Virus record (IMG/VR): IMGVR_UViG_3300031215_000011 | Coordinates: 1-64,000 of that record | DNA from: a virus | Strand: one strand, 5' to 3' | DNA length: 64,000 bases | Part shown: piece after piece, positions 1 through 64,000 of the stretch | How positions within the stretch are numbered: position 1 is the first letter of the stretch | How the letters are laid out: each line of letters starts with the position of its first letter | Made by a program: the position numbers and the translations under genes | The notes under the pieces: generated by a model | What the model was told of the DNA's origin: nothing | Seen by the model: only the letters and a program-made list of their open reading frames with translations | Database searches by the model: none

Positions 1-287
1 GGTAAAAAACTACATCCTGAATTTACATTTTTTTACCATAAGCAAAATTCAAACCTTCTGTAAGCCTTACCAATAAAGAGATACAAAAGGTAATAAAAAA
101 CAAAGTGGTAAAAAACTACATTTGCAATTTGCACTTTTTTACCACTAGCACTTAACTTACTGATTATCAAACATGATTCATTTGGGGTGCATTTTTTTAC
201 CAATAGACAATTTAACTAACTGCTCAAAACCCTTGCTACTAAAGGGGTACAGAGTATATGCAAAATACCTTAGTGGTAAAAAAGTGC
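1..287. repeat. Array of GGTAAAAAA-type iterons arranged as convergent pairs (candidate origin or operator region)
   Basis: + strand boxes at 1-14, 106-121 and 273-287. Reverse-complement boxes at 24-37, 131-145 (exact reverse complement of 273-287) and 187-201. Pairs 1-37 and 106-145 are inverted repeats with 9-11 bp arms. Confidence 0.75.
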
Positions 288-516
288 GAGCATTGAAAAT
301 CAACCACTTAAACAATATTTCAATTATGCAAGAAAAACTTAATATTTTTAATGAATTTCAACCTAACCCAACAACCTCAAGGTTTAAGGCTAAAACTGTT
401 GATAAAAAACTAATAACTATAGAGAAAAAAAGTAGGGGGTGTATCGAATTTTTTATTACCTTAGCCTCCGTCTTAAAACGGACGGTTAAGGTAAATATGA
501 GAGTACCCCCTATCCC

Positions 517-548
517 TTTTGCAGTTCTCCAAAATTTTTATAACTTCG
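517..548 (+). promoter_or_regulatory. Member of the phage promoter family (degenerate copy) upstream of the helicase gene
   Basis: ttttgcagttctccaaaatttttataacttcg resembles the repeated TTTG-N19-TAnnTTTG cassette. The -7 box is imperfect. Confidence 0.45.
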
Positions 549-570
549 CTTTTAAATTAGGATAAGGGAT

Positions 571-1971
571 ATGACAAGAGACTTTCAGAGGCTCCTACTA
601 CAATACTTGTTTCAAGTAAGGGAGGGTAAACAATTCGTAGAACTATTAGAACCTGAAATATTCGATGAGCATAAACATCAAGTGGTATTTCAATTGCTTT
701 CGCACTACTTGACCAAGTATAAAATCCAACCTTCAAAAGCTAATTTCGTTGAGTACCTCAGCAGGAGTTTAAAAAAGCAGAAACAGGTAGTGAAGGATGA
801 GGTCAGGTTAGAATTGGAAAAAGAAGCTAGGTTATTATTTGACCCTTTTAATTCAGATACAGGAATGATTAGGGATACCATCATTGAGGAGGCTCAAAGG
901 AAGATGATAAAAAACCTATTCAGAGAGGAGGCAGTAAATGTTAAAAACGCTGATTCGGACTTACTAGATTCCATTTATGCTAAGATGGGGAAGATTACCA
1001 ACCTCAAGAAACAGTATGAAGATGGCTTGAGTAAACAGGGGGGTTTCCTTATCAAGGATTTCAAAAGGGGTAAGATTGATATTGTCAAGGGTAACCCAAC
1101 TTACTTAGACGGCTTAAACGCACTCACGGCTGCTAAGGGCTTCTATGCACCTCAGCTAATTATATTCATGGGTGGTCCTAAATCATTCAAGACAGGTACG
1201 CTCCTTAACATTGCTATTGAATACGTGAGAGATGGGTACAAAGTTTTCTATGCTGATATGGAAAATGGTATCAATTCCATCAAAGCTAGAGTGTACCAAG
1301 ATTTATTAGGAGTTACTAGGGATGCGCTCAATTCTAAGGATACTCAGAAAATACTACAGCAAGTAGTTGGCAGGTTTAAGAACATGGGAGGGGATATGTA
1401 CATGGACTACTTCCCTGCCAATGCTACTACCGTGGATGATATTCATAGAAGGTTAGAGGAATTGAAGGATGAGCATGGTTGGATACCTGATATTATTTGT
1501 TGGGATTATCCTGATTTAATGGTTCCGATTGATAGAACAGTTAGGGAGAAGAGGCTCAAGATACAAGCGGTCTATCACGATATAATAAGATTGAACAATG
1601 AATGGGGCGTATTTTCTATGGGTCTTTCTCAAGTGAATAAGGATGCTGTAAATAAGGAGGTAATTGATATGACGGGTTTTGCTGAGGATTTCGGTAAGGC
1701 TGCTAATTGCCATGCTGCTTTTGCTCTTTGTGCTACTCCTGTAGAACAGGCAGCAGGGATACGAAGAATATTACCCGTGGTGCAAAGAGAGGGAGTTGCT
1801 TACAACCGAAAAAACTATTGTGTGGTCAAATTGGATGAGGCCAAAATGAAGTTAGATGAGATTACCATTGAGGAGGGGTTGAAGCTAGTTTCTAAAGTTC
1901 AAATGCCTGAGAAGAAAAAAGCGAGGCGGAAAGGAGAATTAGATTTGAGCAAGTTGGATGGCGATAGTTAG
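571..1971 (+). CDS. DnaB/RecA-type replicative helicase
   Basis: 466-aa ORF. P-loop-like FMGGPKSFKTGT, where F replaces the second Gly of GxxxxGKT. Walker B-like PDIICWDYPDLM resembles the DnaB hhhhDYLQLM motif. Neighbours are the primase and polymerase. Confidence 0.7.
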   Translation: MTRDFQRLLLQYLFQVREGKQFVELLEPEIFDEHKHQVVFQLLSHYLTKYKIQPSKANFVEYLSRSLKKQKQVVKDEVRLELEKEARLLFDPFNSDTGMIRDTIIEEAQRKMIKNLFREEAVNVKNADSDLLDSIYAKMGKITNLKKQYEDGLSKQGGFLIKDFKRGKIDIVKGNPTYLDGLNALTAAKGFYAPQLIIFMGGPKSFKTGTLLNIAIEYVRDGYKVFYADMENGINSIKARVYQDLLGVTRDALNSKDTQKILQQVVGRFKNMGGDMYMDYFPANATTVDDIHRRLEELKDEHGWIPDIICWDYPDLMVPIDRTVREKRLKIQAVYHDIIRLNNEWGVFSMGLSQVNKDAVNKEVIDMTGFAEDFGKAANCHAAFALCATPVEQAAGIRRILPVVQREGVAYNRKNYCVVKLDEAKMKLDEITIEEGLKLVSKVQMPEKKKARRKGELDLSKLDGDS

Positions 1972-2224
1972 GAAGTCCCATATTATCCAACGGCTCCAAG
2001 ATTCAGGTATGAGTAGAAGGGAGGCTACTAAGGTGGTGGCTACCCTCATGGAGTTATTTTATGAGGAGGTTATTCAAGGTAACGAGGTTGTGCTCCCTAA
2101 GCTAGGGAAAATGAGTTTAGAGGGAGAGAAAGTAAAGTTTGAAACGAGTAGGACTTTGAAGGATAGGATTTCCATAAACGTTTCAGGAAATGATTTGGAG
2201 GCCCTATTGAAAAACTTAAAATAA
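1958..2224 (+). CDS. HU/IHF-like DNA-binding protein (short)
   Basis: 88 aa. N-terminal helices (SHIIQRLQDSGMSRREATKVVATLMELFYEEVIQGNEVVLPKLGKMS) follow the HU/IHF pattern. The beta-arm looks shortened. Confidence 0.5.
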   Translation: MAIVRKSHIIQRLQDSGMSRREATKVVATLMELFYEEVIQGNEVVLPKLGKMSLEGEKVKFETSRTLKDRISINVSGNDLEALLKNLK

Positions 2225-2227
2225 AAT

Positions 2228-2258
2228 ATTGCAGAACTCCAAAATTTTATTAACTTTG
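2228..2258 (+). promoter_or_regulatory. Phage promoter family copy
   Basis: attgcagaactccaaaattttattaactttg with -7 box TAACTTTG. It is followed directly by GGTAAAAAA (2258-2266), the iteron core. Confidence 0.6.
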
Positions 2259-2268
2259 GTAAAAAATT

Positions 2269-2487
2269 ATGGCTAAGGAAGAGCAAGAATTAACAGAGGA
2301 TAACGCAGACGTTATTGTAACCTTTACGGATAAGAGGGATGGCAGGTCTATCCAAGTGCTAGTTCAGGATGAAGGGGACGGAATTAGGTTATCTACTAAT
2401 TTTGGGGAGGGGGGCGCTAACAGCCATTACGGTCTCCACGGCAATTTATGGTTAAACTTTTTTGAAGGCGCTACTAAGGGGAAATGA
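2269..2487 (+). CDS. hypothetical protein
   Basis: 72-aa ORF right after a promoter. Its stop overlaps the next start (ATGA). Confidence 0.55.
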   Translation: MAKEEQELTEDNADVIVTFTDKRDGRSIQVLVQDEGDGIRLSTNFGEGGANSHYGLHGNLWLNFFEGATKGK

Positions 2488-3476
2488 TTTCTACTGCTAG
2501 ACTATACAACTATTTTGCTTCTAACTTCCTGTTAAAGAAAAGTTCTAAAAATTGGCACGCTTTCGATTGTCAATTTTGTGTGGACGGGGATAACAAGAAA
2601 AAGATGGCAGTTCATTTCGGCTACCAATTGGTTAAATGTTGGGTCTGCGGTTATCGAGAGAGAGCGGTAAACTTTGTAATGGATGCGGAAGGCTTGACCT
2701 ATCCTGAGGCTAAACTCAAGATTGAATCTTATCTTGATACAGGTATAAATGTGGAAGGTTTGTATAGCTTAGAAGCAGCAGACGTTAAACCGTTGAAGCT
2801 TCCTTATGGTTACCAATCAATTTTAGAGGGTACAGGGCTTTTATCTGATAGAGCAAGGCGATACCTCAGCAAGCGAGGGTTCGACTTAGAAGAGTTGGAT
2901 ATAAAAGGTTTTGGTTACGTTAAAGAATCCCCCCCTACTTCCAAGGACCCTGATGAGCAGGCGGGCGATTATTACGGATACATTATCATTCCTTTTAAGA
3001 AAGAGGGTAAGTTGGTTTATTGGATAGCTAGGAACTTCATGAACAACAGGAACCTCAAGTACAAGAATCCTCCCAAGGGAGAGTTTGGAATAGGTAAATC
3101 TGAGTTGCTGTACAATGAGGAGGCGATCAGGATACACAAAAAAATATTTGTAACTGAGGGTTGGGCTTGTGCTGAGACCATGGGTAAAAAAGGAGTGGCT
3201 ACTTTAGGGTGGTCGTTGAGCGATGAGCAGAAACGTATAATCATGTCAGGAGTAGTGGAGGAGTTAGTATTCTTACCCGATAAAGGTTTTTACACTCAGG
3301 CCATTCAAACTGCTATGGATTTTTTGGATACTATCAAGACAGTTAAGGTAGTAAAGATGGACGATTTTATAGGAGAGGGCAACGACCCTAATAGTATTGG
3401 AAAAGAGAGTGTGTTAGAATTATTAAAGCAGACTAAAGCATTAAGTTTTGGTTCTGCAGTACGTGAATTAATTTAA
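2484..3476 (+). CDS. DNA primase (zinc ribbon + TOPRIM)
   Basis: N-terminal CQFC-x19-CWVC zinc ribbon. TOPRIM-like IFVTEGWACAE and VFLPDKG motifs. Adjacent to the helicase. Confidence 0.7.
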   Translation: MISTARLYNYFASNFLLKKSSKNWHAFDCQFCVDGDNKKKMAVHFGYQLVKCWVCGYRERAVNFVMDAEGLTYPEAKLKIESYLDTGINVEGLYSLEAADVKPLKLPYGYQSILEGTGLLSDRARRYLSKRGFDLEELDIKGFGYVKESPPTSKDPDEQAGDYYGYIIIPFKKEGKLVYWIARNFMNNRNLKYKNPPKGEFGIGKSELLYNEEAIRIHKKIFVTEGWACAETMGKKGVATLGWSLSDEQKRIIMSGVVEELVFLPDKGFYTQAIQTAMDFLDTIKTVKVVKMDDFIGEGNDPNSIGKESVLELLKQTKALSFGSAVRELI

Positions 3477-3481
3477 AAAGA

Positions 3482-3682
3482 ATGGGTTTAATTTTAGTGA
3501 ACAGAAGTAAGTGTTCCGGTTGTAAAGCTTTACAACTTGAGGGCATTACGTATGTGTGTCAACTAGGTGTGGTAGTCAAATCTCAATTAGTGAGGGACAG
3601 ACCTCATGCACCTAGACCTACTGCACCTTGTTACAAGCCAAAGAATCATAGGGAACTTAGAGAGGCAAAAGAGAAGGTTTGA
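3482..3682 (+). CDS. hypothetical Cys-rich small protein
   Basis: 66 aa with CSGC plus two further Cys. Co-directional and tightly packed. Confidence 0.45.
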   Translation: MGLILVNRSKCSGCKALQLEGITYVCQLGVVVKSQLVRDRPHAPRPTAPCYKPKNHRELREAKEKV

Positions 3683-4512
3683 GGAATCCTGCTATACACG
3701 TAACTAAGTCAACCTTGTTGGAAGTAGTTCCTCTATTAGAGGGGCACAACTTCGATGCTGAGTTGATTGACGAACTGTTTGAGGTACTCGCTAAAAAAGG
3801 TATAGGCAACAGGTATCAAATTAAAGCTACGGTTAGGACCCGTAAAAAAGTGCAGAGGGCCATGGATACCTCTCAGGATAACGTAGAAGTATTTAACGGT
3901 ATTTTACACTCAGAGCGGTTGCAGTTTGGACATAGGAGACCTAAGCCTATTTACAAAACTACTCCTGAGTATTTAACGTTGAGGGAAGTGGCTCAGATGG
4001 CTGAGGAATTCAGGGGTCATTTCAACTTCTCTAACAAAAGAGATGCGTTGGCTACTTACATCAAGATAGGGTTGGACATGATGGGGAGTAAATATGCAGT
4101 AGGAAAGTTCAAGTATTACCATGAAAAGATTACCGATAGGTACGACAAGATACAGGTAGTGAAAGAGGATTCTTCGAGGGAGGATACCAAAAAGGTTTAC
4201 AACTTGTATCAGCAATATTTACTAGAATACAATGGAGTGGATTTCGTGGCTGATACGGTAGAAAAGTTCTTCCATTTGGTAAATGCTAAAAAGGAGGCAG
4301 ATGAGCAAGAGGCTCATTACGAACAATATTTGAAGGCTCAATTTGAGGGGTTAGCTTATATGGAAAAAGTACCTGAGGTTTATCAGCTTTATGGAGAGGG
4401 AGCAGTTAACCGATGGGAGAGTTATTTAAAGGATAATGCAAAAATTAAAAAGGATTCAATAGCTGAGTTCGGCTCAGATGAAGAAGAAGATTATTTCAAT
4501 AAGATAAATTAG
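3679..4512 (+). CDS. hypothetical protein
   Basis: 277-aa ORF with a TTG start overlapping the previous stop. No recognisable motif. Confidence 0.6.
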   Translation: MRNPAIHVTKSTLLEVVPLLEGHNFDAELIDELFEVLAKKGIGNRYQIKATVRTRKKVQRAMDTSQDNVEVFNGILHSERLQFGHRRPKPIYKTTPEYLTLREVAQMAEEFRGHFNFSNKRDALATYIKIGLDMMGSKYAVGKFKYYHEKITDRYDKIQVVKEDSSREDTKKVYNLYQQYLLEYNGVDFVADTVEKFFHLVNAKKEADEQEAHYEQYLKAQFEGLAYMEKVPEVYQLYGEGAVNRWESYLKDNAKIKKDSIAEFGSDEEEDYFNKIN

Positions 4513-4515
4513 GAT

Positions 4516-5052
4516 ATGACTTGTATAGTAGGCTTAGTTAAAAAAGACAAAGTAATAATCGGAGCAGATTCAGCAGGAGTTGCAGGGTTAAATATCACGG
4601 TTAGGAAAGACCCAAAAGTATTTACAGTAAAGGATTTTGTAATAGGATGCACGAGCAGTTTTAGAATGATTCAATTGCTGAGGTTTTCATTTTCTCCTCC
4701 TTTGAGAGGCGGTAAAGAAGTGTACGAATATATGTGTACAGATTTCATAAATGCTGTTAGGGACTGCTTTAGGTCAGGGGGTTTCATGGAGAAAGAGAAA
4801 GATGCAGAAAGCGGAGGCTGTTTTTTGGTAGGTTACCAAGGCAGGTTATTCAAAATAGGTTCAGATTATCAAGTAGGCGAAAGTTTAAATGAATACGATG
4901 CAGTAGGTTGTGGGGAGGAGTATGCTAAAGGCTCGCTGTTTTCTACTCAAGATACGGTACTGAGTGCGAGGGGTAGAGTTAGCACAGCTTTAGAGGCAGC
5001 AGAGCAGTTTAGTGGGGGCGTTGTAGGTCCAATGATAATAGCAGAAAGGTGA
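4516..5052 (+). CDS. Proteasome beta/HslV-like Ntn hydrolase
   Basis: 178 aa starting M-T-C-IVGLVKKDKVIIGADS, so Thr would be N-terminal after Met removal. Has KVF (Lys33-like) and AVGCGEEYAKGS, comparable to HslV AIGSGGPYA. Size matches HslV. Confidence 0.65.
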   Translation: MTCIVGLVKKDKVIIGADSAGVAGLNITVRKDPKVFTVKDFVIGCTSSFRMIQLLRFSFSPPLRGGKEVYEYMCTDFINAVRDCFRSGGFMEKEKDAESGGCFLVGYQGRLFKIGSDYQVGESLNEYDAVGCGEEYAKGSLFSTQDTVLSARGRVSTALEAAEQFSGGVVGPMIIAER

Positions 5053-6509
5053 GACTACTTTTAGGAAATACAGCTACTAAACTAATCACAGGGGGTAAAG
5101 ACAACCTTTTGGATGTTAGCTTAGGTAAAGAACTCAAGGAATACCTCAGGGTTAGACCTAACGGGTACTATCACAATACTCAGTACGTGGGTAATGGAGG
5201 TAGGTGGGATGGATGGAGAAAATTCATAACAGCTAGTAATACTTTTGCTACGGGCTTCGCTCCTATGGTGGTATCCTTTGCTAAAGATTTAGGGGCTACT
5301 ATTGAAATAGAGGATAATCGTAACAATACGCTAGAGTTTAATTCTATTGTGAGGACTATTCCTACTTTTTCAGGGGGTGTATGGGAGGCTAGAGAGGAAC
5401 AGTATAATTCACTTCGAACGATCAAAGATAATACGCTAGAGGGCGTACCTTTCCACAGGGGGATATTTAACCATGCTACCAACGGAGGTAAAAGTTATAC
5501 GATGGCTTTTCTCCATGCTTCTATCAAGAACTCTAAAACTTTGCTGATAGTTCATAGAACAGGTTTATTTAAGCAGCACGTTAAGTTTTTTAGTGAAGTA
5601 TTCACGGTTACTCAGATAAATTCAGATTCGGCAGAGTTTGGAAGTTTCACTATTGCTATGAGTAAGACTTTGTACAATAGAGGTAAAAATTCTTCCAATG
5701 TTAAAGCCGAACTCAAAAAGTACAATAATGTAATGGTGGATGAAGCGCATTGGGCAGGAGGTGCAGAATACTCTACCTTGCTTCAATGGATGGATGCGCC
5801 TTGTGTGGCTTTCTTTTCAGGGACTGCTTTAAAATCTAAAAGCAAAGTTTCTAAATTGGTTATAGTAGGATTAAGTGGGTTGGTAATTGATGACATAAGT
5901 AAACGGGAATTAATAGATAAGGGAGTTAGTCAGGAGCCTATTGTTAAGATACTTTTGAATAATCCTACTTTGAAGGCTTCGTTTGATTACAAGACTGAGA
6001 TGCTTTCTAACGTTTACCTTTCTAATATCCGAGCGCAACAGATGATTGAGTTAGCCCAGTACCATAAAGACGATCAGATTTTGATACCTGTAGCAGAGAG
6101 GAAACAAGGTTATTTCCTATTGGAAAAATTCAATGAGGTTTTTGAGGCAGGGGAAGCTGAGTTTATTTACTCAGGGGACGGCAGCGCAGAGGACAAAATA
6201 GAAAATTTCAAATCAAAGATGTGTAGAATATTGATAACTACTTCTGTTTTGCAGGAGGGTATCAATATCAAAGTTATTCGAGTGCTAATGATGGCTTTTG
6301 GAGGCATGAATGAAATAGCTTTAAGTCAATTTTCAGGTAGAGCCGAGCGGATGGATGATGAGCAAAATCTTTTTTTCTACCTTTACGATTGGTATGATGT
6401 AGGAAAGTGGACAGCTTTCCACTCAAGGAAAAGAATTAAATTTTATAAAGATGAGCAGTTTAAAATCAGTTTCGATTACGATTGCGATAAAAGAGGAATA
6501 CCAAAATGA
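5049..6509 (+). CDS. SF2 DEAH-type helicase
   Basis: Motif I NGGKSYT, motif II MVDEAHW, motif III FFSGTA, motif VI QFSGRAER. GTG start overlaps the previous stop. Confidence 0.8.
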   Translation: MRLLLGNTATKLITGGKDNLLDVSLGKELKEYLRVRPNGYYHNTQYVGNGGRWDGWRKFITASNTFATGFAPMVVSFAKDLGATIEIEDNRNNTLEFNSIVRTIPTFSGGVWEAREEQYNSLRTIKDNTLEGVPFHRGIFNHATNGGKSYTMAFLHASIKNSKTLLIVHRTGLFKQHVKFFSEVFTVTQINSDSAEFGSFTIAMSKTLYNRGKNSSNVKAELKKYNNVMVDEAHWAGGAEYSTLLQWMDAPCVAFFSGTALKSKSKVSKLVIVGLSGLVIDDISKRELIDKGVSQEPIVKILLNNPTLKASFDYKTEMLSNVYLSNIRAQQMIELAQYHKDDQILIPVAERKQGYFLLEKFNEVFEAGEAEFIYSGDGSAEDKIENFKSKMCRILITTSVLQEGINIKVIRVLMMAFGGMNEIALSQFSGRAERMDDEQNLFFYLYDWYDVGKWTAFHSRKRIKFYKDEQFKISFDYDCDKRGIPK

Positions 6510-6928
6510 GAGAACCAAGGAAAAAGAAAACTCATGGAGACTTAGATTTAACTAAGCCCATTGATAAAACTAAATTGATTCAAGAGGATTGCTTCGGAAA
6601 GGAGTGGGATATGGGGAGTAAAGACTGCCCTATTTGCCATGATAACGAAGTGTGTGGAATACTATTCTCAGACTTAGTAAAGAAGAAATCTAAACAGATT
6701 CAAAAAGGCAAGCCTACTTTTTTAGACAAAGCTTTTTTCAGTAAGAAATTGACTACTGCTTTGGACAAAGCTTTATCCGATAGGGGAGAGGTGGAATTAG
6801 AAGAGGTTTACGATGTAGTTAAACTCAAGGCTAATGTTTCAGACCGTGTGGCGATAAGAGAGTGGGTTAAGCGGTTCGCAAATGATAATGGTTACATAAT
6901 ACAAGGAAAAGAAATATGGAAGGTGTAG
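6506..6928 (+). CDS. hypothetical protein
   Basis: 140-aa ORF, translationally coupled on both sides. Confidence 0.6.
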   Translation: MREPRKKKTHGDLDLTKPIDKTKLIQEDCFGKEWDMGSKDCPICHDNEVCGILFSDLVKKKSKQIQKGKPTFLDKAFFSKKLTTALDKALSDRGEVELEEVYDVVKLKANVSDRVAIREWVKRFANDNGYIIQGKEIWKV

Positions 6929-9504
6929 GGGACAGCAAATCGGGTCTTATGATAGTAGGGGAGTTCCCTACTTACTATGACTACCAAAATGAAAAGGTAA
7001 TGGCTTCTGCGAAGTATTTACTGTTAAAGAAAGTGTTTGATAAAGCTTTGGAGGACCCATGGGACAATTACTACAGGACTTATTTAGTTCAAGAAGTTTG
7101 CGGTAAAGATACTCCCCCCACTCCTGAGCAGATAGAAGAAGGGAAGGCTCAATTAATAGATCAGATTAACCGATTAAAGCCTAAAGTAATATTAGCTGTA
7201 GGAGGTACTGTTTTACAGGCACTGACAGGTAGAACAGGTATATTGAAACAGAGGGGCAAAATTCTCAATTTAGAGATAGGGGAAACATCCTGTAAGATAG
7301 TTCCAATACTTTCTCCAAGGTATGTTGAGGTAAATGATAAGCACATCAAGAATTTTGCTTACGACGTAGAGAAAGCGGTAAATCTCAGCAAGGGTTTTGA
7401 GTTCACTTCCAAGGCTTCTACCAATACTGTTTTAGTCGATACTGTAGCGAAAGTAGAGGAGTTGATTACTTACATAAAACAAACAGGTACGGCTTCTTTT
7501 GATACTGAGACTACAGGGTTAAATACCCGTGAGGCAGGGTTCAGGGCTACAATGTTATCGTTCACTTTTCAGCATGGGTCGGCTTGGGTTATACCTTTGT
7601 TCCACGACGAAACTCCTTTCTCAAGGGATGAGATTTTGTACATTTTAAAGTTACTGCAGAGAGAGGTATTTGCTAATCCTAACATTGAGAAGATTGCTCA
7701 AAACATGAAATACGATATGCACGTATTAGCTGTTTACGGGGTTACCATTTGGGCAGGCGAGATGCACGATACAATGTTAATGCACCACTTGCTAGATGAG
7801 ACCCAATCTCACGGTTTGAAGGATTTGGTTTCTACTTTTTTCAAACAGTATGCAGGGTATGAGGCAGAATTAGGGGAGAAACCTGATTGGGCTTCTTTGT
7901 CTATCAATACCTTGGTTCCTTATGCAGGTATGGATACCGATATGACTTTGCGTTTAAAGACTTTGTTCGAGAGTTATTTATTGGAGGATGAGCAGTTGTA
8001 TTGTATTTACCGTAACCTCACAATGGCAGCCAACAAGGTTTTATGGCAAGCGGAGCATGAGGGTATGCTTATTGACAAAGAGAAGTTGTTGAGGTACATT
8101 GGAGAGGCTGAGGATATTTTAGAGGCCCAAGATGAGGCGTTGAGGGATAACGGTACTGTTCACAGATTTCAGAGAAAAGTAACACTACGTAAAAAGAAAG
8201 AGAAATTAAAGGAGTTAGATGAGAAAATAGGGAAGTGTAAACCTTTGAAGTCAGGCGGCCAAAGCGTGAGGGAGGTCAAGTATCGAGAACTTAGGAACCG
8301 GATTAAAATTGAGGGCATGGAGACGGAGCCTGTTAATTTCGGTTCTCCTGTTCAGTTAGGGGATTTGCTGTACACGGATGACGGGTTTGGTTATAAGATG
8401 CCTTACGATAAAAAAACTAGAGGTCCTAAACCACTAACAGGAAAAGATTTTATAGCGGAGTTAGAAGATAGTACAGGATTCATAGAGGGGTTGCAAGTTT
8501 GGAGGTCGATAAAAAAAATGCTTTCCACTTACTTGATGGGAATTTACAACAGGCTCGATGATTTTGATAGGATACATACGAGTTTCTTACTCCATGGAAC
8601 AGAATCAGGGAGGCTATCAAGTAGAAACCCTAACCTTCAAAATATTCCTAATTTATCTAAGGTTAAGAACCCTTTAGCGGTCAAGGTAGTAAAGATGGTA
8701 AAGGATGTTTTCAAATGTCCTGATGACCACTTTATAGTTCAATACGATTACTCTCAAGCGGAGTTAAGGATTATAGCAGATTTCGCTAATGAGAAAACCA
8801 TGATAGAGGCGTACCGGAATGATGAGGATATTCACGCTAAAACAGGTGCTAAATTCGCAGGGGTAAGCTTAGAGAATTTATACAAGATGGAGCCCCTTGA
8901 GATCAAAACTCACAGGACGAATGCTAAGGCAGGTAATTTCGGTTTGATTTACCTTATGGCTCCTGAGGGCTTAGTAGAGTATGCTAAGTCTAATTACGGG
9001 CTTATTTTAACCTTGGCTCAAGCTACTAGGATGTGGAATGATTTCTTTGAGTTATATCCAAGGTTGTTAGTGCACCACGACAAGTATATCAACTTGGCTA
9101 GAAGAGACGGGTATGTTAGAACCCTTTATGGCAGAAAAAGAAGAACTCCCGATATTAAGAATGAGAATGAGTACATCCGAGCGATGGATGAGAGGGTGGC
9201 TGTAAATAGTCCTATTCAAGGTACGGCAGGGGAGTTTACAATATTTGCGATTGCTTTACTAGGTTTGAGATTAGACCCACGGGTTAAGTTGGTCAATACG
9301 GTTCACGATTCTATTATTTTCTACATTCCTAAAGATATTTTCGATGATACCATGATTTTGATTAAAGAGACCATGGAGAACTTACCTAATGAGGATTATT
9401 TTGGAACAGAGTTGAAGCATTTAAAAATGAAGGTGGATGCTGAGATTAGTCCTAACAGTTGGGGAGATTTAAAGGACTTCGATTTAAAAAAATATTTGAA
9501 TTAA
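6916..9504 (+). CDS. Family A DNA polymerase with 3'-5' exonuclease and an N-terminal UDG-like domain
   Basis: Exo I SFDTETTGL, Exo II QNMKYDMHVL, Exo III YAGMDTDM. Pol motif A YDYSQAELRI, motif B RTNAKAGNFGLIY, motif C VHDSIIF. The N-terminal ~160 aa (GLMIVGEFPT...ILAVGG...ILSPRY) resembles family-4 UDG. Confidence 0.93.
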   Translation: MEGVGDSKSGLMIVGEFPTYYDYQNEKVMASAKYLLLKKVFDKALEDPWDNYYRTYLVQEVCGKDTPPTPEQIEEGKAQLIDQINRLKPKVILAVGGTVLQALTGRTGILKQRGKILNLEIGETSCKIVPILSPRYVEVNDKHIKNFAYDVEKAVNLSKGFEFTSKASTNTVLVDTVAKVEELITYIKQTGTASFDTETTGLNTREAGFRATMLSFTFQHGSAWVIPLFHDETPFSRDEILYILKLLQREVFANPNIEKIAQNMKYDMHVLAVYGVTIWAGEMHDTMLMHHLLDETQSHGLKDLVSTFFKQYAGYEAELGEKPDWASLSINTLVPYAGMDTDMTLRLKTLFESYLLEDEQLYCIYRNLTMAANKVLWQAEHEGMLIDKEKLLRYIGEAEDILEAQDEALRDNGTVHRFQRKVTLRKKKEKLKELDEKIGKCKPLKSGGQSVREVKYRELRNRIKIEGMETEPVNFGSPVQLGDLLYTDDGFGYKMPYDKKTRGPKPLTGKDFIAELEDSTGFIEGLQVWRSIKKMLSTYLMGIYNRLDDFDRIHTSFLLHGTESGRLSSRNPNLQNIPNLSKVKNPLAVKVVKMVKDVFKCPDDHFIVQYDYSQAELRIIADFANEKTMIEAYRNDEDIHAKTGAKFAGVSLENLYKMEPLEIKTHRTNAKAGNFGLIYLMAPEGLVEYAKSNYGLILTLAQATRMWNDFFELYPRLLVHHDKYINLARRDGYVRTLYGRKRRTPDIKNENEYIRAMDERVAVNSPIQGTAGEFTIFAIALLGLRLDPRVKLVNTVHDSIIFYIPKDIFDDTMILIKETMENLPNEDYFGTELKHLKMKVDAEISPNSWGDLKDFDLKKYLN

Positions 9505-9505
9505 A

Positions 9506-9538
9506 TTTTTGGAGTTCTCAAAAATTTTAATACTTTTA
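9506..9538 (+). promoter_or_regulatory. Phage promoter family copy (degenerate)
   Basis: tttttggagttctcaaaaattttaatactttta. Reverse iteron core TTTTACCAC at 9534-9542. Confidence 0.45.
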
Positions 9539-9572
9539 CCACTCATTTATAAGAACTAAAAATTAATAGCTT

Positions 9573-10502
9573 ATGTTAAACATTAAAGGTCTAAAGGAAG
9601 TTCAGCAAGACCTTAATAAAAAGAACTCCAATGACGATTTGTATATGTACCACCAGGACATTTCTAAGGATGGTACACATATCCGAGTTTTGCCTCCTGT
9701 TCCTGAGTTGAACGGAATGTATTTTGTAGAGCAGACTTTGTTTTGGCTCGATAAAGTTCCTTATGTATCTCCCAAAACTTTTGGACAGCCCTGCCTTATC
9801 GAGAAGGTGCTTAAAGCAGCTAAAGATGACGATGATGAGGATGTAGTTGCTTTGGCTGATGAGATTAGCGAAAAGTACCAATACTTGATTCCTTGTTTAT
9901 TGTTGGATTGTGAGTACGATGATGATAATGAGTTAATCAAGAATGACGTTATAGGCGTTAGGGTATTAGCGTGTGGTCCTCAATTGATGAAGGAAATTAA
10001 CCGTATAGTAACCAATGCTCAGTACCAAAACGGCACAGAGGATGGTATTACTGATATGGAAAAGGGTTGGAACATCACTGTATCCAAAGAAGGTACGGGT
10101 AAAACCACAAAGTACACGGCTATTGGATGGGTACAATCTACTAAGTACCCAAAGCAGTATTACAAGGATGTTCCAAACGTGCTTGAGTTAACTAGGAAAA
10201 GAATGTACTCAGATGATTACCTTGGTGCTGTAATGGAGAATTACTTTTACGGGGAAGAGTTACCTGAGAAAACTGAGCCTAGGTACAAAGCTGTTGCTAA
10301 AAAAGAGGCGGAGCAGGAAGAAGAGGAAGAGACTCCTAAGAAAAAGACTGCTCGTAAACCTGTTGCCAAAAAAGCTACCTCTTCTACTAAGAAGAAAGCA
10401 GTTAAAGTGCCCGAGGAAGAGGAGGAGGAAGATGCTCCCAAAAAAGCTACCAAGAAAAGAAGCTTATTATCTGATATTAACATGGACGAAGAGGATGAGT
10501 AA
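9573..10502 (+). CDS. putative single-stranded DNA-binding protein
   Basis: 309 aa. Lys/Glu-rich low-complexity linker and an acidic C-terminal tail (NMDEEDE), as in phage SSBs. Directly follows the polymerase. No fold-level motif verified. Confidence 0.4.
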   Translation: MLNIKGLKEVQQDLNKKNSNDDLYMYHQDISKDGTHIRVLPPVPELNGMYFVEQTLFWLDKVPYVSPKTFGQPCLIEKVLKAAKDDDDEDVVALADEISEKYQYLIPCLLLDCEYDDDNELIKNDVIGVRVLACGPQLMKEINRIVTNAQYQNGTEDGITDMEKGWNITVSKEGTGKTTKYTAIGWVQSTKYPKQYYKDVPNVLELTRKRMYSDDYLGAVMENYFYGEELPEKTEPRYKAVAKKEAEQEEEEETPKKKTARKPVAKKATSSTKKKAVKVPEEEEEEDAPKKATKKRSLLSDINMDEEDE

Positions 10503-10520
10503 TTTTTAGTTCTTTGTTCT

Positions 10521-10547
10521 GCCCTCCCTTCGGGGAGGGCTTTTTTT
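10521..10547 (+). terminator. Rho-independent terminator
   Basis: gccctccc-ttcg-gggagggc followed by a T7 run. Confidence 0.85.
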
Positions 10548-10570
10548 AATAAACCACAAACTGATTAATA

Positions 10571-11017
10571 ATGGAAAGTAAGGAAGAGATTAAACAATCA
10601 ATTAGAAAAATATTAGTTCAAAAAAAGCTGATAACTGACGTAAGTAAAACCCCCCGACTTCGAGCCATAGACGGTTCGGTAGTATTATTAGATGAGTTAA
10701 TCATGGATTTGGTTACTCCTGCTCTTAGGTTCGGTAAATTAACAAGTAGTCTTAAAGAATTAGTTAGTGATGATGGAGAGGGCTGCGAGTGCGCCTCCTG
10801 TATGTTATCCCAACATCTTGACGAACCTTTGAAAAAATTAGTGTATGCTTCCGATATAGATAAAAGCAACTATAATATTTTTACGTCTCCTTTGTTAGAA
10901 ATGACTGCAGTAGATATCCGAAACGGAGGTTCAAATGATTACCAAGTATCCTTGAGCGTTACTAAAGATAAAAAAGCTTTTATCAAAGAAGGGGATGTAA
11001 ATAAAGCGATAAGATAA
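10571..11017 (+). CDS. hypothetical protein
   Basis: 148-aa ORF. AAACCAC leader motif upstream. Confidence 0.6.
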   Translation: MESKEEIKQSIRKILVQKKLITDVSKTPRLRAIDGSVVLLDELIMDLVTPALRFGKLTSSLKELVSDDGEGCECASCMLSQHLDEPLKKLVYASDIDKSNYNIFTSPLLEMTAVDIRNGGSNDYQVSLSVTKDKKAFIKEGDVNKAIR

Positions 11018-11484
11018 TGGCTATTACAGATAGAGAAATAGAAGTATCAGGAAAAATTACCGATGATTTACGTTACATTGAGATTGACGGGTACGAGCCT
11101 TTAAAAGTCGTAACCCGTTTCCTTCGTGATAAGACTTTGTTGGTCAAGTTTACAGTACATAGGAAAATAAGGTCCCTTGCTCAAAACCGATACATTTGGG
11201 GAGTGGTGGTTCCTACTGTCCGAGCGTGGTACAAGGAAAGCCAAGGAGAGGTTAAAACCAAAGATCAGGTTTATACTTGGCTACGTGTAGGCATAGTAGG
11301 GCATAAGCCTGTTATTACTGAGATGCTAGGTACTCAGGTGGTAACGTTTGAAGGTAAGCGATTTAGTAAAATGAATACTCTTGAGTTTACTGAGGCCATT
11401 GAGGAAATTATAATGAAGTTAGCAGAGATGGGGTGCGAAATACCCAAACCTAGGGAGGAGAATTTATTAAACCAATTTGTATGA
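11017..11484 (+). CDS. NinB/Orf-like recombination mediator
   Basis: RSLAQNRYIWG closely mirrors the lambda NinB (Orf) motif RSLDQNRKLWA. Similar size (155 aa). Lies next to the Mre11-like nuclease. Confidence 0.5.
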   Translation: MAITDREIEVSGKITDDLRYIEIDGYEPLKVVTRFLRDKTLLVKFTVHRKIRSLAQNRYIWGVVVPTVRAWYKESQGEVKTKDQVYTWLRVGIVGHKPVITEMLGTQVVTFEGKRFSKMNTLEFTEAIEEIIMKLAEMGCEIPKPREENLLNQFV

Positions 11485-12539
11485 GAGATTTAGGAACAAT
11501 AGAATTAGAGGCTGATACGTTACCTGTAATATCCTTTTCGGATGTTCAGGCGCACAACTACAAACAGCACAATGTAGATAATAACCGATTGCTTCATTGT
11601 ATAGACGTTTTTGACCGAGTATTCAAACAGGCTAACAAGTTCGGTATAGGGTACATTCTCTTTTCAGGGGACTTGGTGGACCAACAAAAATCTTTGCCCA
11701 CTTCGGTAGTGATTGAGTTGAACAAGTGTTTTAAACGCAACTTTGAGAGGTATCCTGATATTAAATTGATAGCTATTTCAGGTAACCACGATTACGCTAC
11801 TAAGAATTTAATTGATAAACCTGCTGTGAGCGCATTGGAGGCGTTTAGTTGTATGTTCGATAACCTAATTAACCTTGACGATGCGAAAGTGTCTCTAAAG
11901 TTAGCTACAGGGCAAATAATAGATATTTATGGTATTCCTTACTATGAATACCCTGAGCATTTCAAACAAAAGTTAGAGGAGCATTACGAATCGGCTTCTG
12001 AAGGTAAGAACCAAGGACACATTAACGTTTTGCTCCAACATCAAACGCCTAACGGATGGTTAGACTTGGCTGCAGATATTTTTGTTACTGATTTTTATTA
12101 CGATTCTTTTGATTTAGTATTGAACGGGCATATTCACGAGTACCGAGTATTGAGGGAAGGGGATGTTACTTTCGTGAGTGTGGGTAATCCATTGCCTAGA
12201 GATTTATCTGATGCAGGTCAAGGTAAAGGAGTGCTGTTTTTCCAACTTGAATCCATAGAGGCAGGTCATAAGTTTCTCAATACAGGTAAAAAATACCCTA
12301 ACTTCAAGATTAAGATAGAAGGAGAGGAGTTAGAAGAAGGAGAAGAGAACGATTACATTACATGGCAGCCTGACGTATCGGAGTTAAAAGTAGAGGGCGT
12401 GGATGCGGAAAGTTTTAATACCAACCTGAGCCGAAAAGAATTGATTTCTAATTACTGCACTCAGCACAATGAGGACAAGGAAGTTTTGAAGTACGGAGTT
12501 AAGATGCTTGGGTTATTTCAGCAAACTGAGGTTAATTAA
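11481..12539 (+). CDS. Mre11/SbcD-like nuclease (metallophosphoesterase)
   Basis: Motifs FSDVQAHN, FSGDLVD, ISGNHD, LLQHQ and LNGHIHE. Confidence 0.8.
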   Translation: MRDLGTIELEADTLPVISFSDVQAHNYKQHNVDNNRLLHCIDVFDRVFKQANKFGIGYILFSGDLVDQQKSLPTSVVIELNKCFKRNFERYPDIKLIAISGNHDYATKNLIDKPAVSALEAFSCMFDNLINLDDAKVSLKLATGQIIDIYGIPYYEYPEHFKQKLEEHYESASEGKNQGHINVLLQHQTPNGWLDLAADIFVTDFYYDSFDLVLNGHIHEYRVLREGDVTFVSVGNPLPRDLSDAGQGKGVLFFQLESIEAGHKFLNTGKKYPNFKIKIEGEELEEGEENDYITWQPDVSELKVEGVDAESFNTNLSRKELISNYCTQHNEDKEVLKYGVKMLGLFQQTEVN

Positions 12540-12562
12540 AAAAATAATATTATATTTGACAC

Positions 12563-12904
12563 ATGAAACGATTCATTGTAACGCTTTTAATAGGACTATT
12601 TCTAGGATTTAGTTCTACAGGTTATGCGACAGCAGATAACCTGAGCCCAACGTATGAGTTCGTTATCGCAGATGATGTAGGTGCAGAGGTTAGTTCCTTT
12701 GTTGCCACTTCAACTGAGGTTTACGAACCGCCTGCCACATTCATTGTTGGGGAAGCCCCCCTACTTAGTTTAGTACCGGAAACCTCAGATGAGTTTAGGT
12801 ATAAACAGGCAAGCACTTTGATACATAAAAATAACCTTATTCCTTCGATCACGGACGAACAGATTTATAGAAGCCCGAGAGACTCTTTAAATAAGTTTTG
12901 CTAA
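12563..12904 (+). CDS. secreted hypothetical protein (signal peptide)
   Basis: N-terminal MKRFIVTLLIGLFLGFSSTGYATA looks like a signal peptide. It has its own TATATTTG box (12551-12558) and its own terminator. Confidence 0.6.
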   Translation: MKRFIVTLLIGLFLGFSSTGYATADNLSPTYEFVIADDVGAEVSSFVATSTEVYEPPATFIVGEAPLLSLVPETSDEFRYKQASTLIHKNNLIPSITDEQIYRSPRDSLNKFC

Positions 12905-12926
12905 GGCACTTGCTAAACGAACGAAG

Positions 12927-12960
12927 AAAAACCCTTGTAAGAAATTACAGGGGTTTTTTG
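12927..12960 (+). terminator. Rho-independent terminator
   Basis: aaaaacccttgtaa-gaaa-ttacaggggtttttt. Confidence 0.8.
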
Positions 12961-12968
12961 TTTTATAA

Positions 12969-13001
12969 ATTTTGCAGTTCTACAAAATTTAATTACTTTT
13001 G
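12969..13001 (+). promoter_or_regulatory. Phage promoter family copy
   Basis: attttgcagttctacaaaatttaattacttttg with -7 box TACTTTTG-like. Confidence 0.55.
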
Positions 13002-13056
13002 AGTAGGGTTTAATAACTTACGCTCATTGGATATTAAAAAATGTAAAACAATAAAT

Positions 13057-13965
13057 ATGGAAGTGAAAAGGATTGAAAATGTACACGAAGTAGTGATAAG
13101 GTTATTAGGGGAGGTAACTCCTACAGGAGAATCTACTACTGACCAAGTTCGATTGTTGAATTTGAAACAGACTATAGAAGTAGCTGAGAATTTAATAATA
13201 CGCATAGGATTATTAAGGTCGTATAAAAATAACCCAGAGTATTCGATGAGAGTTATGGGTAAAGAGGCTGCAGATTTTATACATGAATTAGTTTATAAAC
13301 TCCCTCAGGTTAATTCTCCTATTCAAGGAGAGGAGGCTGAAAAAATGATGGGGTGTTTATTAGAGCAGGTAAAAGTACCTACTTCTCAAGGTCCTATAGA
13401 TTTTGAAGGTACTCAAAAGGCAGTAATGAAAATGTTAAGTGAATCTCGTCAACCTGTAGGGTCTGTTTTACCCGATTATGTAAAAGAGGTCCAACAATTC
13501 CATGTAGTATTTAGTCACCCGATTGGTTTAAGACCTCATCTTATTTCTAAGGAAAGGGCAGAGTTAAGAATTAATCTACTGAGAGAGGAAGTAGATGAGT
13601 TAGAGGAGGCTTGGAAAGACGGAAATTTAACTGAGGTAGCAGATGCTTTTGCTGATATTGAATATGTGCTAAAAGGTGCAATTATTGAATCAGGGATGCA
13701 AGGAATTATATCCAAGGTATTCAAAGCTGTTCACGATACCAATATGAAAAAACTTTGTTCTTCATTGGAGGAGGCTAAAGCTACTGCAGATTGGTACAAG
13801 TCTCAAGGAGAAGGTAAAATGGGGTACGATTCAGTTACCATTGAAGGTAATACTTATTGGAGAGTGTTTAGAAACTCAGATAAGAAAACCAAGAAGCCAA
13901 AGGATTACGATAAAAATGAAGTTACTAAATTGATAAATCAAATTTTAGATGAAAGTAAGGTTTAA
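13057..13965 (+). CDS. MazG-like nucleotide pyrophosphohydrolase domain protein
   Basis: The C-terminal half has LLREEVDELEEAWKDGNLTEVADAFADIEYVL, an EExxE...D metal-binding helix pair typical of MazG-like enzymes. The ATG at 13057 is preferred over the TTG at 13027 given the promoter position. Confidence 0.6.
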   Translation: MEVKRIENVHEVVIRLLGEVTPTGESTTDQVRLLNLKQTIEVAENLIIRIGLLRSYKNNPEYSMRVMGKEAADFIHELVYKLPQVNSPIQGEEAEKMMGCLLEQVKVPTSQGPIDFEGTQKAVMKMLSESRQPVGSVLPDYVKEVQQFHVVFSHPIGLRPHLISKERAELRINLLREEVDELEEAWKDGNLTEVADAFADIEYVLKGAIIESGMQGIISKVFKAVHDTNMKKLCSSLEEAKATADWYKSQGEGKMGYDSVTIEGNTYWRVFRNSDKKTKKPKDYDKNEVTKLINQILDESKV

Positions 13966-15871
13966 GGGAATAGATGTTGAGGGGTTTGGGTCTATAATCC
14001 AACCTCTCAATTTTAACATTGATAGGAAAGGGGTAACTATCATGTCAGGGCATAATGGTTCAGGTAAAACTACTTTATGGTCAGCTTTAACATGGGGCTG
14101 TTATCAAATCAATTTGAAAGGATTGGTAAATGATATGGTTCAAACTTGGGAGCATTTACAGCCAAAAGGATTCAAAGGTACGAGGTCAATAGTTCATTTC
14201 GATTCCGATGTAGATGGAGATAATTCTTACATGATTGCAAGGCATTTGAAGTTCAAAGGTAAAACAGAAGGTTTGACCGGAGGAAGCAAGTTGATGTTAT
14301 TTAAGCAAGTTGATGAAGAATGGGAGCAGGTTGGAGAAGGTTTGCACAGAGCGGATATACAATCTGAAATAGAAAGGTTGATTGGACTTGATTCTAAAAC
14401 ATTCCTTAATTCAGTTGTGTTCGGGCAGCGAATGGCTCGGATAGTCGATATGGATGGAGTAGAGAAGAGAAAGCTGTTTGAGAATCTTTTCGATATTGAG
14501 TTTTTGAATAGGTTCCGTACTTTTTGTGCTGATAGGTTAAAAGAAGTAAAAGAAGAAATTTCAACTTTAGAGGATTCCAAGCAAAAGTCTCAAGATAAAA
14601 TTGATAATATTCAAACTTCGATTGATGAGGCTGAGAAAGTAGTTTCCGAATTTACCGAAAAGCAGGATGAAAAACTTTATAAAGCAGACGAGAAAATCCA
14701 ATCTTTGAAAGATTCTATCAACGAGAAAGAGACTGAGAAAAAAGAACAGGAAGAAATTACCAAGGGCAAGAAAAAAGATGTAGCAAAGCTTACTGCAGAT
14801 TATCACAAAGCTAAAGATTATTCTGAGGAGGCCAAGGAATTGGTAAGTGCTTCCAAAAAGGAGATCAGGGATTACAATTCGGAGTTAGCAAGTTCTGAGC
14901 GAAAATTAGAAAAACTAAAAGTAGATTTAGAGAATGTAGAGGAGAAATGCACTTACTGCTCCGCTCCTATAGATGAAAACCAAGTTAAGGAGGTTAAATC
15001 TAAGATCAGAGAGAATATCAAAGCGGAACAGAGTGTTATTACTGAGTTAGGTAAGAAAGTCTCTCAAATCGAAGCAAATCAAGCTAAATTAATTGAAGAT
15101 TCCGATAAAGCGGATAAAGAGAAACAGAAACTTTACGATCAACATTCAGGAGTTGAAGAATACAATCGAAAGATAACTTCTGCTATTTCTAAATTGGTTG
15201 CCATAAATAATAGAATAGAGGAATTGCAGCAAGACTTGGATGATAAGCAGGATGAGTACAAAAAAATCAAATCTGAAAAGCCTGTAGTTATTGATATTGA
15301 ATCTAAGAAAACAGAAATAACCGAATACCAAGAATTGATTGAAGATTTTGATACAGATGTAGAAAAATGGCAAAAGGAATTTGAATACTGTGAGTGGTGG
15401 ATTAAGAACGCTCTTGGTTCCTCAGGTCTAAAGTCCTACATTTTTTCAGTCCAATTGCAGAATTTGAATACTAAGCTAGTCAAGTACGGTAGAAGATTCG
15501 GGGTGGATATTAAGATGGGTATTGATTTCGATAAGGCTTCAAAACCATTCAAGACTACTTGCATCAAAGATGGAGAGGAGGTTGATTACAATGAGTTGTC
15601 AGGAGGCGAAAAAGCAAGAATAGATATTTCTTGTGGGTTTGCCATGCACGATTTAGTTATGGGTTCAGTAGATTATAATTTCCTTGTTATGGATGAATTA
15701 TTTGAAGGATTAGATTCAGAGGGTATGGAAGTAGCTTTTGATTTGATTAGAGTTAAATCCCAAGGAAGCAAAGCTGTGTATGTAATTACCCACTCCCCAA
15801 GCGTTGACCCTTTAAATGCTAAAATCATAGATTTCGATAAGAAGGCAGAAGGTTATACACAAATAAGTTAG
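13949..15871 (+). CDS. Rad50/SbcC-like ATPase
   Basis: Walker A SGHNGSGKTT, a long K/E-rich coiled coil, CxxC zinc hook (CTYCSAP), signature LSGGEKARI and Walker B FLVMDELFEGLD. Confidence 0.88.
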   Translation: MKVRFKGIDVEGFGSIIQPLNFNIDRKGVTIMSGHNGSGKTTLWSALTWGCYQINLKGLVNDMVQTWEHLQPKGFKGTRSIVHFDSDVDGDNSYMIARHLKFKGKTEGLTGGSKLMLFKQVDEEWEQVGEGLHRADIQSEIERLIGLDSKTFLNSVVFGQRMARIVDMDGVEKRKLFENLFDIEFLNRFRTFCADRLKEVKEEISTLEDSKQKSQDKIDNIQTSIDEAEKVVSEFTEKQDEKLYKADEKIQSLKDSINEKETEKKEQEEITKGKKKDVAKLTADYHKAKDYSEEAKELVSASKKEIRDYNSELASSERKLEKLKVDLENVEEKCTYCSAPIDENQVKEVKSKIRENIKAEQSVITELGKKVSQIEANQAKLIEDSDKADKEKQKLYDQHSGVEEYNRKITSAISKLVAINNRIEELQQDLDDKQDEYKKIKSEKPVVIDIESKKTEITEYQELIEDFDTDVEKWQKEFEYCEWWIKNALGSSGLKSYIFSVQLQNLNTKLVKYGRRFGVDIKMGIDFDKASKPFKTTCIKDGEEVDYNELSGGEKARIDISCGFAMHDLVMGSVDYNFLVMDELFEGLDSEGMEVAFDLIRVKSQGSKAVYVITHSPSVDPLNAKIIDFDKKAEGYTQIS

Positions 15872-15883
15872 TACATTTGAGTT

Positions 15884-16168
15884 ATGGAGGCTAAAAAGAA
15901 AACAGGATTCAGTAGAGCAGAAATGCGGAGGACTTACGTTAAAGTAGCAGGTAAGCGCATTAAGCTTACTGAGTACATTAAATCCGTATCAGCTATTTTA
16001 CCACCTCTAAGGAACAAAGATGTAAAAGGTAACCCAATCATTAATCATAGAATAGAAATGCAGGCTATGTATAGGGAGAGCGGATTACAGGGGATTGAGA
16101 GGTACCTACAAGCTGTTAATGAGATAGTAGCTAAGAATGAGCAAGAACAAAAGGAATATCAGCCATGA
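15884..16168 (+). CDS. hypothetical protein
   Basis: 94-aa basic ORF. Confidence 0.55.
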   Translation: MEAKKKTGFSRAEMRRTYVKVAGKRIKLTEYIKSVSAILPPLRNKDVKGNPIINHRIEMQAMYRESGLQGIERYLQAVNEIVAKNEQEQKEYQP

Positions 16169-16694
16169 TTTATTTGGAGGCTTCAAAAAAGAGGGTATAA
16201 ATTCCAAGGCCAAGGGGGATTCTAATGAATTAATTTCCTGTAAGTGGCTTGCTAAATGGACTTCTTACCCTTTTGCTAGAGTTCCCCGTTCAGGGGGCTT
16301 GAGGTGGAAAAACTTCTCTAAGGTCGTAGGCGATGTTATTTGCCAAGATGAGGAGTTAGATTTTCCTTTTGTTGTAGAGACTAAGCATTACAAATCAGTT
16401 CCGGTATCTACCAAGTTGAGGTCTAATAGCATCATGTACAAATTTTGGAAGCAGGTTCAGGGGGATTCCAACCGTGTAGAAACGAAGTATCCTTTGATGC
16501 TGATACGAGAGAATGGTATGCCTAGGATGGAGTATTATTTTGGAGTGCAGCATTGGTTAATTCCTTTTATCAAGTGTGAGCCTATAGTTACGGCTGCTAA
16601 TGATTTAGTAGTTTACAAGTCTCAGGATATTTTGAGAAGTACAAAATTTAATTACCTTTACGGTAAAATTAAACAACATGAACAAGATAGTTAG
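16137..16694 (+). CDS. Hjc-like PD-(D/E)xK nuclease (putative Holliday junction resolvase)
   Basis: KGDSNELISCKWL...RVPRSGG...VGDVIC...FVVETKHYK matches the KG-E ... R-P-SG ... D ... ExK arrangement of archaeal-type resolvases. Confidence 0.5.
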   Translation: MSKNKRNISHDLFGGFKKEGINSKAKGDSNELISCKWLAKWTSYPFARVPRSGGLRWKNFSKVVGDVICQDEELDFPFVVETKHYKSVPVSTKLRSNSIMYKFWKQVQGDSNRVETKYPLMLIRENGMPRMEYYFGVQHWLIPFIKCEPIVTAANDLVVYKSQDILRSTKFNYLYGKIKQHEQDS

Positions 16695-17304
16695 GTTTGC
16701 AGAAGATGCTAAAATACTTTGGTTATTAGATTCAGGGCATGGGGAGGATACCCAAGGGAAAAGGTCTCCTGTATGGTCTGATGGTTCTCAATTATTGGAG
16801 TGGGAGTTTAATAGGGACATGAGTGACAGGATAAGATTCAAGCTTAGGGAATTAGGAAAAAGAGTTATGTTAGTTGTACAAGAAGAGCATGATGTAAGTC
16901 TCGAAGGAAGATGCTCAAGAGAAAAAGCAGCACGTAGAAGTTCAAAATTTCCTACGGTATTTATTTCAAATCATGCGAACGCTTTTGAAAAAGAAGATTC
17001 CTCGGGGATTGAAGTTTTTACGAGTGTAGGACAGACTGATAGTGATATAGTAGCTGAACATATCGCCAAACATTTATTTGAAGCTTTCCCTGATATTAAA
17101 AGAAGAGTAGATAAATCAGATGGAGATTTGGATAAAGAGGCACATTTTTACGTATTGAGAAATACAGCAGGACCCTCAGTTTTGATAGAGTATGGATTTA
17201 TGACTAATGAGGAAGAGTGTAAGAAATTATTAGACCCTGATTGGAGAAATAGGGCTGCTGAGGCAGTTGTTCAGGCGATGGTAAAATATGAGTGTAACCT
17301 TTAA
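16678..17304 (+). CDS. N-acetylmuramoyl-L-alanine amidase (endolysin)
   Basis: Amidase_3-like LDSGHGEDTQGKRSP, FISNHANAF and FYVLRNTAGPSVLIEYGFMTNEEE. Confidence 0.85.
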   Translation: MNKIVRFAEDAKILWLLDSGHGEDTQGKRSPVWSDGSQLLEWEFNRDMSDRIRFKLRELGKRVMLVVQEEHDVSLEGRCSREKAARRSSKFPTVFISNHANAFEKEDSSGIEVFTSVGQTDSDIVAEHIAKHLFEAFPDIKRRVDKSDGDLDKEAHFYVLRNTAGPSVLIEYGFMTNEEECKKLLDPDWRNRAAEAVVQAMVKYECNL

Positions 17305-17315
17305 AATAGAATATC

Positions 17316-17681
17316 ATGGAAGAATTGTTCTTACAACTGAAAACCTTATTTATTGATAATGTAGTTAACTTTTTTGCAGGGCTTGATTGGTTTTATATCG
17401 TTGCTTTAGTGTTAGCTGTAAATGCTTCGAATAAATTTCTACCTTTGGATAAAGAATTGTCGATAGGTAAATGGAGTGTTAGACTATCTGCTTCTTACAG
17501 GGTGCTGATATTAGGCTTAGTATTAGCCGTTGTTTATTATTACCTAAATGAAGGAGAGAGCAGGAAAGACGTTAAAATATTGTTTGAATCTATGTTAGCT
17601 GCGATGGCACTTCATGCTTGGATATTTCAGCACATAATAGACTTTGTAAAGAAAAAATGGACTTCAAATTTAGAATCTTAG
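17316..17681 (+). CDS. holin-like membrane protein
   Basis: 121 aa with about three hydrophobic helices, immediately after the endolysin. Confidence 0.5.
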   Translation: MEELFLQLKTLFIDNVVNFFAGLDWFYIVALVLAVNASNKFLPLDKELSIGKWSVRLSASYRVLILGLVLAVVYYYLNEGESRKDVKILFESMLAAMALHAWIFQHIIDFVKKKWTSNLES

Positions 17682-18337
17682 TAGCTTGTCTTATAGTTGT
17701 TCTGTTGGCAGGATTATACGGTTGGTATCATTATAACTCCGAATTAAATCGAGTTATAAGTACCAATGGTAGTCTTGAGAGGGACGTTGAAGTTTGGAGA
17801 GATAAGGCAGGCAGGTCTAATGCTAAAGTAGAGGCTGTGAACCTATCTTACAAAGAATTAAAAAACTCCAATAATGAAGATATTAAAGCTTTGAGGGAGG
17901 ACTTAGGGAAGCTTAAAAATTTTGTTTCCCGTATTAGCGTTCAAACTAACACTCAAGGCTCAGTAACTGCTCAGGTAACCGATACTACCATTATCATAAA
18001 TGGAGATACCACAGAGGTTAAAAGGTTCCGGTACGAGGATAAATGGGTATCTTTGCAGGGTAAGTTTCTTCCAAGGCTGGATAGTGTTAAGTTAGATTAC
18101 AGTTTATTTGAGGATTTAACTATAGATCAGACTTGGGAGCGAGATAAAGGATTTAAGAATTGGTTTAAGCCTAAGAAGTTAAAGTTAACAGCGAGGTCGG
18201 AGAACCCAAACAGTTCCGTATACGGGGCTAGACAAATACAGGTTGTGCCTAACCCTAAAAAATGGTACGAGACAAGAGGGTTTCAAATGGTCGTTTCATT
18301 CGGCTTTGGAGCCTATGTAGGAAGTAGAAATAATTAA
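17657..18337 (+). CDS. membrane-anchored protein (possible lysis accessory or spanin-like)
   Basis: N-terminal TM ILVACLIVVLLAGLYGWY followed by a soluble domain. The ATG at 17657 is preferred over 17618. Position is after the holin. Confidence 0.4.
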   Translation: MDFKFRILVACLIVVLLAGLYGWYHYNSELNRVISTNGSLERDVEVWRDKAGRSNAKVEAVNLSYKELKNSNNEDIKALREDLGKLKNFVSRISVQTNTQGSVTAQVTDTTIIINGDTTEVKRFRYEDKWVSLQGKFLPRLDSVKLDYSLFEDLTIDQTWERDKGFKNWFKPKKLKLTARSENPNSSVYGARQIQVVPNPKKWYETRGFQMVVSFGFGAYVGSRNN

Positions 18338-18341
18338 GAAA

Positions 18342-18584
18342 ATGGAGTTACAGCAAAGCGATATTATTAAAGCTAAGTTTAAGGGGTTGATGAAAAAATC
18401 AACTTTTGCAGAAGCGTATGGGCAAGGGGTAAGCACCTCAGCCGTTACTTATGCAATGGATAAAGGTCATATTGATTGGGTAGATGTTTCAGGGGAGCAG
18501 GTCGTTGTTTTGACGGCTAAGACTTTGGAGTATGCGCCTAACCAACATCCAAAGCGTACAGCTACTATGCACGCAGAAAAATAA
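18342..18584 (+). CDS. hypothetical protein
   Basis: 80-aa ORF. Confidence 0.55.
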   Translation: MELQQSDIIKAKFKGLMKKSTFAEAYGQGVSTSAVTYAMDKGHIDWVDVSGEQVVVLTAKTLEYAPNQHPKRTATMHAEK

Positions 18585-18594
18585 ATTGATAAAA

Positions 18595-18626
18595 ATATTG
18601 TAGTTCTCTAAAATTTTATATCTTTG
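18595..18626 (+). promoter_or_regulatory. Phage promoter family copy
   Basis: atattgtagttctctaaaattttatatctttg with -7 box TATCTTTG. Followed by the hairpin ctttgtg-N12-cacaaag, which contains AAACCAC. Confidence 0.65.
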
Positions 18627-18648
18627 TGAGGCATTAAAACCACAAAGA

Positions 18649-18978
18649 ATGAAAAGCACAGAAATACTTCCGATTGACCAAAGGTTGACTCAAGATGAGG
18701 TAGATTTTATAGAGAATAACTCAGATGACAAAACTAAAGCCCTGTTGGTAAAGTACCACAGGGCTTTAGCTGTTTCCGAAACTGCTTACGCTAGTCAATT
18801 AACTTGGTCCATAGATGATATTATGTATCAGGCTCAGAACGATGAGGTAGCAATTACTGAGAAGCAAGGTCAAGAAATATTGGATAGAGTTCTCCACCAA
18901 GCGGATGCTAACATGGGGATAAATTGGACAGTAATTTCTACTCATATTAGTATGTACTTAGAAGAGCAGAAAGGATGA
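18649..18978 (+). CDS. hypothetical protein
   Basis: 109-aa acidic ORF. Confidence 0.6.
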   Translation: MKSTEILPIDQRLTQDEVDFIENNSDDKTKALLVKYHRALAVSETAYASQLTWSIDDIMYQAQNDEVAITEKQGQEILDRVLHQADANMGINWTVISTHISMYLEEQKG

Positions 18979-19520
18979 GAATAGATATTTATTTTGACGG
19001 TGCTTGTCAGAACCATGCTGATAGGAATAAGAGTTATCACATGGGGGTTGGCTTATATTGTGAAGTGGATAGAGTACCTTATAAAGGGTTAGCCATATTT
19101 GCAGGCAACGGTTGTTGGAGGTCCCCTCAGGAGCATGGTACAAGTAACATTGCTGAGTGGGTTGGGATGTGTTTAGCTGCTCAATGGAGTAACAGATTAT
19201 TGAAAGAGTTTCCTCAAAGGGTCGTTACTATTTTTAGCGATAGTCAATTAGTCACAAATCAGTTTAATGGTAATTGGATGGTCAAGAAAAGGCATCTTGC
19301 TCCTTTCTTGAGGGAGGCTAAGAAGAATTTGAACGCAGCCGTAACCAATCCTGTAATATGGATTAAAAGAGATAAAAACCGAGTAGCTGACGATTACTCT
19401 AAGAAAGGGTTAACCTTTAGTGATGAGATGTTGGTACTTAAAAAAGATATACATGGAGTGCTTTACGTGGATGCCCCCGTTCTTAGGAATGAGCAATGGG
19501 AGAAGGCAGAGGAGTTGTAA
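18975..19520 (+). CDS. Ribonuclease H (type 1)
   Basis: DEDD pattern: IYFDGAC, SNIAEWVG, IFSDSQLV and NRVADDYSKKG. Confidence 0.85.
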   Translation: MRIDIYFDGACQNHADRNKSYHMGVGLYCEVDRVPYKGLAIFAGNGCWRSPQEHGTSNIAEWVGMCLAAQWSNRLLKEFPQRVVTIFSDSQLVTNQFNGNWMVKKRHLAPFLREAKKNLNAAVTNPVIWIKRDKNRVADDYSKKGLTFSDEMLVLKKDIHGVLYVDAPVLRNEQWEKAEEL

Positions 19521-19857
19521 AATTCCTTGTAGAGTTTACGGGGTCTATTTGATAAGAGAAGGAGCAGAAATAGTTTATGTAGGCATGAGTGCTTACTCAG
19601 TTAAGAAAGCTTGCTACAGGCATTTCGAGGAGTGGAACGATAGGAGAGGTAACCACTATAGAACTGTTTACTCAGATTATCAAAATATGGAAGTAGCTTT
19701 CATAACTACTGAGAGTAAGCAGGGGGCGGTTGATTTGGAAAGAGAACTAATATTAGAATACGTCCCTAGGGATAACAGAGATAAATTTAAAGATCATAGG
19801 ATAACAAAAGAACAGGATTATGGAGACTACGAACCGAAAGACGACTGCCCATTCTGA
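19489..19857 (+). CDS. GIY-YIG nuclease domain protein
   Basis: GVYLI...IVYVGMS (GIY-x10-YVG), then a conserved Arg region and LERELILEY. The start is uncertain: the ORF opens at 19420 and the ATG at 19489 gives a shorter overlap. Confidence 0.65.
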   Translation: MSNGRRQRSCKIPCRVYGVYLIREGAEIVYVGMSAYSVKKACYRHFEEWNDRRGNHYRTVYSDYQNMEVAFITTESKQGAVDLERELILEYVPRDNRDKFKDHRITKEQDYGDYEPKDDCPF

Positions 19858-21310
19858 GCAGGATTTAGAAGTAATGTTTAAGAAAGGTCATGTAACCTTT
19901 GCCGAGCATATAGCACGGAGGGAGGTAACTCCCGTGGATACTTCTACTTTGAAACCTCAGCAGTTAGAATCTTTCAACGGGCTGAAAGAGTTTTTAAACT
20001 CCTCAGGAGGCGGTATGGCGTTGCTAAGAGGTTATGCAGGTACAGGTAAAACTTATACTAGCAGCAGGATAATTGAGGACTACCTCTACCATAACAGGCA
20101 GGCTCAAGTAGCTGTTACGGCTCCTACCAATAAAGCAGTAAAGGTATTGTACCAATCAGCTGATTATAAGCATCCGAATTTGGCTTACCTTACTATTCAC
20201 AGCTTGCTAGGCTTGAGAGAAAAGATAAACTTCAAAGGGGAGATTACGTTTGTTCAGAATAAGAGAGAGAACAGCAAATTAGGAGAGTACCAAGTTCTTT
20301 TATTGGATGAGGTATCTATGCTTCAAGATGAGTTGTTTGAGTTAATTGCTCCTTACGTGGATTACTCTAATTTGAAAGTTATATTCATGGGAGATCCTGC
20401 TCAGATACCTCCTGTGGGTAGGGTAGATTGTATGCCTTTCGATGAGGATGTACAGAGAGATTTTGATATGAAACTTTTCTCCCTTACTGATATTGTCAGG
20501 CAAGGGGAAGGTAATCCGATTATTGAGGCTACCTTGAAAGTGAGGAGAGTATTAGCTAGACCTAAAATATTTGTGAAAAGGACTAGCCAGATTACGGACA
20601 AAGGAAGCTTAATATTTTTGGATAAGCTAAATGACCGTAGGTTGATTACTGATTTATTTGAACACTACTTCAATTCAGAACACTTCAAAAAAGAGGCAGA
20701 TTTTGCTAAGGTTATAGCGTGGACTAATGATACGGTGGATGCTATAAATAATAGAATCAGGAAAATGATTTATGCAGGACACGACCTGCAGAAGATAATG
20801 GTAGGTGAGAAGCTAATTGCAGATAAGCCTATTTTCGAGATTGTGGGGGATGAGCAAACGATAATATTCAATACCAATGATGAGTTGATAGTAAATTCTG
20901 TTAAGGAGTATGCCGAGGAAATAGAAGGGGGCGAACCTATACATTGCTACAAGGCTTTGGTGGATTACTTAACTCCTGATGGGAAAATGTACAAGCAAAC
21001 CATCAAAATAGTGCATGAGAGGAGCGAACAGTATTATACTAACATACTCAATACTTTCAAGAAAAAGGCGTTGGCAGAGAGGGGCTATAAGGCTGTACAG
21101 TATTGGGAGCAGTTTTACAATTTTCAAAAACACTTCGCTTCTGTAAAGTACAATTATGCGATCACGGCTCATAAGAGCCAAGGCAGCACCTATCAAAACG
21201 TGTTCGTTATTGAGAGTGATATAGATAAAAACCGTAAAGTAGTCGAGAGGAACAGGATAAAATATACTGCTTTGAGCAGGCCATCTGAGAAGCTGTTTAT
21301 TATAGCTTGA
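19820..21310 (+). CDS. SF1 Dda/RecD-like DNA helicase
   Basis: Walker A GYAGTGKTYT, Walker B LLLDEVSM, FMGDPAQIPPV and C-terminal AITAHKSQGSTYQNVFV. Confidence 0.9.
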   Translation: METTNRKTTAHSEQDLEVMFKKGHVTFAEHIARREVTPVDTSTLKPQQLESFNGLKEFLNSSGGGMALLRGYAGTGKTYTSSRIIEDYLYHNRQAQVAVTAPTNKAVKVLYQSADYKHPNLAYLTIHSLLGLREKINFKGEITFVQNKRENSKLGEYQVLLLDEVSMLQDELFELIAPYVDYSNLKVIFMGDPAQIPPVGRVDCMPFDEDVQRDFDMKLFSLTDIVRQGEGNPIIEATLKVRRVLARPKIFVKRTSQITDKGSLIFLDKLNDRRLITDLFEHYFNSEHFKKEADFAKVIAWTNDTVDAINNRIRKMIYAGHDLQKIMVGEKLIADKPIFEIVGDEQTIIFNTNDELIVNSVKEYAEEIEGGEPIHCYKALVDYLTPDGKMYKQTIKIVHERSEQYYTNILNTFKKKALAERGYKAVQYWEQFYNFQKHFASVKYNYAITAHKSQGSTYQNVFVIESDIDKNRKVVERNRIKYTALSRPSEKLFIIA

Positions 21311-21352
21311 TGGTAAGACACTAATTCGTGCTTTTCGATTTAGTATGTGGTT

Positions 21353-21390
21353 AAGAAGGAGGTAAGGCGAAAGTCCCCTCCTTCTTTTTA
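21353..21390 (+). terminator. Rho-independent terminator
   Basis: Perfect 10-bp stem aagaaggagg / cctccttctt followed by a T run. Confidence 0.8.
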
Positions 21391-21408
21391 TTTAAAAATA
21401 ATTTGATA

Positions 21409-21443
21409 AAATTTGTGAGAACTCCAAAACTTTCTTAACTTAG
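21409..21443 (+). promoter_or_regulatory. Phage promoter family copy
   Basis: aaatttgtgagaactccaaaactttcttaacttag. AAACCAC lies in the leader. Confidence 0.6.
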
Positions 21444-21464
21444 CTATGTATTAAAAACCACGAA

Positions 21465-22229
21465 ATGAGAATAGCACACAAAAATTTATTGATAGACATT
21501 AATTCAGAGGATTCAGAATTTCTAGGGTCTATGACGTTCAGTACAGATAGAGAAATAGCTAAAAGGTTCTTCGATGCCTACGATGGGGATATACCCTACG
21601 ATGGGGATTCAGAGTTAGCCTCTTTTTTAGATGATGAAGAGCAGGATTCTTTTCAGCATTTTAACGCTGATGTATTCACTGCTTTTTTAGCTTGGGCTAT
21701 GGAAGAGGAGGACAAAATTAATTTCGATTACTATGGTAAAACCTTTTGGCTTTTCCACGATATAAGTCATGCAATTAACGATTGCGTATCGGGTATAAGT
21801 ACTCCATCGGCTCACGCTGAGAACGTAGCTAATACTTACTCTATTGAGCAGCACGCAGCGCACGGATTGTCTATTGATTTAGATTATTCAGATGTAGAGC
21901 AGTACAGCGATGAGTTCTACCAACGGTTTGCAGAATCTATGGAGATGGAATACTCCGATTTACATCCTGAGGCTAAAGAGTTAGAAGGGGATACGGATAC
22001 CATTCAAGGTTATTATGGGGTATCCTCAAGTAACAATACTGAGATATTTGTATGCACAATGCCTGATGGTACAGTTTGGTATGCGACTTACGGTTCTACC
22101 AATGTTAATTCTACCATGGATGAGATTGAGGAGGGTACCAACGTAGAGACCTTGAGCGATAACGATACTTTTTCTTGGGGCAGTCCTATAGAATCAGAGG
22201 AGGAATTATTAGAAGCAGTTAACGATTAA
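21465..22229 (+). CDS. highly acidic hypothetical protein
   Basis: 254 aa. By my count about 57 are D/E against about ten K/R. First gene of its operon. Confidence 0.65.
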   Translation: MRIAHKNLLIDINSEDSEFLGSMTFSTDREIAKRFFDAYDGDIPYDGDSELASFLDDEEQDSFQHFNADVFTAFLAWAMEEEDKINFDYYGKTFWLFHDISHAINDCVSGISTPSAHAENVANTYSIEQHAAHGLSIDLDYSDVEQYSDEFYQRFAESMEMEYSDLHPEAKELEGDTDTIQGYYGVSSSNNTEIFVCTMPDGTVWYATYGSTNVNSTMDEIEEGTNVETLSDNDTFSWGSPIESEEELLEAVND

Positions 22230-22248
22230 TCACATATAAAAAGTAAGC

Positions 22249-22740
22249 ATGAAAATTATTTTAGTATCAAGTACCAATCCTATTGATGTAAATGTTAATA
22301 GAGCAGAAACCGATGAGAGTATTCTACAGGTGCTACAGACAAGGTTAATAGAAGGGTTAGTTCACTTCGAGTATAAAAAGGCAAATGGGGACGTTAGAGA
22401 GGCGTACGGCACTTTGAACTCTAAGTACATCAAACAGGACCCGACAGGTTACGCTAACTCACGTGTGGAAAGATTTTACCAATCAAAGTTTAGTAAGGAT
22501 TATACCATACTCCCTATAGATAAGATTTTCAGTACGGCTGATAAGAAAGAGGTATTTATAGTTAATTTAGAGGAGGAAGAGGTTAAACTTTTCGATGATG
22601 GTCTCATGGATTTGAATTTACCTCATTTTATTTCAGTAGTTAAAAAAGTACATCAGCCGGAGCATCTTCTCAAGTATTGGGATTTAGAGGCTCAAGGATG
22701 GAGAATGTTCACTAAAGATAGCATAATAGCAGTTTACTAA
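22249..22740 (+). CDS. hypothetical protein
   Basis: 163-aa ORF. Confidence 0.6.
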
Positions 22741-23408
22741 TGAGGAATTTTTACGAGGTATTAGGGGTATCTAAAACAGCTACTTTAAAAGAGATCAAAA
22801 AAGCCTACAGGGACAAGTCTAAAAAGTTGCATCCTGATAAAGAGGGGGGCACTAACGAGCGGTTTGCTGAGTTATCTCAGGCTTACGAAGTATTATCGGA
22901 TGAGGCTAAGAGAAAAAGGTACGATGAAACAGGCGAGTTCAAAGAACAATCGGACCCTTTTCCATCCTTCGCTATGCACTTTATCAGCATGAGTATTGAT
23001 ATTTGCTTTCAGACTAATTTTAGTGTGGAATATGACGATTTTGTAAAGGTAATATCTAAGCATATCAATACAGGCTTGAAAGAGGGTTCAAAACTTCTAA
23101 AAAAGTACGAATCAGTCAGAGGAAAGCTTAAAAAGATGCAGCGCAGATTGTGTAAGAAAAGTAAAGAGGGAGAGGATAATTACGTAGCTATGGTTATGGA
23201 ATCTAAATTAACAGATACCGAAGAGGCTATTCAAGGTATAAACACTCAATTGGAGATGTTTGAGAAGCTTTTAAGCTTGTTGGGTACATACGAATACCAA
23301 GTGGATGTTAAACCCGATTACGTAATAAGGAGAGATCGAGAACGTAAGGCAACCCATGAGGGGTTATCTTCATTAATTGAAAATATTACAGGACATGGAA
23401 GAATGTAG
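22740..23408 (+). CDS. J-domain (DnaJ-like) protein
   Basis: [32 protein letters not shown]...[15 protein letters not shown] is a canonical J domain with HPD. The C-terminal part is unrelated to the DnaJ zinc or CTD regions. Confidence 0.9.
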
Positions 23409-23409
23409 C

Positions 23410-23865
23410 ATGGTTATCAAAGTACAGGAGGATGGAAAAGCTTGGGGACCCACTCAAGGAAGAGTATTAACTTTTGAATCTGATACAGAGGCGGTAAATT
23501 TCTGCACTTCTTTGGCAGTATGGGAGAACAGAGCCATTAGGTTGAGCAAGAAAGAGTTTACTGAGGCTAGAGTATTTTACCCTCCTTTACAACCGCCTCA
23601 GCAGACAGAATTAAGGGAGCGGTTAGAATCAATGCTCCCCGATGATTTTTGGGATAAGGTAGAGAAGAACTTACCCAATTATGGAAAAAGAGATGATGTA
23701 GCTTATTCTGATGACTTGCAAAAGTACGTAGATGGAGAGGCTGATGAGGATTGCAGACAAAGAGTAGAATCGAGTGTAAGTTTGCACCCTGAGTTGGAGA
23801 ATACGATTTTGAATATTAAATTATACATTGAAGCTTTAGAACATGACAGAACAAGAAAATTATGA
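23410..23865 (+). CDS. hypothetical protein
   Basis: ORF opens at 23377. The ATG at 23410, just after the J-protein stop, is preferred. Confidence 0.55.
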   Translation: MVIKVQEDGKAWGPTQGRVLTFESDTEAVNFCTSLAVWENRAIRLSKKEFTEARVFYPPLQPPQQTELRERLESMLPDDFWDKVEKNLPNYGKRDDVAYSDDLQKYVDGEADEDCRQRVESSVSLHPELENTILNIKLYIEALEHDRTRKL

Positions 23866-24163
23866 TTCCTTGATGGCAGTTATTGAGGAGGTAACCCCTA
23901 CTCAGGATAGAGTAGTAATTTGGGAGCAGGAGGCGTCGAGAGCCACTGAGTTAGGTATTATACTGATTAACCCCATCGAGGACGATCAGAGAGTAGGGCT
24001 AGTGGTTCGATTAGGTGTAGGCTATAGTGATAAACCTTTTGAGGTTGCTCAAGGCGATACGGTCATCTATGGGAAGTTGGCAGGTACTAAATTTGAATGG
24101 AAAGGTGGAACTTATCACTTGATGAGGGAAGCAGATATTTTTTGCATATTAGAAGAGAAATAA
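23843..24163 (+). CDS. GroES-like co-chaperonin (Cpn10)
   Basis: PTQDRVVIWEQ...ELGIILI...GLVVRLGVG...VAQGDTVIYGK...HLMREADIFCILE follows the GroES pattern P-DRV-I...GI-L...G-V...G-G...GD-V...E-DI--I-E. Confidence 0.78.
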   Translation: MTEQENYDSLMAVIEEVTPTQDRVVIWEQEASRATELGIILINPIEDDQRVGLVVRLGVGYSDKPFEVAQGDTVIYGKLAGTKFEWKGGTYHLMREADIFCILEEK

Positions 24164-24921
24164 TGAATAAATTAGATATAGTAATTGCTCCCTTGAGCGA
24201 TAAAGAGTATTGGGAAAATGAATCTTATGCTTGTGTAAATGTAGTAGGTATATTTGAAGGTCCAAGCAGAGCAGTTATAGAAGCTACAGATAGGATATTA
24301 GGAGTTAACGCTTGGAGGTTTAAAGACCCTCTAAAAGGTCAAGATTATCTTGCAGCTACTTTAGGTTATAGAGATTTAATTTATAAAAAACCTGAGAGAG
24401 TATTTAAGAATTTTTTGAATTGGTTTAGGTCAAAAGGTAATCCGAGTAAGATAGCTTTCTTAGGATTAACTCAAGAACCTAATGGTTACTGTTACCGTTA
24501 CTTGTTTCTCAATTTTTTCAGAGAGCATTTAGGTATGTACATGCCAAAGTATCGAATTATTGATGTAGGAGTAAAGGGTATTTCCCAAACTGAGTTTAAT
24601 AACATAGCTTACGATTCTAATTATTGGCAGCAGACTAAGATAACCTTTGATAAAGAGCACGTAGGTAATTTGTTAGAATCTACTTCATGGACGTTTGCTA
24701 AAACTATGCCTGAGAATCCTCATGAATATACTTTACGAAAAAATTGGAGTAGTGTAGAGGATTATTTACAAGTTTCAGCTTACATAAGGTCTTATGGAAA
24801 ATTGGAAGAATTTTACGGTCAATATTATAGAGTGTTGTATTTAGGGGGGCATAAGTATTGGACACATCCTGTAGATGTAACAAATAAAGACGTAGATTTA
24901 ATCAACAGAACCGGCATCTAA
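24163..24921 (+). CDS. hypothetical protein
   Basis: ORF opens at 24097. The TAATG-coupled ATG at 24163 is preferred. No assignable motif. Confidence 0.6.
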   Translation: MNKLDIVIAPLSDKEYWENESYACVNVVGIFEGPSRAVIEATDRILGVNAWRFKDPLKGQDYLAATLGYRDLIYKKPERVFKNFLNWFRSKGNPSKIAFLGLTQEPNGYCYRYLFLNFFREHLGMYMPKYRIIDVGVKGISQTEFNNIAYDSNYWQQTKITFDKEHVGNLLESTSWTFAKTMPENPHEYTLRKNWSSVEDYLQVSAYIRSYGKLEEFYGQYYRVLYLGGHKYWTHPVDVTNKDVDLINRTGI

Positions 24922-24933
24922 TTATCTCGTTTA

Positions 24934-24965
24934 TTTCGTAGATGTACAAAATTTGATTAGATTTG
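24934..24965 (+). promoter_or_regulatory. Promoter (TTCG-N19-TAGATTTG), divergent member of the family
   Basis: tttcgtagatgtacaaaatttgattagatttg. The only promoter-like element between 24.9 and 31.8 kb. Confidence 0.5.
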
Positions 24966-24984
24966 TCTATCTAATTAGAGGTAC

Positions 24985-25353
24985 ATGAAAAACGGGAAAC
25001 ACTTAATAATTGATGCGTATAAATGCGATAAAAATCCAATGTGGGATGTGGCATTGATAAAAGAAGTTTGTTTGAAAGTAACAAACATGATTGGTTTAAG
25101 ACCACTCTCAGAGCCTTTGATTTATGAGGTGGACGAGAGCATGATTGCCAAAGAAGAGACAGGAATTACAGGCGGTATTATATTTATGGAAAGCCATTTT
25201 ACTTTTCATGCTTTCCCTGAAAAGCATTACTTTTCAGCCGATATTTACAGTTGTAAAGGATTTGACCATGAAAAAGTGGTTGAATTTCTTGCAACTGTTT
25301 TTGGTTCCAAAGACATGAATCATACTGTTTTACTTAGAGGGAATAAACTTTAA
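24985..25353 (+). CDS. speD: S-adenosylmethionine decarboxylase proenzyme-like (pyruvoyl-dependent, small SpeD/SpeH type)
   Basis: 122 aa. KHLIIDAYKCD and FMESHFTFHAFPE match the E-S self-cleavage site and HTxPE motif of small bacterial/archaeal AdoMetDC. Confidence 0.8.
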   Translation: MKNGKHLIIDAYKCDKNPMWDVALIKEVCLKVTNMIGLRPLSEPLIYEVDESMIAKEETGITGGIIFMESHFTFHAFPEKHYFSADIYSCKGFDHEKVVEFLATVFGSKDMNHTVLLRGNKL

Positions 25354-25356
25354 AAC

Positions 25357-26118
25357 ATGAAAAAAACTTTCGTTATAGTATCTGTATCAAGCAGAGTTAG
25401 GGAGTTAAACATCCTAATAGCAAGTATTAAAAGATTTAATAAGTTTGAGGATTACTCCATAAACTTATTGATGCAAGATAATACAGGCAAAGCTATGGAT
25501 AAGATACGCCATAAAGAGAGGTATGATAATATTTTTGTGGAGTCTAAAATGTTAGGCTGCCATACAGCGAGAATAAAATTATTGAAAAAAATAAATTACG
25601 ATTTGTACATTAATCTTGATGATGATATGGAGTTAATTGAAAGTACCTCTTATCAAGAATCCATAGATAAAGCTTTTGAAAAAAGTACGGGTTTTGTTAT
25701 GACTAATTGGGGTCGTTCGGAATCTGAGATATTGAAAAAACTCCCTGTACAGCACAAGTTTATAAAGCAAATTTTGATGTATCAAGGGGGCGGTATGATT
25801 TACCGAGATGAGATTGCTAATTTAATGCGAGAGTTACCTGAGGCGGAAGCAGTATTTGATTCAGCTTGGAGCTTAACCGCTTATTTAAAAGGTTATGTTA
25901 ATTATCGTTACTTAGGTTCTTTATCTATTCACAGAGTGTGCCGTTCAGGAGGTATGCAGGAGTTTATGAAAAGAACTAATTTGGAACTTACTTTGACTGA
26001 GTTTATAGATTACAAACAATCTAAAAGAATAGTAGGGAATGGTTATGATTGGTTAATTCCTTTAGACAAAGATTTAAAACCTTCTGCAAAAGAAGAACAT
26101 ATAAAAAATATCAAGTAA
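25357..26118 (+). CDS. putative GT-A fold glycosyltransferase-like protein
   Basis: N-terminal FVIVSVSSRVRELNILIASIKRF and a DxD-like NLDDDMEL, as in GT2-type enzymes. Weak. Confidence 0.4.
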   Translation: MKKTFVIVSVSSRVRELNILIASIKRFNKFEDYSINLLMQDNTGKAMDKIRHKERYDNIFVESKMLGCHTARIKLLKKINYDLYINLDDDMELIESTSYQESIDKAFEKSTGFVMTNWGRSESEILKKLPVQHKFIKQILMYQGGGMIYRDEIANLMRELPEAEAVFDSAWSLTAYLKGYVNYRYLGSLSIHRVCRSGGMQEFMKRTNLELTLTEFIDYKQSKRIVGNGYDWLIPLDKDLKPSAKEEHIKNIK

Positions 26119-27245
26119 TGTCTAATATTAGTCGTATAACAAAATCTGAGAGTGTTCTTGTAGAAGCCCGAAAAAGAATTGATTACTTACTTGATGAATT
26201 TGATAAAGTAGTTATTGCCTTTTCAGGTGGGAAGGATAGCACGGCAACTTTAGAGTTAGCATTGGAGAGAGCAAAGTTAAAGAACAAACTCCCATTGGAT
26301 GTGATGTTTATTGACCAAGAAGGAGAGTTCTCCCATGCTATTGAGTACATCCGTAGAATAAAGGAAAGAACTGATGAGGTTAAAATGTGGTGGTATCAAA
26401 TACCGATCAAGATTAATGTTAGTTCTAACTCAGTAACCAACCATTTGTTTTGTTGGGACCCTGATGCGGAGGATGTATGGATTAGACCTCATGAACCTGA
26501 TGCGATTACGGAGAATACTTATTGTAAAGAGGATACTTACTTCAATGATTTATTTAATGCTATTATAGCTAAAGACTTTGCAGGGTACACCGTTGCTTTA
26601 TTGGGAGGAGTTCGTACAGAAGAGAGTCCGAAAAGGCTTTCAGGGCTTACCAAAGGAAATGTTTACAAAGGAATAACTTGGGGGAAGAAGTTAAAGACTG
26701 AGGGAATGGTATCCTTGTACCCAATTTATGATTGGAGTTACACGGATGTTTGGAAATATATTGCAGAAAATAATTTTGATTATTGCAAGATTTACGATTT
26801 GATGTACAGCATTGGATTATCTACTTCTAAGATGAGAGTTTCATCACTATTCCATGAGAATAGTGTTGGAAGTTTTTCGTATCTTGCAGAAGTAGAAAAG
26901 GATAATTGGAATAGAATAGTCCAGAGAATTTATGGGGCCAATACCTACAAAACAAGTGCATCGTTTTATGAATGCCCTGACCAACTTCCTTATATGTTTA
27001 AAACGTGGGAAGGTTACGCAGGTCATTTATTTGATAAACTTATTTCAGAGCAGCTTAAACCCGTGTTTGAGAATCATATAAAGAATACCCATGCACGATT
27101 TTTGAAGTCCATGAAAAAGTATCCGAATAATAGTAATGCGAATGAGGATAGATTTTGGCAAGTGGTAGCTACTACTTACTTGAAAAATGATTTTTGCTTT
27201 ACACTGTTAACCAATCTATTGATTAGATTAAATATGAATATGTAA
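26118..27245 (+). CDS. PAPS reductase-family (PP-loop) protein, IbrA-like
   Basis: PP-loop VVIAFSGGKDSTATLELA. About 375 aa with a long C-terminal extension, as in IbrA-type proteins. Followed by a ParB-like partner. The TAATG-coupled start at 26118 is preferred over 26049. Confidence 0.8.
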   Translation: MSNISRITKSESVLVEARKRIDYLLDEFDKVVIAFSGGKDSTATLELALERAKLKNKLPLDVMFIDQEGEFSHAIEYIRRIKERTDEVKMWWYQIPIKINVSSNSVTNHLFCWDPDAEDVWIRPHEPDAITENTYCKEDTYFNDLFNAIIAKDFAGYTVALLGGVRTEESPKRLSGLTKGNVYKGITWGKKLKTEGMVSLYPIYDWSYTDVWKYIAENNFDYCKIYDLMYSIGLSTSKMRVSSLFHENSVGSFSYLAEVEKDNWNRIVQRIYGANTYKTSASFYECPDQLPYMFKTWEGYAGHLFDKLISEQLKPVFENHIKNTHARFLKSMKKYPNNSNANEDRFWQVVATTYLKNDFCFTLLTNLLIRLNMNM

Positions 27246-27943
27246 TGATAAGTGAGGCACTAATAAAAGCGATCAAAGCTGAGGTATCCAACGAAGTATC
27301 CAACGGAGGGGACAAGGATTCAGTTATAGAGGGTATCAAGCAATACCTTCACGATTCAGTTTCTGATAAGAAGGCTCATCCTGTAAACAACGTGAGGTGG
27401 GTTCCTATCGAACAGGTGGTGGCTAATGATTACAATCCAAACTCAGTTGCTAAAACTGAGATGAAGCTATTACTCAAGTCGATTGAGAAGGATGGTTATA
27501 CTCAGCCTGTAGTTGTGGTTTGGGATGAGGACAAAAAGAAGTACGTAATTGTAGATGGCTTTCACAGGACTACAGTAATGAAAACCAACAAAAGCGTTCA
27601 GGAATCTACTCAAGGTAGGTTACCCGTGGTAGTGCTTGAGAAGGATATTAATGATAGGATGGCAGCTACAGTTCGTCATAACAGAGCGAGAGGTACGCAC
27701 TCAGTTGTTAGCATGAGTGAGATGGTATTTTCTATGTTAGAAGAGGGGTGGGATGAATCAGCTATCGCCAATGAATTAGGAATGGAAGCTGAGGAAATTG
27801 TGAGGTTAAAGCACATTACAGGATTCAGCAAATTATTTGAGGATAGAGAGTACAATAAATCATGGGAAACAAGGAATCAATTATTAGAACGTAAAAAACA
27901 AAAAGATGAGCAAGGAGAGGGCTACGGGATTAAAAATAAATAA
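27245..27943 (+). CDS. ParB/Srx-fold protein, IbrB-like
   Basis: VANDYNPNSV, VIVDGFHRT and RHNRARGTH are typical ParB N-terminal (sulfiredoxin-fold) motifs. Paired with a PAPS reductase. Confidence 0.8.
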   Translation: MISEALIKAIKAEVSNEVSNGGDKDSVIEGIKQYLHDSVSDKKAHPVNNVRWVPIEQVVANDYNPNSVAKTEMKLLLKSIEKDGYTQPVVVVWDEDKKKYVIVDGFHRTTVMKTNKSVQESTQGRLPVVVLEKDINDRMAATVRHNRARGTHSVVSMSEMVFSMLEEGWDESAIANELGMEAEEIVRLKHITGFSKLFEDREYNKSWETRNQLLERKKQKDEQGEGYGIKNK

Positions 27944-28481
27944 AGTATTTTTAGAGCGGAATGAATATACAGGAATGCTTGCTAAGAAGCATGGTGTAGT
28001 TAATGGCAGTATTGTAGAAGTAGGCGTGTTGAGAGGGGCGTTTTCAAAAGTTTTGTTAAGTATTAATCCTGCTTCATTAACTTTAGTTGACCCTTATAGA
28101 AGGTTTTCAACTGAGGAGTTCCCCGATTATACGGATTACTCACAGTCTAAATGGGATGAACTTCATGCTAAAGTAAAAAATACCTTCGAGGCAGATAGTA
28201 GAGTTTCCATATTAAGAAATGTTTCAGAGAATGCGGTTAGAGAGTTTAAAAATAATTCTTTAGATATGGTTTACTTAGACGGGAATCATACTTACCCTTT
28301 TATCTATAAAGATTTGAGACTTTGGTATGCTAAAGTTAAAAAAGGAGGAATTTTAGCAGGACATGATTACCCTCTTCCAAGTGTTAAAAAAGCGGTGCAG
28401 GAGTTCTGTAAAGAGAAAGGCATAAAAAGTATTCAAATTACTAAATCTGCAAGTGTAGCAAGTTATTATATCGTTAAGTAA
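27906..28481 (+). CDS. class I SAM-dependent methyltransferase-fold protein
   Basis: IVEVGVLRGAFS (motif I-like), LTLVDPY, MVYLDGNHTY and GGILAGHDY resemble Methyltransf_24/TylF-type enzymes. An alternative start lies at 27975. Confidence 0.65.
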   Translation: MSKERATGLKINKVFLERNEYTGMLAKKHGVVNGSIVEVGVLRGAFSKVLLSINPASLTLVDPYRRFSTEEFPDYTDYSQSKWDELHAKVKNTFEADSRVSILRNVSENAVREFKNNSLDMVYLDGNHTYPFIYKDLRLWYAKVKKGGILAGHDYPLPSVKKAVQEFCKEKGIKSIQITKSASVASYYIVK

Positions 28482-29077
28482 TGGAATTAGTTTACAAGAA
28501 AAGAAAGGTTAAGAATCTTAAACCTTTCAAGAAAAATTATAGAGAGATAACCGCTGAGGCTATCAATGCTGTGGCTAAATCCATTCAAACGTATGGATAC
28601 AATGTGCCGATCATTGTAGATTCAAATGGGGTAATCATTGCAGGTCATGTTAGACAGAAGGCACTCCTCCAATTAGGAATAGAGGAAGTGGTTTGCGTGG
28701 TTGTGAAAGAGAACGATGAGGAGACCAAGGATAAGATTAGGTTATTGGACAATGCTATAGGGGAGGCTTCTGATTGGGATGAGAAATCATTAGGTAAGGA
28801 ATTACGAATGATTAAGGATTTAGCAGGCGAAGGTACATGGGATAACTTCGCTTCTATGTGGGGAGACACCAAGGATGCTTTGGATAAGCACTTACAAACA
28901 AGCTTAGGAGGAGGTATCCGAGAGGTAAACGATAAGGACTTAAAGAAAGCAGAGCAGAGAGAACACGATAAGTTCCAACAAGTGAAGGAGGACAATAGAG
29001 ATAAGAAGGTATTATGCCCTGAGTGTGGATACGAGTTTCTAATTAGAGTACACGATAAAGATGAAAAACGAAGTTAA
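28481..29077 (+). CDS. ParB-like N-terminal domain protein with C-terminal zinc-ribbon half (paralog 1)
   Basis: LKPFKKNYREIT, VPIIVDSNGVIIAGHVRQKALLQLG, LLDNAI and C-terminal CPECGYEF. Confidence 0.7.
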   Translation: MELVYKKRKVKNLKPFKKNYREITAEAINAVAKSIQTYGYNVPIIVDSNGVIIAGHVRQKALLQLGIEEVVCVVVKENDEETKDKIRLLDNAIGEASDWDEKSLGKELRMIKDLAGEGTWDNFASMWGDTKDALDKHLQTSLGGGIREVNDKDLKKAEQREHDKFQQVKEDNRDKKVLCPECGYEFLIRVHDKDEKRS

Positions 29078-29603
29078 GGTTGACGATATTGCTTTAAAGG
29101 GAGCAGAGGTAAAACAGGTTCCACTACAGGAGATCAAACCCTATGGAGGAAACCCACGTAAGAACGACAAAAGTGTTTATATGCTTGAGCAGGCTATTGA
29201 GCGGTTCGGCTTCTTAGTACCTATCACAGTCGATAAGGACAATGTAATTATTACAGGTCATTCAAGATACACGGCAGCAAAGAACTTAGGACTTGATACA
29301 GTAGCTACGATTACCTTGGACCACCTTTCAGAGCGTGAGGTAATGGAGTACCGGATTGCGGATAATAAAGTGGCAGAATTTACCTTTTTGGACTTTGAAT
29401 TAAAGGGAGAGGAGCTAAAAGGATACACAAAGGACGATGAATTGATGAGTTTTGCTTTTCCTGAATTTGATAGCAACGAGTTCGAGGAGAAAGAAGATGA
29501 GGATAGAGATACGAGTGGCGAACCTACTGAATGTATGTGCCCCAACTGTTTACATGAGTTTGATGCTAACAGTCAGTTGATGGGAGAGGAGCCTAAAGAC
29601 TAG
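29061..29603 (+). CDS. ParB-like N-terminal domain protein with C-terminal zinc-ribbon half (paralog 2)
   Basis: IKPYGGNPRKND, VPITVDKDNVIITGHSRYTAAKNLG, IADNKV and C-terminal CPNCLHEF. Same architecture as the upstream gene. Confidence 0.75.
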   Translation: MKNEVKVDDIALKGAEVKQVPLQEIKPYGGNPRKNDKSVYMLEQAIERFGFLVPITVDKDNVIITGHSRYTAAKNLGLDTVATITLDHLSEREVMEYRIADNKVAEFTFLDFELKGEELKGYTKDDELMSFAFPEFDSNEFEEKEDEDRDTSGEPTECMCPNCLHEFDANSQLMGEEPKD

Positions 29604-29618
29604 GTTCAGCCATAACAA

Positions 29619-30047
29619 ATGTTACACAATAAAAAAAGAGAGATGGCAGTAGCAGGAGAAATGAAGAAAAGAACAATTACACAAAAGCGTAAAGCTATGT
29701 TGGCAGCCCTAAAGGTTTCGATGGGGGTGGTACAGGTTGCTTGCGATAAGGTTGGTATATCAAGACAAACCCACTACCGTTGGTTAGAGACTAATGAGAA
29801 GTACAGGAAATCTGTAGAGGATATGCAGGAGGTAGCGTTAGACTTCGCTGAATCGTCTCTTCTCAGGAACATTCAGAAGGGGAAGGAGAGTTCGACTATT
29901 TTCTATCTTAAGACTAAAGGGAAGAAACGAGGCTACCTTGAAACTCAGGTCAACTTGAATACGGATGTATCATTGGAGCAGTTAGCAGGAAAGGACGTAA
30001 CCGAATTAGAGGAAATGTACCTTGCTTTGAAGAAAGGCAACAAGTAA
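29619..30047 (+). CDS. terS: terminase small subunit
   Basis: 142 aa. HTH (CDKVGISRQTHYRWL), then SLLRNIQKG...STIFYLKTKGKKRGY, typical of small terminases. Immediately upstream of terL. Confidence 0.7.
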   Translation: MLHNKKREMAVAGEMKKRTITQKRKAMLAALKVSMGVVQVACDKVGISRQTHYRWLETNEKYRKSVEDMQEVALDFAESSLLRNIQKGKESSTIFYLKTKGKKRGYLETQVNLNTDVSLEQLAGKDVTELEEMYLALKKGNK

Positions 30048-30112
30048 ACCCAAACTATAGTGTGGGGATATGCTCAGGATTACGGGGTCGATACAATATA
30101 TAGTTGGTATTT

Positions 30113-31786
30113 ATGGAAAAAGAGGTTAAAATATCAAAAGAGGAACTACTTAAAAAACTCATAGAGGAAGAGTTATTTGAGCGTTGGAGGAGAGACCCGA
30201 TGGCTTGGTTAGAGGAGCGGTTAGGCGAACCAAGAAGGCATTTCATGTGGTCAGAGCATGAGGGTTATGAGAATCACAAGTGGGATGGGAACAAAGACCC
30301 GATTGGAGAAGCTTGGATGACTTTTGGTAGGGCTTACGAAGCAGTACAGAGAGGAGAGGACCCTGAATACAGGAATGTAGCTTTAGAGAGTGCAACAGGT
30401 ACAGGCAAAACTTACACTTTAGCAAGAATAGTATTTTGGTTCTTGGATTGTTTCCCGAATAGCTTGGTGGTTACTACTGCTCCATCGGATTCACAGATTA
30501 AGTCAGGATTGTGGGCTGAGATTTCAACAATATTTCCAAAGATCATTGCATTGAGGCCTAATGCAAAAAAGTGGCAAGGGAAATTGGTTATGCAGGCTCC
30601 GAGGAACTTCGCTAAGATGGATGCTACCGAGAGGGAGAAGAGTTTAGGCGATTCGTGGATGGCTAAAACCCATATCACAGGTACGAGTGCCAACAAAGAA
30701 TCAGAGGATAAATTTAGAGGCTTCCACAGGAAGTCAATGTTAATTCTATTGGAGGAGTGTACAGGAATACCCCATCAGATTTTAACGGCTGCACAGAACA
30801 CCTCAACAGGTATGACGAATTACATTTTAGCAGTAGGAAACCCCTCCGACCAAACAGATACACTTCATACGTTCGCAGAGCTACCGAGTGTCAAGAACTT
30901 TCGAGTATCCGCATACGACCATCCGAATATAGTGCTACAAGAGGAACTGTATCACGGTGCGATTACTCAAGTATCCATAAACGAGAGATTGTCCACCTAT
31001 GGGGCGGAACATGGCTTATTCAAGGCAATGGTAAGGGGAATATCTCCTCCACAATCTAAAGATTCATTGATTAGAAGAGAGTGGATTGATAAGTGTGTGA
31101 ATAACCCGAATAAAGATAAATTGTACGGACACGATGCGCTTGGGGTGGATGTGGCTAACTCCGAATTGGGAGATAAGGCTGCAGTTGTTTATGGAAAAGG
31201 TTGTACGGTTTATCGTATGGATGAATTTCAATGTCCCAATGCAACTCATCTTGGATACAATTTGGTATATGAGGATGAAGTATTGGCTGAAAAGGGCTAT
31301 GATGATTATAACATTCCAACCATGTTTGAGTACGGGATACAACCGTATAATATCGGTATTGACGGAGTAGGAGTAGGAACAGCTACGGTAAATGCTTTTA
31401 TTGATATGGGATTGCCTAACGTGGAATCCTTGATGGGAGGACAATGGAATGAAGCTATACCAACTATAGAGGATGGACCTGATGCAGGGAAACCAAAATT
31501 CCGCTTTGGCTCATTACGTTCGCAGATGTGGTGGCAATTGAGGGAGGATTTCAGAATGGGTAAAATAAACCTTGCTTTAACAGATGCAGACCAATTGGAG
31601 GCGTTGAAGAGAGAGTTAACCGTACCCAAGGTAACCATGAGAGAGAATGCGATTGCGGTGGAGGCCAAAGAGCAGATTAAAAAGAGGCTTGGTCATTCTC
31701 CCAACCTTGGAGATGCGTTGGCATATTGGAATTGGATGAGGAACGGTTACAGGGTGGATGCAGGCTTTGTAGCAGCACGATCTTAA
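30113..31786 (+). CDS. terL: terminase large subunit
   Basis: Walker A ESATGTGKTYT and Walker B MLILLEEC. C-terminal nuclease-like region with IGIDGVGVG. The ORF opens with TTG at 30104, and the ATG at 30113 is preferred. Confidence 0.9.
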   Translation: MEKEVKISKEELLKKLIEEELFERWRRDPMAWLEERLGEPRRHFMWSEHEGYENHKWDGNKDPIGEAWMTFGRAYEAVQRGEDPEYRNVALESATGTGKTYTLARIVFWFLDCFPNSLVVTTAPSDSQIKSGLWAEISTIFPKIIALRPNAKKWQGKLVMQAPRNFAKMDATEREKSLGDSWMAKTHITGTSANKESEDKFRGFHRKSMLILLEECTGIPHQILTAAQNTSTGMTNYILAVGNPSDQTDTLHTFAELPSVKNFRVSAYDHPNIVLQEELYHGAITQVSINERLSTYGAEHGLFKAMVRGISPPQSKDSLIRREWIDKCVNNPNKDKLYGHDALGVDVANSELGDKAAVVYGKGCTVYRMDEFQCPNATHLGYNLVYEDEVLAEKGYDDYNIPTMFEYGIQPYNIGIDGVGVGTATVNAFIDMGLPNVESLMGGQWNEAIPTIEDGPDAGKPKFRFGSLRSQMWWQLREDFRMGKINLALTDADQLEALKRELTVPKVTMRENAIAVEAKEQIKKRLGHSPNLGDALAYWNWMRNGYRVDAGFVAARS

Positions 31787-31809
31787 AAATAATTCAATAA
31801 ATGTTCATA

Positions 31810-31845
31810 AAAATTTTGTAGAACTCCAAAACTTTCTTATCTTTG
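31810..31845 (+). promoter_or_regulatory. Strong phage promoter cassette (identical copy 1 of 4)
   Basis: aaaattttgtagaactccaaaactttcttatctttg = TTTG-N19-TATCTTTG. It is 36/36 identical to the copies at 33495, 35112 and 37506. Confidence 0.8.
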
Positions 31846-31879
31846 ATGTGTATTTAAACCACATTTAAAACGAAAAGTT

Positions 31880-32467
31880 ATGAAAAATTTTAGAACAAAT
31901 CAAAGACAAGAGTTAATCGAAGGAAATGATTACTCAGTAATAAGAACCTTAAAAATCGGAACTGCTGAGAAAGCTTCGGTTAAGAAAATCACTTACAAGA
32001 AAGGGATGCGTATTTTAACAGGTTACAGAACGGTTTATTTGACGGGTCATTCAGATACTCACATTAAGCAGTTCTTAAAAGAGGCTTGGGGCTTAGAGTT
32101 AGGCAAAGCAGAAAAACCTGTTACTAGCAAAGCGAAGTCTGCTCCTAAGAAAACATCTAAGAAGCCTGCTCCGAAGGCAGATAAAACCTCAACTGATGCA
32201 GCACCTGCAAAAGGAGTGAAGCTTAAAAAGTTCGCTCTTGGTAATGTAGAGGTGGGTAGCAAGGTATTAGTGAGGCTTCCCGTTAGCAAGCAAAGAAAGC
32301 AACCAATAGTTGTGGAAGCTGAGGTTAAGCAGAACGGTATCAATACTCAGTTAAAAAGATTAGGTAAGTCTAAGGGGGTCGTAAAACTGAATGGGACGAC
32401 TGAGACTTACTACATGGATACTAAGACCAACCGAACTAAGTATTTAAAGAATGTAGAAATAGTTTAA
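31880..32467 (+). CDS. hypothetical protein with Lys/Ala/Pro-rich linker
   Basis: 195 aa. The central KPVTSKAKSAPKKTSKKPAPKADK segment is histone-tail-like. Confidence 0.6.
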   Translation: MKNFRTNQRQELIEGNDYSVIRTLKIGTAEKASVKKITYKKGMRILTGYRTVYLTGHSDTHIKQFLKEAWGLELGKAEKPVTSKAKSAPKKTSKKPAPKADKTSTDAAPAKGVKLKKFALGNVEVGSKVLVRLPVSKQRKQPIVVEAEVKQNGINTQLKRLGKSKGVVKLNGTTETYYMDTKTNRTKYLKNVEIV

Positions 32468-32472
32468 TCAGT

Positions 32473-32703
32473 ATGAGGACAAATAAAGCGATTACAGGAA
32501 CTTTCTACGGTATGGATATAACAATACCCAAGGGAACAGCTTTAACTCACAACACAGCTTGTGGGATAGACAAAAACTACCATTTCGTATCGGATTGGAG
32601 TTGGTTAGAGCCAGAGAAGCAAGGATTCGGAAGAACTATGCTGCTACATGACTTAGAGCATAGAGGCGTTAATGTAAATAAGGAGGACGTAGATTATGGA
32701 TGA
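32473..32703 (+). CDS. hypothetical protein
   Basis: 76-aa ORF. Its stop lies inside the first copy of the 31-bp repeat. Confidence 0.55.
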   Translation: MRTNKAITGTFYGMDITIPKGTALTHNTACGIDKNYHFVSDWSWLEPEKQGFGRTMLLHDLEHRGVNVNKEDVDYG

Positions 32704-32723
32704 TATGAATTATGAGAGCGACT
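32693..32723 (+). repeat. 31-bp direct repeat, copy 1
   Basis: attatggatgatatgaattatgagagcgact is identical to 32977-33007. Confidence 0.95.
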
Positions 32724-32760
32724 GTACTTGGTTTATTAATTTACACCTAAAATTAAATAC

Positions 32761-32943
32761 ATGGACGTAATTACACAAGGAAAGATTGAAGATTGGTTTA
32801 ATAAGTATAAAGGACAAGCTATGGAAGTTGAGGTCGTAATTAATCAAGATGAAAGCCATACTCAAAAATTCCATTCTTTGGAAGAAATACTTTCAGAGTA
32901 TGAAGGATTGGATGGTTCTAAAATTTTATACTTTCCTATCTAG
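32761..32943 (+). CDS. hypothetical small protein (inserted cassette)
   Basis: 60-aa ORF lying between the two 31-bp repeat copies. Confidence 0.5.
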   Translation: MDVITQGKIEDWFNKYKGQAMEVEVVINQDESHTQKFHSLEEILSEYEGLDGSKILYFPI

Positions 32944-32976
32944 TTTTATATAGTAAACTGTAAACCAAAACAATAA

Positions 32977-33007
32977 ATTATGGATGATATGAATTATGAG
33001 AGCGACT
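32977..33007 (+). repeat. 31-bp direct repeat, copy 2
   Basis: Identical to 32693-32723. Contains the start codon of the 32980 ORF. Confidence 0.95.
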
Positions 33008-33378
33008 ACATGAGAGTAGTACCAAGGGACTTCTTTAATGAGGCGAAACTATTGAAATGTATGGGGCTGTTATCACTAAGCATACATGATTGCAAACTAC
33101 CAACTGAATGCACAATTGAGATATTTGAGGATAACAGTAACCCATTCGAGATTGTGTTATGGCAGGATGGAGCATTGAGTGTTATCAACTACCTAGTTAA
33201 GATAAATGATAACCCTGTTCGAGTGAGAACAACCTACAATTCCAAAGAACCTTATCCTGCTCACATATTGTGGGACAATTCAGAGTATAAGCTATTCGAT
33301 AACAAAGGAGGATGGGATGCAGAGTTCTTTGAATTGTTAAAAGAGATGAAAGATACTGCTCAACTGCCTACTACATGA
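32980..33378 (+). CDS. hypothetical protein
   Basis: 132-aa ORF. Confidence 0.6.
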   Translation: MDDMNYESDYMRVVPRDFFNEAKLLKCMGLLSLSIHDCKLPTECTIEIFEDNSNPFEIVLWQDGALSVINYLVKINDNPVRVRTTYNSKEPYPAHILWDNSEYKLFDNKGGWDAEFFELLKEMKDTAQLPTT

Positions 33379-33402
33379 GCCGTAGGAATAAACCCTAGTA
33401 GG

Positions 33403-33488
33403 TGCAGATATTTGTCAGGAGGGGAGAACGATTGCAACACGGTATAAAGCCCTAATGATTCCCCCTCCGATCTGCAAATAAAAAAAAG
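33403..33488 (+). terminator. Long hairpin terminator
   Basis: tgcagat...ggagggga / tccccctcc..atctgca nested arms, then aataaaaaaaa. Confidence 0.6.
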
Positions 33489-33494
33489 TTCACA

Positions 33495-33530
33495 AAAATT
33501 TTGTAGAACTCCAAAACTTTCTTATCTTTG
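33495..33530 (+). promoter_or_regulatory. Strong phage promoter cassette (identical copy 2 of 4)
   Basis: 36/36 identity with 31810-31845. Confidence 0.8.
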
Positions 33531-33553
33531 TGGGGTATTAAAAACCACGTACC

Positions 33554-33835
33554 ATGAGTAAAGCAATTACATTACCTTTAGAGCCAATAACAGTAAACAA
33601 ACTGACGGCTACAGTATTTCAGACTAACTTGGTTACAAGGGAGCGCAAAGAAATAGAGATTACAGTTGATATTTGGAGTAGAGCAGGATACGCTAATCCT
33701 GCTAACAAAGAAGTAGGGGACGTACATCATTCCAACGGTACGATTCAGCACATATTCAGAAAAGTGCCTGCTTGCTTGTTCAACTCTGAGAGTATCCGTA
33801 GCAGTTCTTACCAATACGCTTTGAGTTATGAGTAA
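33554..33835 (+). CDS. hypothetical protein
   Basis: 93-aa ORF after the promoter. Confidence 0.55.
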   Translation: MSKAITLPLEPITVNKLTATVFQTNLVTRERKEIEITVDIWSRAGYANPANKEVGDVHHSNGTIQHIFRKVPACLFNSESIRSSSYQYALSYE

Positions 33836-34172
33836 GATGAAGTATCCACAGGAACAATTCGAGGTGTTAGTTAAAGCCCTCAAGAAATTCAATGAATATT
33901 TGGATTTATCCAAGATCAACGAACACGCTCTTCACTTCGAGATATTTCAGCAATTTTCTGAGGGTCATAAGCACAATAGGCTCAGGGTATCTACCGATGA
34001 GAGGAAAGATTATACGCTTTATAGGGAGGGGAGATTGAACCAAAGCGGTTTGTTTACCACGGTCCCTTTGATTGATTTCAAGGCAGACTTCGAGTTATAC
34101 CCGAACAATACCATTGATGATAATATAGCAACAGCTATGAGAAAAGCAATAAAGGAGGTAACCAATGTATAG
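33828..34172 (+). CDS. hypothetical protein
   Basis: 114-aa ORF, overlapping coupling. Confidence 0.6.
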   Translation: MSKMKYPQEQFEVLVKALKKFNEYLDLSKINEHALHFEIFQQFSEGHKHNRLRVSTDERKDYTLYREGRLNQSGLFTTVPLIDFKADFELYPNNTIDDNIATAMRKAIKEVTNV

Positions 34173-34350
34173 AATTATAGAAATGTCAGGCACGTTATAT
34201 GCGATAGAACTACTCACAAGCGGTAGGGGAGCAGCCGAAGAATTAGAAGAAATGCAAGAACTACTCGATACGGGCGCTTCGGATAAGATAACTATTGTTA
34301 CCGATTATGAGGAGGTAGGAGCAAAATTAATAATAAGAGATTTTTTATAG
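34165..34350 (+). CDS. hypothetical small acidic protein
   Basis: 61-aa ORF. Confidence 0.5.
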   Translation: MYRIIEMSGTLYAIELLTSGRGAAEELEEMQELLDTGASDKITIVTDYEEVGAKLIIRDFL

Positions 34351-34352
34351 AT

Positions 34353-34604
34353 ATGGAACAATTACCAATGGCAGTTCTTACCAATAAGGACAAAATGGAT
34401 ATAGCTGAATACATCTACTCCTATGAATCCGATATACTAATAATAGCAGATGCGGAGAATGTAGTTGAGATGCTAAAGAGGCATAAAGTGGATACCTCAG
34501 CGGTTAATATCGAAACGGAAGAGATAAGGAAGCTTATTGATACTCATGTGAGCACGGAAGTTCAAGCAGAGATTATGGTTCAATATTACAAAGGGGGAAT
34601 TTAA
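34353..34604 (+). CDS. hypothetical protein
   Basis: 83-aa ORF. Confidence 0.55.
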   Translation: MEQLPMAVLTNKDKMDIAEYIYSYESDILIIADAENVVEMLKRHKVDTSAVNIETEEIRKLIDTHVSTEVQAEIMVQYYKGGI

Positions 34605-34605
34605 T

Positions 34606-35094
34606 ATGGAAGAAGTGTACAAAGGTTATATAGTTAAAGGCTCAAGCAAGCTAGATAGAAATGCCAAGAAAAAGAAAATTGACATGGGAGATTGTGCAGG
34701 GTTCAAGTATGCAGAACCTAATCAAGCCAAAGTAATAGACTTACTACAGGATTTCGTCATGGAACACCCTGAGGAATCGAATCTCTTGGCTCTCTCAGAG
34801 AAGCTACAGGCGTTCTTTAGTGAAAAGCTATATGTTTACCCCAAAGAGGACTTTATTGATTGGCAGGGGGACGATATTGACGTATTAAGCGAGGCTCAGT
34901 TAGCTATAAAGCTGTTAGCTGCTAACTACTCAGAGATTGCCTCTATATGGAGGACTGAGTTCAACGAAACTTTGGCTGATATAGGAGGATACCCTGAGCC
35001 TGAGGGAATGTTGGATGCTCAGAAATTTGAGTGGTTGCAACAGAACTTCGGAAATATAACATTGGAGCAGTTGGAGGCCCTTACAGAAAAATAA
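34606..35094 (+). CDS. hypothetical protein
   Basis: 162-aa acidic ORF. Confidence 0.6.
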   Translation: MEEVYKGYIVKGSSKLDRNAKKKKIDMGDCAGFKYAEPNQAKVIDLLQDFVMEHPEESNLLALSEKLQAFFSEKLYVYPKEDFIDWQGDDIDVLSEAQLAIKLLAANYSEIASIWRTEFNETLADIGGYPEPEGMLDAQKFEWLQQNFGNITLEQLEALTEK

Positions 35095-35111
35095 TTCAAT
35101 AAATGCTCACA

Positions 35112-35147
35112 AAAATTTTGTAGAACTCCAAAACTTTCTTATCTTTG
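35112..35147 (+). promoter_or_regulatory. Strong phage promoter cassette (identical copy 3 of 4)
   Basis: 36/36 identity. The flanks (aattcaataaatg..., ...cttgtatagaaaccacataaa) are also shared with other copies. Confidence 0.8.
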
Positions 35148-35178
35148 CTTGTATAGAAACCACATAAATTTAGAAAGT

Positions 35179-35676
35179 ATGAGTTCATTCACCTGTAGTG
35201 CCAAGCACTTCAATTCAGTATCAAAAGCCTTACAAGAAGAGGCTTGGATGAGATTAAATTGCCCCTCTTCGTTGAAAGATATTACTCCCAAGTTTTACAA
35301 CAAAAGAGATTACCCAAGTTACGAGGTAAAGGAGGAGATAGACAATATGGTAACTAACCTAGCTAAACTCAACGCTACTTGCGTTACGCTACAGTACGCA
35401 CATCATTATAAGGACGTAGAGGCTGAGTTGGCTCAGTCGATTGAGGAGGCTACCGAGAATACAGATGTAAAAGGGTTAACTCGTTTAGGTTTATACCACG
35501 GGTTACGCTGTATATACTACCAATGCGAAACACACCACTTGTCATCGGATGAGAGGGTTCCTACCAAGAATGAGCAAGAGGCAGAAATATTCTTAACTGA
35601 GATCATGAACGTATTGGCTCACAACTTAGTTGAGGGGATGCCTGCAGATAGCAGTAATGGATGGAGTATAGATTAA
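35179..35676 (+). CDS. hypothetical protein
   Basis: The ATG at 35179 is preferred because 35149 lies in the conserved leader shared with the 37541-37571 leader. Confidence 0.6.
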   Translation: MSSFTCSAKHFNSVSKALQEEAWMRLNCPSSLKDITPKFYNKRDYPSYEVKEEIDNMVTNLAKLNATCVTLQYAHHYKDVEAELAQSIEEATENTDVKGLTRLGLYHGLRCIYYQCETHHLSSDERVPTKNEQEAEIFLTEIMNVLAHNLVEGMPADSSNGWSID

Positions 35677-35684
35677 TAACCAAG

Positions 35685-35740
35685 AGGAGCGATAAGAGTA
35701 AAAGCCGACTAGAGATGCTAAGAACTCCGCTCCTTCTTTT
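35685..35740 (+). terminator. possible terminator hairpin
   Basis: aggagcg ... cgctcct with a large loop, then tctttt. Weak. Confidence 0.35.
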
Positions 35741-35752
35741 AAACCACATAGG

Positions 35753-36442
35753 ATGAAATTATTTGGAGATTTTCACAAAGTAGTAGGGCAACCCAACCAA
35801 AGGGAGGCGCTACAGCACGCAGTAGTAGAACGAGGGGCGATGGTCGCTACCGATGGTCACGTATTAACCGTGGTCGATATTAGGCTATGGTTGGATGTTC
35901 ACGATAAGTACGACAACCCTGACGGGCTTCAAAGATTGGAGTATCAATTGAAGAATGTAGAAGGTAAATGCTTCCATAGGGATTTGCTTAAAAAGATGGC
36001 TTTAACCAAGTGGAAGGAATTGTACTTCGATGAGTATGGAGTAACCTTCATTGATAAAAAGGATAAGGAGGAGTTTGAACACTACTCAGGCGAAGCGGTT
36101 CAGCTACTAGATAATGGTACAGTTGATTACAAGATGTGGGAGGCAGGAGAAGAAGAAGGGGATATAAAGATTAGCGAGGAAAGATTTTGGCGTTACCCTA
36201 ATTGGAGAGCCATTATGCCAAACAGAGCAGATTCTTTTCCCATGGAGAAATTTGGAGTGGATACTTCTTTGATAATGATAGCATCTAATTGTTTCAACTC
36301 TTCTAGTGATAGCATGAAGTTTACTTTGACAGGATTGCACAAGGCTATAATGGTGGACCCTTTAGATGCAAGCGATTGTATTAATCCAAGGTCTAGGCAG
36401 TGCGAACAGTACGGTATAGTCATGCCTGTAATGCTCAAATAA
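35753..36442 (+). CDS. hypothetical protein with sliding-clamp-like motif
   Basis: 229 aa. GAMVATDGHVLTVVD resembles the DnaN motif VATDGHRLAV. Otherwise unassigned. Confidence 0.55.
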   Translation: MKLFGDFHKVVGQPNQREALQHAVVERGAMVATDGHVLTVVDIRLWLDVHDKYDNPDGLQRLEYQLKNVEGKCFHRDLLKKMALTKWKELYFDEYGVTFIDKKDKEEFEHYSGEAVQLLDNGTVDYKMWEAGEEEGDIKISEERFWRYPNWRAIMPNRADSFPMEKFGVDTSLIMIASNCFNSSSDSMKFTLTGLHKAIMVDPLDASDCINPRSRQCEQYGIVMPVMLK

Positions 36443-36732
36443 TGGGATTACCTTGCATGAAAAAACCCTGTTCCGATTGCCCTATGAGAAAAGACAGTCT
36501 CAAAAGGCGGTTGGGTAAAGACCGGATTACTGAGATAGTAAATAGCGGTTCCTTCGTTTGTCATAAGGACAAATCCAAACAATGTGCAGGGCATATGCTA
36601 CTGAGGAGGCACAAGAACGAGTTTTACGCTCTTGCGGATGCGCTATACTGTATTAGCAATGGGATTGAGTTGGTAGGACATGAATTAGTTTTTGATACTA
36701 CTGAGGATTGTATAATTCACCATAGTAATTGA
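36442..36732 (+). CDS. hypothetical Cys-rich (zinc-binding?) protein
   Basis: PCSDCPMRKDS ... FVCHKD ... CAGH. TAATG-coupled start at 36442. Confidence 0.55.
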   Translation: MGLPCMKKPCSDCPMRKDSLKRRLGKDRITEIVNSGSFVCHKDKSKQCAGHMLLRRHKNEFYALADALYCISNGIELVGHELVFDTTEDCIIHHSN

Positions 36733-36800
36733 GCAGAATAATAACTATATTTGCAGAATAAGCGTATTAACCTCGGGGCAATACCGACTATAGTTACAGA

Positions 36801-37007
36801 ATGACGATAATTAAATTAGTAAGTGAGTACCTTGAGGAGTACCGGAAAGAGCAGAAGCATAACAAAACAGTATGCTCAGAAAAGTTAGGAGTGAGTGTTA
36901 CCTACTACAATCAAATGATTGAAGGGATGGCTAACCCTAGCTTAAAAGTTATTTTGGCAGTTATTCAGTACACGGGGGTCGAAATATTAATCCACAGAAA
37001 AGTATGA
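36801..37007 (+). CDS. XRE/Cro-like helix-turn-helix regulator
   Basis: 68 aa. VCSEKLGVSVTYYNQMIEGMANPSLKVILAV is a typical HTH_XRE. TATATTTG box at 36747-36754 upstream. Confidence 0.6.
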   Translation: MTIIKLVSEYLEEYRKEQKHNKTVCSEKLGVSVTYYNQMIEGMANPSLKVILAVIQYTGVEILIHRKV

Positions 37008-37056
37008 AGATTGAAGATTTAGAATTAATCCTATTGGATGCTAATGCAAATACGAT

Positions 37057-37206
37057 ATGAGAGATGTTTACATGAGGTTTTACGAGGCTGATTTAGGCAG
37101 TTCTTATGAGAGTTTTGAGCGTAGTCTACATAAATCCAAACCTCCGAATTTTGAGTGGCTGTTATGGCTTCTTTTGCTTGCTCTCTTATTGTGGGGGTTC
37201 TTTTAA
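37057..37206 (+). CDS. possible 49-aa tail-anchored membrane peptide
   Basis: MRDVYMRFYEADLGSSYESFERSLHKSKPPNFEWLLWLLLLALLLWGFF. It is below the ORF-track cutoff and chained by ATGA overlaps to a 17-codon ORF at 37004. Confidence 0.3.
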   Translation: MRDVYMRFYEADLGSSYESFERSLHKSKPPNFEWLLWLLLLALLLWGFF

Positions 37207-37248
37207 TTAGTTTAGTTATCTTTGGTCAAACTTCCAACTTAAAAACAA

Positions 37249-37491
37249 ATGATAGCTATTTATTTTTGTCTCAATTTATTCTGCTTAGGCGCTTTGTTCG
37301 GTATAGCTTTATCGGATAGCATAGAGTGGAGAGATCAAGCTAAATGGAAGCTAATCCTGATTACCGTATCGGGGTTAGCTTTCGGTTTTATTATATCCTT
37401 GGGTGCGCTACTTTACGAGTATCTCTTATCTAAGAGGCAGAAAAAGTTTAAAGGCACTCAGGAGTTTGATATAAATGTTTACGGAAATTAG
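37249..37491 (+). CDS. small membrane protein (2 TM)
   Basis: 80 aa with two hydrophobic helices. TATCTTTG box at about 37219-37226. Confidence 0.55.
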   Translation: MIAIYFCLNLFCLGALFGIALSDSIEWRDQAKWKLILITVSGLAFGFIISLGALLYEYLLSKRQKKFKGTQEFDINVYGN

Positions 37492-37505
37492 AAAATAATT
37501 TCACA

Positions 37506-37541
37506 AAAATTTTGTAGAACTCCAAAACTTTCTTATCTTTG
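37506..37541 (+). promoter_or_regulatory. Strong phage promoter cassette (identical copy 4 of 4)
   Basis: 36/36 identity. The leader is identical to that of the 35112 copy for a further ~25 nt. Confidence 0.8.
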
Positions 37542-37571
37542 CTTGTATAGAAACCACATAAACTATAAAGC

Positions 37572-37961
37572 ATGGAGACTAAATTAGGAACATTAAAAGC
37601 AGCAGACGCAGAAAAGCTAGGTCGTAAAGGATTAAGCTGCGATGTTTATCGAAGCGACGGGCAGGATTGTACTGCTAATGGCATCAGCGCAAATAACAGA
37701 AGCTTGATTTGCATATTCACTCCCAAGGGTAGGGATGTAGCAGGCCCATTTAAGTACCAAGATGACGGGCATGAGGATTGTTTAGTATTATTCGAGGCTA
37801 TGACAGGCAATCCTAACATGAGGCATTGGAGAGCAGTACCGAAAAAATTCATTGACAAGGGTATCAATCATTTCATGTTCGGGGGAAATTTCGTTTACAG
37901 TTCGGATAGCAGATTCCCCTCAAGGTCTCCAATTAAGATTTTTGATAGAGTAGAACGCTAG
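37572..37961 (+). CDS. hypothetical protein
   Basis: 129-aa ORF. Confidence 0.6.
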   Translation: METKLGTLKAADAEKLGRKGLSCDVYRSDGQDCTANGISANNRSLICIFTPKGRDVAGPFKYQDDGHEDCLVLFEAMTGNPNMRHWRAVPKKFIDKGINHFMFGGNFVYSSDSRFPSRSPIKIFDRVER

Positions 37962-37964
37962 GTT

Positions 37965-38714
37965 ATGAAGGAATTTCCAATAAACGGTAAAGTAGTTATA
38001 TACGGTGTAGCTAGTCAATCAGTAAGCCATCTTGTTAATTTCTTAGCACTCAGTAAGGAGTGTAGTACCCCTATAGAGCCTAGGCATCATTACGTAGCTT
38101 GGAACAATATTTCTTTTTGGGGATTAGTAGGGGAAGGTAGTAAGCCTGCGGTAAAGTGGGACGATATTAGACACCATCTTGTCGATTCAGATATTTATAC
38201 TATTGCCCCTTCATACTTGGAGGTTGAGTTCAGGCAGGCCTTTCCCGAGAGAGGGTACTTGTACTTGCCTCATATAACCAATGAAAAATTAGATATTTTA
38301 AAGAAGTGCGATTTAGCTGCTATTTTGGGGCTGAAGGGTAGGGGATTAGATTATAACGATGATGAACATCTTTTAGTATGGGAGGAGGGTTTTATTTGGA
38401 CTACTAATACCCCTATAAATGTTAAAAAACAAACAGAACCGAATCTGATAATAGATTATATTAATTTTAAACTAGGAAAGCATGGAAAACATGACAAAAA
38501 CGGTGGCTCTGTTAACAGCCGTAGCGATAATGAATCAATCTCCTCAAGAAGAAGAGGCGAACGACATGAAGTACAAATTGGTGGATGCTCAGAGGGACTT
38601 AGAGCGATCAATAGACAAAGGAAACGACGAAGTATCCAAATTGGAAAGGGAGTACCCAACGAAGGTGAGGGACTACGTGTTGGGAGGCGAGTTGCAAGAC
38701 TTGTTAGATTATAA
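37965..38714 (+). CDS. hypothetical protein (C-terminal ~75 aa compositionally aberrant)
   Basis: 249-aa ORF. The R/G-rich tail overlaps the next ORF out of frame. Confidence 0.5.
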   Translation: MKEFPINGKVVIYGVASQSVSHLVNFLALSKECSTPIEPRHHYVAWNNISFWGLVGEGSKPAVKWDDIRHHLVDSDIYTIAPSYLEVEFRQAFPERGYLYLPHITNEKLDILKKCDLAAILGLKGRGLDYNDDEHLLVWEEGFIWTTNTPINVKKQTEPNLIIDYINFKLGKHGKHDKNGGSVNSRSDNESISSRRRGERHEVQIGGCSEGLRAINRQRKRRSIQIGKGVPNEGEGLRVGRRVARLVRL

Positions 38715-38796
38715 GAAATCACTCAAGGCCAAGAAAGCTGATGTAGCTACTTTAGAGGCTATGATGGTTGAGTTATTCCCACAAGAAGCCGAATAA
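38482..38796 (+). CDS. hypothetical coiled-coil protein
   Basis: 104 aa, K/E-rich like typical phage coding sequence. Overlaps 37965..38714 by 233 nt in another frame. The start is uncertain. Confidence 0.5.
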   Translation: MENMTKTVALLTAVAIMNQSPQEEEANDMKYKLVDAQRDLERSIDKGNDEVSKLEREYPTKVRDYVLGGELQDLLDYKKSLKAKKADVATLEAMMVELFPQEAE

Positions 38797-38821
38797 TTAT
38801 CATTGACCAATTAATCGAGAG

Positions 38822-38853
38822 AACCGAAGTTTAACCGCTTCGGTTTTTTTTTT
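38822..38853 (+). terminator. Rho-independent terminator
   Basis: aaccgaag-N8-cttcggtt followed by a T10 run. Confidence 0.85.
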
Positions 38854-38856
38854 GTA

Positions 38857-38893
38857 AAAAATTTGTGAGAACTCCAAAACTTTCTTATCTTTG
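38857..38893 (+). promoter_or_regulatory. Phage promoter family copy
   Basis: aaaatttgtgagaactccaaaactttcttatctttg. AAACCAC lies in the leader. Confidence 0.75.
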
Positions 38894-38916
38894 ATGTGTA
38901 TTAAAAACCACATGAT

Positions 38917-39141
38917 ATGAAATTTACACAAGAAGATTACGAAAGCATAATGAAGTTCCAATTAAAGCAAGCACTAGCAGATGTGTTTGGAACTACCTTA
39001 GATCAAGGTTTGCACCAAGAAGATTTTAAAACTCTATTAGAGGAATTTGAAATAGTAGATACAGAAGGGGAGATTATAACTCCTGAGCAGTATTTAGAAT
39101 TAGCTGAGGCGTTAGAACCATTTATTATTATCGAGAAATAA
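38917..39141 (+). CDS. hypothetical small acidic protein
   Basis: 74-aa ORF. Confidence 0.55.
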   Translation: MKFTQEDYESIMKFQLKQALADVFGTTLDQGLHQEDFKTLLEEFEIVDTEGEIITPEQYLELAEALEPFIIIEK

Positions 39142-39159
39142 CCACTAAAAAGAAAAGCG

Positions 39160-39411
39160 ATGAATTTTGAAAAAAGAACGGCAATAAGCCTAAGCGAGAT
39201 TAAAAAGCAAATAGAACACGGTAACCTGAGTGAGGGGTTAGAATCCATTGATAAATTATGGCAAGTGATGGGTCGATTAGGTAAAAATAAGGAGGCTATT
39301 ACTGTTGGAGAAGGTTTACATGGAACAGAGGTAATAAAAAAAGCCCACGAAGAGAATCGTATCATATTAGGCTCTCACTTAGATTTACACGAAATAATTT
39401 TAGCTAAATAA
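39160..39411 (+). CDS. hypothetical protein
   Basis: 83-aa ORF. Confidence 0.55.
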   Translation: MNFEKRTAISLSEIKKQIEHGNLSEGLESIDKLWQVMGRLGKNKEAITVGEGLHGTEVIKKAHEENRIILGSHLDLHEIILAK

Positions 39412-39412
39412 G

Positions 39413-39655
39413 ATGGACAGCGTAACACTAATATTCAGGACAGATTCTTGGCATACCAACAGTTCAAAAGAACTGATTGGAGTAGCTACACTTGATGAGC
39501 ATAAAATGACCATCTTACATACGGCTGCGAGAGTTGATAAAGTAAAATTCAGTAAGGACGATTATTACAACCTTGAGAGTATAAGCCAAACTCAGGGTTA
39601 TGCAGGAGAAGGCGAGTTCGTTATTGAAGAAGTAGAAACCGATAAATTTTTATAA
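39413..39655 (+). CDS. hypothetical protein
   Basis: 80-aa ORF. Confidence 0.55.
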   Translation: MDSVTLIFRTDSWHTNSSKELIGVATLDEHKMTILHTAARVDKVKFSKDDYYNLESISQTQGYAGEGEFVIEEVETDKFL

Positions 39656-39656
39656 G

Positions 39657-39983
39657 ATGAAGAAGGTAACCAAAAAAGCGCAACAAGACTTATTGAAAGA
39701 TAAGTTAAGAACAAGCAGAAAATGGGCTATCCAAGGTCTTATGAGGATTTACGAATTTCAGTCTCCTGCAGAACAAAGCACTAGGAATACCATTGAGATA
39801 AATGGAGCAGGTTTCACGGCTTTTGATGCTGAGATACTAACTTCCTTAGCGATGCAATGGAAAGGCTCTCAGAGTTTGTCTGAGAAGCAATGGGAGTTAG
39901 TTTTAGGTAAGATGCCGAAGTATTGGAGGCAGCTTTTAGAAATAAGCGATAAAGAGAAATTAAATAAACTGATAGCAGCATGA
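39657..39983 (+). CDS. hypothetical protein
   Basis: 108-aa ORF. Confidence 0.55.
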   Translation: MKKVTKKAQQDLLKDKLRTSRKWAIQGLMRIYEFQSPAEQSTRNTIEINGAGFTAFDAEILTSLAMQWKGSQSLSEKQWELVLGKMPKYWRQLLEISDKEKLNKLIAA

Positions 39984-40192
39984 GCGAATACAGCAAATTA
40001 GAACAGCGAGTGGTAAGTATTGATAAGCCCCTACTTAGGGAGCAGAAACAGTTTTTACTTAATCTGAGGCCATCTAGTGTGGTTACAGCATCCGATATGG
40101 ATTACATTGAGGGGTTAATATCCTTGGTGGATTCTCTACAGGATGGGATGGTAGAAGATTTAGGTATGTCAGAAGATGAAGTATTCGCATAG
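39980..40192 (+). CDS. hypothetical small acidic protein
   Basis: 70-aa ORF with ATGA coupling. Confidence 0.5.
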   Translation: MSEYSKLEQRVVSIDKPLLREQKQFLLNLRPSSVVTASDMDYIEGLISLVDSLQDGMVEDLGMSEDEVFA

Positions 40193-40280
40193 TGTGATAG
40201 GGAATTAGTATTTTTACACTCCCTTGTTATTGGAAAGCCCGATAAGTTTTGTATTTTTACAACTCTTAAAGGGCTTTTTT

Positions 40281-42656
40281 ATGTTCGAGAAAATTTTCCA
40301 TCAATTCAAATCTTTTGCCGTTCCTTTACTTGCTAAGAAGCAGGCAGGAGGGGAGGTCTCTTCCACCTCAGGTAGGCAAACTGTAATGGAGGACTCTAGC
40401 TTCTCAGTATATGATGGACTAAAAGAAATATACCCTGAGTTCAATCCTGAGTTACTACAAGTCATACGGAAGTTGGCTAAGTACAATGGAGACGTATCAC
40501 AAGCTGTAGAGAATATTGTACAGTTGGGTAATACTAAATTCCATCTCAAAATAGAGGGTCCCGATGAGGATGCGGCTGCGGAGATGGCGGTTGTTTTAAA
40601 AGAATCTCTTAAAAAAGTTTATCGAGGGGGTCTTTTGGTTTTAATCAATGATCTTTTGGCTAATGCTGCTACCAATGGAGTAATTAGTTCAGAGATAGTT
40701 CCGTCAAAATCTTTGGATGGAGTTTTCAGAGTTTACTTAGTGAATCCTGAGACTATAAAATTCAAGTACGATGAGGAAAAAGAGGACTACGTTCCTTTCC
40801 AACGTTCCAATGTATTCTCAGGCGGTAGCGGAGATAAAAAACTCAATGAGGTAACGTACAAGTATTATCCTATGAGGAGGTTTAGCGAAAAGCCTTATGG
40901 AGTCCCACCTTTCTTGGCAGCACTTGAGAACGTAGCCTTGGAAAAGGATATGATGGATAATTTCAAGTACGTGGTAAAGAAGCTTGGATTATTTGGGTTC
41001 TTGGATGTGCTGATTAAAAAACCTGCGAAAAAGACAGATGGGAAATTAGAGAGCGATGCAGATTACGAAGCTAGATTATCCACTTACCTTGATGAGCAGG
41101 CTTCCGAGATTCAAAAATCCATGAGTAAAGGATTTGTAGTAGGTTACGAGAACAGTCATAAGTTCAATATGCAGGGAAGCTTGCAAAACAGTATGGATAT
41201 TTCTTCATTGTTCCGGTTAGTTCAGGAGACTAAAATGAGCGGTCTTAAACAGGACCCTGCTATGTTAGGACGTAATTTTAGCACTACAGAGACGTTTGGG
41301 AGGGTTATACTAGCGAAACTAGGGACCCAAATACGAAACTACCAAGCGTTAGCTGCTACGTTCTTAGAGGACTTGTTTAAGCTTCAAGCGGATTTGTTAG
41401 GTTTCGGCTACGATAGCATGGAGATTATTTTCGATGCTCCAATGTTAGGAGACCAAGTGAGGGAGCAGGAGGCTAAGGGTAAGAAAATAGATAATGCTAC
41501 TGCTTTATACAATGCAGGTATCATTTCACAAGATCAGAGAGCGCAGGAGTTGGGTTACGATGAGCCTGACCAAGAAGAGCCTAGATTAGGGGGAACTCAG
41601 GAGGCAGAGGAGGGAGATAATAACAACTCCAACCCGAATAACCCTTCCAATGATGACGACCCCACAGATGCTAAGACTACCTCAGCAAACGTAAAATTCA
41701 TGCGAGGTCAAATAAGGCAGTATAACGTTGAGTTTGACTATGGGGACAATTGTGGGTGCGAGGTGCATAGTTACGCTCGTAGAGACGATGTATCAGGCGA
41801 AGAGGAGGGTTATTTGAGCGATTCCCGTGGGAATTATTCAAAAGCTATAGCTACTACAGTTAAATCCATTGCTGAAAGGCTCAGAGATTTAGGAGCCAAT
41901 GCTACTTTACAGCAAGTAACCGATGCTACTTTCTACCACTTGTACAAGGATTGGAACTCTAGGTTTACCAACAAACAGGAGGCAGTAATTAAGAGATGGG
42001 TTAAGCGTGCTTATACTAAGTATAGAAACCTAAAAGACTCATTTCCAACAGGTTATGACGTACCTGATGCTACCTTTGATTTGGTGGATTATAGAACTAT
42101 GCAGTATTACCTTAACAGCGATAAATTCTACCTTGGTAAATTCATCACGGATGCAGATACCACTAGGAAAATAACTGAGTTTATCAAAAAAGAGTATATA
42201 GCCAATGGTAATCCTGCTGTAGGTCCTAATGCTGTTAAGTTATTTAGAGAGAAGTTTACTTCTGTTTTAGAGGGAGAGGATTGGAAAATATCTAGGATAA
42301 TATCTACTACGGTAAACCGTTTAAAGACTAGCGCAAACATTGCGTACATGCAACAGGCAGGCGTTGAGAAATTTATAATTAGAGGAGTAAACGACCAACT
42401 GCAGTGTGCCTATTGTGCAGAAATGCAGGGTCGAACATTTTCAGTTAAGAAAGCTTTTAACAAGGTAGAGAAGCTATCTCAGTCGGCTCCCGAACTTGTT
42501 AAACAGGATTCCCCTTTCATTACTTCCAAGTTTAAGAACGCAGATGAATTAAAAGAATTTTTAGAAATAAGCAGCGAAGAGGCTCTTCAAGACAGCGGTA
42601 TAGCTGAACCCCCTTACCATTCAAATTGCCGAGACCGTGTAGTTGCGGATATATAG
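40281..42656 (+). CDS. portal protein fused to a Mu gpF/SPP1 gp7-like head morphogenesis domain
   Basis: About 790 aa. The C-terminal ISTTVNRLKTSANIAYMQQAG...CAYCAEMQGRTF...PPYHSNCRDRVVA matches the Mu F-like domain signature (PPxHxNCRC). The N-terminal ~450 aa is assigned as portal by size and position only. The ATG at 40281 is preferred over the TTG at 40224. Confidence 0.65.
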   Translation: MFEKIFHQFKSFAVPLLAKKQAGGEVSSTSGRQTVMEDSSFSVYDGLKEIYPEFNPELLQVIRKLAKYNGDVSQAVENIVQLGNTKFHLKIEGPDEDAAAEMAVVLKESLKKVYRGGLLVLINDLLANAATNGVISSEIVPSKSLDGVFRVYLVNPETIKFKYDEEKEDYVPFQRSNVFSGGSGDKKLNEVTYKYYPMRRFSEKPYGVPPFLAALENVALEKDMMDNFKYVVKKLGLFGFLDVLIKKPAKKTDGKLESDADYEARLSTYLDEQASEIQKSMSKGFVVGYENSHKFNMQGSLQNSMDISSLFRLVQETKMSGLKQDPAMLGRNFSTTETFGRVILAKLGTQIRNYQALAATFLEDLFKLQADLLGFGYDSMEIIFDAPMLGDQVREQEAKGKKIDNATALYNAGIISQDQRAQELGYDEPDQEEPRLGGTQEAEEGDNNNSNPNNPSNDDDPTDAKTTSANVKFMRGQIRQYNVEFDYGDNCGCEVHSYARRDDVSGEEEGYLSDSRGNYSKAIATTVKSIAERLRDLGANATLQQVTDATFYHLYKDWNSRFTNKQEAVIKRWVKRAYTKYRNLKDSFPTGYDVPDATFDLVDYRTMQYYLNSDKFYLGKFITDADTTRKITEFIKKEYIANGNPAVGPNAVKLFREKFTSVLEGEDWKISRIISTTVNRLKTSANIAYMQQAGVEKFIIRGVNDQLQCAYCAEMQGRTFSVKKAFNKVEKLSQSAPELVKQDSPFITSKFKNADELKEFLEISSEEALQDSGIAEPPYHSNCRDRVVADI

Positions 42657-42668
42657 AAATTACTAAAA

Positions 42669-43400
42669 ATGGAGAACAGACAAGATGATAAAGTAACCTT
42701 CGTTGTTAAAAATTGGAAAACAGCGTTAGCTTACGTATTAGTGGCAGCTATAGGGGCCTTAGGTAATTATTTCTTTCAAAAACTTGGGGTTGACAAAGAG
42801 ATAACTATTAAGCAGTTAGAGCTTATAGATATGGATAAACAGCGTGCAGCCGATGCCATTATTTTAGCTGATGAGATAAAAAAGGCTCAAGAAGCTAGTT
42901 TTGAAAAAGCTACTTTTATATTCGATGAATTGGATGCTTTGTTAGAGAATACAGGTGCTGTTAGAGCCATTGTAATAAACGTTCACAATGGAGGGAGAGA
43001 GATAAGAGTAGGAGGCGAAAAAAAGTTTGATATTTTATATGAGGTTAAGGCAGGCAGTAATATCAAGAAAATAAAAGACGACTTTGTGAATTACCCTTTG
43101 GATGAAGGTAATATCAGATTAATACAGAAAGCTATTGAGGTTCAGAACGTAGCTATTCATGTACCCGACGTAACTGAAAGTGAGTTGTTGAGTAACTACG
43201 AAACTCAAAGCACCCTTGGGTTTTTGGGTATTAATTCGTTAACCTGTAAATACATAGGTTTGGATAGGGTAACTAAGCAGAATATGTTTTTCTTGTACTT
43301 GAATCACAAAGAGGCTAATCCTTCTCAAGGTAATGATTACATAGTGAATTATACTAGTCGTGCAGGCAGAAAAATAAGAGAAAAAATAAATGCTTATTAA
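42669..43400 (+). CDS. membrane-anchored hypothetical protein
   Basis: 243 aa with N-terminal TM ALAYVLVAAIGALGNYFF. Confidence 0.6.
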   Translation: MENRQDDKVTFVVKNWKTALAYVLVAAIGALGNYFFQKLGVDKEITIKQLELIDMDKQRAADAIILADEIKKAQEASFEKATFIFDELDALLENTGAVRAIVINVHNGGREIRVGGEKKFDILYEVKAGSNIKKIKDDFVNYPLDEGNIRLIQKAIEVQNVAIHVPDVTESELLSNYETQSTLGFLGINSLTCKYIGLDRVTKQNMFFLYLNHKEANPSQGNDYIVNYTSRAGRKIREKINAY

Positions 43401-43484
43401 GATGGCTAAAGTTTCTAAAATAGAGAATACTCAAGCTAAACAAAACGAGGGCTATGATTTTTGAAAAGCCAAAATATATTTAGT

Positions 43485-43505
43485 CAAAAAGTTTTTGTAA
43501 TATTG
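43485..43505 (+). promoter_or_regulatory. late-type promoter-like box CAAAAAGTTTTTGTAATATTG
   Basis: Nearly identical to 54268-54287. Lies 5 nt before the ATG. Confidence 0.4.
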
Positions 43506-43510
43506 CTATA

Positions 43511-45100
43511 ATGAAAAAAAGAGTATCCAAGTTTAGTTTTTCTAAAGAGGGTTTACAACGTTCTACTGTATCACTTGACTATGCAGGTATTTCTCTCCCA
43601 AGGACTAATGCTGCTGATTTAGTGGCAGAGACTTACGATTTAAGTACTCCATTAATGTCTTTCGGATTCTTGGGCGGTAACGGTCCCGAGGGGTCGCACC
43701 CTAATTTAACTAGGGCGGACTTATTGCCCAAACCTGAGGATTTTGTAAAGCAGAATTTCAGGTTAATCTCAGCAGGGATTGTAGCAGGGGGTACTTGGAG
43801 GTCAACTGATTTTTCTAAAGCAGGAGTTTTGAAAGCATCTATGCCATTAATCCTTGGTAAAACTGTTTACAAAGATCATAATACCGATACTGATGATTGG
43901 GTGGGATTAGTAGAGGCAGTATCATGGGATGGCGGATATTCTGATGAGAAAGGGGAGGTTCCGGCAGGAATTAATGGATTATTAGCTATTGATGCTAAAA
44001 CTAATTACAAAGTAGCGAGGGGAGTTTTAATAAATTCCATCTACAGTAATTCAGTTACAGTAGAGTTCGAGTGGGAACCTTCTCACGATTTATCGAGCAG
44101 CGACTTTTCATTTGAGGATAGAGTAGGAGAAATACATGAGGACGGTACTATGATACGTAGAATCGTTACGAAGGTTATAGATTATTACGAAACTTCTCTA
44201 GTATGGATGGGGGCTGACCCTTTTGCTAAATTGGTTACAGAGGATGGTAAATTATTGCATTCTGACAACAAATCATTCAGCATAAAACCTACAGAGGACG
44301 AGAAGAGCAGTTATACGAACTCAAAAAAGTTTAACGTAAGCTTTGCAATGTCAAAAAATGTGTTATCTTTGTCTAAACGAAGTTTCCAAAAACCTAAGAA
44401 TACTATGAACGAATTTGAAAAAGCTATTAGAGCCAAAATGGGTCTTTCTGATACGGATAAGCTTACCGTGGGTATGGTGGCTCAACTTAACTTGAAAGAT
44501 GCTTCAATCGAGGAAGTAACTGACAAGCATAAATTAGGTCTTGCAGCTTATGAAGCTTTAAAGCCTATCAAAACTGTTGCACTTAATGATAAAGGAGAAA
44601 AAGAGGAATCTGAAACTTCTTTTGAGAAAGAAGGGAAATTGGAATTATCGGATGACTTCGCTACTAAGAACGTTTTAATCTCAGAGGAGGCTTTGAGCGG
44701 TTTAATTGCCGATAAAGCTACCTTAGCTACCGAGAAAGAAAGTTTAGCCTCTGAGAAGGCTAAATTGGAGGCTACGGCTAAAATTGGTCAAGAGTATTTA
44801 ACCATGCAGAAGAATGAAGCCATTCGTTTGTACAAATTATCTACTGAGGAGGCTGATGACAACGTTATCGAGTTATTTCAGAAAGCAGAACCGGAACAAG
44901 TTACAGGTTTACTCAAGCAGTACACTAAAGGCGTTGTTCATAAGTTTGGAGGTAAGTGTAAATCTTGCGGTTCAGATGAGTTCGATTTTAGAAGTACGGT
45001 AGCAGGGGACGCAGCGGAAACTGAGGAGTTCCCTAGCATGGACAGCTTTGAGGATATGCACAAAAAGTACGATCAACCGAAATTTGCCATTGGTAAATAA
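43511..45100 (+). CDS. prohead protease (HK97 type) fused to scaffold-like coiled coil
   Basis: VYKDHNTDTDDWVGLVEAVSWDG, SNSVTVEF and YETSLVWMGADPFAK follow HK97-family protease blocks. The C-terminal half is an A/K/E-rich coiled coil. Lies upstream of the capsid gene. Confidence 0.6.
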   Translation: MKKRVSKFSFSKEGLQRSTVSLDYAGISLPRTNAADLVAETYDLSTPLMSFGFLGGNGPEGSHPNLTRADLLPKPEDFVKQNFRLISAGIVAGGTWRSTDFSKAGVLKASMPLILGKTVYKDHNTDTDDWVGLVEAVSWDGGYSDEKGEVPAGINGLLAIDAKTNYKVARGVLINSIYSNSVTVEFEWEPSHDLSSSDFSFEDRVGEIHEDGTMIRRIVTKVIDYYETSLVWMGADPFAKLVTEDGKLLHSDNKSFSIKPTEDEKSSYTNSKKFNVSFAMSKNVLSLSKRSFQKPKNTMNEFEKAIRAKMGLSDTDKLTVGMVAQLNLKDASIEEVTDKHKLGLAAYEALKPIKTVALNDKGEKEESETSFEKEGKLELSDDFATKNVLISEEALSGLIADKATLATEKESLASEKAKLEATAKIGQEYLTMQKNEAIRLYKLSTEEADDNVIELFQKAEPEQVTGLLKQYTKGVVHKFGGKCKSCGSDEFDFRSTVAGDAAETEEFPSMDSFEDMHKKYDQPKFAIGK

Positions 45101-45167
45101 CTGTTAATAACTTGACTTGTAAAAACGAGAAAGAAATTTAAAATTTGTTACAACAAAAATATACGCT

Positions 45168-45602
45168 ATGAACACTATAGGAGGCACAACAGTAAATTTA
45201 GTATCACATGAAGAATTGTATGCAATTGCACACAGTTTTGAGTGTACTGCATCCGTTGAAAAATCTTGCATCGTTAAGATGAATAATGACGGTACAGTTA
45301 GCCCTGTTGAAGCCGTAACTGATAAACCTTTCGGTATGGTTACTGTAGGTTGTAAAAATGCTGATGAGAAAGTAACTGTTCTTTCTCCATACGTGGCTAT
45401 AGTAAAAGGATACGCAGACGGGGTTATTGATGAGGGAGAGTATGTAAATGCTAAGGCTTGGGAAGCTACTGAGGGTAAAATGGAGTACAAGGTTGCTGCT
45501 GCTGCTTCTCACGCTGTAGGACAATGTATCATTGGAGGTGCTGACAATACTGAGGTAACAATCGGTATTTTGAGAGTTCCGGTTACACAACCTGCTGCAT
45601 AA
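45168..45602 (+). CDS. putative head decoration/cement protein
   Basis: 144-aa beta-rich ORF between the protease/scaffold and the major capsid gene. Assigned by position only. Confidence 0.35.
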   Translation: MNTIGGTTVNLVSHEELYAIAHSFECTASVEKSCIVKMNNDGTVSPVEAVTDKPFGMVTVGCKNADEKVTVLSPYVAIVKGYADGVIDEGEYVNAKAWEATEGKMEYKVAAAASHAVGQCIIGGADNTEVTIGILRVPVTQPAA

Positions 45603-45641
45603 TTAAAAATTGAATAAAGAACTTTACAAAAACGATAAGTT

Positions 45642-46880
45642 ATGAATACTTTTAAAGAGAGAGCAAACTTTGTAAAAACTGCGGTTACTAAGAATAAAGG
45701 GGCTATGCCTCAGATTTCTAAGGATAACGCCAAAGAAGGCGTTACCACGGTTAAATTGAAGGAAGCTATCTTGGCTGATATGCCTGCTGCGATTAAGCAG
45801 TTGAATTCCCTTAGAGCAGGAAGTAAAGACAGGAGAGCGGTGGACGTTTCTTTCGGTCAGTATGCTCAAGACAAATGGGGATTCTCGCCTGAGGATAACA
45901 CTCAAGCACCTCAATCTTTATTCGAGGCGTTACAAGTGGACCCTTCAAGAATGACGGTTGATAGTTTGATGACTATGCCTGAGTTTGAGGAAGGTTACAG
46001 ATGGTTAGTCCCTGAGGTTATTCGTGAAGCTATTCGTTTAGGTTTAAGAAAAGAGCCTGCATACCAATCATTGATTGCAGGAGAGGAAACGGTTACGCAG
46101 CCTACCGTTATCATGCCACATATCAATATGAGTCATGCAATGCCTAAGAAATTAGGGGAGACTGAGACTATTCCAACAGGAAACGTTTCTTTCGGTCAAA
46201 AGACTGTTCAAATCCACAAAGTAGGTACAGGGCTTACCATCTCAGATGAGGTGCAGCAACAAGTATCAATCAACTTACTTGCATTATACTTGCAGGATGT
46301 TGGAACCAAGGTAAACTTGGCTCTTGATACCTTGGCTATCTCTACTTTGATTAATGGAGACCAAGCAGACGGCTCAGAAGCGGCTCCTGTTATCGGAGTT
46401 GAAGCTACTAATGATGGATTCACTTATTACGATTTACTTAGAGCGTGGGTACGTTTAGGTATTTTGGGAAGAAGCCCTAAGGGGATGATTTCAAATGAGA
46501 ATCCTGCTTTAGAGATTCTTCAATTACCCGAGTTCAAAGGTTTTAATGGAGTTTCAAAAACTCAGAACATTAACTTGAAAACTCCTGTACCTCAGACTCA
46601 AGATTATTGGGTTCACGGTGCGATGCCTTCTGATAACAAATTGATGATGGTGGATACCTCAAGTGCTTTAATCAAGTTGAACTTGAACGCACTTAGAGTA
46701 GAATCAGAGCGAATTGTTAACCGTCAGTTACAAGGAACTTATGTAACTCTTCATACAGGATTTGCCTCCTTGTTTAGAGATGCAAGGTTATTGATTGACA
46801 AATCTCAAGCGTTCTCAGCAGCAGGCTTCCCTGAGTGGATGAACGCCGCACAAGTTCAGAAAGAGACTTTCAAAGCTTAA
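45642..46880 (+). CDS. major capsid protein (HK97-fold, by position and size)
   Basis: 412 aa, follows the protease/scaffold and is followed by a strong terminator. Confidence 0.7.
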   Translation: MNTFKERANFVKTAVTKNKGAMPQISKDNAKEGVTTVKLKEAILADMPAAIKQLNSLRAGSKDRRAVDVSFGQYAQDKWGFSPEDNTQAPQSLFEALQVDPSRMTVDSLMTMPEFEEGYRWLVPEVIREAIRLGLRKEPAYQSLIAGEETVTQPTVIMPHINMSHAMPKKLGETETIPTGNVSFGQKTVQIHKVGTGLTISDEVQQQVSINLLALYLQDVGTKVNLALDTLAISTLINGDQADGSEAAPVIGVEATNDGFTYYDLLRAWVRLGILGRSPKGMISNENPALEILQLPEFKGFNGVSKTQNINLKTPVPQTQDYWVHGAMPSDNKLMMVDTSSALIKLNLNALRVESERIVNRQLQGTYVTLHTGFASLFRDARLLIDKSQAFSAAGFPEWMNAAQVQKETFKA

Positions 46881-46893
46881 AAACTAATCTACA

Positions 46894-46922
46894 AAAAGCC
46901 TAAGGAATCCCTTAGGCTTTTT
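46894..46922 (+). terminator. Rho-independent terminator
   Basis: aaaagcctaagg-aatc-ccttaggctttt. Confidence 0.85.
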
Positions 46923-46941
46923 GGCTTTAAAAATAAATAAG

Positions 46942-47448
46942 ATGTTTAAGGAAAACGTTTACGTAAAATTAAAAGACAATACGAGTGTGTTTACAGATAT
47001 GCACTCAGGTCATAGTATAGTTAGAAAGCAACTTGGAGAGTTCGCCCCGACTGAACAAGTGAGGGCGGCTATTAAAGGGGGTGCTTTAGTTAAAGTAACC
47101 AAGGAGGATTTCAAAGCTTATGAGAAGGCTCAGAAAGCCGATAAAAAAGAACAGGCTCCTGCTTCTACTGATAAGTACAAAGGAATGACTAATGATGAAT
47201 TGGAAGATGAGTTGTTTGCTAAAAAAGTAGATTTCCCTGTAGGTAATACTGTCAAAAAAGATTTGTTAGTTTTACTACAGACGGATGATGAAGGCAAGAC
47301 CAAGGAGGAGGACAAGATTGTTCTTGAAGAGGGTCAGTACATTATCACTCATGCAGCTTTAAAAGCTAACCCTGATTTGGATGCAGAGTTCAACGCAGGC
47401 GATGTAGCTACACACGAATCGGAGGAAGGTTCCGAAGAAGAGGAGTAG
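46942..47448 (+). CDS. hypothetical protein (acidic C-terminus)
   Basis: The ATG at 46942 is preferred, because the TTG at 46921 lies inside the terminator stem. Confidence 0.55.
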   Translation: MFKENVYVKLKDNTSVFTDMHSGHSIVRKQLGEFAPTEQVRAAIKGGALVKVTKEDFKAYEKAQKADKKEQAPASTDKYKGMTNDELEDELFAKKVDFPVGNTVKKDLLVLLQTDDEGKTKEEDKIVLEEGQYIITHAALKANPDLDAEFNAGDVATHESEEGSEEEE

Positions 47449-47468
47449 TATCCTAACGTTTAAAATTA

Positions 47469-47498
47469 AAAAGCCTGTCTTAACCGATGGGCTTTTTT
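47469..47498 (+). terminator. possible terminator
   Basis: aaaagcc-N14-ggctttt plus a T run. Confidence 0.45.
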
Positions 47499-47528
47499 CG
47501 TTATATTTGAAGTATAAAACAGTATCCA

Positions 47529-48014
47529 ATGGCTTTCCCTACAGATCATAATTCAGTTGCAAATAGTATGCACCAAATGGTGTATAACAAAATTAGCTTC
47601 TTAATTCAGTCAGAAACTACCGATGAGTTGATTTCTAACTACATTTTGGAGACTTGTGGCGAATTTGAGGCGTGCTTATCTATTGATGGAGACGTAGGCT
47701 TAGAGGGCAGCTATTCGATTGCTCAGAAAAGTTTCATTACGGATTTGGTAGTGGTTTCCTTATTGGCTAGGATAGCTGCTGAGAACTCTAGTGGGTCTAA
47801 TACTTTCCTTTCGGCTGCAAAAGCAGGTTCAGTTGAGGTAGCCTACGAACAGTTTGATGATAAAGCAGGCTTAACCATGAGTGCTGAGAAGTTACAAGCG
47901 TTTTATAAGGAGCAGGGAGAGCGTAGAGGGCTTAAATTAGGCTGTAAGGTAACCGTATTGGAATCTGATTTAATAGGTAATACCGAAGTAGGTTTTAAAG
48001 TCGTTAGCGGATGA
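47529..48014 (+). CDS. putative head-tail connector protein
   Basis: 161 aa. Assigned by position after the capsid. TATATTTG box at about 47503-47510. Confidence 0.3.
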   Translation: MAFPTDHNSVANSMHQMVYNKISFLIQSETTDELISNYILETCGEFEACLSIDGDVGLEGSYSIAQKSFITDLVVVSLLARIAAENSSGSNTFLSAAKAGSVEVAYEQFDDKAGLTMSAEKLQAFYKEQGERRGLKLGCKVTVLESDLIGNTEVGFKVVSG

Positions 48015-48451
48015 GTTTACTGAGCGAAAAACAGAAAACGGATATTTTAGGGGCTATAAAAATGGTTACGGATACCTTTTTTGTAACTCCTGTTACTTTC
48101 CATCATTCTACCAAGGGTTTTGATAGGTTTAATGAGACTTTTTCAGGTACAGAGGAGAATATTACTGTAAATTGCTTAGTAGAATACCCCTCCTCAGGTG
48201 CTAATACTACAGAAGTAGAGGGGGCAGCGCAGGAGGTCGATTATGCAGTTAAAGTTTCTATGAATTATGCCGATGCGAAGGAGCAGGGCTTACACAATGA
48301 GGACGATTTTACCATCCTGAGCAGTACAGATGACTATTTCACTACCAATGGGGTTAAGTACAAGATAAAGCAGGTGTATTTAGATGGACCTTTGCAGAAA
48401 GAGAATGTTTTACTTATTGTTTTAGGGGAGAAAGATAATAAGGTGGCATAA
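48011..48451 (+). CDS. putative head closure/neck protein
   Basis: 146 aa, coupled. Assigned by position only. Confidence 0.3.
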   Translation: MSLLSEKQKTDILGAIKMVTDTFFVTPVTFHHSTKGFDRFNETFSGTEENITVNCLVEYPSSGANTTEVEGAAQEVDYAVKVSMNYADAKEQGLHNEDDFTILSSTDDYFTTNGVKYKIKQVYLDGPLQKENVLLIVLGEKDNKVA

Positions 48452-48924
48452 TGGGAGCAAACAAAACAGGAGATTGGGCTAGAGTTAGACACTTGATTAA
48501 CTCTATGGGACCTAAGATGAAGGAGGCACAGTCTGAGGTACTCCATGCGTGGGCTATGAAGGCAGAAAAGATAGCTGTTACCCACTTGAGTTTACAGGAT
48601 TTGGGTTGGAAGCCTTTAAAAGCTTCCACCTTGGCAGCTAAAATTAGGAGAGGAGGAAGTAATCAAATATTGATTGATACAAGCGATTACTTTCAAAGCA
48701 TAACGAGTTTTGTGAGCAAGGATAGAGCGATGGCCGGAGTTAAAAAAGACTCTACTAACTCAGATGGCAGCAAGATTTGGAAGATAGCTAAGATACAGGA
48801 GTTAGGTAGTGAATCTAGGAACATACCCAAAAGGGAGTTATGGTCTCCTACGTTCAAAGAAGTTATGAAGTGGACGGTAAAACACAATAATCCTGTAGAT
48901 ATATTCTTAAAGAAAGTAAGATGA
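48451..48924 (+). CDS. putative virion morphogenesis/neck protein
   Basis: KPLKASTLAAKIRRGGSNQILIDTSDYFQSI resembles the Mu G / HK97 gp10-type motif (...K..G...IL.DTG.L..SI). Confidence 0.35.
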   Translation: MGANKTGDWARVRHLINSMGPKMKEAQSEVLHAWAMKAEKIAVTHLSLQDLGWKPLKASTLAAKIRRGGSNQILIDTSDYFQSITSFVSKDRAMAGVKKDSTNSDGSKIWKIAKIQELGSESRNIPKRELWSPTFKEVMKWTVKHNNPVDIFLKKVR

Positions 48925-49601
48925 AAATAGAAGAAATTGATAGAGGTATTTTTGAGGCTTTACGAAAAGCTGCTGTAGAACACGGTTATTTACCCGACAA
49001 AACTAATTTCCAAACTCAGCAAGCTTATGAGGCTGCGAAGGACACTTTGAGAGATCAGGTTCCTACTAAGTCTTTGGTAGAGATTTTCGGGGTGGGTTCT
49101 CCTAAGGATAGAGGGGACAAACAGGATGGTGCTATTTATATCAATAGAGACGTACCAACTAAAGGGGGAATAGGAGCGTTTGGATTAGTAAAGTTTGAAA
49201 AGGTAGGCTCAGGGGAGAGCGCAACTTTCAACAAGTTTCGTTACCCTGATGGGAATTACGATATAATGTACAGTTTAAGGGTGCTTACTTCTAATACCCT
49301 TATGAATAGGATTACAATGTCTATTCTTATGAATACTTTACCTTCCATGGGGTATATGGTAGCGGTAGATGAGAATGGAGCAGAAATAGAGCAGGGAGGC
49401 TTTACTGTAGTACAGCAGGGAGGCAGTTCAGACTTAGGAGGTAAAGGCCATATAGAAGAATTGCATAAATACGAAGTTCAGGATGTTTGGATTACTGATT
49501 TCAAACTCATAAGACAGGGCGTACCTCAGCTTAAAGAAGTGAGGTCTAAGTTGTCTATCACGGATAGTCAAGATGAGGATTTTGAGGGTGTACCTGTATA
49601 A
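48921..49601 (+). CDS. hypothetical structural protein
   Basis: 226-aa ORF within the structural operon. Confidence 0.55.
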   Translation: MKIEEIDRGIFEALRKAAVEHGYLPDKTNFQTQQAYEAAKDTLRDQVPTKSLVEIFGVGSPKDRGDKQDGAIYINRDVPTKGGIGAFGLVKFEKVGSGESATFNKFRYPDGNYDIMYSLRVLTSNTLMNRITMSILMNTLPSMGYMVAVDENGAEIEQGGFTVVQQGGSSDLGGKGHIEELHKYEVQDVWITDFKLIRQGVPQLKEVRSKLSITDSQDEDFEGVPV

Positions 49602-49623
49602 AAATTTTAGTTAAATTTGAACC

Positions 49624-50403
49624 ATGACGTTACAAGATATTTTCAACACAATTGATGCTGCCATTACTGATAATGGTAGCAATGCTATTACAGGGCCTAT
49701 TTTAAAAGCGGTTCTACAGGATATGGCTACGTTTTCTAATGATTCCACTAATGGGGAATGGCAAGATTCAGTTATTCAAATAGCGAATGGGGAGGCTCCA
49801 AGTTTCCCAACGGCAGGAGAGAGGTATTTGATAAACGAAGGCTCGGGAGTTTGGGCTAATAAAAAAGGTCAAATTGCAGAATGGCACGCAGGAGATTCTG
49901 CTAAGTGGGTTTATACTTTACCTACTAATAATATGTACGTTAAAATTGATAATGTAGGTACTATTTATTACCATGACGGAGCCTACCAATCGAACACTTG
50001 GAATTGGGCGGTTGATTTTAATCAATCGAACACAGTTTGGAGTAAGTTGGATAAAAACCATTCTTCGTTACCTACCGATGGGGACAACCAACAAGCTATG
50101 CAATATGATGGAGGTTCGGAGACAGGGTTACAAGGTACGCCTGCAGTTTCTAGTTACGTGGCTGTTTTAATAAACGGTCAAGAGTATTTAGTAGGAGACG
50201 GTACTGTAAATGCTGCTTGTTACTTTGTTCCGGCTGACCAAAGAAACAACCCTGAAAATCATGCTTCGGTAGTGAGGACTATGGGAGAGACGGGTTACAT
50301 TCAACAAGGGGACGTTCTTTTTTGGAACGATACCATTGCAGGAACTTCTCTTCAAGAGGGTTGGAGAATATCAATATTTTATTTAGAATCAACAAATAGC
50401 TAA
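49624..50403 (+). CDS. tail fibre-associated protein (DUF2793-like motif)
   Basis: PTAGERYLINEGSGVWANKKGQIAEWHAGDSAKWVY resembles the G-RYLV...G-W-G...IA-W...W motif seen in fibre/spike N-terminal domains. Confidence 0.45.
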   Translation: MTLQDIFNTIDAAITDNGSNAITGPILKAVLQDMATFSNDSTNGEWQDSVIQIANGEAPSFPTAGERYLINEGSGVWANKKGQIAEWHAGDSAKWVYTLPTNNMYVKIDNVGTIYYHDGAYQSNTWNWAVDFNQSNTVWSKLDKNHSSLPTDGDNQQAMQYDGGSETGLQGTPAVSSYVAVLINGQEYLVGDGTVNAACYFVPADQRNNPENHASVVRTMGETGYIQQGDVLFWNDTIAGTSLQEGWRISIFYLESTNS

Positions 50404-50406
50404 ACG

Positions 50407-51987
50407 ATGTTAATAAACGGAAAACAAGTAAGAGACGGTAGTTTAGCTATAGCTAAACTAAAAAATTCAGGGGGCCAAGGAACGGTTACTTTCGGAGCAG
50501 GTACAATGCTTGCTGTTACCGATGCTCCTACCGCTGCTACTCATGTAGCTAATAAAGCGTATGTAGATGGGTTGGCATCAGGTATCAATTTTAAGGCTGC
50601 AGTAAAAGCTGCCACTACTATCAATTTAAGTACGTTAGAGGGTACGGCCACTTTAGACGGTGTAAGTATATCGGCAGGAGATAGGGTTCTAGTTAAAAAC
50701 CAAACAGCGGAAGAGGATAACGGTATCTACGTAGTAGCTGCAGGTAATTGGGCTAGATCAGCTGATGTAAATTCTGCCGAAGAGTTAATAGGATGCTTCG
50801 TATTCGTAGACCAAGGGACAGCTAACGGTAACAAAGGTTTTGTTCAAACAGAGACAATAGGTACCATAGGCACGGATGCGGTTAAATTTATCCAATTTAC
50901 GGCACAGGGTTCTTACACGTTTGGGAACGGTTTGACTACTTCAGGGCAAAGTGTTTCTGCAAATCTAGGAGCAGGGTTAGAATTTTCAGGTAGTGAAATA
51001 ACGATTGATAGTTCGATAGCAGGAAGTGGATTGTCTATAAACGGCTCCAAGGTTCTTTCTGTTGACCCTATTGATTTATCCACTTCAAAAGCTACAGGAG
51101 TTTTGCCTCCTAGTAAAGGTGGTACAGGTTTTAGCCATACTAACGTTATAGAAAATGCAATATTAGCAGGTAACGGAGACGGCACAGGATTCGACCAAGT
51201 TTTGATTACCTTAGAAGATGGCTTGACCGGAGATTTATCCGCAGACAATGGAGAGTTCCTTATTGGTATAGACGAAAACGGTGTTACGGTTAGAGAATTA
51301 GCCGTAACAGGCACTATCCTAACCGATAAGGTAATAGGTTGGAACGGTTCTGCTCTAGCTTGGCAAGCTAATCCAAATACCGATAATCAGCAATTGAGTA
51401 TAACGAATCTAAACAATGGTTCGGTAAAGTGGGATTTGACAGGGGATAGTGCGAGTACGGCTACTTTAGATTTTGCAGCTGTACTATCTCATTTAGGTAT
51501 AAACGATATAGGGGATGTAGAAATAGCAGCCCCAAGTAGTAACCACTTTTTAGGTTATTTTGAAGGTTCGTGGATAAACAAACGACCTACCGCAAGCAAC
51601 GTATCTTTCTCAGATACTAGCACTACTATTTCAGCTAGTGATGTACAGGCTGCTATTGAGGCTTTAGATACTACTTTGGGTAACATAAGCACGGGTATAT
51701 TGGACGGTGCAGATTTAGAACAGTCTGCTCAAGCTGCTGCTAATAATCAATATAGTGGGGCTTTAATTTCATCCGTTCCTAAAGGGTATGTTATGGTTTA
51801 CGTAAATGGGCTGCATACTTCTTTGCGAGAAGATAAGACAGGGGCTTGTTACTTCTCAGGCGATAGTGGAGCCACGGCTAGGACTTTTGCTAATATCGCC
51901 TCAGGAGATAAGGTGTATTGGCATGGAGGCAATGCAGGTTATAATTTAGAATCAACTGATGTTATAGATTTAGTTTACGAGATATGA
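50407..51987 (+). CDS. tail fibre protein
   Basis: 526 aa. The N-terminal ISAGDRVLVKNQTAEEDNGIYVVAAGNWARSAD motif is common in phage fibres. The body is G/S/T/N-rich. Confidence 0.6.
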   Translation: MLINGKQVRDGSLAIAKLKNSGGQGTVTFGAGTMLAVTDAPTAATHVANKAYVDGLASGINFKAAVKAATTINLSTLEGTATLDGVSISAGDRVLVKNQTAEEDNGIYVVAAGNWARSADVNSAEELIGCFVFVDQGTANGNKGFVQTETIGTIGTDAVKFIQFTAQGSYTFGNGLTTSGQSVSANLGAGLEFSGSEITIDSSIAGSGLSINGSKVLSVDPIDLSTSKATGVLPPSKGGTGFSHTNVIENAILAGNGDGTGFDQVLITLEDGLTGDLSADNGEFLIGIDENGVTVRELAVTGTILTDKVIGWNGSALAWQANPNTDNQQLSITNLNNGSVKWDLTGDSASTATLDFAAVLSHLGINDIGDVEIAAPSSNHFLGYFEGSWINKRPTASNVSFSDTSTTISASDVQAAIEALDTTLGNISTGILDGADLEQSAQAAANNQYSGALISSVPKGYVMVYVNGLHTSLREDKTGACYFSGDSGATARTFANIASGDKVYWHGGNAGYNLESTDVIDLVYEI

Positions 51988-52421
51988 TAAAGACTAAACA
52001 AGTAACAGGTTTGAAGGCTGTAATAGGCGATGAAGGACTTAGCGTAGGAGTGGGGGTAACTGTTCCGGCTACTGAGGGGGTAATAGAGGCTGCTAATGAT
52101 ATTATAGCTTTCTCCTCTTCCGATACTAGGTGGAAAAGAGAAAAGAAGCTTATAGAGGCTCCTTTGGATAAATTGGATAAACTTTCAGGCATTACTTTTA
52201 AGTGGGTAGAGGATTCCAAAAACCATCCTAACAAAGGTTCAGGGGTAGGAGTAATTGCACAAGAAGTAGAAGAGGTATTTCCTGAGTTGGTTAATACTAG
52301 AATTACAGGAATGAAAGCCGTTAAATATGAAGGATTAATACCTTTATTAATCGAGTGTATTAAGGAGCAGCAAAAACAAATAGAAAAGTTAAAATGCCTT
52401 TACCAAGCACAGGACCAATAA
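51984..52421 (+). CDS. stand-alone Peptidase_S74 (intramolecular chaperone) domain protein
   Basis: SSSDTRWKREKKLIE...LSGITFKW...GVGVIAQEVEEVFPELV...VKYEGLIPLLIECIKEQQKQIEKL is the auto-cleaving chaperone domain of endosialidase and tail fibres. Confidence 0.8.
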   Translation: MIKTKQVTGLKAVIGDEGLSVGVGVTVPATEGVIEAANDIIAFSSSDTRWKREKKLIEAPLDKLDKLSGITFKWVEDSKNHPNKGSGVGVIAQEVEEVFPELVNTRITGMKAVKYEGLIPLLIECIKEQQKQIEKLKCLYQAQDQ

Positions 52422-53872
52422 GCTTTGGAGATATAGCGACTGAAAAGGAGATAATAGCAGAGAACTTGTCATTATCTGACTTATCAACTTCTAACATAGA
52501 GGTTAAATCTTTGAACAAGCCTGATTCTATAGCCCCTCACGCTGTTTCAGAGTTTCGAGACTATAACCATAAAGGGGACTTTACTTTGCTTATTGAGGGG
52601 GAATCTTTTACAGTTTTAACCTATACGCATGGTAGCATTAGTTATAATTATTCAGTAGATTGGGGAGATGGAGAAGTAACTACAGGGCATACAGGTAATG
52701 CTTCGCACACTTACTCAGCTTCGGGGCAATATGTAGTTACAATAATGGGAACTTTTCCTTTGTTTTATAACCAACTCAATGCAGAAGGGTTGAAGATATT
52801 AGAGTTACAGCATTGGGGACAGTACGGAGGTAATACTTTTAGTCAAAGCGGAGCTTTCAGAGGTTGCAACAATATGGAGGTAACTGCTTTAGACAAGCCC
52901 AATACTACAGGTGTTACCAATTTTGCAAATATGTTTGATGGGTGTCATTCTATGACTAACCTAGGAGACGCTTCTTGGGATATGTCTAGTGCTACTAACT
53001 TCTCTCAGATGTTTTTGAGGTGCTATGTATTTAACCAAGATTTAAACGATTGGGATGTTTCTAACGTACTCAATATGAGTTTAATGTTTTTCTTAGCTTC
53101 GGCTTTCAATGGTCAAATTGGGGATTGGAATGTGAGTAGTGTTCAAAGTATGGCATTATTATTCAGAAGTAGTTCGTTCAATCAAGATATTTCAGGATGG
53201 AGACCTACAAGTTGTACTAGCTTCTCTACTATGTTCAGAGGTGCGCCTTACAATAAACCGATGGCAGATTGGACGTTTAAAAGTAGCGGAGTTAGTTTTG
53301 CAGGCTTTTTTGAGAGTGCTACACAATTTAATCAAGATATAGGAGGATGGGATACTTCGAGCGTAAATAATATGGACGCTATGTTTAGAGGGGCTGGTCA
53401 ATTTGACCAAGATATTTCGGGATGGGATACTTCGAGCGTAACTAGGATGTTCCAAATGTTCTTGGGTGCTTCTAGCTTTAATCAGTCTATAGGGGTTTGG
53501 GATGTCGGAAGTGTTACTGATATGCAATGGATGTTCAGAACTGCGAGTAGTTTCAATCAGCCTTTAGGGGATTGGGATGTTAGTAACGTTGAGAATATGT
53601 ATAGAATGTTTGAAGGGTGTCAATTTGACCAAGATATTTCGGGATGGGACGTTAGTAAGGTTACTGATTTTAATTTGTTTATGACTAATGGTCATTTCTC
53701 TACAGCTAATTACAATGCTTTGCTTATAGCATGGTCAGCACTCACTTTGGTAGAAGGGGTGTTTGCTCAATTCCATCAAGTAACTTATACAGGAGGAGGA
53801 GCAGCAGCGACAGCACGAGCAAATATTATTAGTAACTTTGGTTGGGAATTCAGCGATGGAGGAATCGCATAA
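52394..53872 (+). CDS. DUF285/BspA-like leucine-rich repeat protein (candidate receptor-binding protein)
   Basis: At least 10 tandem ~25-aa units of the type F.......FNQDI(S/G)GWD(V/T)SSV..M..MF. A DNA-level exact repeat caatttgaccaagatatttcgggatggga occurs at about 53399 and about 53620. Confidence 0.8.
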   Translation: MPLPSTGPISFGDIATEKEIIAENLSLSDLSTSNIEVKSLNKPDSIAPHAVSEFRDYNHKGDFTLLIEGESFTVLTYTHGSISYNYSVDWGDGEVTTGHTGNASHTYSASGQYVVTIMGTFPLFYNQLNAEGLKILELQHWGQYGGNTFSQSGAFRGCNNMEVTALDKPNTTGVTNFANMFDGCHSMTNLGDASWDMSSATNFSQMFLRCYVFNQDLNDWDVSNVLNMSLMFFLASAFNGQIGDWNVSSVQSMALLFRSSSFNQDISGWRPTSCTSFSTMFRGAPYNKPMADWTFKSSGVSFAGFFESATQFNQDIGGWDTSSVNNMDAMFRGAGQFDQDISGWDTSSVTRMFQMFLGASSFNQSIGVWDVGSVTDMQWMFRTASSFNQPLGDWDVSNVENMYRMFEGCQFDQDISGWDVSKVTDFNLFMTNGHFSTANYNALLIAWSALTLVEGVFAQFHQVTYTGGGAAATARANIISNFGWEFSDGGIA

Positions 53873-53883
53873 AAATAAAGGAA

Positions 53884-54255
53884 ATGAATATAAAAAATAA
53901 AGAGTTAGGGGCATTAGCCGTTATGTACAGCAAGGTTGATACTTCTGTATTAGGAGTAGAGCATTTGAAGCAATGTGTACAATTTCAAAAAGTATTAACT
54001 TCTAGGTTAACTGAGTTGAAAGATTATCAATTCGAGTTATTTAAAGGGTACAAGGTAAAACCATCTCAAGGGGGTGTTTACAATTGGTCCACCCATAAAA
54101 AAAGTTCTGAAATAGACGAAAAAGTTTTTAATTTATTAGAAACTAATGTTATTTTAACTCCTGTTAATTTTATACCCGAGGATAAGTTTTACGAAGCTTT
54201 TAAAGGTTTACCTATTGCCGAATTAACGGTTTTAGCAAAATATTTAGTACAGTAG
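53884..54255 (+). CDS. hypothetical protein
   Basis: The ATG at 53884 is preferred over 53842, which overlaps the previous gene. Confidence 0.5.
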   Translation: MNIKNKELGALAVMYSKVDTSVLGVEHLKQCVQFQKVLTSRLTELKDYQFELFKGYKVKPSQGGVYNWSTHKKSSEIDEKVFNLLETNVILTPVNFIPEDKFYEAFKGLPIAELTVLAKYLVQ

Positions 54256-54267
54256 CTTTTTTACGTC

Positions 54268-54287
54268 CAAAAAGTTTTGTAATATTG
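54268..54287 (+). promoter_or_regulatory. late-type promoter-like box CAAAAAGTTTTGTAATATTG
   Basis: Near-identical to 43485-43505. Upstream of the sheath gene. Confidence 0.4.
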
Positions 54288-54310
54288 ATAACTGAAAAAC
54301 ACTTCATACT

Positions 54311-55849
54311 ATGCAAGCAGTAGGTACAGCCCGAACAGAAATTTCGATACAAGATTTATCCGCTTTAATTGCAGCAGGTTTGAAAGGCATTATTGCCGTT
54401 CCTGCTATAACTGAATGGGGCGAATTGCACACTCCTAAAACAGTAAGTGTTTGGAGTGAGTACGTTAAACACTTTGGAGGTTACCTTGATGATGTAGATG
54501 ACCCTCTTTTGCTTAAAAGAGCATTGGATGCAGGGGCTACTTTGAAGATTAGCCGTATTGCTCATTATACTGATATTACTGATTCTTCTACTTTAGATGG
54601 TGTTAAAGCTACAGGTACTGTAGGAACAGACACGGATGGTATAGATTTCGTGGCAGCTAGTATAGGAGCGTGGGGAAACAAAGTAACTGTAGCTATAGCG
54701 GATGCAGCTAATGGAGTAACGAACGAAGTAGATTACACGATAAGCATTTCAAGTAATCCAAATTTAACTCAGATTATTACCAACGTAGCTATTGCACCTA
54801 ACGCTGAGCAGATAGCTAAGTTCAACAACTCTTCAAGAATTGTGAAGATTGCAGCCGTTAATGGCACTCCCGTAACAGGCTCTGTAACTTTAACGAGTGG
54901 GGAGCAGGATAGAACAGCCATTGTCGCTACTGATTGGTTAGGAGACGCGAGTACCGGAACAGGATTTAGAGCCTTTGATGAGGATGTGGATTGCACTAAA
55001 ATTGCGATACCTTCTCAGGCTAACCCTGCTATTGACACGGCTCTTATTGCTTACGTTGATGACAGAGAAGATATGATTGCTTTATTAAGAACTCCTGTAG
55101 GGCTTGATGGAGCAACTGCTGTGGATTATAGAGAAGGTTCAGGGGCTTATTCTCATGCTGCTCATAACTCATGGAGAGCGATTATGACTACAGGAGGTTT
55201 AAAGATAACTGACCCTATTTCAGGAGCAGTAAAAATTATTCCTGAATTGCCTGACGTAATGGGGGCAATGAGTAAAAGAGACAATAACCAAAGAGAGTGG
55301 TTTGCAGCAGCAGGCCCTAAAAGAGGTTTGATTAAAAACGCTTTAGGGGTTGTAGTTAACTTCGGTTCTTCTGCTAAGAAGTCTGCAGCTAATAAATTGG
55401 ATGTTTACGGGATAAATCCTGTAATTAATCATAGCAGCTTTGGTTTAGTATTTTGGGGTAACAGCACCTTAACCAAGGCTCCAAGTTTATTGAAGCACGC
55501 TAACGTAGCGGAGTTGATGATTTTCTTATTTAGAAGTCTTAAACCTCTTACTGAATTTGAGACTTTTGACCCTAACGATATTGAGACTTGGAAACAAATC
55601 CACAGAAGGGTAACTCCTTTAATGGATTTCGTTAAAGATAACCGAGGTATATGGGACTACCGTTACCAAGGAGATCAAGATGTAGATGACGTTTCTCAGG
55701 TGGCTGTAAACGACCCTGATAATATTGACTTAGGTTTGTACGAGTTCCAATTAATCGTTAAGCCTAAAGTAGGTATGAAGTATATTGGAGTGAAGGTTGG
55801 TATTACCAACTCAGGTACTGATTTTTCAATTTTTGACCCTGAAAATTAA
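54311..55849 (+). CDS. contractile tail sheath protein
   Basis: 512 aa, directly followed by a gp19-like tube gene. Size and order are typical of sheath. Confidence 0.75.
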   Translation: MQAVGTARTEISIQDLSALIAAGLKGIIAVPAITEWGELHTPKTVSVWSEYVKHFGGYLDDVDDPLLLKRALDAGATLKISRIAHYTDITDSSTLDGVKATGTVGTDTDGIDFVAASIGAWGNKVTVAIADAANGVTNEVDYTISISSNPNLTQIITNVAIAPNAEQIAKFNNSSRIVKIAAVNGTPVTGSVTLTSGEQDRTAIVATDWLGDASTGTGFRAFDEDVDCTKIAIPSQANPAIDTALIAYVDDREDMIALLRTPVGLDGATAVDYREGSGAYSHAAHNSWRAIMTTGGLKITDPISGAVKIIPELPDVMGAMSKRDNNQREWFAAAGPKRGLIKNALGVVVNFGSSAKKSAANKLDVYGINPVINHSSFGLVFWGNSTLTKAPSLLKHANVAELMIFLFRSLKPLTEFETFDPNDIETWKQIHRRVTPLMDFVKDNRGIWDYRYQGDQDVDDVSQVAVNDPDNIDLGLYEFQLIVKPKVGMKYIGVKVGITNSGTDFSIFDPEN

Positions 55850-55854
55850 CAACA

Positions 55855-56307
55855 ATGGCTAAACAAGCATATACAAGAAAATCGTTCCAATACCGTGTAG
55901 AGATAGATGGTATTGATGAATTTGAGATACAGAAAGTGAGTATTCCTAGTGTGGAGATTGACGTAGTAGAGCATGGCGATACTAATCGTGCAATCAAGAC
56001 AGCAGGTATGGTTAAAACAGGTGATTTGGTTTTAGAGAAAATCAGACCTATTGGTAACGATTCTTGGGCGTACAACGAATTAGCTTTGGCTCAAAACGTG
56101 CTTACAGGGGGTGGTACAATTCCCGTGCAGTTTAAGAAGCCTATAGTTATCAAAGAAATGGATTCAACAGGTTTTGCTACTTTGAACAGGTGGCTATGTA
56201 CCGGATGTTGGGTAAAGAAAATAGAGAGTAGCGATTTGGACAGAATGAGTTCTGATGCCATTATTGAAACAGTTACTTTCAGCGTGGACGAGTGTGTTCG
56301 TGCGTAA
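55855..56307 (+). CDS. tail tube protein (T4 gp19-like)
   Basis: 150 aa. FQYRVEIDGIDEFEIQKVSIPSVEIDVVEHGD matches the gp19/tube N-terminal pattern. Confidence 0.75.
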   Translation: MAKQAYTRKSFQYRVEIDGIDEFEIQKVSIPSVEIDVVEHGDTNRAIKTAGMVKTGDLVLEKIRPIGNDSWAYNELALAQNVLTGGGTIPVQFKKPIVIKEMDSTGFATLNRWLCTGCWVKKIESSDLDRMSSDAIIETVTFSVDECVRA

Positions 56308-56337
56308 GGTTCATCCTTTTCCTTAATCCTCAGCAAG

Positions 56338-56363
56338 AGCCTCGAATTTATTCGGGGCTTTTG
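56338..56363 (+). terminator. Rho-independent terminator/attenuator
   Basis: agcctcgaa-ttta-ttcggggct plus tttt. Confidence 0.7.
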
Positions 56364-56418
56364 TGTTTAAAAGTGTTCAAGAAATCGTTAGATTTGTAAC
56401 AACTCAAAAATTAGTAAT

Positions 56419-57237
56419 ATGAACAGTACACACAAGTTTATTTTACCGTCAGGAGTAGAGGCTGAGGTAAAGGAATTAGGAGGTAAGCACCAAAGGATGC
56501 TTACAGAACAAAAACAAAAAACGTTTAATGAGAAGTTGGATGACGTTCTCAAGGACATACTTATTCGAGTAGGTTCGGTTAAGGGTAAGGACATTGATGA
56601 TAATTTCATCTTGAGTTTACTTTCAGCCGATAAGAAAAAGTGTTTGGTAGAAGCTAGACAATTCTCTATGGATTGGGAAGATGCTTTTGATTTCACTTGG
56701 GAGTATGAGAATCTTAAAGGAGCCAATGTAAAGCATGAATTGTCTTGCGATTTAAAGGAGGCTTTTGATGTTAAACCTTACCAAACTTTAGAGCAGGCTA
56801 AGGACGGCTCTATCTCATTCAAAGAGGCTAAGTATTCGGAGTATGCGGATATTGTGAAAAGGTTCGAGTTTACCTTACCTAAAAGCAAAAAACAGCTTAG
56901 AGTAACCTTATTGGACGGCAAAGGGGAACTTAAAGGGGCAACAACCAAAAAAGCAGATCGGAGTTCTCACACGGCTCTATTGATGCGTAACCCTAGTTTT
57001 ATGGAAAAGAAAACTAAGGATATTGTTCCAATGCAGTTAACGGCAGGCGATTTGGATGACATGAATTTAAAAGATTTGGGTTTTATCCGTAAAATCATAA
57101 AGGAGTTAGAAGGTAGAGTGGATACTGAGTTGATGTTTGAACATCCTGAGGCTAAATTTTTACCTCAGAAAGAGAAAAATCAAGTGGTTGACCTCTTGGG
57201 GGAGATGGCTTTTTTCTTCCCTTCGGAGGCGATATAG
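56419..57237 (+). CDS. tail assembly chaperone (G-like, zero-frame product)
   Basis: 272 aa, between the tube and the tape measure. Contains a slippery heptamer near its 3' end. Confidence 0.7.
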   Translation: MNSTHKFILPSGVEAEVKELGGKHQRMLTEQKQKTFNEKLDDVLKDILIRVGSVKGKDIDDNFILSLLSADKKKCLVEARQFSMDWEDAFDFTWEYENLKGANVKHELSCDLKEAFDVKPYQTLEQAKDGSISFKEAKYSEYADIVKRFEFTLPKSKKQLRVTLLDGKGELKGATTKKADRSSHTALLMRNPSFMEKKTKDIVPMQLTAGDLDDMNLKDLGFIRKIIKELEGRVDTELMFEHPEAKFLPQKEKNQVVDLLGEMAFFFPSEAI

Positions 57238-57401
57238 ACGAACAATACTTTTACCTTTCGTATGGAGGATTAACAATGCAGTTATTCGAGTACGAAAGGT
57301 TGAGTTTTCGGAGGCAGCATACTTATTTGCATAAGATGCGAACCCAAAAGGAGAGGGAGGATGCAGAGATGCAGAAAGCAAAAGGTAAATTTAAAAAGTA
57401 A
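56419..57401 (+). CDS. tail assembly chaperone, -1 frameshift product (GT-like)
   Basis: Zero frame to 57216, then the -1 frame adds about 61 codons (…FFLPFGGDIDEQYFYLSYGGLTMQLFEYERL…KGKFKK). Confidence 0.6.
57210..57216 (+). promoter_or_regulatory. -1 programmed ribosomal frameshift slippery site T_TTT_TTC
   Basis: The heptamer is in the correct X_XXY_YYZ phase relative to the 56419 frame. The -1 frame is open from 57192 to the TAA at 57399-57401, 3 nt before the tape-measure ATG. Confidence 0.7.
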
Positions 57402-57404
57402 GAA

Positions 57405-59735
57405 ATGCAGTTTGGTACATTTTCAGGAGGCGGTTTAGGTTTCGGGGTATCTTTTACCCTTAGAGATCAGTTTACCCGTGTTGAGAAAAAGATACAAGGC
57501 AGCATGGCTAGGTTAGAAGCAGGCACAGAGCGCATGGCTTCTAAAGTGAACGCAGCTATGGCAGGTATCCAAGGGGGTATTGTCATGATGGGTTCAGGGA
57601 TAGCTTTACTTGCTCCCATCTTCAAAGGTTTAAATGTAGCGGAGCAATTCGAGAACTACGAACTACAGCTTTCTACTCTCCTCAAGTCAGGAGATAAAGC
57701 TAGAAAATTACTAGCTGATATTAAAAAAGATGCTTTAGATAATCCTGTATTTGAGACTGATTCTTTGATGAAGGCCAATTCTGCTTTAATTGCTACAGGT
57801 AAAGTGGACCCTATAGGCTCTCGAGAAATAGTAAATGATTTGTCTAACATCATTGCAGGTGCAGGGGGAGGAGATGACGAACTGAGACGAATGGCTATAA
57901 ACCTTCAACAAATAGGAAACGCAGGTAAAGCGAGTGCCATAGATTTAAGACAGTTTGCCTTAGCAGGTATTCCTATCTACAACTTGATAGCGGAATCTAT
58001 GGGTAAAACTACTGAGGAGGTTCGGGACATGGATATTAGTTTAGAGATGTTAGCCAAGGCTTTCAAGGCAGCAGGAGCAGAAGGGGGAATGTTTGAAGGT
58101 GCTTTGGAGAACGCTGCCAAAGGTTACAAAGGACTTAAAGCAAGATTAGGAGAAAACATAGATTTTACCTTGATGAAAATGGCTGAGAAGTTTGAGCCTA
58201 TTTACAAGAAAATGTTGTCGATGGCAAGTGACCTTTTAGAAGGTTTACAGGAGTTTATGGACACTCCAATTGGTAAATTTATAACTCAGATAGCAGGTTT
58301 AGGATTGGCTTTGGCTGCTTTGACTTTAATAGCGGTGGGGGTAGTCATGGTAATTACTGCTTTAGCAGGTCCTATGGCAGCAGCGTTCACAGCCGTAATG
58401 CCTGTAATTGCAGGTATAGCTTTATTAGCTGCTAAGGCTTATATTTTGTATCGCTTACTTAACTCTACCAATGATGCTTTAATGCTGTTAGGAGTTACTA
58501 TAGCTATTTTCATGGGACCTATTGGATGGCTCATTGCAGGTATAGTTTTAATTGTACGAGCGTGGAAGAGTTTTGAAAGTTTGATGAATGGGGAATCTAA
58601 ACCACTTTCAGGTATAGCGGGGGTGCTTCAAAAGATTGGAGGTATAATGTGGGCGGTTGGCGAGATATGGTCATCTGCTACAGAGGATGGGTTTGCTATG
58701 AGTGGTAAGTTACATGATGCGTTACAGGAGATAGGCATATTAGATTTGGTTATTTCTATAGGGACGTACATAGTCAGGTTAAAGAATTTCCTTCGAGGAA
58801 TGAAAGAGGGGTTTATGATTGCTTTCGACGTGGCTAAGGATGCTATTAAGTCAGTTCTTGCTCCTTTTGAGCAAATGATAACGAACGGGGAAGGTTGGTC
58901 AGATTGGTTGGACAGGAATACTTCGGATATGGACTATTGGAAAGAAGCAGGTAAAAAAGCTGCTTACGCTATGGCTATAGGTTTAGGAGTGGTGGTAGCA
59001 GTTTTATTAGCTATAGCTGTTGCTACTATCATTGCGTTTCTCCCACAGATAATAATGATAGGATTAATTGTGGCTGCTGTTTATATGCTTATCAAGTATT
59101 GGGACGAGGTTAAATTAGCGATGATCGGAATAGGTATAATTGCAGTTACTGCTTTTTCTCCTGTTGTTCAATTAATAGGCGTAATGCTTAAAGGATTGTT
59201 AGCGATGTACGATGCTGCCGTAGCTTTAGGTTACTTAGATAAGATTGATTTAATGGAAAACAATCGAACTAATATAGAGGGGATGGCAGACGGAACCTTG
59301 ATGCAAAAAGTGCAGCAAGATTTAATGGTTAAATACGAAGAGCAAAAAAATAAAATAGAGTTAGAGAAGAGCCAAGAGCCACGAGAATTTAATATGCAGA
59401 AACACTTTGCCCAAATGAATGCTCCTGATTATTTGAAAAATTTAAAAGTAGGGACTTCTTACCCTATTGAGGCTAACACTATGGAGAAAGAGCCTCTTTT
59501 AGGTAAAGAGAATAATAACCTATCTCTTGATTCAGGGTTTGATTTCAATGCAGCTTCTCAAAAAGAGGCAGAACAAAAAGCTGCTCAGGTCAATGTTCAA
59601 AACTCAGAGCCTACGATAATAGACAAATCTACTCAGAAACTTGAGCAGATTAATGTTACTGTAAATATGGATGGAGATGAGGTAGCTAATAAGGTAATAG
59701 AAAAACAGGAGTTGGATTCAGCTAGAAGCAATTAA
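57405..59735 (+). CDS. tape measure protein
   Basis: 776 aa. Alpha-helical with A/G/I-rich hydrophobic segments. Canonical position after the chaperone. Confidence 0.85.
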   Translation: MQFGTFSGGGLGFGVSFTLRDQFTRVEKKIQGSMARLEAGTERMASKVNAAMAGIQGGIVMMGSGIALLAPIFKGLNVAEQFENYELQLSTLLKSGDKARKLLADIKKDALDNPVFETDSLMKANSALIATGKVDPIGSREIVNDLSNIIAGAGGGDDELRRMAINLQQIGNAGKASAIDLRQFALAGIPIYNLIAESMGKTTEEVRDMDISLEMLAKAFKAAGAEGGMFEGALENAAKGYKGLKARLGENIDFTLMKMAEKFEPIYKKMLSMASDLLEGLQEFMDTPIGKFITQIAGLGLALAALTLIAVGVVMVITALAGPMAAAFTAVMPVIAGIALLAAKAYILYRLLNSTNDALMLLGVTIAIFMGPIGWLIAGIVLIVRAWKSFESLMNGESKPLSGIAGVLQKIGGIMWAVGEIWSSATEDGFAMSGKLHDALQEIGILDLVISIGTYIVRLKNFLRGMKEGFMIAFDVAKDAIKSVLAPFEQMITNGEGWSDWLDRNTSDMDYWKEAGKKAAYAMAIGLGVVVAVLLAIAVATIIAFLPQIIMIGLIVAAVYMLIKYWDEVKLAMIGIGIIAVTAFSPVVQLIGVMLKGLLAMYDAAVALGYLDKIDLMENNRTNIEGMADGTLMQKVQQDLMVKYEEQKNKIELEKSQEPREFNMQKHFAQMNAPDYLKNLKVGTSYPIEANTMEKEPLLGKENNNLSLDSGFDFNAASQKEAEQKAAQVNVQNSEPTIIDKSTQKLEQINVTVNMDGDEVANKVIEKQELDSARSN

Positions 59736-59736
59736 G

Positions 59737-60303
59737 ATGGGACTAATAGACAGCACTAAGCAATTTTTTAATCAGTTAAAGCTAAATCATTCTATTCAAG
59801 GGAGCGGTAATGTATCCACTACGACTGATAACCAATTGTACTTTATTAGGAAAAAGAGAAATGCAGGAGCAGGCCCACAAAGGGAGGGTTCTTATTTGAA
59901 CATCCAATGGGTTCCTGAGAATGTAAACGTTTCGAGGAATACTGATAACCAAGCGGTAAAAGTAGTGGGGAGGAACAACCCTTTTTATCATTATACGAGT
60001 GGGGAGACTTTGCTTTCGATGACCTTAGATTTTTACTCGGCTGCTGAGGATTCTCCTGAGGTTATTAGAAAATGTAGATGGTTGGAATCTTTGAGCATGA
60101 ATAACGGTTCTGAGGAGCCTCCTGAAAATGTTATTTTGATATGGGGAGAGTTGTTCAAAGATGAGGTTTGGATTGTTAAGAATGTGAATTACCAATTAGG
60201 TAACTTCAATAAAGAGTTTGGGTTTTTACCTCAGCAAGCTTACGTGGATATAACTTTAGCTTTGGACCCTGATGAAAATACTAAAGTTTCAGATTTAATA
60301 TAA
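59737..60303 (+). CDS. putative baseplate/tube-initiator protein
   Basis: 188 aa, immediately after the tape measure. Assigned by position only. Confidence 0.35.
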   Translation: MGLIDSTKQFFNQLKLNHSIQGSGNVSTTTDNQLYFIRKKRNAGAGPQREGSYLNIQWVPENVNVSRNTDNQAVKVVGRNNPFYHYTSGETLLSMTLDFYSAAEDSPEVIRKCRWLESLSMNNGSEEPPENVILIWGELFKDEVWIVKNVNYQLGNFNKEFGFLPQQAYVDITLALDPDENTKVSDLI

Positions 60304-60617
60304 TGGCTATAGATATTCCAAGTAATAATTTGTACACTACAGGCTCGATAATTGAGTTCGAGGAGGGAGACATGGCTTTGGTCAGAGATAAGCTTGTAAT
60401 CGAGCCGAATGAGCAGGATTCTTACCATTTAGTAAGAGAGGGAGAGCGTATAGATCAAATAGCTTACAAAAACTACTCTAAGTACGTCATTGATTCTACA
60501 AAGTATTGGTGGATTATAGCAGATGCCAACGGTATCCATAATCCTTTAGATTTAACTGAGTGGGTAGGTACAGAATTATTGATACCTCACTTTCCTAGGA
60601 TTAAGATAGAGTTATGA
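60303..60617 (+). CDS. LysM-like tail protein (P2 gpX-like)
   Basis: YHLVREGERIDQIAYKNY...WWIIADANGIHNPLDL..GTELLIP is a LysM-type fold motif. 104 aa, upstream of the gpD-like gene. Confidence 0.55.
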   Translation: MAIDIPSNNLYTTGSIIEFEEGDMALVRDKLVIEPNEQDSYHLVREGERIDQIAYKNYSKYVIDSTKYWWIIADANGIHNPLDLTEWVGTELLIPHFPRIKIEL

Positions 60618-61786
60618 GTAATAAAGCCCCTTACATACAGGTCGTTTTGAAGGATACTCGAACCGACCTTTCTCAGTATATTGACTACTTCAAGTTCGAG
60701 CAGGACATGGATAAAGATAACTTGCTTGAGTTTAAAATGGCTCATAAGGATAATAAGGAAATGATTGACTTGATAGATACTGCTGACTTAAATACGGGTA
60801 AGTATTTAAAGTTTCATTTCGGTTATTTGGGAGATCAGGTTTCAGAAAATAAGGTGGCACGGATTAGCAACTTTAAACCCAAGTATGCTAAGTTGGTAAA
60901 CGCCATAGTACAAGCTTTAGATAAAGGAGCGGAATTAAAAAAGAACAAGCCTAAAACTATATGGGAGGATAAAACCTCAAGTCAGATAGCTATTGAAATT
61001 GCTAGGGCTTACAGCATGACTTTCGAGGTTGACCCTACGACTAAAATTTGGGATTCTTTACCTCAAGGGGACAAGAGCGATTTTGAGTTTTTACAAGAAA
61101 TGGCAGATAAGGAACCGGATAATTATGTTTTCTACATTCAAGGGGACAAATTATTATTCAAGAAAATAGGTTTAGAGAAAATAGCTAAATTTCTTTACAG
61201 CTACGGAGACCCTGATTTGATTCACTTTTTACCTTCCATTGAGGAGACTAAAGATAAAGACGGGGAAGCTTCTCAGGTAACTGCTAAGGGGTATGACCCA
61301 AGGAAAAAATCTTCGGTAAGTGCTACTTCTAAAAACAGTCAAACTAAACTTGGGGCCAACAGCTACCATTACGACTACGATGTAAACGGAAATGAGAAAA
61401 AGGTAATGGATAAACCTGTTTTCATTCCTACAGATGATAAAGAAGAACTTCAAAACACAGCCGATTCTAAGCAGAAAAAAGCTAACCTGAATGTGATAAC
61501 AGCGGAATTAAAAGTACAAGGTAACCCCCTATTGGAGGTAGGCGAATTAGTTACTATCAAAAAGGTTTCAAAAAAGTTTGAGGGGAATTGGCTAATTTCA
61601 CGGGTAACTCAAGTCATCTTAGGAGGCTCTACTTATACTACGATTTGTAAGCTTAAAAAGAATGGGGCTAATAAACCTCTATCCAAAGGGAACGAGGAAG
61701 GGCGAGCGAACAAAACAGTAGGAAGGACTAATCCTGAGGCCACTAAAAAAATATACAACTACGATGTAGATGGTAACGCAAAATGA
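60614..61786 (+). CDS. baseplate hub protein (P2 gpD / late control D-like)
   Basis: 390 aa. Position is between the LysM protein and the spike. Confidence 0.5.
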   Translation: MSNKAPYIQVVLKDTRTDLSQYIDYFKFEQDMDKDNLLEFKMAHKDNKEMIDLIDTADLNTGKYLKFHFGYLGDQVSENKVARISNFKPKYAKLVNAIVQALDKGAELKKNKPKTIWEDKTSSQIAIEIARAYSMTFEVDPTTKIWDSLPQGDKSDFEFLQEMADKEPDNYVFYIQGDKLLFKKIGLEKIAKFLYSYGDPDLIHFLPSIEETKDKDGEASQVTAKGYDPRKKSSVSATSKNSQTKLGANSYHYDYDVNGNEKKVMDKPVFIPTDDKEELQNTADSKQKKANLNVITAELKVQGNPLLEVGELVTIKKVSKKFEGNWLISRVTQVILGGSTYTTICKLKKNGANKPLSKGNEEGRANKTVGRTNPEATKKIYNYDVDGNAK

Positions 61787-62652
61787 TAGCAGAATTTAAA
61801 AAAATATTGGCTCAATTTGGTCTCGAATACTTTAACAAGTATTACGGGATTTACCATGGTACAGTTGCGGATGTAGAGGACGAGGAATTCCTTGGACGTA
61901 TAAAAGTAAAAGTCCCTTTCATTTATGGGGAGGACAAAGTACCTAACAAATGGGCATGGCCAAAAGGCAATTTAGCAGGTAAGCAGATAGGCTTTTTCGC
62001 AGTCCCTAACGTAGGCGATGCTGTTTGGGTATCCTTTGTAGGGGGAGACCCAAGATTCCCCGTGTGGGAGCATGGATGGTGGGCTACTGATGAGGTTCCC
62101 GAGGAGGCTAAAGATGAGGATAGGACTAGTCCAAGTAAAATGATTTGGAAATCTACGTCAGGGCATACTATAGAGTTAGATGATTTAGAGGAGAAAGAGT
62201 TAATTCGCATCAAAGACAAATGGGGGAATGAGGTACTACTCAATGAGGAGGGTATGCAATTATCTACTCACGAAGAGGCTACGGTAAACGTGGTTAAGAT
62301 GGATGAGTTCGGTATTAAGATTACTTCCAATGAGGATGAGCAGACTATTTTTATAGATACGGAAAACGGGCTTATTCACGTTGAGGATGTTAATGGAAAT
62401 ATAGTAGAATTAAATTCTACAGGGGCTAGTATTGTGAGCGGCGCAATCAGCTTCGGCACTTTAGATGGGAGTGCAGAACCTGCAATATTAGGAGATACGG
62501 CTTGTGAGTGGTTGACAGATTTATGCACGGCTTTGGAAAATGTGAAGGTTACAACCGCAGCAGGGCCTATGCCATTCCTTAATTTGCCTGAGTTTATAGC
62601 ACTAAAAGCTAAAATAGATACTCTAAAGTCTGAAATTGTTACGTTGGATTAG
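61783..62652 (+). CDS. baseplate spike (gpV/gp5/VgrG-like OB-fold)
   Basis: YGIYHGTVADVEDEEFLGRIKVKVP...GFFAVPNVGDAVWVSFVGGDPRFPVWEHGWW is the Phage_base_V/gp5 OB signature. Confidence 0.8.
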   Translation: MIAEFKKILAQFGLEYFNKYYGIYHGTVADVEDEEFLGRIKVKVPFIYGEDKVPNKWAWPKGNLAGKQIGFFAVPNVGDAVWVSFVGGDPRFPVWEHGWWATDEVPEEAKDEDRTSPSKMIWKSTSGHTIELDDLEEKELIRIKDKWGNEVLLNEEGMQLSTHEEATVNVVKMDEFGIKITSNEDEQTIFIDTENGLIHVEDVNGNIVELNSTGASIVSGAISFGTLDGSAEPAILGDTACEWLTDLCTALENVKVTTAAGPMPFLNLPEFIALKAKIDTLKSEIVTLD

Positions 62653-62665
62653 TTAAATTTGTAGT

Positions 62666-62995
62666 ATGCCAGTACCTGTAGGACAAGGATTAGATAAAGC
62701 AAGTTTAAAATCAGCTATTGAGGCTGCTCTAGCTGCTGTAGAGGCGAGTACCACTAAAGATAGTGACCCTGCTACGGTAAGGAGCGATTTAGCGCAAGAT
62801 TTAGCGGATGCTTTTGAGACGTTTGTTAAAACGGCTAAGGTAGAAACCAACGTAACCACAGACACTACAGGCACGGTTGCAGTAGGAATACCCGTAGCTA
62901 CGGCAGGTAGTCCTGCAGCACAAACAGGAGCGACTACAGCGCCCGGGTCTTCCACGGGAACGGGTGCAGGAGATGGATTAGGTAGATTAGTTTAA
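62666..62995 (+). CDS. hypothetical Ala/Thr/Gly-rich protein
   Basis: 109 aa. Locally GC-rich with a mirror ORF on the opposite strand. The + strand is chosen by operon context and the TTAGTTAAATTTG box 4 nt upstream. Confidence 0.5.
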   Translation: MPVPVGQGLDKASLKSAIEAALAAVEASTTKDSDPATVRSDLAQDLADAFETFVKTAKVETNVTTDTTGTVAVGIPVATAGSPAAQTGATTAPGSSTGTGAGDGLGRLV

Positions 62996-62999
62996 AACA

Positions 63000-63389
63000 A
63001 TGAGTAAGAAATACGCATATTTAGGTTCAGCTATAGCTTACCCTCCTCGGTTAGAGAATGGGAGGTTAGCGATTGTGAGCGGTCTCGATGTTATAAAAGC
63101 TTCCTTGCTTCAAATATTTACCACCCCAAAAGGGACTAGGTTTATGTTAGGAGAATATGGCTCAGATATGGAAGAGGGCTTATTTGAACTAGGAGATGGT
63201 ATCCTTCAAGGTTTACTCAGGCACTACATAAAAGATGCGTTCGTGTGGGAGAAGAGAGCGAAATTTAAAAACGTTACTTTTGAATCTTCGGACGAGGGAG
63301 TTATTTTATGCAACGTAGAATATGAGATATTAGCCGTTAATGAGGTTGATAGTTTTGTATTCCCGTATTATACAAAATTGGTACACTAA
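63000..63389 (+). CDS. baseplate wedge protein (gp25/gpW-like)
   Basis: DVIKASLLQIFTTPKGTRFMLGEYGSDMEEGLFE matches the GPW_gp25 motif (I..lL.T..GeR.m.p.fGs.l...lFe). Confidence 0.8.
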   Translation: MSKKYAYLGSAIAYPPRLENGRLAIVSGLDVIKASLLQIFTTPKGTRFMLGEYGSDMEEGLFELGDGILQGLLRHYIKDAFVWEKRAKFKNVTFESSDEGVILCNVEYEILAVNEVDSFVFPYYTKLVH

Positions 63390-64000
63390 TGGGATTAATT
63401 TCTTCAAACAGTTGGTTAAAGTATTTCGATAGAAGTTACCAACAAATCAAAGCTCAAGTATTAACCACAATGCAGATTAGGGTGCCTGAAATTACGGACC
63501 ATTCTGAATCGAATTTGTTTGTTAAAATGGTATCCATTTGGGCAGGTATTTCTGAGATGTTAGGGTACTACATAGACAACCAAGGTAGGGAAGCTTTCAT
63601 AGGCACTTGCAGGTTGTACAAAAGTGCTGTTCAAATAGCTGCTTCTAGGGATTACAGAATAAGGGCTTATAATCCTGCTTCTGTTACGCTAACTTTTTCA
63701 ATAGAGGAGGCAGCAGGCGCACAGGTTACAATACCTACAGGTACAGTAATTTCAGACGCAGATGATGAGATTAAATTTTCAACTACTGAGGATGCAGTTA
63801 TAGCAGTAGGTCAAACTACTGTTTCAATTTCAGCTACCCAAACCGAAACGATTACTGATTTAGTTTTAGGTAACTCCTCAGGAGAGGAGGATGAGGTTAC
63901 GGTTATAGATGATAAAGTAGCAGACGGTTCTGTTTTACTTAAAGTGAGTAACGTAGCTTGGGAGAATCAAGATACTTTAGCTTGGTCGGGTTCCTTGGAT
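63389..64000 (+). CDS. baseplate J-like protein (gp6/gpJ), 5' partial, continues beyond the window
   Basis: TAATG-coupled start. The frame is open to the window end (204 codons). Position after gp25 is typical of Baseplate_J. Confidence 0.65.
   Translation, partial: MGLISSNSWLKYFDRSYQQIKAQVLTTMQIRVPEITDHSESNLFVKMVSIWAGISEMLGYYIDNQGREAFIGTCRLYKSAVQIAASRDYRIRAYNPASVTLTFSIEEAAGAQVTIPTGTVISDADDEIKFSTTEDAVIAVGQTTVSISATQTETITDLVLGNSSGEEDEVTVIDDKVADGSVLLKVSNVAWENQDTLAWSGSLD

Follow-up and report, generated by a model that had tools for sequence, protein, structure and literature searches.

A Recurrent IbrA/IbrB Gene Module Beside the Phage Terminase Genes: A Candidate DNA Modification Pathway

We analyzed a window of 64,000 nucleotides (positions 1 to 64,000 of the IMG/VR virus record IMGVR_UViG_3300031215_000011), in which a sequence-only reading had proposed a novel nucleic-acid modification island at positions 24934–29603. 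The following features are found at this locus.

24163–24921, + strand: g0, 252 aa, two domains; the g0C domain is the C-terminal ~90 aa, about 24655–24921
24958–24965, + strand: TAGATTTG, candidate Bacteroidota-type -7 promoter box, 20 nt 5' of the SpeD start codon
24985–25353, + strand: SpeD-like pyruvoyl decarboxylase, class 1b AdoMetDC fold (Pfam AdoMet_dc, 6.9e-23)
25357–26118, + strand: GT-A fold glycosyltransferase (AlphaFold model, Foldseek, DDD (DxD) motif)
26118–27245, + strand: IbrA-like PP-loop ATP pyrophosphatase (PAPS_reduct + DUF3440; phrog_2302, 5.6e-79)
27245–27943, + strand: IbrB-like ParB/Srx protein (ParB_N; phrog_2159, 6e-74; DGFHRT, RHNRARG)
27906–28481, + strand: Methyltransf_24/TylF-like class I SAM methyltransferase, O-methyltransferase type (Pfam, 9e-15)
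28481–29077, + strand: small ParB paralogue 1 (ParB_N; phrog_620, about 1e-39)
29061–29603, + strand: small ParB paralogue 2 (ParB_N; phrog_620, about 1e-39)
29619–30047, + strand: terS, terminase small subunit (PHROG terS families)
30104–31786, + strand: terL, terminase large subunit (phrog_2, 1.6e-22; tblastn matches to annotated terminases)

The seven genes from the decarboxylase to the second ParB paralogue, followed by terS and terL, indeed have the places, motifs and folds first assigned to them (Pfam, PHROG, NCBIfam, Foldseek). Their tight coupling is equally clear from the coordinates: SpeD and GT-A are spaced by 3 nt, overlaps of 1 nt join GT-A to IbrA, IbrA to IbrB and Methyltransf_24 to ParB paralogue 1, and longer ones join IbrB to Methyltransf_24 (38 nt) and the two ParB paralogues (17 nt), leaving a gap of 15 nt to terS. 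In agreement with the claim that no terminator precedes terS/terL, a scan of the + strand from 24.9 kb to 30.7 kb gave no terminator-like site. The promoter placed at 24934–24965 did not hold up. A sigma-70 scan gives no site there, the island region has fewer promoter-like sites than its shuffled versions (27 vs 34.7), and the TAGATTTG motif is not enriched across the window (77 observed vs 73 expected).

Furthermore, the island had been drawn too narrowly, as it omitted the upstream ORF g0, a conserved partner of the module. The true start of g0 is at 24163, and a recorded protein, P0121, is identical to its 252-aa product. The g0C domain, which carries the conserved motif FAKTMPxNPHxYTLRK ... 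VDLINR, is contained in 1594 representative clusters; 35 of the 47 multi-domain members are fused to class I SAM methyltransferases, and in a single case (P0249) the domain is fused to SpeD. Homologues of g0 are syntenic, 5' of IbrA, in loci L003, L005, L006 and L010, and 25 of the 64 non-redundant lineages with IbrA contain g0C. The g0C domain belongs to the IbrA/IbrB module. The model of g0 (pLDDT 80) gave no significant match in PDB or BFVD, and tblastn found no g0 homologue in GenBank phages.

The center of the island is the IbrA/IbrB pair. IbrA has IbrB as its direct neighbor in every one of the 64 non-redundant viral lineages, showing that IbrB is the obligate partner of IbrA. The SGGKDS motif of IbrA is invariant, the catalytic PP-loop is fully conserved and about 65 residues are near-invariant, among them C112 (99% of 121 sequences); the same alignment of 121 homologues shows no Cys dyad or triad and no ECGLH motif. 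Additionally, IbrA matches the TilS N-domain weakly in NCBIfam (E 0.0026). The combination had been proposed as novel; it is not new in kind, given that homologues of the pair are already present in 223 GenBank phage records and in more than 3600 metagenome proteins. In the literature searched, we found no characterization of the phage pair.

Phages both cultured and uncultured carry this module repeatedly, and the island represents one of its variants. Its core, as seen in the 64 lineages, is IbrA beside IbrB, usually with small ParBs and usually directly 5' of terS/terL. Beyond g0C, the partners in these lineages are a small ParB (42), a DPPW MTase-fold protein (22), a second GT family (18) and a GNAT (11); one DPPW family member exceeds the N6_N4_Mtase gathering score. 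Related phages substitute N6/N4 DNA-methyltransferase-fold proteins, the second GT family, GNAT acyltransferases or SNF2 helicases, of which the N6/N4 proteins and the SNF2 helicases recur in the variable slot. The linkage also holds in the other direction. Homologues of the GT-A protein are found inside the IbrA/IbrB module in 23 of 23 viral loci and none outside, and the SpeD subfamily lies within the module in 24 of 26, while in the control, relatives of the Methyltransf_24 enzyme, just 8 of 80 viral loci have IbrA nearby. This bears out the idea of a dedicated system rather than of chance neighbors. The proximity to the packaging motor is likewise real: many loci have a terS homologue 3' of the module, and the terminases directly 3' of it are of several unrelated types (Terminase_3, a GP3_package terS, a terminase followed by an SPP1-type portal).

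For the tailoring enzymes the picture is mixed. The GT-A protein matches no family in sequence searches and has no homologue in GenBank phages (tblastn); a few of its homologues match PF00535. Its AlphaFold model (pLDDT 94.8) gives Foldseek matches to GT-A glycosyltransferases (ppGalNAc-T2, TarS, TarP; E about 1e-8, prob 1.0) and the NLDDD motif is invariant among aligned homologues, so that the suggested GT-A-like identity with a DxD motif is confirmed. Neither the island nor the 20 early ORFs checked yielded an acceptor-generating enzyme (5mYOX, hydroxymethylase, thymidylate-synthase homologue), which leaves the target of glycosylation unexplained and counts against the pathway that we prefer below. 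The SpeD-like protein scores 66.3 against TIGR03330, under the cut-off of 75.65, and retains the equivalents of T. maritima Ser63, His68 and Cys83 (residue reference: PMC10407285) together with the AdoMetDC-type Pro. It probably makes decarboxylated SAM. Its relatives in GenBank phages are distant only (34% identity or less, tblastn). Of the 14 non-redundant lineages with SpeD, 11 also have an N6/N4 MTase-fold partner; this partner is absent from the present phage, which leaves the SpeD product here without an evident user and likewise counts against that pathway. The earlier suggestion that the MTase-fold gene encodes an aminopropyl transferase is unsupported, since the protein belongs to Methyltransf_24 and its closest relatives accompany glycosyltransferases, not SpeD, always coming after a glycosyltransferase within the module.

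Both small ParB paralogues consist of a ParB N-terminal nucleotide-binding domain and a short tail with one CPxC motif, which is present in 69 of 76 homologues, and they match the N-terminal ParB part of ParB-MTase fusions (phrog_498, PADLOC MTase_II). Experiments have shown that a DNA-modifying enzyme needs small phage ParBs without a DNA-binding domain as its activators on dsDNA (PMC13229309), and it was proposed that ParB directs DNA-modification enzymes during packaging (PMC8256090). These ParB activators, together with the ParB, N6/N4 DNA-methyltransferase-fold and SNF2 helicase partners, make DNA, as initially suggested, a plausible target. We believe that the module acts on nucleic acid, most likely on DNA.

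For this metagenomic window we prefer, at about an even chance, a reading in which IbrA/IbrB would prime a pathway that modifies DNA and is tied to packaging. IbrB and the two small ParB paralogues would carry the enzymes to double-stranded phage DNA, comparable to the activation of thymine dioxygenases on dsDNA by small phage ParBs. In the priming step, the PP-loop ATP pyrophosphatase IbrA would spend ATP and adenylate a target oxygen. This oxygen could belong to the carbonyl of a base, by analogy with the action of TilS on tRNA, or to a phosphate of the backbone, the target suggested for DndC; the result would be a site replaceable by a nucleophile or a handle for further groups. Lineage-specific enzymes may then assemble the final group, in the present phage the SpeD-type decarboxylase, GT-A, the O-methyltransferase-type enzyme and g0/g0C, the last as a partner of SAM-using enzymes. 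Finally, the modified DNA would be packaged, with the module expressed together with the packaging genes; restriction evasion, packaging or regulation are candidate benefits.

Some of these data could also be read without any chemical pathway. IbrA/IbrB and the small ParBs might be late-gene or packaging regulators, with ParB-type proteins binding phage DNA near the late-operon start or the pac site, the ATPase partner turning on late transcription or aiding the terminase, and the accessory enzymes being independently acting morons in a permissive slot. In many phages the slot 5' of terS/terL encodes late activators such as RinA or ArpU, and the module usually lies immediately 5' of these genes. 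Moreover, activated prophage gene expression, and not DNA modification, is the sole genetic phenotype known for the founding IbrA/IbrB (2002; label in PMC4490671). We nevertheless consider regulation alone unlikely, as it leaves unexplained the near-exclusive linkage of GT-A (23/23) and the SpeD subfamily (24/26), the g0C fusions to SpeD and SAM MTases, and the conservation of the IbrA PP-loop and its ~65 near-invariant residues. A target other than DNA is quite unlikely: GT-A, the TylF-like MTase and the relatives' GNAT would decorate a virion protein, tRNA or a small molecule, while SpeD would supply polyamine synthesis for DNA condensation at packaging. For the PP-loop precedents TilS and TtuA the substrate is tRNA, and GT-A, O-MT and GNAT enzymes, typical of glycan tailoring, are no less characteristic of the decoration of glycans or proteins. 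Phage SpeD homologues are also established polyamine-metabolism genes (PMC9992855). However, ParB/Srx proteins are the partners that stay constant, the variable slot repeatedly holds N6/N4 DNA-MTase-fold and SNF2 proteins, no spermidine synthase homologue is seen in the island, and, in contrast to the free-standing cyanophage SpeD AMGs, the SpeD subfamily found here keeps to the module.

Sulfur chemistry on DNA, by Dnd/Ssp-like phosphorothioation or base thiolation, has in our view a slim chance. IbrA would be a DndC/SspD/BrxP-like sulfurtransferase, IbrB would be DndB-like, and the sulfur would come via a host cysteine desulfurase. The PAPS-reductase family membership of IbrA, its weak matches to BrxP, DndC and SspD, the near-invariant C112, and the ParB superfamily shared by IbrB and DndB (PMC10853773) fit this idea; but the DndC NCBIfam model gives 27.8 bits vs a cut-off of 290, the cysteine dyad/triad is missing, Pfam, NCBIfam and PADLOC scans revealed no DndA, DndD or DndE homologue in the island, and the glycosyltransferase, O-methyltransferase, GNAT and SpeD partners get no role. 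We hardly believe that the island is a chance gathering of auxiliary metabolic genes with no relation to each other, cysH serving sulfur assimilation and speD polyamines. Virome surveys do class DUF3440-bearing PAPS-reductase homologues as cysH AMGs (bioRxiv 10.1101/2021.01.05.425418), yet IbrA lacks the CysH C-terminal catalytic motif, reaches 35.8 bits vs the 165-bit cysH cut-off, and is tied to IbrB by an obligate linkage which, with the reciprocal linkage of SpeD and GT-A, contradicts this explanation.

Among known systems, TilS (tRNA lysidine synthetase) is a mechanistic analogue only: this SGGxDS PP-loop enzyme activates a pyrimidine carbonyl by adenylation so that an amine can take its place, but it belongs to another PP-loop subfamily, acts on tRNA and has no ParB partner. 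We infer a resemblance to IbrA, not family membership. The phosphorothioation systems DndB/DndC, SspD and BrxP share with the island a PAPS-reductase-family PP-loop enzyme, a ParB-superfamily protein and, on our reading, DNA as target. They differ in that the island matches fall far under the family cut-offs, without Fe-S or dyad cysteines and without DndA/D/E or SspA/B/C partners; they form host defence islands, whereas the module sits in a phage packaging operon. In Croceibacter phage P2559S, the cluster ASCH - ParB/N6_N4 MTase - AdoMetDC lies directly 5' of the terminase, with a class 1b SpeD, an experimentally validated AdoMetDC (PMC9992855), overlapping the ParB-domain DNA-MTase-fold gene. 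It is without IbrA/IbrB, GT-A and g0C, and its SpeD is only 23% identical to that of the island.

The 5mYOX (TET/JBP) post-replicative clusters resemble the island in small ParBs made of a nucleotide-binding domain and a short C-terminal tail, glycosyltransferases, O-methyltransferases and the terminase neighborhood (PMC13229309, PMC8256090), and the wider module in GNATs and N6/N4 MTases. Indeed, 5mYOX clusters co-occur with GTs (31%), ParBs (27%) and terminases (19%), and also with O-MTs, GNATs and N6/N4 MTs (PMC13229309). The difference is that neither a dioxygenase nor a C5-methyltransferase turned up in the island or the early ORFs checked. By this comparison, the enzyme set matches characterized post-replicative DNA hypermodification clusters, with IbrA/IbrB in the place of the dioxygenase. 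The constant enzyme of the module, a PP-loop ATPase, comes with a ParB/Srx partner of its own, and therefore its priming chemistry must differ from that of 5mYOX. Also among the closest known systems are E. coli IbrA/IbrB and the phage homologues (PHROG 2302 + 2159), which are of the same families (PAPS_reduct + DUF3440, ParB_N), adjacent and co-oriented. Homologues annotated as 'PAPS reductase' and 'ParB-like' occur in Flavobacterium phage FCL-2, where the pair is placed between terL and portal, and in Microbacterium phage Hendrix, where IbrA, located at the end of the genome, is accompanied by two glycosyltransferase-like genes, one methyltransferase and one N-acyltransferase. To these known IbrA/IbrB loci the island adds SpeD, g0, the GT-A family and Methyltransf_24.

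The seven genes that the sequence-only reading had grouped as an island were all found at the claimed coordinates, and every assignment was upheld by Pfam, PHROG and the structure model.

Island genes and the packaging genes behind them in the window
24985-25353, SpeD (Pfam AdoMet_dc, 6.9e-23)
25357-26118, GT-A glycosyltransferase (model pLDDT 94.8; Foldseek probability 1.0 to ppGalNAc-T2, TarS and TarP; NLDDD invariant)
26118-27245, IbrA, PP-loop/PAPS-reductase-like (PAPS_reduct and DUF3440; SGGKDS; phrog_2302, 5.6e-79)
27245-27943, IbrB, the ParB/Srx partner (ParB_N; DGFHRT, RHNRARG; phrog_2159, 6e-74)
27906-28481, methyltransferase (Methyltransf_24/TylF)
28481-29077 and 29061-29603, two small ParB paralogues (phrog_620, with a further match to the ParB moiety of ParB-methyltransferase fusions)
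29619-30047, terS (PHROG match)
30104-31786, terL (PHROG match)

The island genes overlap or lie at most 15 nt apart, and a scan of the + strand of the block gave no terminator-like site, in agreement with the tight coupling and the missing terminator before terS and terL that had been proposed. The promoter placed at 24934-24965 was absent from the output of the sigma-70 scan, and a sigma-70 promoter at this position was rejected. The sequence TAGATTTG at 24958-24965 looks like a Bacteroidota -7 box, a motif that is not enriched in the window. The claimed boundary leaves out the upstream ORF, here called g0, which is likewise part of the module; it starts in fact at 24163 and codes for 252 aa.

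IbrA matches PAPS_reduct (PF01507) with 71.7 bits against a cut-off of 22.5 and, at its C-terminus, DUF3440 (PF11922, 26.4 bits against 25), a domain that precomputed annotations also give for most of its homologues. The PP-loop SGGKDS is invariant in alignments of 23 and of 121 homologues and, because it is retained together with about 65 near-invariant residues, IbrA is predicted to be an active ATP pyrophosphatase-type enzyme. Its gene overlaps that of IbrB by 1 nt in the window. We counted more than 3600 IbrA homologues at E <= 1e-10 and 223 GenBank phage records that carry one; scanning viral contigs with the single protein gave no match, and an alignment-based query was needed. The IbrA/IbrB pair is of a known kind, covered by PHROG families and annotated in cultured phages, and is biochemically uncharacterised: a full-text literature search returned no functional study of phage IbrA/IbrB.

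Two better-known identities of IbrA were tried and rejected. As a CysH or PAPS reductase proper it reaches 35.8 bits against 165 for TIGR00434 and 28.6 against 254 for TIGR02057, and it is also without the conserved C-terminal catalytic Cys motif, which in CysH is ECGLH; C286 (in 'YECP'), the sole Cys near the C-terminal part of the catalytic region, is found in 65% of homologues. As a DndC/SspD/BrxP sulfurtransferase it scores 27.8 bits against 290 for TIGR03183 and has one conserved Cys only (C112), and Pfam, NCBIfam and PADLOC gave no match to DndA/D/E or SspA/B/C partners in the island.

Variants of the pair were seen in related loci. In a 58%-identical relative (L003) the IbrB encoded at 9152-10447 has 431 aa because of an insert of about 185 aa in the middle of the ParB domain, for which Pfam gave no match, and an HNH/NUMOD4 homing-endonuclease gene (6885-7379) sits between g0 and the gene preceding IbrA. 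In Flavobacterium phage FCL-2 (L001, 4145-7009) a SNF2-type helicase lies directly upstream of IbrB-IbrA, the block being located between terL and portal; the same SNF2-IbrB-IbrA arrangement was found in four further loci (L052, L059, L060 and L069).

For IbrB and the two small ParB proteins ParB_N gave 26.9, 26.2 and 29.8 bits, respectively; the cut-off is 26.3, which the second score misses by 0.1 bit. The PHROG E-values were 6e-74, 1e-39 and 1e-39. A partition-type ParB was rejected for all three (parB_part 27.5-27.8 bits against 58.45), and neither ParA nor an HTH domain was matched in the island with Pfam or NCBIfam. In the small ParBs the nucleotide-binding domain is followed by a short tail that contains one CPxC motif, half a zinc ribbon. 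The feature was noted in the window (29020-29077 and 29540-29603) and in the loci L003-L040, and 69 of 76 non-identical homologues end with it. Judged from this motif, the two paralogues may dimerise through zinc, each with itself or with the other. Experiments on phage ParBs without a DNA-binding domain showed that a thymine dioxygenase needs them for its activation on dsDNA (PMC13229309), and the small ParBs of the module fit the description of these proteins.

SpeD gave 81.5 bits against 25 for AdoMet_dc (PF02675). Its ESH...H...C residues align with S63, H68 and C83 of the T. maritima enzyme, the self-processing Ser and the catalytic His and Cys, and its FPE aligns with the WPE/FPE of validated enzymes, whose Pro is the criterion for telling true AdoMetDC apart from the arginine decarboxylases derived from SpeD (PMC10407285). 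The substrate class was checked by this Ser/His/Pro/Cys signature only. Because the signature residues are kept, yet the TIGR03330 score of 66.3 bits stays below the equivalog cut-off of 75.65 and the identity to validated phage enzymes is 22-30%, AdoMet is the likeliest substrate and is not proven. The SpeD subfamily lies within the IbrA/IbrB module in 24 of 26 viral loci, usually in the order small ParB, SpeD, g0C (the conserved C-terminal domain of g0, about 90 aa), variable enzymes, IbrA, IbrB, terS. The sole exceptions are the closest SpeD relatives (71% and 69% identical), on two contigs of about 90 kb (L114, 6001-6366, and L115, 4620-4985), where no IbrA, IbrB, ParB or g0C was found within 5-6 kb. 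In 11 of 14 non-redundant SpeD lineages an N6/N4 methyltransferase-fold partner joins SpeD; the window phage lacks this partner.

The GT-A gene had no match by sequence in PDB, Pfam, PHROGs, NCBIfam or PADLOC, nor by tblastn against GenBank phages, and its predicted fold was recognised only via structure prediction, with a Foldseek probability of 1.0 to GT2/GT27 enzymes. D88, D89 and D90 of the DxD motif are invariant in the homologue alignment, and all 23 of 23 viral loci with GT-A homologues have them inside the IbrA/IbrB module. Neither the island nor the 20 early ORFs tested yielded an enzyme that would generate the acceptor. The methyltransferase gave 55.9 bits against 26.3 for Methyltransf_24, with conserved EVGxxRG and DGNHxY motifs. 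An identity as an aminopropyl transferase of the spermidine synthase type was rejected: only Methyltransf_24 and TylF were matched, with no NCBIfam match, and its close relatives co-occur with glycosyltransferases, not with SpeD. In a control set of 80 viral loci that hold Methyltransf_24 relatives, only 8 had IbrA nearby; these eight include all six closest relatives of the window protein (>=44% identical), and in each of the eight (8/8) the methyltransferase comes after a glycosyltransferase.

No match to g0 was obtained by sequence in PDB, Pfam, PHROGs, NCBIfam or PADLOC, or by tblastn against GenBank phages, and Foldseek gave nothing at E <= 0.001 (best 0.067 against PDB and 0.0056 against BFVD, the weak BFVD matches including a DUF488-domain protein). 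Its domain g0C occurs in 1594 representative clusters, standalone or fused; among 47 multi-domain members, 35 have a class I SAM methyltransferase as the partner, and one protein (P0249) has g0C fused directly to the SpeD subfamily of the window. It is a widespread domain that is undescribed as far as we found. A full-length g0 homologue (P0132) is located outside any IbrA module on a 66,625-bp Logan contig (L223, 8001-10473), and the same protein is recorded from Polaribacter glomeratus. A 523-aa cytidine/dCMP-deaminase-domain protein adjoins it and a ThiF-E1/E2/BubE-type cluster is near. g0 is thus found in other settings as well, possibly related to conflict. The Polaribacter homologue was considered as a cultured prophage with the module and dismissed, its context being different, with the deaminase-domain gene beside it.

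Close relatives keep the order g0-like gene, variable genes, IbrA, IbrB, ParB, ParB, terS and terL, and differ in the variable genes. The same block is found in unrelated phages, with a Terminase_3 terL, with a GP3_package terS, or with the terminase followed by an SPP1-type portal. We scanned the best 80 IMG/VR loci anchored on IbrA, which represent 64 non-redundant lineages, with purpose-built profiles. IbrB was present in 64/64 lineages and adjacent to IbrA in all of them, followed by the small ParB (42/64), g0C (25/64), a small DPPW-motif family with the N6/N4 DNA-methyltransferase fold (22/64, one member passing the Pfam gathering score), a second glycosyltransferase-like family (18/64), GNAT proteins (11/64) and the GT-A family of the window (6/64). 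The second glycosyltransferase-like family matches gp154 (annotated hypothetical) and gp155 (annotated glucosyltransferase) of the Microbacterium phage Hendrix. SNF2 helicases, with a Pfam SNF2 match, are a further recurrent neighbour (9 loci in the clustering). The key result is given by the reciprocal linkage tests for GT-A and SpeD. Because of these reciprocal locus counts, the control and the g0C fusions, we regard the SpeD, g0, GT-A and IbrA/IbrB genes as functionally linked on comparative grounds. In the searched literature we found no description of the exclusive linkage of the SpeD subfamily and the GT-A family to the module, or of the g0C domain and its fusions.

By sequence comparison the window phage has no close cultured relative: megablast with the island gave no match among GenBank phages, and the phage matches listed for terL reach 27% identity at most. 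The window has a GC content of about 0.39 and 85 of its 90 ORFs on the + strand. Its early region codes for a primase, a SNF2-type helicase, a family A DNA polymerase, Mre11/Rad50-like proteins, a MazG-like protein, a PD-(D/E)XK nuclease, an amidase, RNase H, a PIF1 helicase, a WYL_2 protein, a DnaJ protein and Cpn10; a thymidylate-synthase/hydroxymethylase homologue was not detected among 20 early ORFs tested. The polymerase (6916-9504) carries an N-terminal uracil-DNA-glycosylase-superfamily domain (PF03167, 3.4e-10) before its 3'-5' exonuclease and polymerase domains. The chaperone genes lie shortly before the island, the DnaJ J-domain protein at 22740-23408 (1.6e-23) and the Cpn10/GroES co-chaperonin at 23843-24163 (8.9e-16). 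In the late region the octamer TATCTTTG, which matches the Bacteroidota -7 promoter consensus TAnnTTTG, has exact + strand copies at 31838, 33523, 35140, 37217, 37534, 38886 and 44364, at least the first two being in intergenic gaps shortly before ORF starts (31880 and 33554). The copies may be late promoters and a sign of a Bacteroidota host.

Most economically, the island is read as a packaging-linked module for DNA modification, a reading to which we give roughly even chances. That these are unrelated auxiliary metabolic genes (AMGs) and neighbours by accident is rejected, since the linkage data contradict it (GT-A 23/23, SpeD 24/26 and IbrB 64/64, compared to 8/80 in the Methyltransf_24 control). 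Alternatively, with low probability, the module may carry out sulfur chemistry, where the PAPS_reduct match of IbrA is to be weighed together with its low scores as reductase or sulfurtransferase. The sole phenotype of the founding IbrA/IbrB is, to our knowledge, the activation of prophage gene expression, and a late-gene or packaging regulator is another rival of low probability, to be set beside the predicted enzymatic activity of IbrA and the variable enzymes around it. Finally, and again with low probability, the module may act on a target other than DNA; the ParB proteins and their likeness to those that work on dsDNA belong on the other side of this balance.

Under the reading as a DNA modification module, ParB-type proteins would deliver or activate enzymes on phage dsDNA, IbrA would provide an ATP-dependent priming step, and lineage-specific enzymes, here SpeD/g0, GT-A and the O-methyltransferase type, would build the final adduct. 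A role of ParB in guiding DNA-modification enzymes in the course of packaging has been put forward (PMC8256090). A far more specific version, which we put forward tentatively and hold to be rather improbable, is that IbrA/IbrB is the priming pair of a second, dioxygenase-independent route of post-replicative DNA hypermodification. A base carbonyl or backbone phosphate in duplex DNA would be adenylated at the expense of ATP and substituted by a SAM-derived aminoalkyl group or an amine, with glycosylation and O-methylation to follow. The product would be a lysidine-like or phosphate-linked adduct never observed in DNA, and g0C a new accessory domain of the SAM/dcSAM pathway. Lysidine-like and modified-SAM-derived DNA bases were reportedly predicted in phages by Iyer et al. 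in 2013.

PAPS-reductase-like genes are among the AMGs most often reported in viromes, where they are taken as sulfur assimilation (cysH). Virome surveys file DUF3440-bearing PAPS-reductase homologues under cysH sulfur-assimilation AMGs (bioRxiv 10.1101/2021.01.05.425418). This placement seems wrong for the clade, given its obligate linkage to IbrB and its lack of the CysH motif. Our data indicate that it is the constant enzyme of a modular, packaging-linked system that is probably directed at DNA, and the module is widespread and commonly mis-annotated. Should IbrA/IbrB prime DNA so that glycosyl, aminoalkyl, methyl or acyl groups can be attached, this would amount to a second major route of post-replicative hypermodification beside the TET/JBP dioxygenases, with a bearing on restriction evasion, virome sequencing artefacts and enzyme tools. 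The question is directly testable, as the core is present in the cultured Flavobacterium phages FCL-2/FCV-1, with SNF2-IbrB-IbrA, and in Microbacterium phage Hendrix, where IbrA is accompanied by the two glycosyltransferase-like genes, a methyltransferase and an N-acyltransferase.

The island can be compared with known systems. In Croceibacter phage P2559S a validated AdoMetDC (PMC9992855) and a ParB-N6/N4 methyltransferase fusion form an overlapping pair right before the terminase, which independently ties decarboxylated SAM to a DNA-methyltransferase fold, to ParB and to packaging. The dioxygenase-based hypermodification clusters (5mYOX) co-occur with glycosyltransferases, ParBs, terminases, O-methyltransferases, GNATs and N6/N4 methyltransferases (PMC13229309), a parallel to the IbrA/IbrB module of which we found no description in the searched literature. 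Their TET/JBP priming dioxygenase had no match among the island genes and the 20 early ORFs that were tested. The toolkit of ParB, glycosyltransferase and O-methyltransferase beside the terminase is the same, with IbrA/IbrB in the place of the dioxygenase.
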